IMG/VR virus record: IMGVR_UViG_2690316149_000014
Location: 1-17,767 of that record
Length of the DNA stretch: 17,767 nt
Source: a virus
Taxonomy: Duplodnaviria > Heunggongvirae > Uroviricota > Caudoviricetes
Strand: one strand, 5' to 3'
Below, piece after piece: positions 1 through 17,767 of this stretch. The notes beneath the pieces were generated by a model. That model was not told the origin of the DNA. It ran no database searches and was given only the letters and a program-made list of their open reading frames with translations. How positions within the stretch are numbered: position 1 is the first letter of the stretch; every line of letters starts with the position of its first letter. Made by a program: the position numbers and the translations under genes.

Positions 1-1248
1 ATGGCACTGAATATTCCATTCAGAAATGCGTACTATCGTTTTGCATCCAGTTACTCATTTCTCTTTTTTATTTCCTGGTCGCTGTGGTGGTCGTTATACG
101 CTATTTGGCTGAAAGGACATCTAGGGTTGACAGGGACGGAATTAGGTACACTTTATTCGGTCAACCAGTTTACCAGCATTCTATTTATGATGTTCTACGG
201 CATCGTTCAGGATAAACTCGGTCTGAAGAAACCGCTCATCTGGTGTATGAGTTTCATCCTGGTCTTGACCGGACCGTTTATGATTTACGTTTATGAACCG
301 TTACTGCAAAGCAATTTTTCTGTAGGTCTAATTCTGGGGGCGCTATTTTTTGGCTTGGGGTATCTGGCGGGATGCGGTTTGCTTGATAGCTTCACCGAAA
401 AAATGGCGCGAAATTTTCATTTCGAATATGGAACAGCGCGCGCCTGGGGATCTTTTGGCTATGCTATTGGCGCGTTCTTTGCCGGCATATTTTTTAGTAT
501 CAGTCCCCATATCAACTTCTGGTTGGTCTCGCTATTTGGCGCTGTATTTATGATGATCAACATGCGTTTTAAAGATAAGGATCACCAGTGCGTAGCGGCA
601 GATGCGGGAGGGGTAAAAAAAGAGGATTTTATCGCAGTTTTCAAGGATCGAAACTTCTGGGTTTTCGTCATATTTATTGTGGGGACGTGGTCTTTCTATA
701 ACATTTTTGATCAACAACTTTTTCCTGTCTTTTATGCAGGTTTATTCGAATCACACGATGTAGGAACGCGCCTGTATGGTTATCTCAACTCATTCCAGGT
801 GGTACTCGAAGCGCTGTGCATGGCGATTATTCCTTTCTTTGTGAATCGGGTAGGGCCAAAAAATGCATTACTTATCGGAGTTGTGATTATGGCGTTGCGT
901 ATCCTTTCCTGCGCGCTGTTCGTTAACCCCTGGATTATTTCATTAGTGAAGTTGTTACATGCCATTGAGGTTCCACTTTGTGTCATATCCGTCTTCAAAT
1001 ACAGCGTGGCAAACTTTGATAAGCGCCTGTCGTCGACGGTCTTTCTGATTGGTTTTCAAATTGCCAGTTCGCTTGGGATTGTGCTGCTTTCAACGCCGAC
1101 TGGGATACTCTTTGACCACGCAGGCTACCAGACAGTTTTCTTCGCAATTTCGGGTATTGTCTGCCTGATGTTGCTATTTGGCATTTTCTTCTTGAGTAAA
1201 AAACGCGAGCAAATAGTTATGGAAACGCCTGTACCTTCAGCAATATAG
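1..1248 (+). CDS. cscB: Sucrose:H+ symporter, LacY / oligosaccharide:H+ symporter family (CscB-like), 415 aa
   Basis: Full ORF from ATG at base 1 to TAG 1246-1248; polytopic hydrophobic profile typical of 12-TM MFS permeases; recalled similarity to LacY/CscB. Gene symbol rests on recalled identity, not a search. Confidence 0.8.
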   Translation: MALNIPFRNAYYRFASSYSFLFFISWSLWWSLYAIWLKGHLGLTGTELGTLYSVNQFTSILFMMFYGIVQDKLGLKKPLIWCMSFILVLTGPFMIYVYEPLLQSNFSVGLILGALFFGLGYLAGCGLLDSFTEKMARNFHFEYGTARAWGSFGYAIGAFFAGIFFSISPHINFWLVSLFGAVFMMINMRFKDKDHQCVAADAGGVKKEDFIAVFKDRNFWVFVIFIVGTWSFYNIFDQQLFPVFYAGLFESHDVGTRLYGYLNSFQVVLEALCMAIIPFFVNRVGPKNALLIGVVIMALRILSCALFVNPWIISLVKLLHAIEVPLCVISVFKYSVANFDKRLSSTVFLIGFQIASSLGIVLLSTPTGILFDHAGYQTVFFAISGIVCLMLLFGIFFLSKKREQIVMETPVPSAI

Positions 1249-1256
1249 ACGTAAAC

Positions 1257-1301
1257 TTTTTCCGGTTGTTGTCGATAGCTCTATATCCCTCAACCGGAAA
1301 A
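1257..1301. repeat. Perfect 11-bp inverted repeat (TTTTCCGGTTG ... CAACCGGAAAA) with ~23-nt spacer, 9 nt after the cscB stop
   Basis: Seen directly. No T-run follows the stem on either strand, so it is not a canonical intrinsic terminator. Confidence 0.6.
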
Positions 1302-1689
1302 TAATAATAGTAAAATGCTTAGCCCTGCTAATAATCGCCTAATCCAAACGCCTCATTCATGTTCTGGTACAGTCGCTCAAATGTACTTCAGATGCGCGGT
1401 TCGCTGATTTCCAGGACATTGTCGTCATTCAGTGACCTGTCCCGTGTATCACGGTCCTGCGAATTCATCAAGGAATGCATTGCGGAGTGAAGTATCGAGT
1501 CACGCCATATTTCGCTATCAGGATTCTGTGTGATGGTTACATCGCCCGGCTCAGGGCTGTTTAGTCATCAGCGCTTTCTGACAGTGCTGAGATTTCAACC
1601 TGTTGCAGTAAAAATGAGTAGATATAAGGCAAGTGTGCTGCCAAACCCATCTTTTACGGGGTGAAGGTAGATTTCGTTTGAAGGGTATC

Positions 1690-1704
1690 TGGTGTCCCCT
1701 GCAG
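1690..1704 (-). other. Attachment-site core (attR-like): 15-nt copy of the 3' end of tRNA-Arg argW (CTGCAGGGGACACCA on minus strand); chromosome/prophage boundary
   Basis: Plus strand reads TGGTGTCCCCTGCAG, the reverse complement of the recalled argW 3' end. Chromosomal gene (cscB) on the left, phage genes on the right. No intact tRNA is present. Confidence 0.6.
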
Positions 1705-1777
1705 ACATCTACTTGACGAGGCAGGGGATTGATTGGAATGGTGTTTTTTAGATATGAGAAATATTTTACCCGCTATT

Positions 1778-1978
1778 TTACCCATTGGCGCGGCTTAAGA
1801 GCTTATTTTTGAATTCACAATGGTCACGATATAACCATCTTGCTCGCCCGTGGATAACTTTGGCTTTAGGCAGGTCCCCGGACTTAATCCGGTCATAGAT
1901 GAAGGTTTTACCGAAGCCAGTATCGGCCATGATGAATTTCAAATCAACCAGTGAATCAGGCTGTAGTTCGTGTTGCAT
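1778..1978 (-). CDS. torI: Excisionase / recombination directionality factor, AlpA-TorI family, 66 aa
   Basis: 66-aa ORF 73 bp inside the att core; size and basic winged-helix-like sequence (…FGKTFIYDRIKSGDLPKAKVIHGRARW…) match recalled TorI of KplE1. GGAG about 10 nt upstream of the ATG. Confidence 0.7.
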   Translation of the reverse strand: MQHELQPDSLVDLKFIMADTGFGKTFIYDRIKSGDLPKAKVIHGRARWLYRDHCEFKNKLLSRANG

Positions 1979-1997
1979 GAGTGCTATCTCCGAATAG

Positions 1998-2013
1998 GGA
2001 ATCGAACCTGCAA
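1998..2013 (-). other. Second argW-derived block: 16-nt match to the tRNA-Arg T-arm (TTGCAGGTTCGATTCC), contiguous in the tRNA with the 1690-1704 block
   Basis: Plus strand GGAATCGAACCTGCAA is the reverse complement of recalled argW nt 45-60. Lies 20-35 nt upstream of the torI ATG. Confidence 0.55.
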
Positions 2014-2022
2014 ATCAGGCAA

Positions 2023-2044
2023 TAAAAAAACCGCATTGATGCGG
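2023..2044 (-). terminator. Putative intrinsic terminator (minus strand): CCGCA/TGCGG stem followed by a T8 run
   Basis: Plus strand shows A8 then CCGCATTGATGCGG; on the minus strand this is hairpin plus U-run, 60 nt after the stop of the 2104..2475 gene. Confidence 0.45.
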
Positions 2045-2103
2045 CAATGGCAGGTCTGGATATCTTGAGAAATGAACAGGCCTCATCGAGTGTGAGGCTG
2101 TGG

Positions 2104-2475
2104 TTAGTCCTTGCGTAACTCGCTAATTCTTCTGTAAGTCTCTGGTGCTTTGTTTCCGTGTATCTTCATTTCAGACTTCAACAGAGCAACGAGGGAATCC
2201 CATTCGTTGAGGATGCCTTTGAATGCCGGAACGCGCTTTGCAACCTTGTCGAATGAATCTCTGATTTCTGGGATCTGCTCAACAAGTGCAACGCATCGTC
2301 GGAAATCGGCTGCGTCATGTGGAGCGCCGAAGTGATGACCATAGATATTCTTTTTCAGTCCACATGCGATTGAGGCAAGAGTTGCGCTACTGATGCCGAC
2401 ATCGCCAGTCGATTGCCATTTCAAAACCTTCATAGCCAAATCTGACATTTCTTGTCTCCAATAAAAAACCGCCAT
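2104..2475 (-). CDS. Hypothetical phage protein (123 aa from ATG 2475; 114 aa if started at ATG 2448)
   Basis: ATG 2475 overlaps the upstream ORF stop as TGATG (translational coupling); the internal ATG at 2448 has RBS GGAGACAAG. No family recognised. Confidence 0.5.
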   Translation of the reverse strand: MAVFYWRQEMSDLAMKVLKWQSTGDVGISSATLASIACGLKKNIYGHHFGAPHDAADFRRCVALVEQIPEIRDSFDKVAKRVPAFKGILNEWDSLVALLKSEMKIHGNKAPETYRRISELRKD

Positions 2476-2482
2476 CAGGCGG
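2463..2482 (-). terminator. Short terminator-like hairpin (CCGCC-ATCA-GGCGG plus T6 on minus strand) overlapping the 2475 start codon
   Basis: Seen directly; 5-bp GC stem only, so it may simply be coding sequence. Confidence 0.3.
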
Positions 2483-2642
2483 CTTGGTGTTCTTTCAGTT
2501 CTTCAATTCGAATATTGGTTACGTCTGCATGTGCTATCTGCGCCCATATCATCCAGTGGTTATAGCAGTCGTTGATGTCCTCTGCTTCGATAACCCTGTC
2601 GAATGGCTCTCCATTCCATTCACCTGTGACTCGGAAGTGCAT
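2475..2642 (-). CDS. Hypothetical small protein, 55 aa (MHFRVTGEWNGEPFDRV…)
   Basis: Below the 60-aa track cutoff. ATG 2642-2640 preceded by RBS GGAGATGA; stop overlaps the next start (TGATG). Confidence 0.4.
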   Translation of the reverse strand: MHFRVTGEWNGEPFDRVIEAEDINDCYNHWMIWAQIAHADVTNIRIEELKEHQAA

Positions 2643-2714
2643 TTATCATCTCCATAAAACAAAACCCGCCGTAGCGAGTTCAGATAAAAGAAATCCCCGC
2701 GAGTGCGAGGATTG

Positions 2715-2804
2715 TTATTGTCTTTTCTTCGTGCATTTGTCGCACTTTCGGCACCATCCAGATAGGCACATCCGTCCGCAATTAACACATATAGGCCACA
2801 TCAT
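2715..2804 (-). CDS. Cys-rich micro-protein, 29 aa (MMWPICVNCGRMCLSGWCRKCDKCTKKRQ), zinc-ribbon-like
   Basis: Below the track cutoff. RBS AGAGGA; ATG overlaps the upstream stop as ATGA; four CxxC-type pairs. Confidence 0.35.
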   Translation of the reverse strand: MMWPICVNCGRMCLSGWCRKCDKCTKKRQ

Positions 2805-3079
2805 TTTTCCTCTTTTGGTTTATGAATCTGAATGGTCATGCCGCTTTGAGTGGTGACTACAATGACAGAACCAGGCTGAAGACTGTTAAGATTGAATGCT
2901 TCGTAAAACGAATCCAAGGCCAGCGTTTTTTTATTCTTTCGGTTCCACCAACGCCATCCCTTGCTACAGGCTACACTGACAATCCACTGCCCACTCCTGT
3001 AAGCCATATAAAACCAGATGAGCAAAACCTGAAGGAATGCTATCCAGTCAATAATCGTATATTTCGCGAAGGAGTCCAT
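2801..3079 (-). CDS. Hypothetical protein, 92 aa, N-terminal hydrophobic helix
   Basis: Track ORF 2801..3082 begins at GTG; the ATG at 3079 has RBS GAGGTG and overlaps the upstream stop (TGATG). Confidence 0.5.
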   Translation of the reverse strand: MDSFAKYTIIDWIAFLQVLLIWFYMAYRSGQWIVSVACSKGWRWWNRKNKKTLALDSFYEAFNLNSLQPGSVIVVTTQSGMTIQIHKPKEEK

Positions 3080-3945
3080 CACTTCACCTCCTGCTGCGGT
3101 GCTGCTGGCATTTCACGCCAGTGCGTAACTGAGTGCGGATCCGGATATTCAGTGCCATCATCCCAGCGATTGCCATTCCACATTGCAGACCACATCTCAC
3201 CGTCTTCATACATGACCATTACCGGAATTAACTTATCCGGCATTCGCTCACTACAGCTTATCCAACCATCCGGAGTTACCGGAACTTGCGGAATGGCTGT
3301 CTGCTCTCGAACGTCATTAGGCGCTATAGGTTCTGCTGCCAACTGACTGGCATATTTGTTAATGGTAACGATAAGCTCTTGCTCAGCCTCATCCAGACAA
3401 TCACCGATACCTCGCCTGTCACCGTCAAAATCATCGAAATCGGCACGAATCTTGGCAACCTTCAGGATTGCGGACAACACTTCACTAGGAATTACCGGAT
3501 AGTTGGTTGACGTTTCCGCGATTTCCCGAAAATTATTGGTTGACGAATTCTTATTTTCCCGAAAGTTTCCGGACTGAAGCATGGCGGCGCGGCAGGCGTT
3601 CCAGCCTCTCACCTCTGCAATAGCGGCAACAGCATCAACCGCGTACATGCTAAGAGGATTAGGCATTGGTTTTTCTTCCGGTACTACTGGAACGGGGGGA
3701 GCGGCGTAGACCTCAATAATTCCATTATCAATAGGCCATTCTCCATCCTTGAGGTAGTCACTTGTGCCGTCAACTTGCTGTTCTGCAATGTGGAATGCAC
3801 CTATTGGTTTTGCTTCCAGCGATGCCAGAGCAATCCGTGCCAGTTCTTCCGCTTCTTCTGCTGGCAGTACAACGTTGCTACCCGGTCCGTATGTTTCGCG
3901 CCACTGCTTGATTGTCAGCAGTCGCTCTTTGGTTATAGTGGTCAT
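3079..3945 (-). CDS. Phage protein with C-terminal DUF551-like domain, 288 aa
   Basis: C-terminus (…DGWISCSERMPD…VTHWREMPAAP) resembles the recalled DUF551 signature of lambdoid early-region proteins; N-terminal two-thirds unassigned. Confidence 0.65.
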   Translation of the reverse strand: MTTITKERLLTIKQWRETYGPGSNVVLPAEEAEELARIALASLEAKPIGAFHIAEQQVDGTSDYLKDGEWPIDNGIIEVYAAPPVPVVPEEKPMPNPLSMYAVDAVAAIAEVRGWNACRAAMLQSGNFRENKNSSTNNFREIAETSTNYPVIPSEVLSAILKVAKIRADFDDFDGDRRGIGDCLDEAEQELIVTINKYASQLAAEPIAPNDVREQTAIPQVPVTPDGWISCSERMPDKLIPVMVMYEDGEMWSAMWNGNRWDDGTEYPDPHSVTHWREMPAAPQQEVK

Positions 3946-3955
3946 TTGTTATGCC

Positions 3956-4153
3956 TCAATACACGAAATCTGTTTTAAATTCATGGTTACATTCTGGACA
4001 GCATGTTTCGTAACCTTTTATTTCTTCACATGCCTGTTTAGCTCCAGAAAACTCCCAGAAATCTGGATCACAAAGCAGATCGAAATTGTGACCACATTTG
4101 GGACATTCGGTATCAAGTGACAGACTCCAGTAGGCAGTGATGTTTTTATCCAT
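3956..4153 (-). CDS. Small zinc-ribbon-like protein, 65 aa (two CPxCG-type pairs)
   Basis: Track ORF 3956..4186 overlaps the upstream gene; the internal ATG at 4153 has RBS AGGAG and sits 1 nt after the upstream TGA. Motifs CPKCGH…CCPECNH. Confidence 0.55.
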   Translation of the reverse strand: MDKNITAYWSLSLDTECPKCGHNFDLLCDPDFWEFSGAKQACEEIKGYETCCPECNHEFKTDFVY

Positions 4154-4154
4154 A

Positions 4155-4655
4155 TCACTCTCCTTTGATGCGAATGCCTGTTGCAATGCTGTTTATGATG
4201 CTGTCAGTGCATGGGGTAGAAAGCTGGGCATCTCCAGCAATTTTCATGACCTCAACATCTGCATATCGAATACCGAGGTGTATCAGACCGGCTATGCCTG
4301 ACTTAAGCCGAGCATTTTCCATAAATAGAACTTTTGCCCGCTGTTTTTCTGCTTCAAGCTCAACACGCAGCTTCCCTACCGTTAGCGCAATATCCTCGTT
4401 CTCCTGGTCGCGGCGTTTGATGTATTGCTGGTTTCTTTCCAGCTCATCCAGCAGCGCCCGAACTACATCAGCGGTTTTCTGGCACTGGTCAACAATGCTA
4501 ACGTCACAACCAGTATCGAAACCGTCCTCAGTTTCAAAGCGGAGCTCTACAGAGTCGCCGTCGATATCAGATGGTTCGAACCCGGCAATGTTTTCCAGAA
4601 TGCCGATTATGCTTTCTGCGCTATGACGTAATGCGCGTTTGTCGATGTTGCTCAT
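4155..4655 (-). CDS. Hypothetical phage protein, 166 aa, acidic N-terminus and coiled-coil centre
   Basis: RBS GGAGG 7 nt upstream; start overlaps the upstream stop as ATGA. Confidence 0.6.
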   Translation of the reverse strand: MSNIDKRALRHSAESIIGILENIAGFEPSDIDGDSVELRFETEDGFDTGCDVSIVDQCQKTADVVRALLDELERNQQYIKRRDQENEDIALTVGKLRVELEAEKQRAKVLFMENARLKSGIAGLIHLGIRYADVEVMKIAGDAQLSTPCTDSIINSIATGIRIKGE

Positions 4656-4933
4656 TGGGCGGCCTCCGGTATTTTTCTTGCGCTGAATTGAGGTACATGT
4701 TCCATTTCAACCGTGAATACACCTACGCTCTCACCGTCAATGAATAGCTCGATATCCAACGGCCAGTCAGATTCCAAGCCGTCATGATTGTCAAAATAAT
4801 CAAGGGAGGCATCCTGAGACAAGCATTCCAATTCCCACTCAGAAATGAGCTCATCGATGTGTCGAGGATCGAGAAAAAACGCATCCTCAGGAAACGTGCC
4901 TGCATCTCTAACTACGTACTGGATTACGCTCAT
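4652..4933 (-). CDS. Hypothetical acidic protein, 93 aa
   Basis: Track ORF 4652..4987 trimmed to the ATG at 4933, which has RBS AGGAGG and overlaps the upstream stop as ATGA. Confidence 0.55.
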   Translation of the reverse strand: MSVIQYVVRDAGTFPEDAFFLDPRHIDELISEWELECLSQDASLDYFDNHDGLESDWPLDIELFIDGESVGVFTVEMEHVPQFSARKIPEAAQ

Positions 4934-5373
4934 TGGTTGCCTCCTTTGCGAAGCTGGGCAGCAATACTTACGCATATCTCTGCGCATCTAATCAGCCCCG
5001 GAACGTTCTTGTTTGGCCCAACTTCACCATCAACAAAATCAATCATCGCGTTACGAGCCATCTCCACACCCTGCGCCCGCACTTCAGCCAGGAAGGCGTC
5101 GGTGGCTGGGGTTCCCTCTACCACTAACCCTACTGGAGCTAGATATTCTTTCATCCCCGCATTCTCCACAGCCAGCGCCGCGCACTTGGCCTCAAGGTTA
5201 TCAATCGTGATTCCAGCAGAACGACACTCACGCAACGCTGTTTCTAGTTTTGATTCAAGTTCACCGAACTTACGCACCAGATATTCAGCGTTTGTTTCGT
5301 TAACCTTTAAATCACTTGGGATGCATTTACCTTTCAGAAATCCATCCATCTCAATTAGTGACATTTGTTTCAT
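4930..5373 (-). CDS. Hypothetical phage early protein, ~147 aa
   Basis: Track ORF 4930..5391 starts at GTG with no RBS; the ATG at 5373 follows GGAG/GGGAAG. Start uncertain. Confidence 0.55.
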   Translation of the reverse strand: MKQMSLIEMDGFLKGKCIPSDLKVNETNAEYLVRKFGELESKLETALRECRSAGITIDNLEAKCAALAVENAGMKEYLAPVGLVVEGTPATDAFLAEVRAQGVEMARNAMIDFVDGEVGPNKNVPGLIRCAEICVSIAAQLRKGGNQ

Positions 5374-5668
5374 TTCTTCCCACTCCGCCACATCGCATTC
5401 AGATATTTGTTTTGATTCACTGATGCTTAAGAATTTCTCTTAAGCAATTCCTCTCTCGATGGCATTGGCTTTACGCGTTGGCGAATAATCATTTCTGCCG
5501 GAAGAATGCCGGGATTGTATGCAAGACCTCTCATGATTTACTCTCCACGAACTGGTCAATAGCCATGCTAAGTGACACACCTAAAGTCTCGATATGCTGC
5601 TGAATATCCTGTAGCGTCTGCGCCTGAGATAACAGGATTTCACGGTTGCATAACTCTTTAACCAGATG

Positions 5669-5821
5669 CTAAAACTTGCTGTAATAACCGATACGGCTTA
5701 GTGTTTCTTTCCCTGCATTCTCGCCTTCTTTGATAATTCCTCTTTCGCTAAGAATCAGATCGTGTTTTGTTCCGGTAATAACGTATTTTCCGAGGTCGAT
5801 GTTTAGCTTCATTGTTTTCAT
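5669..5821 (-). CDS. Hypothetical small protein, 50 aa
   Basis: Track ORF 5669..5971 overlaps the upstream gene for 140 nt; the internal ATG at 5821 has RBS GAGGAA and sits just after the upstream TGA. Confidence 0.4.
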   Translation of the reverse strand: MKTMKLNIDLGKYVITGTKHDLILSERGIIKEGENAGKETLSRIGYYSKF

Positions 5822-5831
5822 TGTTAATTCC

Positions 5832-6125
5832 TCAGTCATTACTGATAGCGCCATAGCGTGAGCGGTAATTACGCAGGCGCGGGTCGATTTCAGGGAAGTG
5901 GGTATATGTGGCTTTGCGGAATGGTCGGATTGATGTCTGGTAAATTCGCTCTCGTTCTTCTTTCTCTGCAAGCCATATGCAGTGGCGAAACTCCTTTTCC
6001 TCTTTCGTTTCCTGCGGTAGAGACATTATTCGATCGTAGTTTTTTCTGAATTTATCCAGCACCTCCGATACGGAATTGCCGGAACAGCGGCGCGGGTCAT
6101 CCGCACCATATAGAGGCGCTGGCAT
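5832..6125 (-). CDS. Hypothetical phage protein, 97 aa
   Basis: RBS AGGAGAA 5 nt before the ATG at 6125; operon position between the exonuclease and downstream accessory genes. Confidence 0.55.
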   Translation of the reverse strand: MPAPLYGADDPRRCSGNSVSEVLDKFRKNYDRIMSLPQETKEEKEFRHCIWLAEKEERERIYQTSIRPFRKATYTHFPEIDPRLRNYRSRYGAISND

Positions 6126-6141
6126 GGTTTTCTCCTGTTGA

Positions 6142-6690
6142 TTATTTAGCTAACTTTTTCCAGATCGCTGAAACGTATTTGGCTTGGTGGATGGCATCAT
6201 CAAGCGCGTTGTGGCGAGTTCCTTTGAATGGCATATCTCGCTTAGGATCGAATCCTATTACCTTCCCAAGTTCGACGATTGTTCTTACGTCGCGGTCATT
6301 CCACCACTGCCACGGAACTGGCTGCCCTGTCAGCGAATAACTGTTGCGGAGAATAACGCAGTCAAATGATGCTCCATTCCCCCAAACCTGAACGAGTTTG
6401 TGGTTGGCGTTCTTTATGATGAATTCAGATAACCATGAAAGAGCCGTTGAAAGCTCTTGAGTGTTGCTGGTTAGCGATTTTCTGGCTTCTTCACTCTGTT
6501 CCATCCACCATAAAATCGTTGAAGCGTCAGGACGCGCCCGATATCGCATTGATGACTCAAGCGAGATATTTACCGAGAACTCTTCTCCTGTTTCTCCGGT
6601 ATTCGGGTCAAAGAATACCGCCCCAATAGAAATAACTGGCGCATATGGCCCGTTGCCCATTGTTTCAAGGTCAACCATTAAGTGATTCAT
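6142..6690 (-). CDS. 3'-5' exonuclease, DnaQ-like DEDDh family, 182 aa
   Basis: Exo I motif MVDLETMG near the N-terminus and Exo III-like H…ALDDAIHQAKY near the C-terminus; RBS AAGGA. Confidence 0.8.
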   Translation of the reverse strand: MNHLMVDLETMGNGPYAPVISIGAVFFDPNTGETGEEFSVNISLESSMRYRARPDASTILWWMEQSEEARKSLTSNTQELSTALSWLSEFIIKNANHKLVQVWGNGASFDCVILRNSYSLTGQPVPWQWWNDRDVRTIVELGKVIGFDPKRDMPFKGTRHNALDDAIHQAKYVSAIWKKLAK

Positions 6691-6698
6691 GTAAGTCC

Positions 6699-7205
6699 TT
6701 AAATTGCGTGAATAGCGTGACGAGGGAAGGGGAGAGTTACTGGTGCAAAGGGTATATCGTCGTCAAAATCCATCGGAGGTTCGTTGTGTTGTGCTGGTGA
6801 TGATTGCTGCTGTGGTTTCTGTGATTGCCTGCTGGCTGCTTGTTGTTTGCTGTCGCCAATGCCGCCAAGCATTTGCATCACGCCATTAATTCCGACATGA
6901 ACCTCGGTTGTGTAACGGTCTTGCCCTGACTGGTCTTTCCACTTTCTGGTTCTCAGCATTCCCTCGAAATAAACCTGATCACCTTTTTTCACATACTGCC
7001 CCACGACCTCAGCCAGTTTCCCGGATACAGCAACACGATGCCATTCAGTCAATTCCTTTTGCTCGCCAGTATTTTTATCTCGCCATTGTTCTGACGTGGC
7101 TATTGTCAGGTTAGCGAACGCTGTTCCTGATGGTGAGTATCGAACTTCCGGGTCTTGTCCTACCCGACCAAGGATAATCACCTTATTTACGCCTCTGCTT
7201 GCCAT
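6699..7205 (-). CDS. ssb: Single-stranded DNA-binding protein (phage SSB), 168 aa
   Basis: N-terminal OB-fold signature ([23 protein letters not shown]…), Gln/Pro-rich linker and acidic C-terminal tail …MDFDDDIPF. Confidence 0.9.
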
Positions 7206-7913
7206 TTATGCCGCCTGTTTTAGTTCGTTAACTCTGATGTTCATTACCTGAACGCATTTAGCCTGCGCATCCTCATTGCCAGCCATTAATTGCCAGTCAT
7301 GCTGATAACGTTCTATGAGTTTTTTCTTGTCAGTTTCTGTTGATGCATAATCGCTGAAGTCTTTCAGGATTTGTTCGCAGTCAACCGATGGAGATTTCTG
7401 GTTGGTATTTTCTGGTGATGGTTTGTTATCTGATGCTGGGATTGCCCATCCCGGCAGCGATGGAGGGAGCCAGTAAAATCCTGTTCCATCTTTCAGTTTT
7501 GCCCTGTGCCATCCCTGCTTTTTATCGAGAGATGTTTGTGCGAAACCTTCCTCAAGGTTATACAGATACCGACCGATTCCCCATTGAACGGCAGCACGCT
7601 TCATTGCACCGGAACGACCACCTTTGACGGCTTCTACCTGCGTGTTTTCAGCAGCATCCCATTTGGTTACCCATTCGGAATCAATCTTGATTGATATGCC
7701 GCATTCAACTCCGCCGTTGTTGGGAATATCGCGGTATTCATTGCGCCATCCTGCTTTGCCGCAAACATCGTCCAGGCGTTTCATGATTGCCCTGTTCGTG
7801 ACATAAGCCAGCACCATAGCCCACACCTTTCCATCGCGTGTTTTACCGCTTTGCTGTATTCGCCATTCGATATCTTCAGGGCTGAATGGCTCATCGAATT
7901 TATTCAAATCCAT
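7206..7913 (-). CDS. Single-strand annealing protein, Rad52/22-like family, 235 aa
   Basis: Motif …GGRSGAMKRAAVQWGIGRYLY… recalled as typical of phage Rad52/22-type recombinases; RBS GAGGTGA; stop abuts the ssb ATG (TAAATG). Confidence 0.65.
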   Translation of the reverse strand: MDLNKFDEPFSPEDIEWRIQQSGKTRDGKVWAMVLAYVTNRAIMKRLDDVCGKAGWRNEYRDIPNNGGVECGISIKIDSEWVTKWDAAENTQVEAVKGGRSGAMKRAAVQWGIGRYLYNLEEGFAQTSLDKKQGWHRAKLKDGTGFYWLPPSLPGWAIPASDNKPSPENTNQKSPSVDCEQILKDFSDYASTETDKKKLIERYQHDWQLMAGNEDAQAKCVQVMNIRVNELKQAA

Positions 7914-8000
7914 AATTCACCTCAGAATGGACATGGCCCAAGGAAATAACGCTGATTTAATACTTCAGTCTTTGCCGCATTTAAAAATACGCGAACACCT

Positions 8001-8171
8001 TCACGATCTCCCTTCTGGCGATACATTAACGCCTGCTGCGTGTACATGCGTCTCTGTAACTTGCTCTCCTTCACTGTGGTTGCAAGTGACATGAATATCT
8101 CCTTCGTTACCGATTAATTCTTTCATCTGACGAATGAATTCTTCGTCTGACCAGTTATCTGTAAAACTCAT
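8001..8171 (-). CDS. Hypothetical small acidic protein, 56 aa
   Basis: Track ORF trimmed to the ATG at 8171, which overlaps the kil-like stop as ATGA. No family recognised. Confidence 0.4.
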   Translation of the reverse strand: MSFTDNWSDEEFIRQMKELIGNEGDIHVTCNHSEGEQVTETHVHAAGVNVSPEGRS

Positions 8172-8320
8172 TTCCTGCGATACCACGGAAGGTTGATAGC
8201 TGATTTCATCGCTTTATTTGCTTCAAGCCACATTTTCGAATCACCAATAAATCTGGCTATTACTGCTTTGTTCTGTGCAGCACGAAGCATCTGGTGATTG
8301 ATGGCTATTTCATTGCGCAT
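8168..8320 (-). CDS. kil: Kil-like small protein, 50 aa (MRNEIAINHQMLRAAQNKAVIARFIGDSKMWLEANKAMKSAINLPWYRRK)
   Basis: Below the track cutoff. Immediately downstream of and overlapping cIII, as kil is in lambda; FIGDxKM motif recalled from Kil proteins. Recollection only. Confidence 0.45.
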   Translation of the reverse strand: MRNEIAINHQMLRAAQNKAVIARFIGDSKMWLEANKAMKSAINLPWYRRK

Positions 8321-8436
8321 AATAAGACCTCAACTCTTTTCCATCCGTCACGTAATTTACGGGTGATTCGTTCAAGTAAAGATTCATTTAGTTGGAAGGC
8401 ACCCATGCGAGCGCCTCCCGCGATTGCGTAAATCAT
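8305..8436 (-). CDS. cIII: CIII-like protein (FtsH/HflB inhibitor), 43 aa (MIYAIAGGARMGAFQLNESLLERITRKLRDGWKRVEVLLCAMK)
   Basis: Below the track cutoff. RBS AAGGA; the core …ESLLERITRKLRDGWKR… matches the recalled central amphipathic helix of lambda CIII. Confidence 0.7.
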   Translation of the reverse strand: MIYAIAGGARMGAFQLNESLLERITRKLRDGWKRVEVLLCAMK

Positions 8437-8460
8437 GGGTGGTTCCTTATGTTGGTTTTA

Positions 8461-9429
8461 TTAGTAGGTTATTTTTGTTGCGAATACTTCGCCTTTTACG
8501 ATGGCTGTTATGATATTTTTAGCAACATCTTCTGATGCGCCAACCTTGATAAGGTCAGCAAGTATTTTGTTATTTACTTCTTTCCGGTGAGCTTTATCCT
8601 TTGCTCTACGCTCTTCTTCGTCCTTGATTCTTTTTTCTTCTGCTATTCTGGCTTGCTCTTTTGCTTCAGCCTCGCGACGGGTTCGTTCAGCCTCCTCCTG
8701 TGCTTTTCTGCGTTCTGCTTCAATTGCTGCCTGCTTTTCTCTTTCAGCTCGTTCTGCTGCCTCTTTTGCTTCGCGCTGTGCTCGTTGCTCGGCTTCAATG
8801 CGTTCACGCTCTGCACGTTCCGCTGCGGCCTTAGCTTCTGCTTCTCGCCTTGCTGCTGCTTCAATTTCGGCTTTTGCCTTTGCTTCGGCTTCTGCTCTGG
8901 CTTTCTCTTCAGCTTCTCTTTTTAATCGTTCTTCATGCTCTCGCTTTTCCTGCTCCGCTTTGAGTCTTGCCTCTTCTCTTTGGCGGTCAAATTCGCGATC
9001 CATCAAAATCGCTATTTCATGGTCAGACTCAATTTGCTTTGCGAGAGCTTCAGCTGCTGCCTTAGCTTCTTCTTCGGCTTTAATCCGCGCCTGTTCTTCC
9101 TCATAATCAGTAAGAGGCTGGCGCGCCTTGGCTTTCAGTTCATCAAGGCGATCACGCACTGTCTTGCGGTTGGCATCAATTAGCTTTGGAATTTCCTTAA
9201 GTTCAGCAACAAGGTCTTTGCCAATACCATCGAGATATGTTTTCGTCTGCGCAACTTTATACGCCAGAGAAGCGATCTCCTTTCTGCCCTTTGCCGTTGT
9301 GATATCAGGCACAAAGGACATAACTTCACGTTCAACCTTTTGAAGGATTTCTTCAATCTGGTCGGCAGACTGAAATACAGTCATTGCATTTGCTTTTTCA
9401 ATAACAACTAAATCTGTTACTTCACTCAT
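8461..9429 (-). CDS. Hypothetical phage protein, 322 aa, with long Glu/Ala/Lys/Arg-rich low-complexity coiled-coil centre
   Basis: Strong RBS GGAGGA; central ~150 aa are EAKR repeats, with matching GC-rich DNA repeats at 8600-9000. Confidence 0.65.
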   Translation of the reverse strand: MSEVTDLVVIEKANAMTVFQSADQIEEILQKVEREVMSFVPDITTAKGRKEIASLAYKVAQTKTYLDGIGKDLVAELKEIPKLIDANRKTVRDRLDELKAKARQPLTDYEEEQARIKAEEEAKAAAEALAKQIESDHEIAILMDREFDRQREEARLKAEQEKREHEERLKREAEEKARAEAEAKAKAEIEAAARREAEAKAAAERAERERIEAEQRAQREAKEAAERAEREKQAAIEAERRKAQEEAERTRREAEAKEQARIAEEKRIKDEEERRAKDKAHRKEVNNKILADLIKVGASEDVAKNIITAIVKGEVFATKITY

Positions 9430-9441
9430 ATATCCTCCATC

Positions 9442-9468
9442 AAAAAAATTGCCCTCACATTAGAGGGC
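9442..9468 (-). terminator. Intrinsic terminator in the leftward early operon (tL1-like): GCCCTC-loop-GAGGGC stem plus U-run
   Basis: Minus strand reads GCCCTCTAATGTGAGGGCAATTTTTTT. Lies between the 156-aa gene and the RBS of the 322-aa gene. Confidence 0.6.
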
Positions 9469-9530
9469 AAAGAAGATTTCCAATAATCAGAACAAGTCGG
9501 CTCCTGTTTAGTTACGAGCGACATTGCTCC

Positions 9531-9558
9531 GTGTATTCACTCGTTGGAATGAATACAC
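9531..9558. other. Perfect 9-bp inverted repeat GTGTATTCA-N10-TGAATACAC
   Basis: Seen directly; the arms contain operator-like half sites (GTATTC/GAATAC) in everted order; no U-run follows. Confidence 0.4.
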
Positions 9559-9572
9559 AGTGCTTATTCGTA

Positions 9573-10043
9573 CTAATAAAACACCCAGTTTTCTGTTTCT
9601 TGGTTGTGTCCAAAGTTATATTCAATATCTGGTGTTGATGTATCAATATTCTTCATCCCATCAACAAGAGTTGATACAACAGCCAAATCTTGTTTGATTC
9701 TCATTAAATGGTATTTCTTCCGGCGCAATAAACTCTCAATGGCAAGTTTCTTCGTTGGGAATGCAAAAGATCTTTCTGCATTTTTTGCTACTTTCTTAAT
9801 TGCATATCTATTTCTCCTTTGTTTCCATTCCTGTAACCACTGATTTGGTGCTGGTTTAAAATTAACAATCCAATGCGCAGGAACCAACCATGCATAATGC
9901 TCTGTCTGATGAAAAGCTATATATTGAAGTGCGAATATTTTTATCCCATCTTCTTCAACTGTCGCCTGGAATCTCCAGAAAACAGGCATTCCATCATGTT
10001 CAGTTTCTGATTCAGGAAAAGGTACGCTCCATGATTTTGTCAT
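9573..10043 (-). CDS. Hypothetical protein, 156 aa, in an AT-rich segment (moron-like)
   Basis: RBS GAGGTGAG; starts 8 nt after the N stop; local GC visibly lower than flanking genes; no recognisable motif. Confidence 0.65.
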   Translation of the reverse strand: MTKSWSVPFPESETEHDGMPVFWRFQATVEEDGIKIFALQYIAFHQTEHYAWLVPAHWIVNFKPAPNQWLQEWKQRRNRYAIKKVAKNAERSFAFPTKKLAIESLLRRKKYHLMRIKQDLAVVSTLVDGMKNIDTSTPDIEYNFGHNQETENWVFY

Positions 10044-10051
10044 ATCTCACC

Positions 10052-10351
10052 TCAAATAAGTGGTTTGCTGCCTAATTTCATTTTCTGGCGACCAACACAA
10101 GTCACACCCATTTCACTGCGTGGCTTGCGGTAGTAAATACGATTCTGTTTACTCTCTACTTCTTCTGCCTTCTTGCAGCGAAGGCTTCCGAGTGATGCTG
10201 CTTTATCTGCTCTGACGCAACCAGAGAGCTTTAGCGCAATTTTTCGCGCCAGTCGCTGCTCTTGCATTGCCTGTTCACGTTGAGCCTGTCTGCGTGCTCT
10301 GCGGCGATTTCTGGCGTTATCGTCAGCCAGATATGTAATGACTACTGTCAT
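10052..10351 (-). CDS. N: N-family transcription antiterminator, 99 aa, with arginine-rich motif
   Basis: Track ORF 10052..10423 trimmed to the ATG at 10351 (RBS GGAGG). N-terminal ARM …NARNRRRARRQAQREQ…; first gene downstream of pL/nutL; matching boxA/boxB sites on both sides of the immunity region. Confidence 0.65.
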   Translation of the reverse strand: MTVVITYLADDNARNRRRARRQAQREQAMQEQRLARKIALKLSGCVRADKAASLGSLRCKKAEEVESKQNRIYYRKPRSEMGVTCVGRQKMKLGSKPLI

Positions 10352-10391
10352 GTTGACCTCCGGGAAGGTACACATCCTTGTGTGTCGATGA

Positions 10392-10511
10392 TTATTTGTT
10401 TTTGCGTTCCCACATCCAGTCATCTACTTCAGACCAGATAGTGAAACCGAAGCAGATGGCGAATGTGGTAACTAAACCACCGAGAATTGGGTTGGTCATG
10501 ATGTCTAACAT
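10392..10511 (-). CDS. Possible small hydrophobic peptide, 39 aa, in the pL leader between nutL and N
   Basis: Below the track cutoff. RBS GAGGAA 6 nt before the ATG; one predicted TM helix. Could be a chance ORF. Confidence 0.25.
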   Translation of the reverse strand: MLDIMTNPILGGLVTTFAICFGFTIWSEVDDWMWERKNK

Positions 10512-10681
10512 TTTCTGTTCCTCAGATGATTAGCTTTGGTGGTGTGGTAGGTGGGAGACCCATTTCGACCCGCTTCGTCCGACTTCAATTCGGCAATAGT
10601 CCCGCAGGCCTCGCCGCTTTACGTGCGACATATTCCCGTCCATGAACCCTTCACCACACCCCAAAGCCAACTACTCTTTGG

Positions 10682-10724
10682 TTCCCGCATTTCGGCGGGA
10701 CAATCCCATCAATGTTAAAGAGCC
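10682..10724 (-). promoter_or_regulatory. nutL-like site: boxA (GGCTCTTTAACA) plus boxB hairpin (UCCCGC-CGAAAU-GCGGGA) in minus-strand transcript sense
   Basis: The boxB RNA is identical to the one at 12381-12398 on the opposite strand; boxA matches the CGCTCTTTA-type consensus. Confidence 0.6.
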
Positions 10725-10770
10725 TGCCAATCTTTTCCGTTTGGCTTCCAGCGTCCTGCTGATGGCTAAA

Positions 10771-10855
10771 GAATACTGTAGGTATTTTATTGTGTAAATA
10801 CCCAAGGTATTTATTTTTGATGAAATAATGATAAACAAATGAATACAAAGGATAT
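10771..10855. promoter_or_regulatory. OL operator cluster / pL region: three sites of form GAATAC-N5-GTATT
   Basis: Sites at ~10771-10786, 10797-10811 and a weaker one at ~10841-10855 share half sites with the OR operators. Confidence 0.55.
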
Positions 10856-10943
10856 TTATTTTTTCCGGTGTCTGCTTGTTCAGTGCTTTTTATGCGGGAT
10901 ATGTGAAGTGGATCCCGATAGCTATTGCTGCCGGGATTATGGG

Positions 10944-11312
10944 TTAGTCAGCGAAGGTTAAGACGAGAATTACCTTAATGATGTCTGCTACAACAGACAC
11001 GGCCATAGATAAACCAAAGACGATCCAAGCCATAGAGATGTCTTCACTACCATCGTATAGGGTTCCGTAATCACTGGTGTAAGGCGTAAATGTCGCGCCT
11101 TGATACAATAGGTATAAGCTTGATCCATAGAGGATAAATGCAGATATCCCTTGTATTGCTATGATCACTAGAATCATGAAACGAGCTGATCTATGCGCCC
11201 AAGCCTGGCTTATTTTTTCTGATAGAGATTTCGCAATAAAAGCATGCGCTAAGCCGTAAATTGTTGAGATTGCCAACATCCCCAAAAAGCTTGCTATAGC
11301 GGTTCCAACCAT
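10944..11312 (-). CDS. Small polytopic membrane protein, 122 aa, ~4 TM helices, in the rex position immediately downstream of cI
   Basis: RBS AAGGGGG; begins 19 nt after the cI stop on the same strand, upstream of OL/pL. No family recognised. Confidence 0.65.
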   Translation of the reverse strand: MVGTAIASFLGMLAISTIYGLAHAFIAKSLSEKISQAWAHRSARFMILVIIAIQGISAFILYGSSLYLLYQGATFTPYTSDYGTLYDGSEDISMAWIVFGLSMAVSVVADIIKVILVLTFAD

Positions 11313-11330
11313 AAGCGCCCCCTTGCGTGA

Positions 11331-12047
11331 TCAAACCAGTCTGAGTTTTGTCTCAATTGCAACGCCTATAATCTTGCAGTTTCCATTGATTGGCACGAGA
11401 GGCCATGCAGGATTAAGTCCCTTGAGGTATTTATTTCCGCCGTCGATTATCAGCTTCTTGAATGTTGCTTCGTTAGAGTCAGAAAGTTTTGCTATGACCA
11501 AGCTGCCGTTGATCGCCTCCCTTCCGGTATCGAAAAGAACGAATGTTCCCTCTGGAATGCTTAACCCAACCGGTGCCGTCATTGAATCACCTTCCACTTT
11601 AAGCCAGAACGCATTACCTTGAATATGCGCGTCAGACTCAAGCCAAACATCTATGTCTTTAATGGTGTATGGTTCGCATGCTTCACACCACGAGCCAGCC
11701 TGGATACTGCTTAACACCGGATACCTCTTTCCTGCTCTGTATTCCCCTGCATACCTTACGTTGGCATCGCTCTTAAGGCTTTCTGCCTGTTCTGCAACCT
11801 TGGCAGCAATTGACTGGCTAAAATCAGCAATTGAGACTTGCAACAATCGTGCAAAACCAGATGCAACCTCAACGTTTAGCGCGTTTCTGCCATTAAGATA
11901 ATGCCCTACCGCTCCTTGGGTGATACCCAGTTCATCAGCGATTGAGTATTGGGTTATTCCCAATTCTTTCTTTTTTGACTCATACAAAGCCTTAAGCCGC
12001 TTAGCGTCTTCGAGCTGTTCTGTCGTCAGTGATTTTTTATTTTCCAT
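11331..12047 (-). CDS. cI: CI-type prophage repressor: N-terminal XRE-family HTH plus C-terminal LexA/S24-like autocleavage domain, 238 aa
   Basis: HTH …QYSIADELGITQGAVGHYLNG…; C-terminal S24 signature …GDSM…/…KL…; no SD before the ATG (leaderless, as for lambda pRM); divergent from cro across an operator region. Confidence 0.9.
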   Translation of the reverse strand: MENKKSLTTEQLEDAKRLKALYESKKKELGITQYSIADELGITQGAVGHYLNGRNALNVEVASGFARLLQVSIADFSQSIAAKVAEQAESLKSDANVRYAGEYRAGKRYPVLSSIQAGSWCEACEPYTIKDIDVWLESDAHIQGNAFWLKVEGDSMTAPVGLSIPEGTFVLFDTGREAINGSLVIAKLSDSNEATFKKLIIDGGNKYLKGLNPAWPLVPINGNCKIIGVAIETKLRLV

Positions 12048-12082
12048 AGCTTAATTCTAATAGCTAAGGTACTTAAACTAAA

Positions 12083-12123
12083 AATACCCTGAGTATTGAT
12101 TGCTTTGAATACCTGTAGTATTC
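12083..12123. promoter_or_regulatory. OR operators with divergent pRM/pR promoters
   Basis: Two sites, AATACCCTGAGTATT (~12083-12097) and GAATACCTGTAGTATTC (~12107-12123), with centres ~25 bp apart. Candidate pR -35 TTGATT / -10 TATTCT; candidate pRM -10 TAGAAT placed for a leaderless cI start. Confidence 0.6.
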
Positions 12124-12153
12124 TTTGTTCATGGTTAATAACGGAGAGTGCAT

Positions 12154-12348
12154 ATGATTCGAATGACACTTGCCGATTACGCCAAAATCCATGGACAGGC
12201 TAAAGCAGCCAGTGACTTTGGTGTAATCCAGTGCGCTATCAGCAAGGCCATTCTGGCAGGCCGTAACATCATGGTTACGGTAAAGCCTGATGGCAGTGTG
12301 ATTGGAGAGGAAGTTCGTCCTTTCCCAAGCAACAAGAAAAACAAATAG
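12154..12348 (+). CDS. cro: Cro repressor, 64 aa from ATG 12154 (track ORF begins at GTG 12148)
   Basis: Recalled similarity to lambda Cro throughout; RBS GGAGAG upstream. Confidence 0.85.
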
Positions 12349-12354
12349 TAACAC

Positions 12355-12398
12355 CGCTCTTTAACAGTCATGGTCCTCATTCCCGCCGAAATGCGGGA
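12355..12398 (+). promoter_or_regulatory. nutR-like site: boxA (CGCTCTTTAACA) plus boxB hairpin (TCCCGC-CGAAAT-GCGGGA)
   Basis: Immediately downstream of the cro stop; boxB identical to the nutL copy in transcript sense. Confidence 0.6.
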
Positions 12399-12456
12399 AT
12401 ACAACGCGCATAAGTTGATGCGCATAACTTCTTATTAGTTAAGGAAATACTTACAT

Positions 12457-12735
12457 ATGCAACTTACAAGTACTCGCAAGAAAGCGAATGCAATTACAAG
12501 CAACATCCTGAATCGAATTGCTGTACGTGGTCAGCGAAAGGTTGCCGACGCGTTAGGGATTAATGAATCGCAAATTTCGCGATGGAAAGACAGCTTCATC
12601 CCAAAAATGGGAATGCTTCTGGCTGTTCTTGAATGGGGTGTTGAAGACGAGGAGTTGGCGGAACTGGCTAAGAAAGTAGCCAGAATGCTGACAAAAGAAA
12701 AAGCCCCGAAGAACGGCGAATTCTTCGAGGCCTGA
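12457..12735 (+). CDS. cII: CII transcriptional activator, 92 aa
   Basis: Recalled similarity to lambda CII (…SQISRWK…IPK..MLLAVLEWGV…); position right after cro/nutR. Confidence 0.85.
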   Translation: MQLTSTRKKANAITSNILNRIAVRGQRKVADALGINESQISRWKDSFIPKMGMLLAVLEWGVEDEELAELAKKVARMLTKEKAPKNGEFFEA

Positions 12736-12769
12736 TGTAGAAAGACTGGATCAATCCACAGGAGTAATT

Positions 12770-12931
12770 ATGACAAAACGTCGTAAGAAATACCAGGAAA
12801 AAGAAGAGATTCGACACCCTGATTCACCTGAGGGATTAGTGGTAGCCGCAGCAAATAACAGGGCGTTCGCAGAGCGCCTTGTTGGTGTTTACAGACTAGC
12901 CAAAGCAGGAGTGAAACATGGGCGTCGTTAA
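12770..12931 (+). CDS. Hypothetical small basic protein, 53 aa (MTKRRKKYQEKEEIRHPDSPEGL…)
   Basis: Below the track cutoff. RBS AGGAG 6 nt before the ATG; 3' end overlaps the initiator gene start by 14 nt. Confidence 0.4.
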   Translation: MTKRRKKYQEKEEIRHPDSPEGLVVAAANNRAFAERLVGVYRLAKAGVKHGRR

Positions 12932-13808
12932 GTTAGCTGATTACAGGCATAACCCTGTACAACATCAGGAGGCATCCAGTATGGGGTATGTCTCTATACA
13001 CCGCCAGTTTATGGACAGCAGGCTCTATAAGGACTCTCAGGCAGTACATCTTTGGCTTCACTTAATCCTCAAGGCTAATCACGAATCTACTGTCGTCAAT
13101 ACGGATATCGGTCCGATAACTGTTGAGCGCGGTCAGATGATAACTGGACGCCCGTCGCTGGTCAGAGAAACATTCATCCCCGACAACAAAGTTCGGAGCT
13201 TATTACGGACTTTTGAGTCGAAAGGTATGCTTAATATTTGCTCGATGGGGAAGAAATTTAGCCTGTTTACAATCGTTAAATATGACGATTTTCAGGCAAA
13301 AAATTGTCCAACGGTTGTCCAACAGTTGTCCAACGCAAACACCAGTAATGGTGCGGCTCTCAGCGGAGATTGTCCAACGGTTGTCCAACAGTTGTCCATA
13401 AACAATAATATAAATAATATCTCTAATACTGACGTATTAGAGAGTGCTACAGCAGACAAAAAGTCTGACAAGAAAAAACCTTCCGTCAGCTGTCAGGATG
13501 TTGTCGATGCTTACCACGAAATCCTTCCTGAAGCGCCAAGAATCCGCGCACTGAATGACAAGCGTAAAAACCAGATCCGAACGTTCTGGCGCAAAGCCGG
13601 AGTGATAACCCGCCAGCTTGACGGGCATGGGTTCACGATGCAGGACTGGAGAAATTATTTGAGCTACGTAGGCGAAAATTGCCGATGGATGTTCGAAGAA
13701 CGCCCAAACCATCAACGCGGAACCGTCTGGCACAAAAAGGGATTTGATTTCCTGCTTAACGACAATACCTACCTGAAAGTTCGTGAGGGTGAACACGATG
13801 ACCGATAA
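12918..13808 (+). CDS. Replication initiation protein (O-like; P22 gene 18-type), 296 aa, with origin iterons inside the coding sequence
   Basis: Position after cII and before a DnaB-type helicase; internal iterons and AT-rich tract; the tandem peptide repeat NCPTVVQQLSN is the translation of the iterons. Confidence 0.75.
   Translation: MGVVKLADYRHNPVQHQEASSMGYVSIHRQFMDSRLYKDSQAVHLWLHLILKANHESTVVNTDIGPITVERGQMITGRPSLVRETFIPDNKVRSLLRTFESKGMLNICSMGKKFSLFTIVKYDDFQAKNCPTVVQQLSNANTSNGAALSGDCPTVVQQLSINNNINNISNTDVLESATADKKSDKKKPSVSCQDVVDAYHEILPEAPRIRALNDKRKNQIRTFWRKAGVITRQLDGHGFTMQDWRNYLSYVGENCRWMFEERPNHQRGTVWHKKGFDFLLNDNTYLKVREGEHDDR
13304..13445. repeat. Replication origin: six TTGTCCAAC iterons in two triplets (13304-13334 and 13370-13400) followed by an AT-rich tract (13400-13445)
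   Basis: Seen directly; 11-bp periodicity within each triplet; the triplets are a ~36-bp direct repeat. Confidence 0.7.
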
Positions 13809-15234
13809 TTTTTATGCGCCGCCCCATAGCATCGAGGCAGAGCAGGCGGTGATTGGTGGATTGCTTCTGGATGATGACAGCAGTGAGCGCGTCCAGAAAG
13901 TTCTGGCGATGCTGAAGCCTGATTCATTTTACAGCCGACCACACAAAATCCTTTTCGAAGAGATAACCAGAATGCACCGGGAGCAAAAGCCAGTAGATGG
14001 CCTGACGCTTTTCGATGAACTGGAGCGTAAATCGTTAACGGCGTCTGTTGGCGGTTTTGCTTATATCGCTGAGATCGCAAAGAACACGCCAAGCGCAGCA
14101 AACATCGTTGCCTATGCAATGCAGGTTCGCGAAACCGCAATGGAACGCTACGCCATCAACCGCATGACTGAAGCGACGGAATTGCTCTATTCCCGCAACG
14201 GAATGACTGCAACGCAGAAGTACGAAGCTATTCAGGCGATTTTCACGCAACTGACAGACCATGCAAAAACCGGATCGCGTCGCGGACTTCGCTCATTTGG
14301 TGAGGTCATGGAAGACTGGGTTAGCGACCTTGAGAAGCGTTTTGACCCGTCAGGCGAACAACGAGGAATGAGCACAGGGATCCCATCGCTGGACAGGATG
14401 CTGTCACCGAAAGGTCTGGTGAAAGGCTCTTTGTTTGTCATTGGCGCTCGCCCTAAGATGGGGAAAACGACGCTATACAGCCAGATGGCAATCAACTGCG
14501 CAGTGCATGAGAAAAAGCCCGCTCTGATGTTCAGCCTTGAAATGCCAGGTGACCAGATACTGGAAAAACTGGTAGGGCAAAAGTCAGGTGTTAACCCCAA
14601 TATTTTTTACCTTCCGGCGACAAATGACGCTGATGACGGCTATCAGGGTGATTACGATGGTGACTTCAACAGGGCGATCGAAACAGCTAATCGCTTGAGT
14701 GAAATCGACATGCTTTACATCGACGACACGCCGGGATTATCTCTGGCTCAAATCGTCAGCGAAAGCCGTCGAATCAAGCGAGAAAAAGGATGTGTTGGCA
14801 TGATTCTGGTCGATTACCTGACACTAATGACCGCTGAGAAGGCCGATCGCAACGACCTTGCTTACGGCATGATCACCAAAGGACTGAAGAACCTTGCCAA
14901 AGAGCTTGATTGCGTTGTTGTGCTTCTGACGCAGCTTAACCGCGCACTGGAAAGCCGAACCAATAAACGCCCATTACCAAGTGACTCACGAGATACAGGG
15001 CAGATTGAACAGGATTGCGATTATTGGGTTGGGATCCATCGTGAAGGCGCTTTTGATGACAGTGTTCCACCTGGTGAAACCGAACTAATCCTTCGTCTCA
15101 ATCGTCATGGCAATACCGGCACGGTGTATTGCATTCAGGCAAATGGCGCTATTTATGACACAGACCAACAGTCTGCTGAAATGCGCCGACGTGAACGCGA
15201 GGAACCGCAGTCCAAGAAGAAAGGAGGATTCTGA
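13798..15234 (+). CDS. Replicative DNA helicase, DnaB family, 479 aa from ATG 13798
   Basis: DnaB N-terminal signature PHSIEAEQAVIGGLLLD, Walker A GARPKMGKT, Walker B-like ILVDYLTLM; RBS GAGGGTG. The track ORF starts 15 nt earlier at a non-ATG codon. Confidence 0.9.
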   Translation: MTDNFYAPPHSIEAEQAVIGGLLLDDDSSERVQKVLAMLKPDSFYSRPHKILFEEITRMHREQKPVDGLTLFDELERKSLTASVGGFAYIAEIAKNTPSAANIVAYAMQVRETAMERYAINRMTEATELLYSRNGMTATQKYEAIQAIFTQLTDHAKTGSRRGLRSFGEVMEDWVSDLEKRFDPSGEQRGMSTGIPSLDRMLSPKGLVKGSLFVIGARPKMGKTTLYSQMAINCAVHEKKPALMFSLEMPGDQILEKLVGQKSGVNPNIFYLPATNDADDGYQGDYDGDFNRAIETANRLSEIDMLYIDDTPGLSLAQIVSESRRIKREKGCVGMILVDYLTLMTAEKADRNDLAYGMITKGLKNLAKELDCVVVLLTQLNRALESRTNKRPLPSDSRDTGQIEQDCDYWVGIHREGAFDDSVPPGETELILRLNRHGNTGTVYCIQANGAIYDTDQQSAEMRRREREEPQSKKKGGF

Positions 15235-15309
15235 TGACCATCTACATCACTGAGCTTGTAACAGGCCTGCTGGTAATCGCAGGCCTTTTTATTTGGGGGA
15301 GGGTAAATC

Positions 15310-15516
15310 GTGGTTGAGTTTATGCTCGTCGCACTCAAATTCGTTGGCGTTGGATGGATTCTTCTGACGTTTTTTATTTTTCTGCATAGCTACATTCGCC
15401 TTGTGAATGACGGTAAAGATCCATGGTATACGTTGTTTGGCGCTGCATTTGTCTGGGTGATTATCGGTGTTATGCCTGTCGCTGTAGCAAAAATGGCGTG
15501 GCGTTTTGTGAGTTGA
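15310..15516 (+). CDS. Small membrane protein, 68 aa, two predicted TM helices
   Basis: GTG start with RBS GGAGGG; hydrophobic hairpin topology. Follows a 27-aa hydrophobic mini-ORF (15234..15317) coupled to the helicase stop. Confidence 0.5.
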   Translation: MVEFMLVALKFVGVGWILLTFFIFLHSYIRLVNDGKDPWYTLFGAAFVWVIIGVMPVAVAKMAWRFVS

Positions 15517-15533
15517 ACTGAGGGTAAGTATCG

Positions 15534-15800
15534 ATGGACGAATCAAGAAAGCAGTTTGAAGAATGGTTTGAAAATTACACCGGATGTGATCCTAAAAATA
15601 AAATATACGCCAATATGGTTGAGATGTATTGGCAAGCGTGGCAGGCATCGCGAGCAGCTATCGAGATTGAGTGTCCTGGAAAAAGAGAGCGTGAGGCATT
15701 TTCTACCGATTTCGAGGATGGGGTCACATTTGGTTATAACGACGCAATTAGTGAATGCGAAGGACGGATTCGCGCTGCTGGAGTCAAAGTGAAGGGGTGA
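15534..15800 (+). CDS. Hypothetical protein, 88 aa (paralogue A of the MDESRKQFEE family)
   Basis: Shares N-terminal MDESRKQFEE, central W.AWQASRAAIE and C-terminal IRAAG.K motifs with the 16258..16614 product. Confidence 0.65.
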   Translation: MDESRKQFEEWFENYTGCDPKNKIYANMVEMYWQAWQASRAAIEIECPGKREREAFSTDFEDGVTFGYNDAISECEGRIRAAGVKVKG

Positions 15801-15802
15801 GC

Positions 15803-15988
15803 ATGAGTCGACGAAGTAGCTTTTTGGGGTTTGTAATATTCCTGTTCTGCACTGGTTACATCGTAATCTGGTCAATTTCGAACATTGACCGTAGCGGGGA
15901 ATATCTCATTGTAATGTTCTTTCCTTTGTTTCTTGGGTGGTACGCCGCAAGGTTGCTGGAAGAATGGGGTTACAGGCATAAAAAATAA
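15803..15988 (+). CDS. Small membrane protein, 61 aa, two predicted TM helices
   Basis: Track ORF 15755..15988 trimmed to the ATG at 15803 (RBS GAAGGGG), 2 nt after the paralogue A stop. Confidence 0.45.
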   Translation: MSRRSSFLGFVIFLFCTGYIVIWSISNIDRSGEYLIVMFFPLFLGWYAARLLEEWGYRHKK

Positions 15989-16047
15989 AGGAGTGTTCAG
16001 TGAAGCAAACCCTTTTTTATTGGATTAAGAGCGAGTGGTAATTACCG

Positions 16048-16230
16048 ATGGTAAATGCATTTATTTGTAGTTTATTTCTTGTCGCGATTTTTCATGGATT
16101 CCTTCTGATGATGAGTTTTGTTCTCTGGAATAATGGATATCGCATATTGGGAGTAGGTTTTGTTTTACGGTTTTCAGTTGTCTGCGCGTTGCTACCGATA
16201 ATTATGGCGACTATCAAATATTATTGGTAA
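16048..16230 (+). CDS. Small membrane protein, 60 aa, two predicted TM helices, AT-rich
   Basis: Hydrophobic profile; weak RBS; preceded by a 13-codon mini-ORF that has a strong AAGGAG RBS. Confidence 0.4.
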   Translation: MVNAFICSLFLVAIFHGFLLMMSFVLWNNGYRILGVGFVLRFSVVCALLPIIMATIKYYW

Positions 16231-16257
16231 CCCAAAAAATCATCGATGGAGAGTGAT

Positions 16258-16614
16258 ATGGACGAATCAAGAAAGCAGTTTGAGGAATACGTTGCCAAAA
16301 AATTGAGATTACCATTCGAGATGATAACCGAGGCAAGAAATGGTGATAGGTACTTCGCATTTTCAAGCATGGATATTCGTCACTCCTTAAATGAGTGGTG
16401 GACTTTATGGCAGGCATCGCGAGCAGCTATTGAACTGGATATCGACTGGCCAGAATCGAATGACGACTTTTGGAAAGATGGTGAAGAAGGTGCTTATGCG
16501 ATGGGTTATGAGGATGGGCGTGACAAAACGGTAATTGCAGTAATGAAAGCTATCAGAGCCGCTGGAATTAAAGAGAAGAATTTCGATGAAGCAAACAATC
16601 TTCCTCCGAAGTAA
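16258..16614 (+). CDS. Hypothetical protein, 118 aa (paralogue B of the MDESRKQFEE family)
   Basis: Track ORF 16246..16614 trimmed to the ATG at 16258 (RBS GGAGAG); shares the three paralogue A motifs. Confidence 0.65.
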   Translation: MDESRKQFEEYVAKKLRLPFEMITEARNGDRYFAFSSMDIRHSLNEWWTLWQASRAAIELDIDWPESNDDFWKDGEEGAYAMGYEDGRDKTVIAVMKAIRAAGIKEKNFDEANNLPPK

Positions 16615-16996
16615 GCAACAACAGCAAGCCGCAATAAATGCCATCCTCGCAACACCACTCGATAAAGACAAGCCAGTCACCATCCGCATTACTGACTACA
16701 AGCGCAACCTTGACCAGAACGCAAAATTTCACGCGATGCTGGCGGATATCGCTCGTCAGGTTCAATGGTGCGGCAAATGGTTAAAACCGGAACAATGGAA
16801 GGTTTTGTTGATCAGCGGTCATGCAGTGGCAACAAAACAGGAAGCTGATGTTTTGCCCGGGCTTGAAGGCGAATACGTCAACATTCGCGAAAGTAGCGCG
16901 CAGATGAGTGTGAAGCGTATGGCAAGTCTGATTGAGTACACGACAGCATGGGCTATTGGTCAGGGTGTCAGATTTACCGACAGGAGGTACGAATGA
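16586..16996 (+). CDS. ninB: NinB (Orf-family recombination mediator), 136 aa
   Basis: Recalled similarity to lambda NinB (…[25 protein letters not shown]…); first gene of a ninB-ninE-ninF run. Confidence 0.8.
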
Positions 16997-17169
16997 GACG
17001 ACAGCGACGAAGTTTCACCGACATCATCTGCGAAAACTGCAAATACCTTCCAACGAAACGCTCCAGAAATAAACGCAAGCCAATCCCAAAAGAATCTGAC
17101 GTAAAAACCTTCAACTACACGGCTCACCTGTGGGATATCCGGTGGCTAAGACATCGTGCGAGGAAATGA
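16993..17169 (+). CDS. ninE: NinE-like protein, 58 aa
   Basis: Track ORF 16948..17169 trimmed to the ATG at 16993 (RBS AGGAGG; ATGA overlap with the ninB stop); recalled NinE-like sequence [30 protein letters not shown]…. Confidence 0.7.
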
Positions 17170-17513
17170 CAATGGATTATTCACAGTTAAGTGATTTTGA
17201 AATTAACAGAATGGTAGGAGACATAATTTTTAAGGGCCTTTGGGCATGTAAGCCGGAAACGTCAGGGAATAATACCAACAAATGGTATTACGGAAACGCT
17301 GATACAACTTTTGAGCCATTAAACCATTTACCTGACTACTGCAATGATCCGAGTGCCTCATGGCCGATTATTGAGAAACACAGGATTTCTATCTTAGACC
17401 AGTTAACTGAATGGTGTGTGGATGCAAAAGGCGTAAGCCCAATATTTGATACCAGACCTCTCCGCGCCGCCATGATTGTCTTTCTCATGATGCAGGACGC
17501 CAATAATGCTTAG
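17166..17513 (+). CDS. Hypothetical nin-region protein, 115 aa, in the ninX position between ninE and ninF
   Basis: Track ORF 17130..17513 trimmed to the ATG at 17166 (RBS GAGGAA; ATGA overlap with the ninE stop). Assigned by position only. Confidence 0.5.
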
Positions 17514-17682
17514 CCCATCCCAATCCCTCCAATACCAGAAAGAAAGCGTCGAGCGGGCTTTAACGTGCGCTAACTGCGGCCAGAAGCTGTATATGCTGGA
17601 AGTTCACGTGTGTGAGCACTGCTGCGCAGAACTGATGAGCGATCCGAATAGCTCAATGTACGAGGAAGAAGACGATGGCTAA
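17506..17682 (+). CDS. ninF: NinF-like protein, 58 aa (…[41 protein letters not shown])
   Basis: Below the track cutoff. Recalled near-identity to the lambda NinF C-terminal region; start overlaps the upstream stop. Confidence 0.7.
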
Positions 17683-17767
17683 ACCAGCGCGAAGACGATG
17701 TAACCGTAAAAGAGAAGATTTAACTGTTAAAAGGATATTTGAGTTACTAAGTTTCGATAAATCTACC
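17675..17767 (+). CDS. NinG-like protein, N-terminal fragment ([14 protein letters not shown]…), truncated by the window end
   Basis: ATG overlaps the ninF stop; the first residues MAKPARR match the recalled lambda NinG N-terminus, then diverge. Only 31 codons visible. Confidence 0.4.
   Translation, partial: MAKPARRRCNRKREDLTVKRIFELLSFDKST

Follow-up and report, generated by a model that had tools for sequence, protein, structure and literature searches.

A putative theta-replication origin of 11-bp repeats, AT-rich tract and palindrome inside the initiator gene of a mosaic lambdoid phage

Repeats inside the gene of a replication initiator occur in plasmids of Gram-positive bacteria with initiators of the RepA_N type, staphylococcal pSK41/pTZ2162 RepA being an example, as well as in phages. 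In phage SPP1, the initiator G38P binds direct repeats of oriL that lie inside gene 38 beside an AT-rich unwinding element, as established by experiment (PMC5737612, PMC6316719). For phage L, six 11-bp repeats (TGTCCAACGGA x6) were described as the likely origin in a paper that also refers to genetic work mapping the origin to the 18-12 region (PMC8022706), and the ST64T replication protein of this type was called "unstudied" in a 2008 paper (PMC2629481). Our searches of the available literature on the origins of HK022, VT2-Sa and Sf6 yielded no binding, footprinting, origin-plasmid or initiation-mapping experiment for this origin type, and a literature search with the repeat string returned primer noise only.

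The stretch of DNA analyzed here, hereafter the window (17.8 kb, part of a phage genome), contains an arrangement of this kind. With a probability that we put at roughly 85%, positions 13304-13443 are the theta-replication origin of a mosaic lambdoid Escherichia coli phage or prophage, placed where the phage's own initiator gene encodes the linker. Six 11-bp iterons (direct repeats), grouped as two triplets in phase with each other, come first, followed by 22 bp of AT-rich DNA, the presumed unwinding element, and by a palindrome of 24 bp. Every computational test able to tell an origin from a coding repeat supported the origin. The original prediction, which had placed an origin at 13304-13445, is thus supported by the reading frames of the repeats, DNA-level constraint, co-variation with the N-domain, a lambda-like layout, an SPP1 homologue and published annotation. 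This putative origin was already known, real but ordinary, and its re-identification carries little weight as a finding because near-identical phages have already been annotated and published. The window's initiator gene is 98.5% identical to Sf6 gene 43 over 891 nt, and the rep_origin annotation of Sf6 (28385-28480) corresponds to window positions 13303-13398; identity to gene 18 of phage L is 84%. The putative origins of L/ST64T, Sf6, HK620 and HK022 have the same TGTCCAACGGA-type 11-bp repeat, 3+3 arrangement, AT tract and palindrome as the window, and nothing essential differs; bases between the cores vary, TGTCCA being invariant in 18/18 copies from the window, Sf6 and L. VT2-Sakai, annotated with "ori iteron 1/2", shares the right half of the locus (99%) and has another N-domain and another core, TTACCAGCA.

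The repeats form two clusters on the plus strand, at 13304-13336 (TTGTCCAACgg, TTGTCCAACag and TTGTCCAACgc) and 13370-13402 (TTGTCCAACgg, TTGTCCAACag and TTGTCCATAaa), and were recovered by TRF as two period-11 arrays (13304-13335 and 13370-13398). Six copies at 11-bp spacing had been predicted; five are exact copies of TTGTCCAAC (13304, 13315, 13326, 13370 and 13381), whereas the sixth, at 13392, is a degenerate TTGTCCATA that matches it at 7/9 positions and merges into the AT tract. Starts are spaced 11, 11, 44, 11 and 11 bp apart, and the two triplets therefore begin 66 bp from each other (6 x 11, in phase), in agreement with the earlier description. The spacer between them (13337-13369, 33 bp or 3 x 11) keeps the clusters in phase and is not constrained in sequence, 19/33 positions being variable among 73 unique relatives. 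The 8-mer core TGTCCAAC has no further occurrence on either strand of the window. Its five copies within 100 bp compare with a maximum for any one 8-mer of 2 (294/300) or 3 (6/300) in dinucleotide-preserving shuffles (n=300). A dyad symmetry within the repeat (GTTG-tc-CAAC) was considered and dropped, as phage L has GATG and the symmetry is not conserved.

All three elements lie, as predicted for the repeats and AT tract, inside a single plus-strand coding sequence (12918-13808, 296 aa), an "O-like" replication initiator gene that matches PHROG 345 ("replication initiation O-like", E 1e-85) and is 98-99% identical to its counterparts labelled "replication protein O" in Sf6 (gene 43), HK633, mEpX2 and HK75. 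Such labels hide an origin-binding domain that is not lambda O-like, a point that matters for annotation. The initiator is not a member of the lambda O family and has instead a winged-helix N-domain akin to that of SPP1 G38P. It has no match to Phage_rep_O (PF04492) even at E<=1 (controls: lambda O 5.7e-36, P22 gp18 6.9e-38), 0/63 diverse relatives match that family, and BLASTP detects no similarity to lambda O. Searches of Pfam and NCBIfam assigned the initiator to no family, curated origin-binding families included, with DUF7376 below threshold as the sole match, and a profile search of PDB sequences gave noise only (E>0.4). The N-domain (coding region 12975-13301, plus strand, aa ~20-128), which presumably binds the repeats, is 28% identical to the G38P N-terminus over 111 aa (BLASTP, pairwise E 6e-13), and tblastn makes the same link in the phage collection (E 7e-6). 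The window initiator does not match Phage_rep_org_N (PF09681), and 22/63 relatives do at E<=0.01 (best E 5e-6, two listed scores being under the Pfam cut-off), which suggests that the group is a distant sister of PF09681 and not a member.

The C-domain (coding region 13485-13805, plus strand, aa ~190-296), presumed to recruit the helicase, is predicted with pLDDT 70-93 over aa 190-290, matches PHROG 24933 and bears a weak resemblance to the C-terminus of P22 gp18 (25% identity, E 1e-4). These predictions come from AF2; a first full-length model built on a shallow alignment had an unusable N-domain (pLDDT<50) and was redone with 63 diverse homologues. A fold search with the C-domain returned nothing below E 0.9, and because it has no recognizable fold match the argument for helicase recruitment is drawn from gene order and domain swaps. 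The next gene (13798-15234, plus strand, 478 aa) encodes a DnaB-type replicative helicase (Pfam DnaB, 3e-31; DnaB_C, 3e-60), its start overlapping the initiator stop by 11 nt with zero genes between the two. The Sf6 record has no P-type gene between helicase and ninA, and the phage DnaB system here appears to operate without a separate loader.

Because the window's origin-binding domain is G38P-like, SPP1 oriL is the closest experimental model that we found. In both, the origin sits in the initiator gene just after the homologous N-domain, a period-11 direct-repeat array is followed by an A/T-rich unwinding element (PMC5737612), and a DnaB-family helicase is encoded downstream. The likeness between the two initiators is nonetheless confined to one domain at only 28% identity: in SPP1 a separate helicase loader, G39P, is interposed between the initiator and the helicase, while G38P carries a Phg_2220_C C-domain (PF09524, 2e-20) for which the window initiator has no match. 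Its oriL also has one array of ~4.6 copies instead of two triplets, and we found no short palindrome after its AT tract, unlike the window.

The lambda and P22 origins also resemble the window in layout. These too lie in the initiator gene at the linker between an origin-binding N-domain and a partner-binding C-domain, within the early right operon after cII, and run from repeats through an AT- or A-rich tract to a palindrome with a 4-nt centre (12+4+12 in lambda). The parallel to lambdoid O genes drawn originally therefore holds for layout, with repeats, AT tract and palindrome inside the initiator gene, and fails for protein family and repeat type. Phage_rep_O is the family of the N-domain in both lambda (E 6e-36) and P22 (E 7e-38), and the repeats of these two phages are four sites of ~19-20 bp (18-20-bp type), each internally dyad-symmetric and spaced 20-24 bp, as opposed to six 11-bp direct repeats in the window. 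P22 gp18 resembles the window initiator in having a DnaB-type helicase as partner, unlike lambda, which uses the P loader and host DnaB. We had expected gp18 to be the closest relative, and rejected it on account of its lambda-type N-domain and lambda-type repeats.

The AT-rich tract (13398-13419, ATAAACAATAATATAAATAATA, 22 bp), presumably the DNA unwinding element, follows the repeats as the original prediction stated, with a GC content of 17.5% over 13400-13439. The duplex-stability check proposed with that prediction places the tract within both the least stable 25-mer (13404-13428) and the least stable 40-mer (13398-13437) of the window, and among 60-bp segments the region comes 4th in instability. 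The prediction had listed repeats and AT tract and overlooked a third element, a perfect palindrome directly adjoining at 13420-13443 (TCTCTAATAC tgac GTATTAGAGA, 10-nt arms and 4-nt centre). An inverted repeat occurs at the same place in 15/15 loci of the family, in seven sequence variants, that of Orisa03 (7-nt arms, 8-nt centre) being less certain. Across 8 distinct sequences, 97.5% of cells pair against 27-46% in slid controls, and 8/10 pairs have changed on both sides, all of these changes being strictly Watson-Crick with zero G-T intermediates. Judged from these alignments, the palindrome is maintained by compensatory changes.

Constraint at the DNA level was assessed from 73 unique genes of the window's repeat type. 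A scan of viral contigs with the diverse alignment found only loci of 98-100% identity, which were used for the variation count and added no diversity. Within the repeat cores of both clusters taken together, 2/48 positions vary, compared with 7/18 between cores (p 0.001) and 225/843 across the remainder of the gene (p 1e-4). In the AT tract and palindrome (13398-13443), 1/46 positions vary, against ~27% over other parts of the gene (Fisher p 3e-5). Repeat number varies, relatives carrying 3, 5, 6 or 9 copies. The three-repeat relative has an IS4 transposase as its neighbour and is possibly a defective prophage, and for this reason we make no claim that three repeats suffice.

Across relatives, the repeat core goes with the N-domain and not with the C-domain. 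Among 15 loci, an N-domain at least 72% identical to that of the window (72% in phage L) is accompanied by TGTCCAAC as core, including cases in which the C-domain is 46% identical or unrelated, and an N-domain at most 49% identical goes with another core (TTACCAGCA, TGCCAAC, TGTCCAGCC or AACCAGCA), even when the C-domain is 99% identical as in VT2-Sakai; this co-variation is partly confounded by the physical adjacency of core and N-domain. In 4/5 distant metagenomic homologues the N-domain is directly followed by phased 11-bp repeats particular to that homologue, and a DnaB-type helicase gene comes next after the initiator in 5/5. In the initiator of Erwinia phage EhrS_59, the same N-domain family and 11-bp repeats are joined to a C-domain of lambda O (70% identity), and lambda P is encoded downstream. 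The type of C-domain goes with the partner, the window type with DnaB helicase and the lambda O type with lambda P. The AT tract is also the recombination joint between left and right modules, identity to VT2-Sakai and to four further loci (L016, L018, L004 and L015) switching there. This natural 2x2 swap, in which the core tracks the N-domain and the partner tracks the C-domain, may go beyond existing annotations and papers, as may the joint in the AT tract, the compensatory palindrome and the repeat numbers of 3, 5, 6 and 9. These points predict replication specificity and incompatibility of lambdoid and Stx prophages from sequence alone, and define a mutant set for how a DnaB helicase loads without an adjacent loader gene.

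We infer that the origin would fire through initiator binding, melting and helicase recruitment. In the mechanism that we propose, the winged-helix N-domain of the 296-aa initiator would bind the TGTCCAAC cores head to tail, all copies being on one DNA face because there is one copy per helical turn. The resulting nucleoprotein array would strain and open the neighbouring AT tract, the right edge of the melted region being marked by the palindrome, and the C-domain would recruit the phage's own DnaB-type helicase encoded directly downstream. No lambda-P-type loader gene adjoins the initiator, as in the P22 18/12 module and unlike lambda O/P. A more speculative extension, which we regard as rather doubtful, is that the AT tract joins two halves of the origin that can be exchanged, with the palindrome as a helicase-loading element and opening of a DnaD/RepA_N-like kind. 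The left half would then, just as tentatively, be the recognition module of N-domain and 11-bp repeats, and the right half palindrome, C-domain and helicase. It is likewise conceivable, at odds well below even, that the palindrome travels with the right half and acts as a hairpin or cruciform after melting, or else offers the C-domain or helicase a dyad site. Were the two halves real, head-to-tail arrays of winged-helix monomers with one site per turn would open DNA in a manner closer to DnaD/RepA_N scaffolds than to the lambda O-some.

Repeats within a coding sequence might also be a by-product of a duplicated protein linker of low complexity (CPTVVQQLS x2) and lack any function at the DNA level, a reading that we consider extremely improbable. 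The encoded segment, aa 128-188, is indeed of very low predicted order (pLDDT 25-31), and in-frame gain or loss of 66-bp units accounts for relatives of 274, 296 and 318 aa, one unit of cluster plus spacer having been lost in the first and gained in the last. However, the copies of cluster 1 fall in codon phases 3, 2 and 1, and each triplet is read in three different frames because the 11-bp period is no multiple of 3; this is unlike the outcome of peptide selection, which cannot explain it. The encoded peptide differs from its first description as a tandem NCPTVVQQLSN: its copies stand 22 residues apart, the second is DCPTVVQQLSI, and the common part is only CPTVVQQLS. Third codon positions are more conserved in the origin block than in the folded domains (9/47 variable against 132/249 in the flanks, p 2e-5). 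In relatives the peptide is wholly changed (VPADYQQIT, VPTECQQSA, CPADVQPMS) while the 3 x 11 + 33 + 3 x 11 DNA layout is kept, and one relative, a single contig, retains the repeats with part of its linker in a different frame. A reading of the repeats as clustered DnaA boxes of the host is less likely still and practically negligible. TTGTCCAAC agrees with TTATCCACA at 6/9 positions, yet a scan for TTWTNCACA at <=1 mismatch, on which we rejected this reading, found nothing in the repeats except one chance-level minus-strand match (13393-13401), and fewer matches in the whole window (27) than the 39 expected from shuffles. The core, moreover, varies with the phage N-domain in relatives that infect the same hosts, unlike a host-factor site.

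The origin reading must also be weighed against other roles for the same DNA. Palindrome and AT tract could form a minus-strand intrinsic terminator against leftward (antisense) transcription, instead of or besides serving the origin, which we think unlikely. A pattern scan flags 13443-13420 on the minus strand as a weak terminator (10 pairs, 3 of them G-C, tail TATTATTTAT), a minus-strand "terminator" is annotated there in the phage L record, and the stem is preserved through compensatory changes. Against this, most variants have a weak, AT-rich stem, a leftward promoter or transcript downstream is neither known nor evident, and pair changes that are Watson-Crick only are explained by a DNA dyad no less well than by an RNA stem; the palindrome always comes directly after the repeats, as in lambda ori, and a terminator leaves those repeats unexplained. 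The repeats of iteron plasmids act in initiation as well as in control, and the window's repeats might accordingly be initiator sites used mainly for control, by roadblock autoregulation or by copy control through origin pairing, with the true start elsewhere. SPP1 offers a precedent in oriR, a second site bound by G38P and proposed to stall forks (PMC6316719). We nevertheless judge this very improbable, as no second cluster of cores occurs in the 17.8 kb covered, the adjacent AT tract is strongly conserved, least stable and resembles an unwinding element, and the genetics cited for phage L point to the 18-12 region as its origin (PMC8022706).

The start of the initiator gene is overlapped by the end of a small conserved ORF of the P22 orf48 / HK97 gp53 type (12770-12931, plus strand; PHROG 1331, E 1e-37). 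It provides context only, and is annotated at the same position in Sf6, P22, VT2-Sakai and L.

Sequence comparison supports reading positions 13304–13443 as a replication origin within the initiator gene (12918–13808, 296 aa), as the original prediction had proposed, with reading frame, DNA-level constraint, co-variation with the N-domain and homology all in its favor; the anatomy, constraint, co-variation and homology are direct observations. The repeats and AT tract do lie inside this coding sequence. Six repeat copies had been predicted; five are exact (TTGTCCAAC at 13304, 13315, 13326, 13370 and 13381, within 13304–13402), while the sixth, at 13392, is degenerate (TTGTCCATA) and counts only in part. 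With start-to-start spacings of 11, 11, 44, 11 and 11 bp, the two triplets lie 66 bp apart, as predicted; this is 6 x 11 bp and keeps them in phase. Tandem Repeats Finder reports two arrays of period 11 at these clusters. The 8-mer core TGTCCAAC is absent elsewhere on both strands of the 17,767-bp window. In 300 dinucleotide-preserving shuffles, the best-represented 8-mer reached two copies per 100 bp in 294 cases and three in the other 6, against five in the window. The predicted AT-rich tract, ATAAACAATAATATAAATAATA (13398–13419), follows immediately 3' of the last repeat copy and falls in the least stable 25-mer (13404–13428) and 40-mer (13398–13437) of the whole window by nearest-neighbor duplex stability; at 60 bp the region ranks fourth. 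A promoter scan matched TGGACA-N18-GACAAT (9/12 positions) on the minus strand in each triplet (13303–13332 and 13369–13398) and gave a single plus-strand match at 13381–13409; these promoter-like matches probably arise from the repeat sequence itself.

A coding repeat would be the alternative reading of the array, and a tandem peptide repeat had been described here. The peptide across the repeats reads NCPTVVQQLSN ANTSNGAALSG DCPTVVQQLSI NNNINNISNTDVLES; the repeated peptide is thus present, but its copies are not tandem, ANTSNGAALSG intervening. Frame, constraint, peptide divergence on a fixed DNA architecture, and copy number support a DNA element as distinct from a coding repeat. Given the period of 11 bp, the three copies of a triplet start in codon phases 3, 2 and 1, each specifying different residues, and repetition at the peptide level concerns only the whole 33-bp triplet. 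The 84 genes with this type of repeat comprise 73 unique sequences, each 891 nt long, which were compared without gaps; 2/48 positions vary in the repeat cores, compared with 7/18 between cores (Fisher p 0.001) and 225/843 in the rest of the gene (p 1e-4). The 33-bp spacer between clusters varies at 19/33 positions, and the AT tract plus palindrome (13398–13443) at 1/46 (p 3e-5). At third codon positions, 9/47 sites vary in the origin block versus 132/249 in the two folded domains (p 2e-5). The linker peptide differs markedly in relatives (VPADYQQIT in VT2-Sakai, VPTECQQSA in a Klebsiella phage, CPADVQPMS in Chronis), and all three retain a DNA layout of 3 x 11, 33 and 3 x 11 bp at an unchanged position in the gene. 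Gains and losses of the 66-bp unit preserve the frame: the window has six repeats (296 aa), and relatives' loci have three (L100, 1501–2325, 274 aa), nine (L099, 1501–2457, 318 aa) or five (L101, 317–1195, 292 aa). Part of the linker of L101, a single assembled contig, is read in a different frame, between a 1-nt and an 11-nt deletion. In the three-repeat locus, possibly a defective prophage, an IS4-family transposase occupies the place expected for cI and cro.

In comparisons of 15 loci with the window over the N-domain (aa 20–128), the C-domain (aa 177–296) and the repeat core, the core tracks the N-domain independently of the C-domain, although partly confounded because core and N-domain are adjacent on the DNA. 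Core TGTCCAAC recurs in Sf6 (N-domain 99%, C-domain 100% identity), an Edwardsiella locus (L013; 98%, 94%), a Citrobacter locus (L016; 87%, 46%), two further relatives (L014; 86%, 85%, and L015; 83%, 55%), Cronobacter phage ENT47670 (82%, 53%), a Dryocola locus (L018; 76%, C-domain unrelated) and phage L (72%, 90%). Other cores are TTACCAGCA in VT2-Sakai (49%, 99%) and the relative L017 (48%, 98%), TGCCAAC in Klebsiella phage ST11-VIM1phi8.1 (44%, 56%), TGTCCAGCC in Chronis (45%, 45%), TGCCAAC or TGCCATC in Erwinia phage EhrS_59 (45%, C-domain unrelated) and AACCAGCA in Pseudomonas phage Orisa03 (23%, 27%). Such co-variation would be expected of an N-domain that reads the repeats. More distantly, five metagenomic homologues with N-domains 25–40% identical to that of the window all have a DnaB-type helicase gene after the initiator, and four carry their own 11-bp phased arrays 320–380 nt into the gene, of GGCCAACAAAC, AACAAACGGAC, AAATGAACAGC and CACCAGCAAAT types.

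Sliding identity locates a mosaic joint in the AT tract, at about 13400–13413. Against VT2-Sakai, identity is 39–82% left of the joint and 97–100% right of it, jumping between the bins 13380–13412 and 13413 onward, and against L016, L018, L015 and another relative (L004) it drops at the same joint. The left module holds the N-domain and repeats, the right one the palindrome, C-domain and helicase. Erwinia phage EhrS_59 (L008 1138–2789) is a natural chimera, joining an N-domain of the window type and 11-bp repeats spaced 66 bp apart to a lambda O C-domain (70% identity, E 6e-63), with a lambda-P-type loader gene downstream; a ParB-like gene lies immediately upstream. P22 has a lambda-type N-domain with four ~20-bp dyad-symmetric repeats at 20–24-bp spacing, together with a DnaB-type helicase. 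The two independent modules, N-domain with repeats and C-domain with partner, occur in all four combinations. Because they combine independently, we infer, solely from gene order and domain swaps, that the window C-domain recruits the downstream helicase. An origin inside the gene would keep the recognition domain and its sites together during the frequent recombination observed at the AT-tract joint.

Right after the AT tract lies an element absent from the original prediction, a perfect 10+4+10 inverted repeat at 13420–13443 (TCTCTAATAC tgac GTATTAGAGA). All 15 loci have an inverted repeat 3' of the AT tract; it comes in seven variants, with arms TCTCTAATAC, CTCTCTTAC, TCTCTTCTAC, ACTTACTACC, ATCTAATAC, TATTAAATAC and, least certainly, GAAGAAG in Orisa03 (7-nt arms, 8-nt center); the center is T(G/A)A(C/A) everywhere except Orisa03. 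Among eight distinct sequences, aligned without gaps from the AT tract and in a register picked by searching for palindromes, 97.5% of cells pair, versus 27–46% in slid controls, with changes on both sides in 8/10 pairs and one-sided (G-T) changes in none. The encoded peptide is unconserved (ISNTDVLES, ISSTDVEES, LLPNGSKYV), and relatives keep the palindrome through compensatory changes. Its type goes with the right-hand (C-domain) module, and lambda ori has an equivalent, GTCAGAGAATTC tggc GAATCCTCTGAC, immediately after its A-rich tract. As a rival or additional role, which we retain, the palindrome and the T-rich complement of the AT tract may form a weak minus-strand terminator, as read both by a simple pattern scan and by the phage L record.

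The initiator does not belong to the lambda O family. Pfam Phage_rep_O gave no match to it even at E<=1 (controls: lambda O 5.7e-36, P22 gp18 6.9e-38) and matched 0/63 diverse relatives, and BLASTP found no similarity to lambda O. Phage_rep_org_N weakly matched 22/63 of these relatives, and winged-helix families matched several. The origin-encoded linker has a pLDDT of 25–31; the C-domain (aa 190–290) is confidently folded in the predicted structure, had no match in the PDB and is weakly similar to the P22 gp18 C-terminus (25% identity, E 1e-4). The N-domain aligns to the N-terminus of G38P from Bacillus phage SPP1 (28% identity over 111 aa, pairwise E 6e-13; tblastn E 7e-6), an experimentally established origin-binding 'replisome organizer' that binds the direct repeats of oriL, which lies in gene 38 adjoining an AT-rich unwinding element and as a 356-bp fragment drives replication in vitro (PMC5737612, PMC6316719). 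In the SPP1 sequence (L009 1557–1646), a period-11 array of 4.6 copies lies just past the N-domain coding part and a period-9 A-rich array comes next; the window shares this design, with period-11 arrays after that part preceding an A/T-rich element. G38P with oriL is the closest of the experimentally studied systems compared. A metagenomic homologue (L104 1830–1919) has the same 11-then-9 arrangement as SPP1.

We propose that winged-helix N-domains would occupy successive TGTCCAAC cores in a head-to-tail row, with one bound at each helical turn and both triplets presumably on one DNA face since 66 = 6 x 11. The N-domain array may then distort the DNA and open the adjoining AT tract, the C-domain would deliver the phage DnaB-type helicase, and the palindrome might bound the bubble or aid loading.

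As a putative origin, the element is already known from a publication on phage L, which has the same 11-bp repeat (PMC8022706), and from annotation of Sf6, HK620 and VT2-Sakai. The Sf6 record (AF547987) has a rep_origin corresponding to 13303–13398 ('putative; repeat region reminiscent of the phage lambda origin; similar to phage HK620'), the phage L record a 'putative origin of replication' at the corresponding place, and the VT2-Sakai record labels the two triplets 'ori iteron 1' and 'ori iteron 2'. The initiator gene is 98–99% identical to 'replication protein O' genes of mEpX2, HK633, HK542, HK106, HK75, IME10 and Sf6, and 84% identical to gene 18 of Salmonella phages L, ST64T, ST160 and SE1. 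The ST64T replication protein, 82% identical to its Sf6 homologue, was called 'unstudied' in 2008 (PMC2629481), and our literature search on this origin type found no biochemical or origin-mapping work. According to the phage L paper, genetics (Hilliker 1981) showed the replication region to be exchangeable whole, not gene by gene (PMC8022706). The present analysis adds the G38P link, figures for co-variation and constraint, the conservation of the palindrome, the AT-tract joint and the copy-number variants.

The window corresponds to the early region of a mosaic lambdoid phage or prophage of E. coli; no phage record covers >50% of it. An S24-peptidase repressor (11331–12047, minus strand) is followed on the plus strand by a lambda-type Cro (12148–12348), CII (12457–12735), a small conserved 53-aa ORF of the P22 orf48/HK97 gp53 type (12770–12931; PHROG 1331), the initiator (PHROG 345 'replication initiation O-like', E 1e-85) and a DnaB-type helicase (13798–15234). 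A strong terminator-like minus-strand hairpin (12701–12733; 14 pairs, 6 G-C, T-rich tail) lies inside the cII 3' end; P22 has its annotated terminator of the oop antisense RNA at this position, which makes an oop-like RNA likely in the window. The end of the small ORF overlaps the initiator start by 14 nt, and a similar ORF precedes the initiator, whatever its specificity, in most enterobacterial relatives examined, EhrS_59 being an exception. The helicase ATG at 13798 lies 11 nt upstream of the end of the initiator stop (13806–13808), an 11-nt overlap that suggests translational coupling. In the mechanical ORF list the helicase begins at GTG 13783; its 478-aa homologues fit the ATG at 13798.

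What the first reader, a model, noticed from the sequence alone, without database searches (positions are those of the whole stretch)
15234..16614. Cassette of three small 2-TM membrane proteins interleaved with two MDESRKQFEE paralogues
Seen: between the helicase and ninB the order is 27-aa hydrophobic mini-ORF, 68-aa membrane protein, 88-aa soluble protein, 61-aa membrane protein, 60-aa AT-rich membrane protein, 118-aa soluble protein. The two soluble proteins are paralogues. At DNA level they share two near-identical blocks (ATGGACGAATCAAGAAAGCAGTTTGA at both starts; TGGCAGGCATCGCGAGCAGCTAT internally) in otherwise diverged genes, which suggests duplication or gene conversion. Inference: a repeated two-component unit (small membrane effector plus soluble partner), possibly toxin/antitoxin-like or exclusion-like. 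In lambda this slot holds ren, an accessory exclusion-related gene, so it is a known moron site.
Basis: partly seen in the sequence, partly recalled or inferred. Interest (0 to 1): 0.65.

Follow-up and report, generated by a model that had tools for sequence, protein, structure and literature searches.

The report
Composite accessory-gene slot before ninB
The "cassette" is the ordinary, highly shuffled accessory-gene slot at the head of the nin region of a lambda-like prophage. Two alternative versions of that slot were joined head to tail by one old recombination accident, so it is not a repeated toxin/partner unit.

Summary
The ORFs, the paralogy and the two shared DNA blocks are all real. 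The interpretation mostly does not hold.

- **27-aa ORF:** this is the known NinA mini-gene, and the lambda tR2 terminator lies inside it.
- **Soluble proteins:** both belong to an uncharacterised family, Pfam PF26207 (Phage_phiTE_015), PHROG 343, Sf6 gp48. The family is mosaic: N- and C-terminal segments reassort around a core (WQASRAAIE). The core and the start block are nearly invariant at DNA level in about 110 genes. The shared blocks are therefore family-wide recombination linkers, not local gene conversion.
- **Tandem arrangement:** the window carries cassette A (ninA–m68–phiTE–m61–ninB') fused to cassette B (ninA2'–m60–phiTE–ninB). The joint, GTGAAGCAAAC|CCTTTTTTATTGG, is identical in all 12 tandem loci examined, which points to one ancestral illegitimate event.
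- **Independent modules:** m68, m61 and the soluble gene each occur without the others in other phages.
- **Coding evidence:** m68 and m61 show purifying selection. The AT-rich 60-aa ORF does not.
- **Expression and function:** I found no promoter and no defence, toxin–antitoxin or structural match. The genes form a tight same-strand chain behind tR2, so they are probably N-dependent delayed-early accessory genes. Function is unknown.
- **Ren:** lambda's ren lies upstream of this slot, not in it.

The parts
15234..15317 (+). NinA mini-gene (27 aa, one hydrophobic segment). Its ATG overlaps the helicase stop (TGATG), and a strong Shine-Dalgarno AAGGAGG lies 5 nt upstream.
   Evidence: The product is an exact match to HK620 NinA AAK28874.1. 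HK620 annotates ninA with tR2 inside it. The NinA translation start is functional in lambda constructs (PMC4824070).
15263..15296 (+). Intrinsic terminator tR2: stem AGGCCTGC/GCAGGCCT, 8-nt loop, then TTTTTATTT. It lies inside the ninA coding sequence.
   Evidence: Found by the terminator scan. Hairpin and T-tract are base-for-base identical to lambda's in the alignment. Annotated as tR2 or rho-independent terminator in HK620 and mEp235. The hairpin is present in the fold; the energy is not exceptional, z -1.15.
15310..15516 (+). m68: 68-aa protein with two hydrophobic segments (PHROG 1165). Its GTG start overlaps the ninA stop by 8 nt.
   Evidence: phrog_1165, E 1.6e-37. 59 copies in related loci, of which 56 are full-length and intact (one has an internal stop, two are truncated). 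Mean dN/dS about 0.37. 42 synonymous against 80 non-synonymous polymorphisms, p = 0.004 for a deficit of non-synonymous changes. Present alone between ninA and ninB in HK620. It is not related to the DUF7301 protein that occupies this position in other prophages.
15520..15537 (+). Intergenic linker and ribosome-binding motif GAGGGTAAGTATCGATGG in front of soluble gene copy 1. Nearly the same motif precedes m60 in other phages (GAGGGGTAAGTACCGATGG).
15534..15800 (+). Soluble gene copy 1 (88 aa), PF26207/PHROG 343 family, allele N3/C2.
   Evidence: phrog_343, E 5.4e-29. Homologous to copy 2. Family alignment. Segment typing.
15639..15664 (+). Conserved core block of copy 1 (encodes WQASRAAIE). 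This is the intragenic recombination joint of the family.
   Evidence: Repeat D2. Phage Gally carries a hybrid gene that crosses over here. N-types and C-types reassort around it. The block is nearly invariant at DNA level in 112 genes.
15768..15800 (+). Conserved 3' block of copy 1 (encodes IRAAGVKVKG plus stop). This is the module boundary used in other phages.
   Evidence: Homology break-points at 15768 and 15778 in Gally, mEp235 and ML775. Variants of the end block are listed.
15803..15988 (+). m61: 61-aa protein with two hydrophobic segments. It starts 2 nt after the stop of copy 1, behind a GAAGGGG Shine-Dalgarno. It is not annotated in RefSeq relatives.
   Evidence: A 70%-identical, equal-length homologue lies directly after a DnaB gene in L013. 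dN/dS 0.21 in frame, against 0.7 and 2.0 in the shifted frames. 25 synonymous against 28 non-synonymous polymorphisms, p = 2.5e-5. Annotated in phage 611R6. No feature is annotated under the match in RefSeq genomes.
15996..16041 (+). Fusion joint. The first 11 nt of a ninB gene (GTGAAGCAAAC, with its AAGGAG Shine-Dalgarno) are joined at 16010/16011 to the tail of a second ninA allele and its tR2 T-tract (CCTTTTTTATTGG...TAA). This leaves a 13-aa mini-ORF at 16000-16041. The hairpin of the second terminator is missing.
   Evidence: Repeat D3, 15996-16010 against the true ninB start at 16582-16596. Alignment with Gally, EC556, A41 and 611R6. The joint is identical in 12 tandem loci and in L011. 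No terminator was detected here.
16048..16230 (+). m60: AT-rich 60-aa ORF with two hydrophobic segments. Its coding status is unproven.
   Evidence: The ORF is intact in 30 of 30 copies, in 10 DNA variants. It is always followed by a PF26207 gene, in three different upstream contexts. Against coding: 7 synonymous against 17 non-synonymous polymorphisms (p = 0.25), and an open frame this long in 12% of composition-matched simulations. dN/dS 0.6-0.85. No PHROG or Pfam hit. No sign of a structured RNA, z +1.57.
16258..16614 (+). Soluble gene copy 2 (118 aa), PF26207/PHROG 343 family, allele N0/C0. Its 3' end overlaps ninB by 29 nt.
   Evidence: A 99%-identical cluster representative carries PF26207. 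A near-identical protein (the surrounding DNA matches at 99.2%) is named 'phiTE_015 family protein' in RefSeq. phrog_343, E 5e-31. Blocks D1' 16258-16288 and D2' 16408-16433.
16586..16996 (+). ninB, the downstream boundary of the slot.
   Evidence: Pfam NinB, E 1e-55.

Best explanation
The region is the hypervariable accessory slot between the tR2 terminator (inside the NinA mini-gene) and ninB, in the pR early-right operon of a lambdoid prophage.

In related phages this slot is filled combinatorially from a small pool of modules: m68, DUF7301, tm106, m60, one PF26207 'phiTE_015' gene, m61 and s54.

The window holds two alternative versions of the slot fused head to tail. Cassette A is ninA-m68-phiTE-m61-ninB'. 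Cassette B is ninA2'-m60-phiTE-ninB. One illegitimate join links nucleotide 11 of a ninB gene to the T-tract of a second tR2/ninA allele. That join created the 'interleaved' pattern and the two 'paralogues', which are different alleles of one mosaic gene family.

The near-identical DNA blocks are the family's conserved start and core. They act as homologous-recombination linkers across the whole family.

**Expression (inferred).** All the genes form a tightly packed, same-strand, Shine-Dalgarno-preceded chain behind tR2, with no promoter of their own. They should therefore be transcribed only when N antitermination reads through tR2, as delayed-early lytic genes.

**Function (inferred, low confidence).** These are non-essential lytic-phase accessory proteins. 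m68 and m61 probably insert in the inner membrane. The most likely role is blocking superinfecting DNA entry or modulating a host membrane protein. The acidic PF26207 protein acts in the cytoplasm, possibly against a host factor. Its conserved scaffold with hypervariable inserts fits a fast-evolving interaction surface.
For: **Context.** cI, cro, cII, a replication gene, a DnaB helicase, then NinB, NinE, NinX and NinF.

**NinA and tR2.** The ORF is an exact match to HK620 NinA, and the hairpin and T-tract match lambda base for base. The scan finds the terminator.

**Combinatorial slot.** 111 loci gave 35 architectures. The commonest are ninA-m68-phiTE-NinB (26), ninA-DUF7301-phiTE-NinB (8), ninA-tm106-phiTE-NinB (7) and ninA2-m60-phiTE-NinB (6). 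ninA-m68-phiTE-m61-NinB occurs 7 times.

**Fusion joint.** It is identical in all 12 tandem loci and in L011. Both parental flanks were identified. Repeat D3 matches the true ninB start.

**Mosaic family.** N-types and C-types reassort: N0 pairs with C0, C1, C3, C6 and C10, and N2 pairs with C0-C4. The start and core blocks are nearly invariant at DNA level, synonymous sites included. Gally carries a hybrid gene.

**Chain of genes.** Gaps between successive genes are -1, -8, 17, 2, 11, 6, 27, -29 and -4 nt. No + strand promoter was found.

**Coding evidence.** m68 and m61 show purifying selection.

**Rarity of the two-copy state.** Only 2 of 5426 complete E. coli genomes match at least 80% of the window's arrangement. 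58 carry the m61-joint-m60 segment.

**Dispensability.** nin genes are described as non-essential in the laboratory (PMC5630979).
Against: - The AlphaFold2 model is only moderately confident, pLDDT 72.
- The promoter scan is a crude consensus search and cannot exclude a weak or non-sigma-70 promoter.
- m60 is followed by a PF26207 gene in 30 of 30 copies. A functional pairing of those two is therefore not excluded.
- The locus sample was largely chosen for containing a PF26207 gene, so the architecture frequencies are biased.
- m60 may not be a gene at all.
Confidence: 0.75

Rival explanations
1. One reading: the region is a repeated two-component unit. A small membrane effector is paired with a soluble partner and works as a toxin/antitoxin-like or superinfection-exclusion system expressed from a moron site.
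For: - Membrane-type and soluble ORFs do alternate in the window.
- m60 is always immediately followed by a PF26207 gene, 30 of 30, in three upstream contexts.
- The m60 segment has a deviant GC content of 36%.
Against: - The modules assort independently: m68 alone (HK620), PF26207 without any catalogued small-protein module (L090, L106), an m61 homologue after DnaB with no PF26207 (L013/14), and DUF7301 (not a membrane protein) in m68's place.
- The alternation arises from one fusion joint.
- There is no promoter, and no terminator after the cassette.
- PADLOC and Pfam gave no hits.
- The genes lie behind tR2 in the lytic pR operon, not in a lysogen-expressed unit.
- The two-copy state is rare, 2 of 5426 genomes.
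Confidence: 0.08
2. Part of the 'cassette' is not coding. The AT-rich 60-aa ORF (16048-16230) is a chance open frame in a T-rich spacer that travels with the 5' half of the PF26207 gene, so only two real small membrane genes are present (besides NinA).
For: - Polymorphisms are 7 synonymous against 17 non-synonymous, where 78% non-synonymous is expected by chance (p = 0.25).
- A stop-free run this long appears in 588 of 5000 composition-matched simulations.
- dN/dS is 0.6-0.85.
- Only three protein clusters exist, all at least 80% identical.
- PGAP never annotates it.
- There is no PHROG or Pfam family.
Against: - The ORF is intact and of identical length in 30 of 30 copies and 10 DNA variants.
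- Its module boundary begins about 20 nt upstream and includes a conserved GAGGG(G)TAAG Shine-Dalgarno-like motif. In all three contexts an upstream ORF stops 6 nt before its ATG.
- The amino-acid replacements keep the hydrophobic pattern.
- There is no evidence for an alternative RNA-level role.
Confidence: 0.4
3. The PF26207 protein is a cytoplasmic partner of the recombination mediator NinB, or a counter-defence protein. The small membrane ORFs are unrelated hitch-hikers.
For: - PF26207 genes sit immediately upstream of ninB, often overlapping it, even in relatives at 30-35% identity from Pseudocitrobacter, Atlantibacter, Shimwellia and Erwinia.
- The protein is small and acidic, pI 4.75.
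- It has conserved scaffold motifs and hypervariable inserts.
- The family is large: 878 clusters at 50% identity, almost all stand-alone proteins of 80-140 aa.
Against: - Lambdoid gene order is conserved in general, so adjacency is weak evidence.
- Other modules (m61, s54, DUF7301) can sit between it and ninB.
- There is no structural or sequence similarity to any known anti-defence or recombination protein.
- Lambda and HK620 have ninB without it.
Confidence: 0.15

Closest known systems
Lambda ninR 'chain of interlinked genes', with NinA and terminator tR2 (Kroger & Hobom 1982 and Liu et al. 2013, as cited in PMC4824070)
   Same: The ninA/tR2 sequence matches lambda's almost exactly through the hairpin and T-tract. 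It sits in the same position, directly after the last replication-region gene and before ninB. The genes are overlapping or closely spaced on one strand.
   Different: In lambda, ninA runs straight into ninB and the slot is empty. Here about 1.27 kb with five further ORFs is inserted.
Pfam PF26207 Phage_phiTE_015 / PHROG 343 (Shigella phage Sf6 gene 48; 933W and other Stx-phage hypothetical proteins; 'phiTE_015 family protein' in RefSeq)
   Same: Both soluble proteins carry the family's three conserved motifs: MDESRKQFEE, WQASRAAIE and IRAAG(I/V)K. They sit at the family's usual place upstream of ninB.
   Different: Two alleles lie in one phage, whereas the norm is one. Copy 1 is a short N3/C2 type. 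Copy 2 is an N0/C0 type with a C-terminal tail that overlaps ninB.
Lambdoid genome mosaicism: module exchange at conserved boundary sequences, plus occasional illegitimate joins. Named from my own knowledge: Juhala et al. 2000 and Clark et al. 2001. Related papers PMC2327257 and PMC3945230 were listed but not read in detail.
   Same: Break-points fall at gene boundaries and at short conserved blocks. There is one non-homologous joint with 1-2 nt of microhomology. The same modules occur in many combinations.
   Different: Here one of the exchange points is inside a gene (the WQASRAAIE core). The gene itself is therefore a two-segment mosaic.
Morons (self-contained promoter-gene-terminator insertions expressed from the prophage; definition from my own knowledge, Juhala et al. 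2000)
   Same: Accessory, variable content inserted between conserved genes. One segment (m60) has deviant GC content.
   Different: No promoter or terminator of its own was detected. The genes are embedded in the N-dependent pR transcript behind tR2.
Small inner-membrane superinfection-exclusion proteins (T4 Imm, P22 SieA, HK97 gp15; from my own knowledge)
   Same: Small phage proteins with one or two predicted membrane segments.
   Different: There is no sequence similarity to any annotated family. The function is untested.

Membership tests
NinA / tR2 (lambdoid) | A short hydrophobic ORF starting at the stop codon of the last replication-region gene, with the tR2 hairpin and T-tract inside it | tested here: met
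   The 27-aa product is an exact match to HK620 NinA. Hairpin and T-tract are identical to lambda, HK620 and mEp235. The terminator scan finds it. HK620 annotates it as tR2.
Pfam PF26207 Phage_phiTE_015 / PHROG 343 | A significant match to the family profile | tested here: met
   phrog_343, E 5e-29 (88 aa) and 5e-31 (118 aa). A 99%-identical representative of the 118-aa protein carries PF26207. The 88-aa protein was not scored against PF26207, because the local Pfam copy gave no hit and appears to lack the model. It is placed in the family by the PHROG hit, BLASTP to the 118-aa protein (E 2e-13) and the shared motifs.
Pfam PF26207 Phage_phiTE_015 / PHROG 343 | The conserved motifs M-D/T-E/S-S-R-x-x-F-E, W-Q-A-S-R-A-A-I-E and I-R-A-A-G-I/V-K | tested here: met
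   All three are present in both copies.
Moron | A promoter of its own upstream, allowing expression from the repressed prophage | tested here: not met
   No sigma-70-like site on the + strand in 14900-17000. One site lies on the - strand, and 3.3 are expected by chance. This is a crude consensus scan only.
Moron | A terminator of its own downstream of the inserted gene(s) | tested here: not met
   The only terminator-like sites are tR2 (15263-15286) and a weak one inside m68 (15346-15371). None lies between 15520 and ninB.
Toxin-antitoxin or two-gene membrane-effector/partner system | The two components are inherited together as a unit | tested here: not met
   m68, m61 and PF26207 each occur without the others. 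Exception: m60 is always next to a PF26207 gene, 30 of 30.
Toxin-antitoxin or two-gene membrane-effector/partner system | Toxicity of one component that is neutralised by the other | not testable with these tools
   This needs expression experiments.
Known anti-phage defence systems (PADLOC-DB 2.0) | A match to any model of a known or candidate defence protein | tested here: not met
   No families matched any of the six products at E up to 1.
DUF7301 | Sequence similarity to the DUF7301 protein that occupies this position in O26/O103 prophages | tested here: not met
   The ML775 DUF7301 protein is a charged, non-hydrophobic 71-aa sequence with no visible resemblance to m68 (judged by eye; no alignment was run). 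It replaces m68 and copy 1 in those prophages.

The most novel reading that the evidence does not exclude
The small membrane ORFs (m68, m61, perhaps m60 and NinA) and the PF26207 protein could form a lytic-phase, membrane-associated system for superinfection exclusion or counter-defence. On this reading, the hypervariable inserts between invariant scaffold motifs in PF26207 record an arms race with host or competing-phage targets. The m60-PF26207 adjacency (30 of 30) would reflect a real functional pair. The invariant DNA linkers would then be a built-in device for shuffling specificity segments.
Probability: 0.1. Interest if true: 0.6.

Novelty: new member of a known kind. Interest (0 to 1): 0.22.

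Why it matters
Mainly as a clean-up. The finding looked like a repeated effector/partner system, but it is explained by ordinary lambdoid mosaicism plus one traceable illegitimate join.

Three modest by-products may be useful:
- A conserved 61-aa membrane-protein gene under purifying selection goes unannotated in about 200 complete E. coli RefSeq genomes.
- PF26207, a large family with 878 clusters at 50% identity, is a two-segment intragenic mosaic with DNA-invariant linkers. That makes it a tidy model for studying how phage genes are shuffled.
- NinA keeps its hydrophobic reading frame across alleles with different hairpins, or with no GC-rich hairpin at all. This suggests the peptide itself matters, not only the terminator.

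None of these answers a long-standing question.

Tried and rejected
**Function searches for all six products: nothing usable.**
- Pfam gave only sub-threshold noise.
- NCBIfam gave nothing.
- PADLOC gave nothing.
- A PDB sequence-profile search had a best E of 2.2.

**Domain-fusion hints.** A profile search of 1.84 billion representatives returned almost only stand-alone proteins of 80-140 aa. Some carry short N-terminal additions, either a CxxCxGxG zinc-finger-like segment or a 'WAIKHKSGR' segment. These look like fused neighbouring mini-ORFs and told me nothing about function.

**RNA-level alternatives.** Rfam gave only a 19.6-bit hit to TeloSII_ncR30 (gathering score 86, E 0.1), which I treat as chance. 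The fold of 16005-16260 is less stable than shuffled sequence, z +1.57.

**Literature.** No paper contains 'phiTE_015' or 'DUF7301'. Searches on ninB/defence/hotspot and on nin region/small membrane found nothing specific to these genes.

**Rejected idea.** At first I took the RefSeq label 'DUF7301 family protein' to refer to the m68 homologue. Translating it showed an unrelated soluble protein.

**Tool oddities.**
- In one search, the listing for 'cluster 4' (the 60-aa query) contained PF26207 sequences, so I did not use that cluster's membership.
- My first dN/dS run used a start coordinate that was off by one. It was corrected.

Full report
**1. What is there**

The window is the immunity and early-right region of a lambdoid prophage. 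It carries a cI-type repressor on the minus strand. On the plus strand come cro, cII, a replication initiator, a DnaB-type helicase (13783-15234), the region in question, and then NinB, NinE, NinX and NinF.

| Name used here | Coordinates | Length |
|---|---|---|
| NinA | 15234-15317 | 27 aa |
| m68 | 15310-15516 | 68 aa |
| soluble copy 1 | 15534-15800 | 88 aa |
| m61 | 15803-15988 | 61 aa |
| m60 | 16048-16230 | 60 aa |
| soluble copy 2 | 16258-16614 | 118 aa |

- The two soluble proteins are homologous: 35% identity, E 2e-13.
- The two near-identical DNA blocks are real: 30/31 identical at the gene starts and 25/26 internally.
- By simple hydropathy, m68, m61 and m60 each have two hydrophobic segments and the 27-aa product has one.
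- The soluble proteins are acidic, pI about 4.75.

**2. The 27-aa ORF is NinA, with terminator tR2 inside it**

- The product is an exact match to the annotated NinA of phage HK620.
- HK620 annotates 'tR2' inside ninA, and mEp235 annotates a rho-independent terminator at the same place.
- The DNA from the ATG through the hairpin (AGGCCTGC-loop-GCAGGCCT) and the T-tract is almost identical to lambda between ren and ninB. The hairpin and T-tract match base for base.
- The terminator scan finds the hairpin at 15263-15286.
- PMC4824070 cites Kroger & Hobom 1982 and lambda ribosome profiling (Liu et al. 2013) for the NinA start. It shows the start is active, and that tR2, 30 nt downstream of it, still terminates.
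- This ORF is therefore a known feature, not part of a new membrane cassette.

**3. The slot is not ren's slot**

- In lambda the order is P, ren, ninA/tR2, ninB. Nothing lies between ninA and ninB.
- In E. coli ML775 the order is P, ren, ninA/tR2, then a version of the cassette, then ninB.
- The variable slot is therefore downstream of tR2. Ren lies upstream of it.

**4. The soluble proteins belong to a catalogued family of unknown function**

- Both hit PHROG 343.
- Homologues down to about 50% identity carry the precomputed Pfam family PF26207, Phage_phiTE_015.
- RefSeq names a near-identical protein 'phiTE_015 family protein'.
- Sf6 gene 48 and hypothetical proteins of 933W and many other Stx phages are members.
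- A profile search finds 878 clusters at 50% identity. Nearly all are stand-alone proteins of 80-140 aa.
- There is no solved structure and no fold match, and no literature.

**5. The family is an intragenic mosaic, which explains the shared blocks**

The alignment has three conserved motifs: MDESRKQFEE, WQASRAAIE and IRAAG(I/V)KVK. They are separated by two segments that are often unalignable.

The two segments reassort freely. N0 pairs with C0, C1, C3, C6 and C10. N2 pairs with C0 to C4. N3 pairs with C0, C1 and C2.

Phage Gally carries a hybrid: the first half is the window's copy-2 type, the second half is the copy-1 type, and the cross-over falls in the core block.

At DNA level the start block and the core are nearly invariant, synonymous positions included, in about 110 genes whatever their segment types. 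In the most distant members the serine codon family switches while the protein motif stays, so the motifs are also under protein-level selection.

They are not evidence of gene conversion within this genome. The window's copies are different alleles, N3/C2 and N0/C0.

**6. How the tandem arose**

I used tblastn with eleven reference proteins against the window and the 110 related loci fetched from complete genomes, phage records and IMG/VR contigs. This gave 35 architectures. The commonest have a single PF26207 gene:

| Architecture | Loci |
|---|---|
| ninA-m68-phiTE-NinB | 26 |
| ninA-DUF7301-phiTE-NinB | 8 |
| ninA-tm106-phiTE-NinB | 7 |
| ninA-m68-phiTE-m61-NinB | 7 |
| ninA2-m60-phiTE-NinB | 6 |

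Here ninA2 is a second allele of ninA/tR2 with a different hairpin.

The window equals the fourth architecture followed by the fifth. At 15996-16023 the sequence reads AAGGAGTGTTCA-GTGAAGCAAAC|CCTTTTTTATTGG.
- The left part is the ribosome-binding site and first 11 nt of a ninB gene, exactly as found after m61 in phages 611R6 and Gally.
- The right part is the T-tract and tail of ninA2, exactly as found in front of m60 in Gally, EC556 and A41.
- The hairpin of the second terminator is lost, so the window has only one tR2.
- The joint is identical in all 12 tandem loci, and in L011, where a different gene follows. This indicates one ancestral illegitimate event that has since been carried into other backgrounds.
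- One such background is the O26/O103 prophages, where a DUF7301 gene replaces m68 plus copy 1.
- The full two-copy arrangement is rare: 2 of 5426 complete E. coli genomes cover at least 80% of it. 58 genomes carry the m61-joint-m60 segment.

**7. Are the small membrane ORFs genes?**

- **m68: yes.**
  - It matches PHROG 1165.
  - Of 59 copies, 56 are full-length and intact; one has an internal stop and two are truncated.
  - There are two allelic types, mean dN/dS is 0.37, and non-synonymous polymorphism is in deficit at p = 0.004.
- **m61: yes.**
  - A 70%-identical homologue of identical length lies directly after a DnaB gene in an unrelated context.
  - dN/dS is 0.21 in frame, against 0.7 and 2.0 out of frame.
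  - The non-synonymous deficit has p = 2.5e-5.
  - RefSeq does not annotate it in any relative I inspected. Some GenBank phage records do.
- **m60: undecided.**
  - For coding: the frame is intact in 30 of 30 copies, and the module boundary includes a Shine-Dalgarno-like motif with an upstream stop 6 nt before the ATG in all three contexts.
  - Against: the polymorphisms are neutral-looking (7 synonymous, 17 non-synonymous, p = 0.25).
  - Against: an open frame this long appears in 12% of composition-matched simulations.
  - Against: no relative below 80% identity exists among 5.8 billion clusters.

**8. Is it a repeated effector/partner unit?**

The modules assort independently:
- m68 stands alone in HK620.
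- PF26207 occurs without any of the catalogued small proteins in L090 and L106.
- An m61 homologue occurs with no PF26207.
- A soluble DUF7301 protein takes m68's place in other prophages.

The one persistent adjacency is m60 followed by PF26207 (30 of 30). It could equally reflect the shared start-block linker.

No promoter-like site lies on the + strand and no terminator closes the cassette. Nothing matches PADLOC. The toxin-antitoxin, exclusion and moron readings therefore have no positive support here.

**9. How it most likely works**

*Shown.*
- The genes form a same-strand chain behind tR2. Gaps between successive genes are -1, -8, 17, 2, 11, 6, 27, -29 and -4 nt.
- Most starts are preceded by a recognisable Shine-Dalgarno-like motif. 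Those before m60 and ninB are weak.

*Inferred from established lambda biology.* Transcription comes from pR and passes tR2 only with N antitermination. These would then be delayed-early lytic genes, translated partly by coupling.

*Inferred, low confidence.*
- m68 and m61 insert in the inner membrane. They may block superinfecting DNA entry or modulate a host membrane protein.
- The acidic PF26207 protein acts in the cytoplasm. Its invariant scaffold with hypervariable inserts suits a fast-evolving interaction.
- nin genes are described as non-essential in the laboratory (PMC5630979).

**10. Verdict**

This is a composite of two versions of a known hypervariable nin-region slot. It is built from a known mini-gene with its terminator, a catalogued but uncharacterised mosaic family, and two or three small hydrophobic ORFs. 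I rate it a new member of a known kind, of low interest.

Noticed in passing
window 15234-15317; L004 1952-2032; L053 (ninA allele 3): NinA exists in at least three alleles. Allele 1 (lambda type) and allele 2 (MTIYITELITGAIYTVALFYWIKSEG) have entirely different terminator hairpins, yet both keep a 26-27-aa hydrophobic reading frame. Allele 3 (MTIYITELIAGLSLLMVLTVYIIKYILYANKKTN, five loci) has no GC-rich hairpin but is still a hydrophobic ORF. This suggests the peptide itself is under selection, not only the terminator.
   Followed up: partly
window 15803-15988, and about 200 complete E. coli genomes: The 61-aa gene shows clear purifying selection, but no feature is annotated under it in any RefSeq (PGAP) genome listed. 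This looks like a systematic small-gene annotation gap.
   Followed up: yes
L011 (E. coli 19451123), about 2685-2945: The same ninB'::ninA2' joint is followed here by a small cysteine-rich ORF (MDTVNGICSDAPRAKKCKCGK...) and a lambda-type ninB, not by m60 and a PF26207 gene. The joint, or the ninA2 tail, has therefore been recombined onto yet another cassette.
   Followed up: no
L013 2267-2587: In this metagenomic phage contig the m61 homologue lies directly after DnaB and upstream of an ORF beginning MTAYLTECIVGL, which looks like a diverged NinA. Here m61 sits on the other side of ninA.
   Followed up: no
proteins P0176, P0182, P0222, P0242, P0275, P0189, P0294: Some PF26207 representatives carry about 35-aa N-terminal additions of two recurring kinds. 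One is a CxxCxGxG...CxC zinc-finger-like segment. The other begins 'M(R/M)WAIKHKSGRxLF'. P0275 has both. They may be neighbouring mini-genes fused in frame or by gene calling.
   Followed up: no
window 15346-15371: A second terminator-like site (9-bp stem with only 3 G-C pairs, then TTTTTATTTTT) lies inside the m68 coding sequence. It is probably a by-product of Phe/Ile codons.
   Followed up: no
L053-L056: The architecture ninA-DUF7301-phiTE-DUF7301-NinB has DUF7301-like sequence on both sides of the PF26207 gene. This is another tandem-type arrangement in the same slot.
   Followed up: no
window 16000-16041: The fusion joint leaves a 13-aa ORF (VKQTLFYWIKSEW). It has the strong ninB Shine-Dalgarno (AAGGAG, 7-nt spacing) and stops 6 nt before the m60 ATG. 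It could couple translation into m60.
   Followed up: partly
tools: The local Pfam-A copy gave no hit for proteins whose close relatives carry precomputed PF26207, so the model appears to be absent from that copy. Separately, the cluster listing returned for the 60-aa query contained PF26207 sequences.
   Followed up: partly
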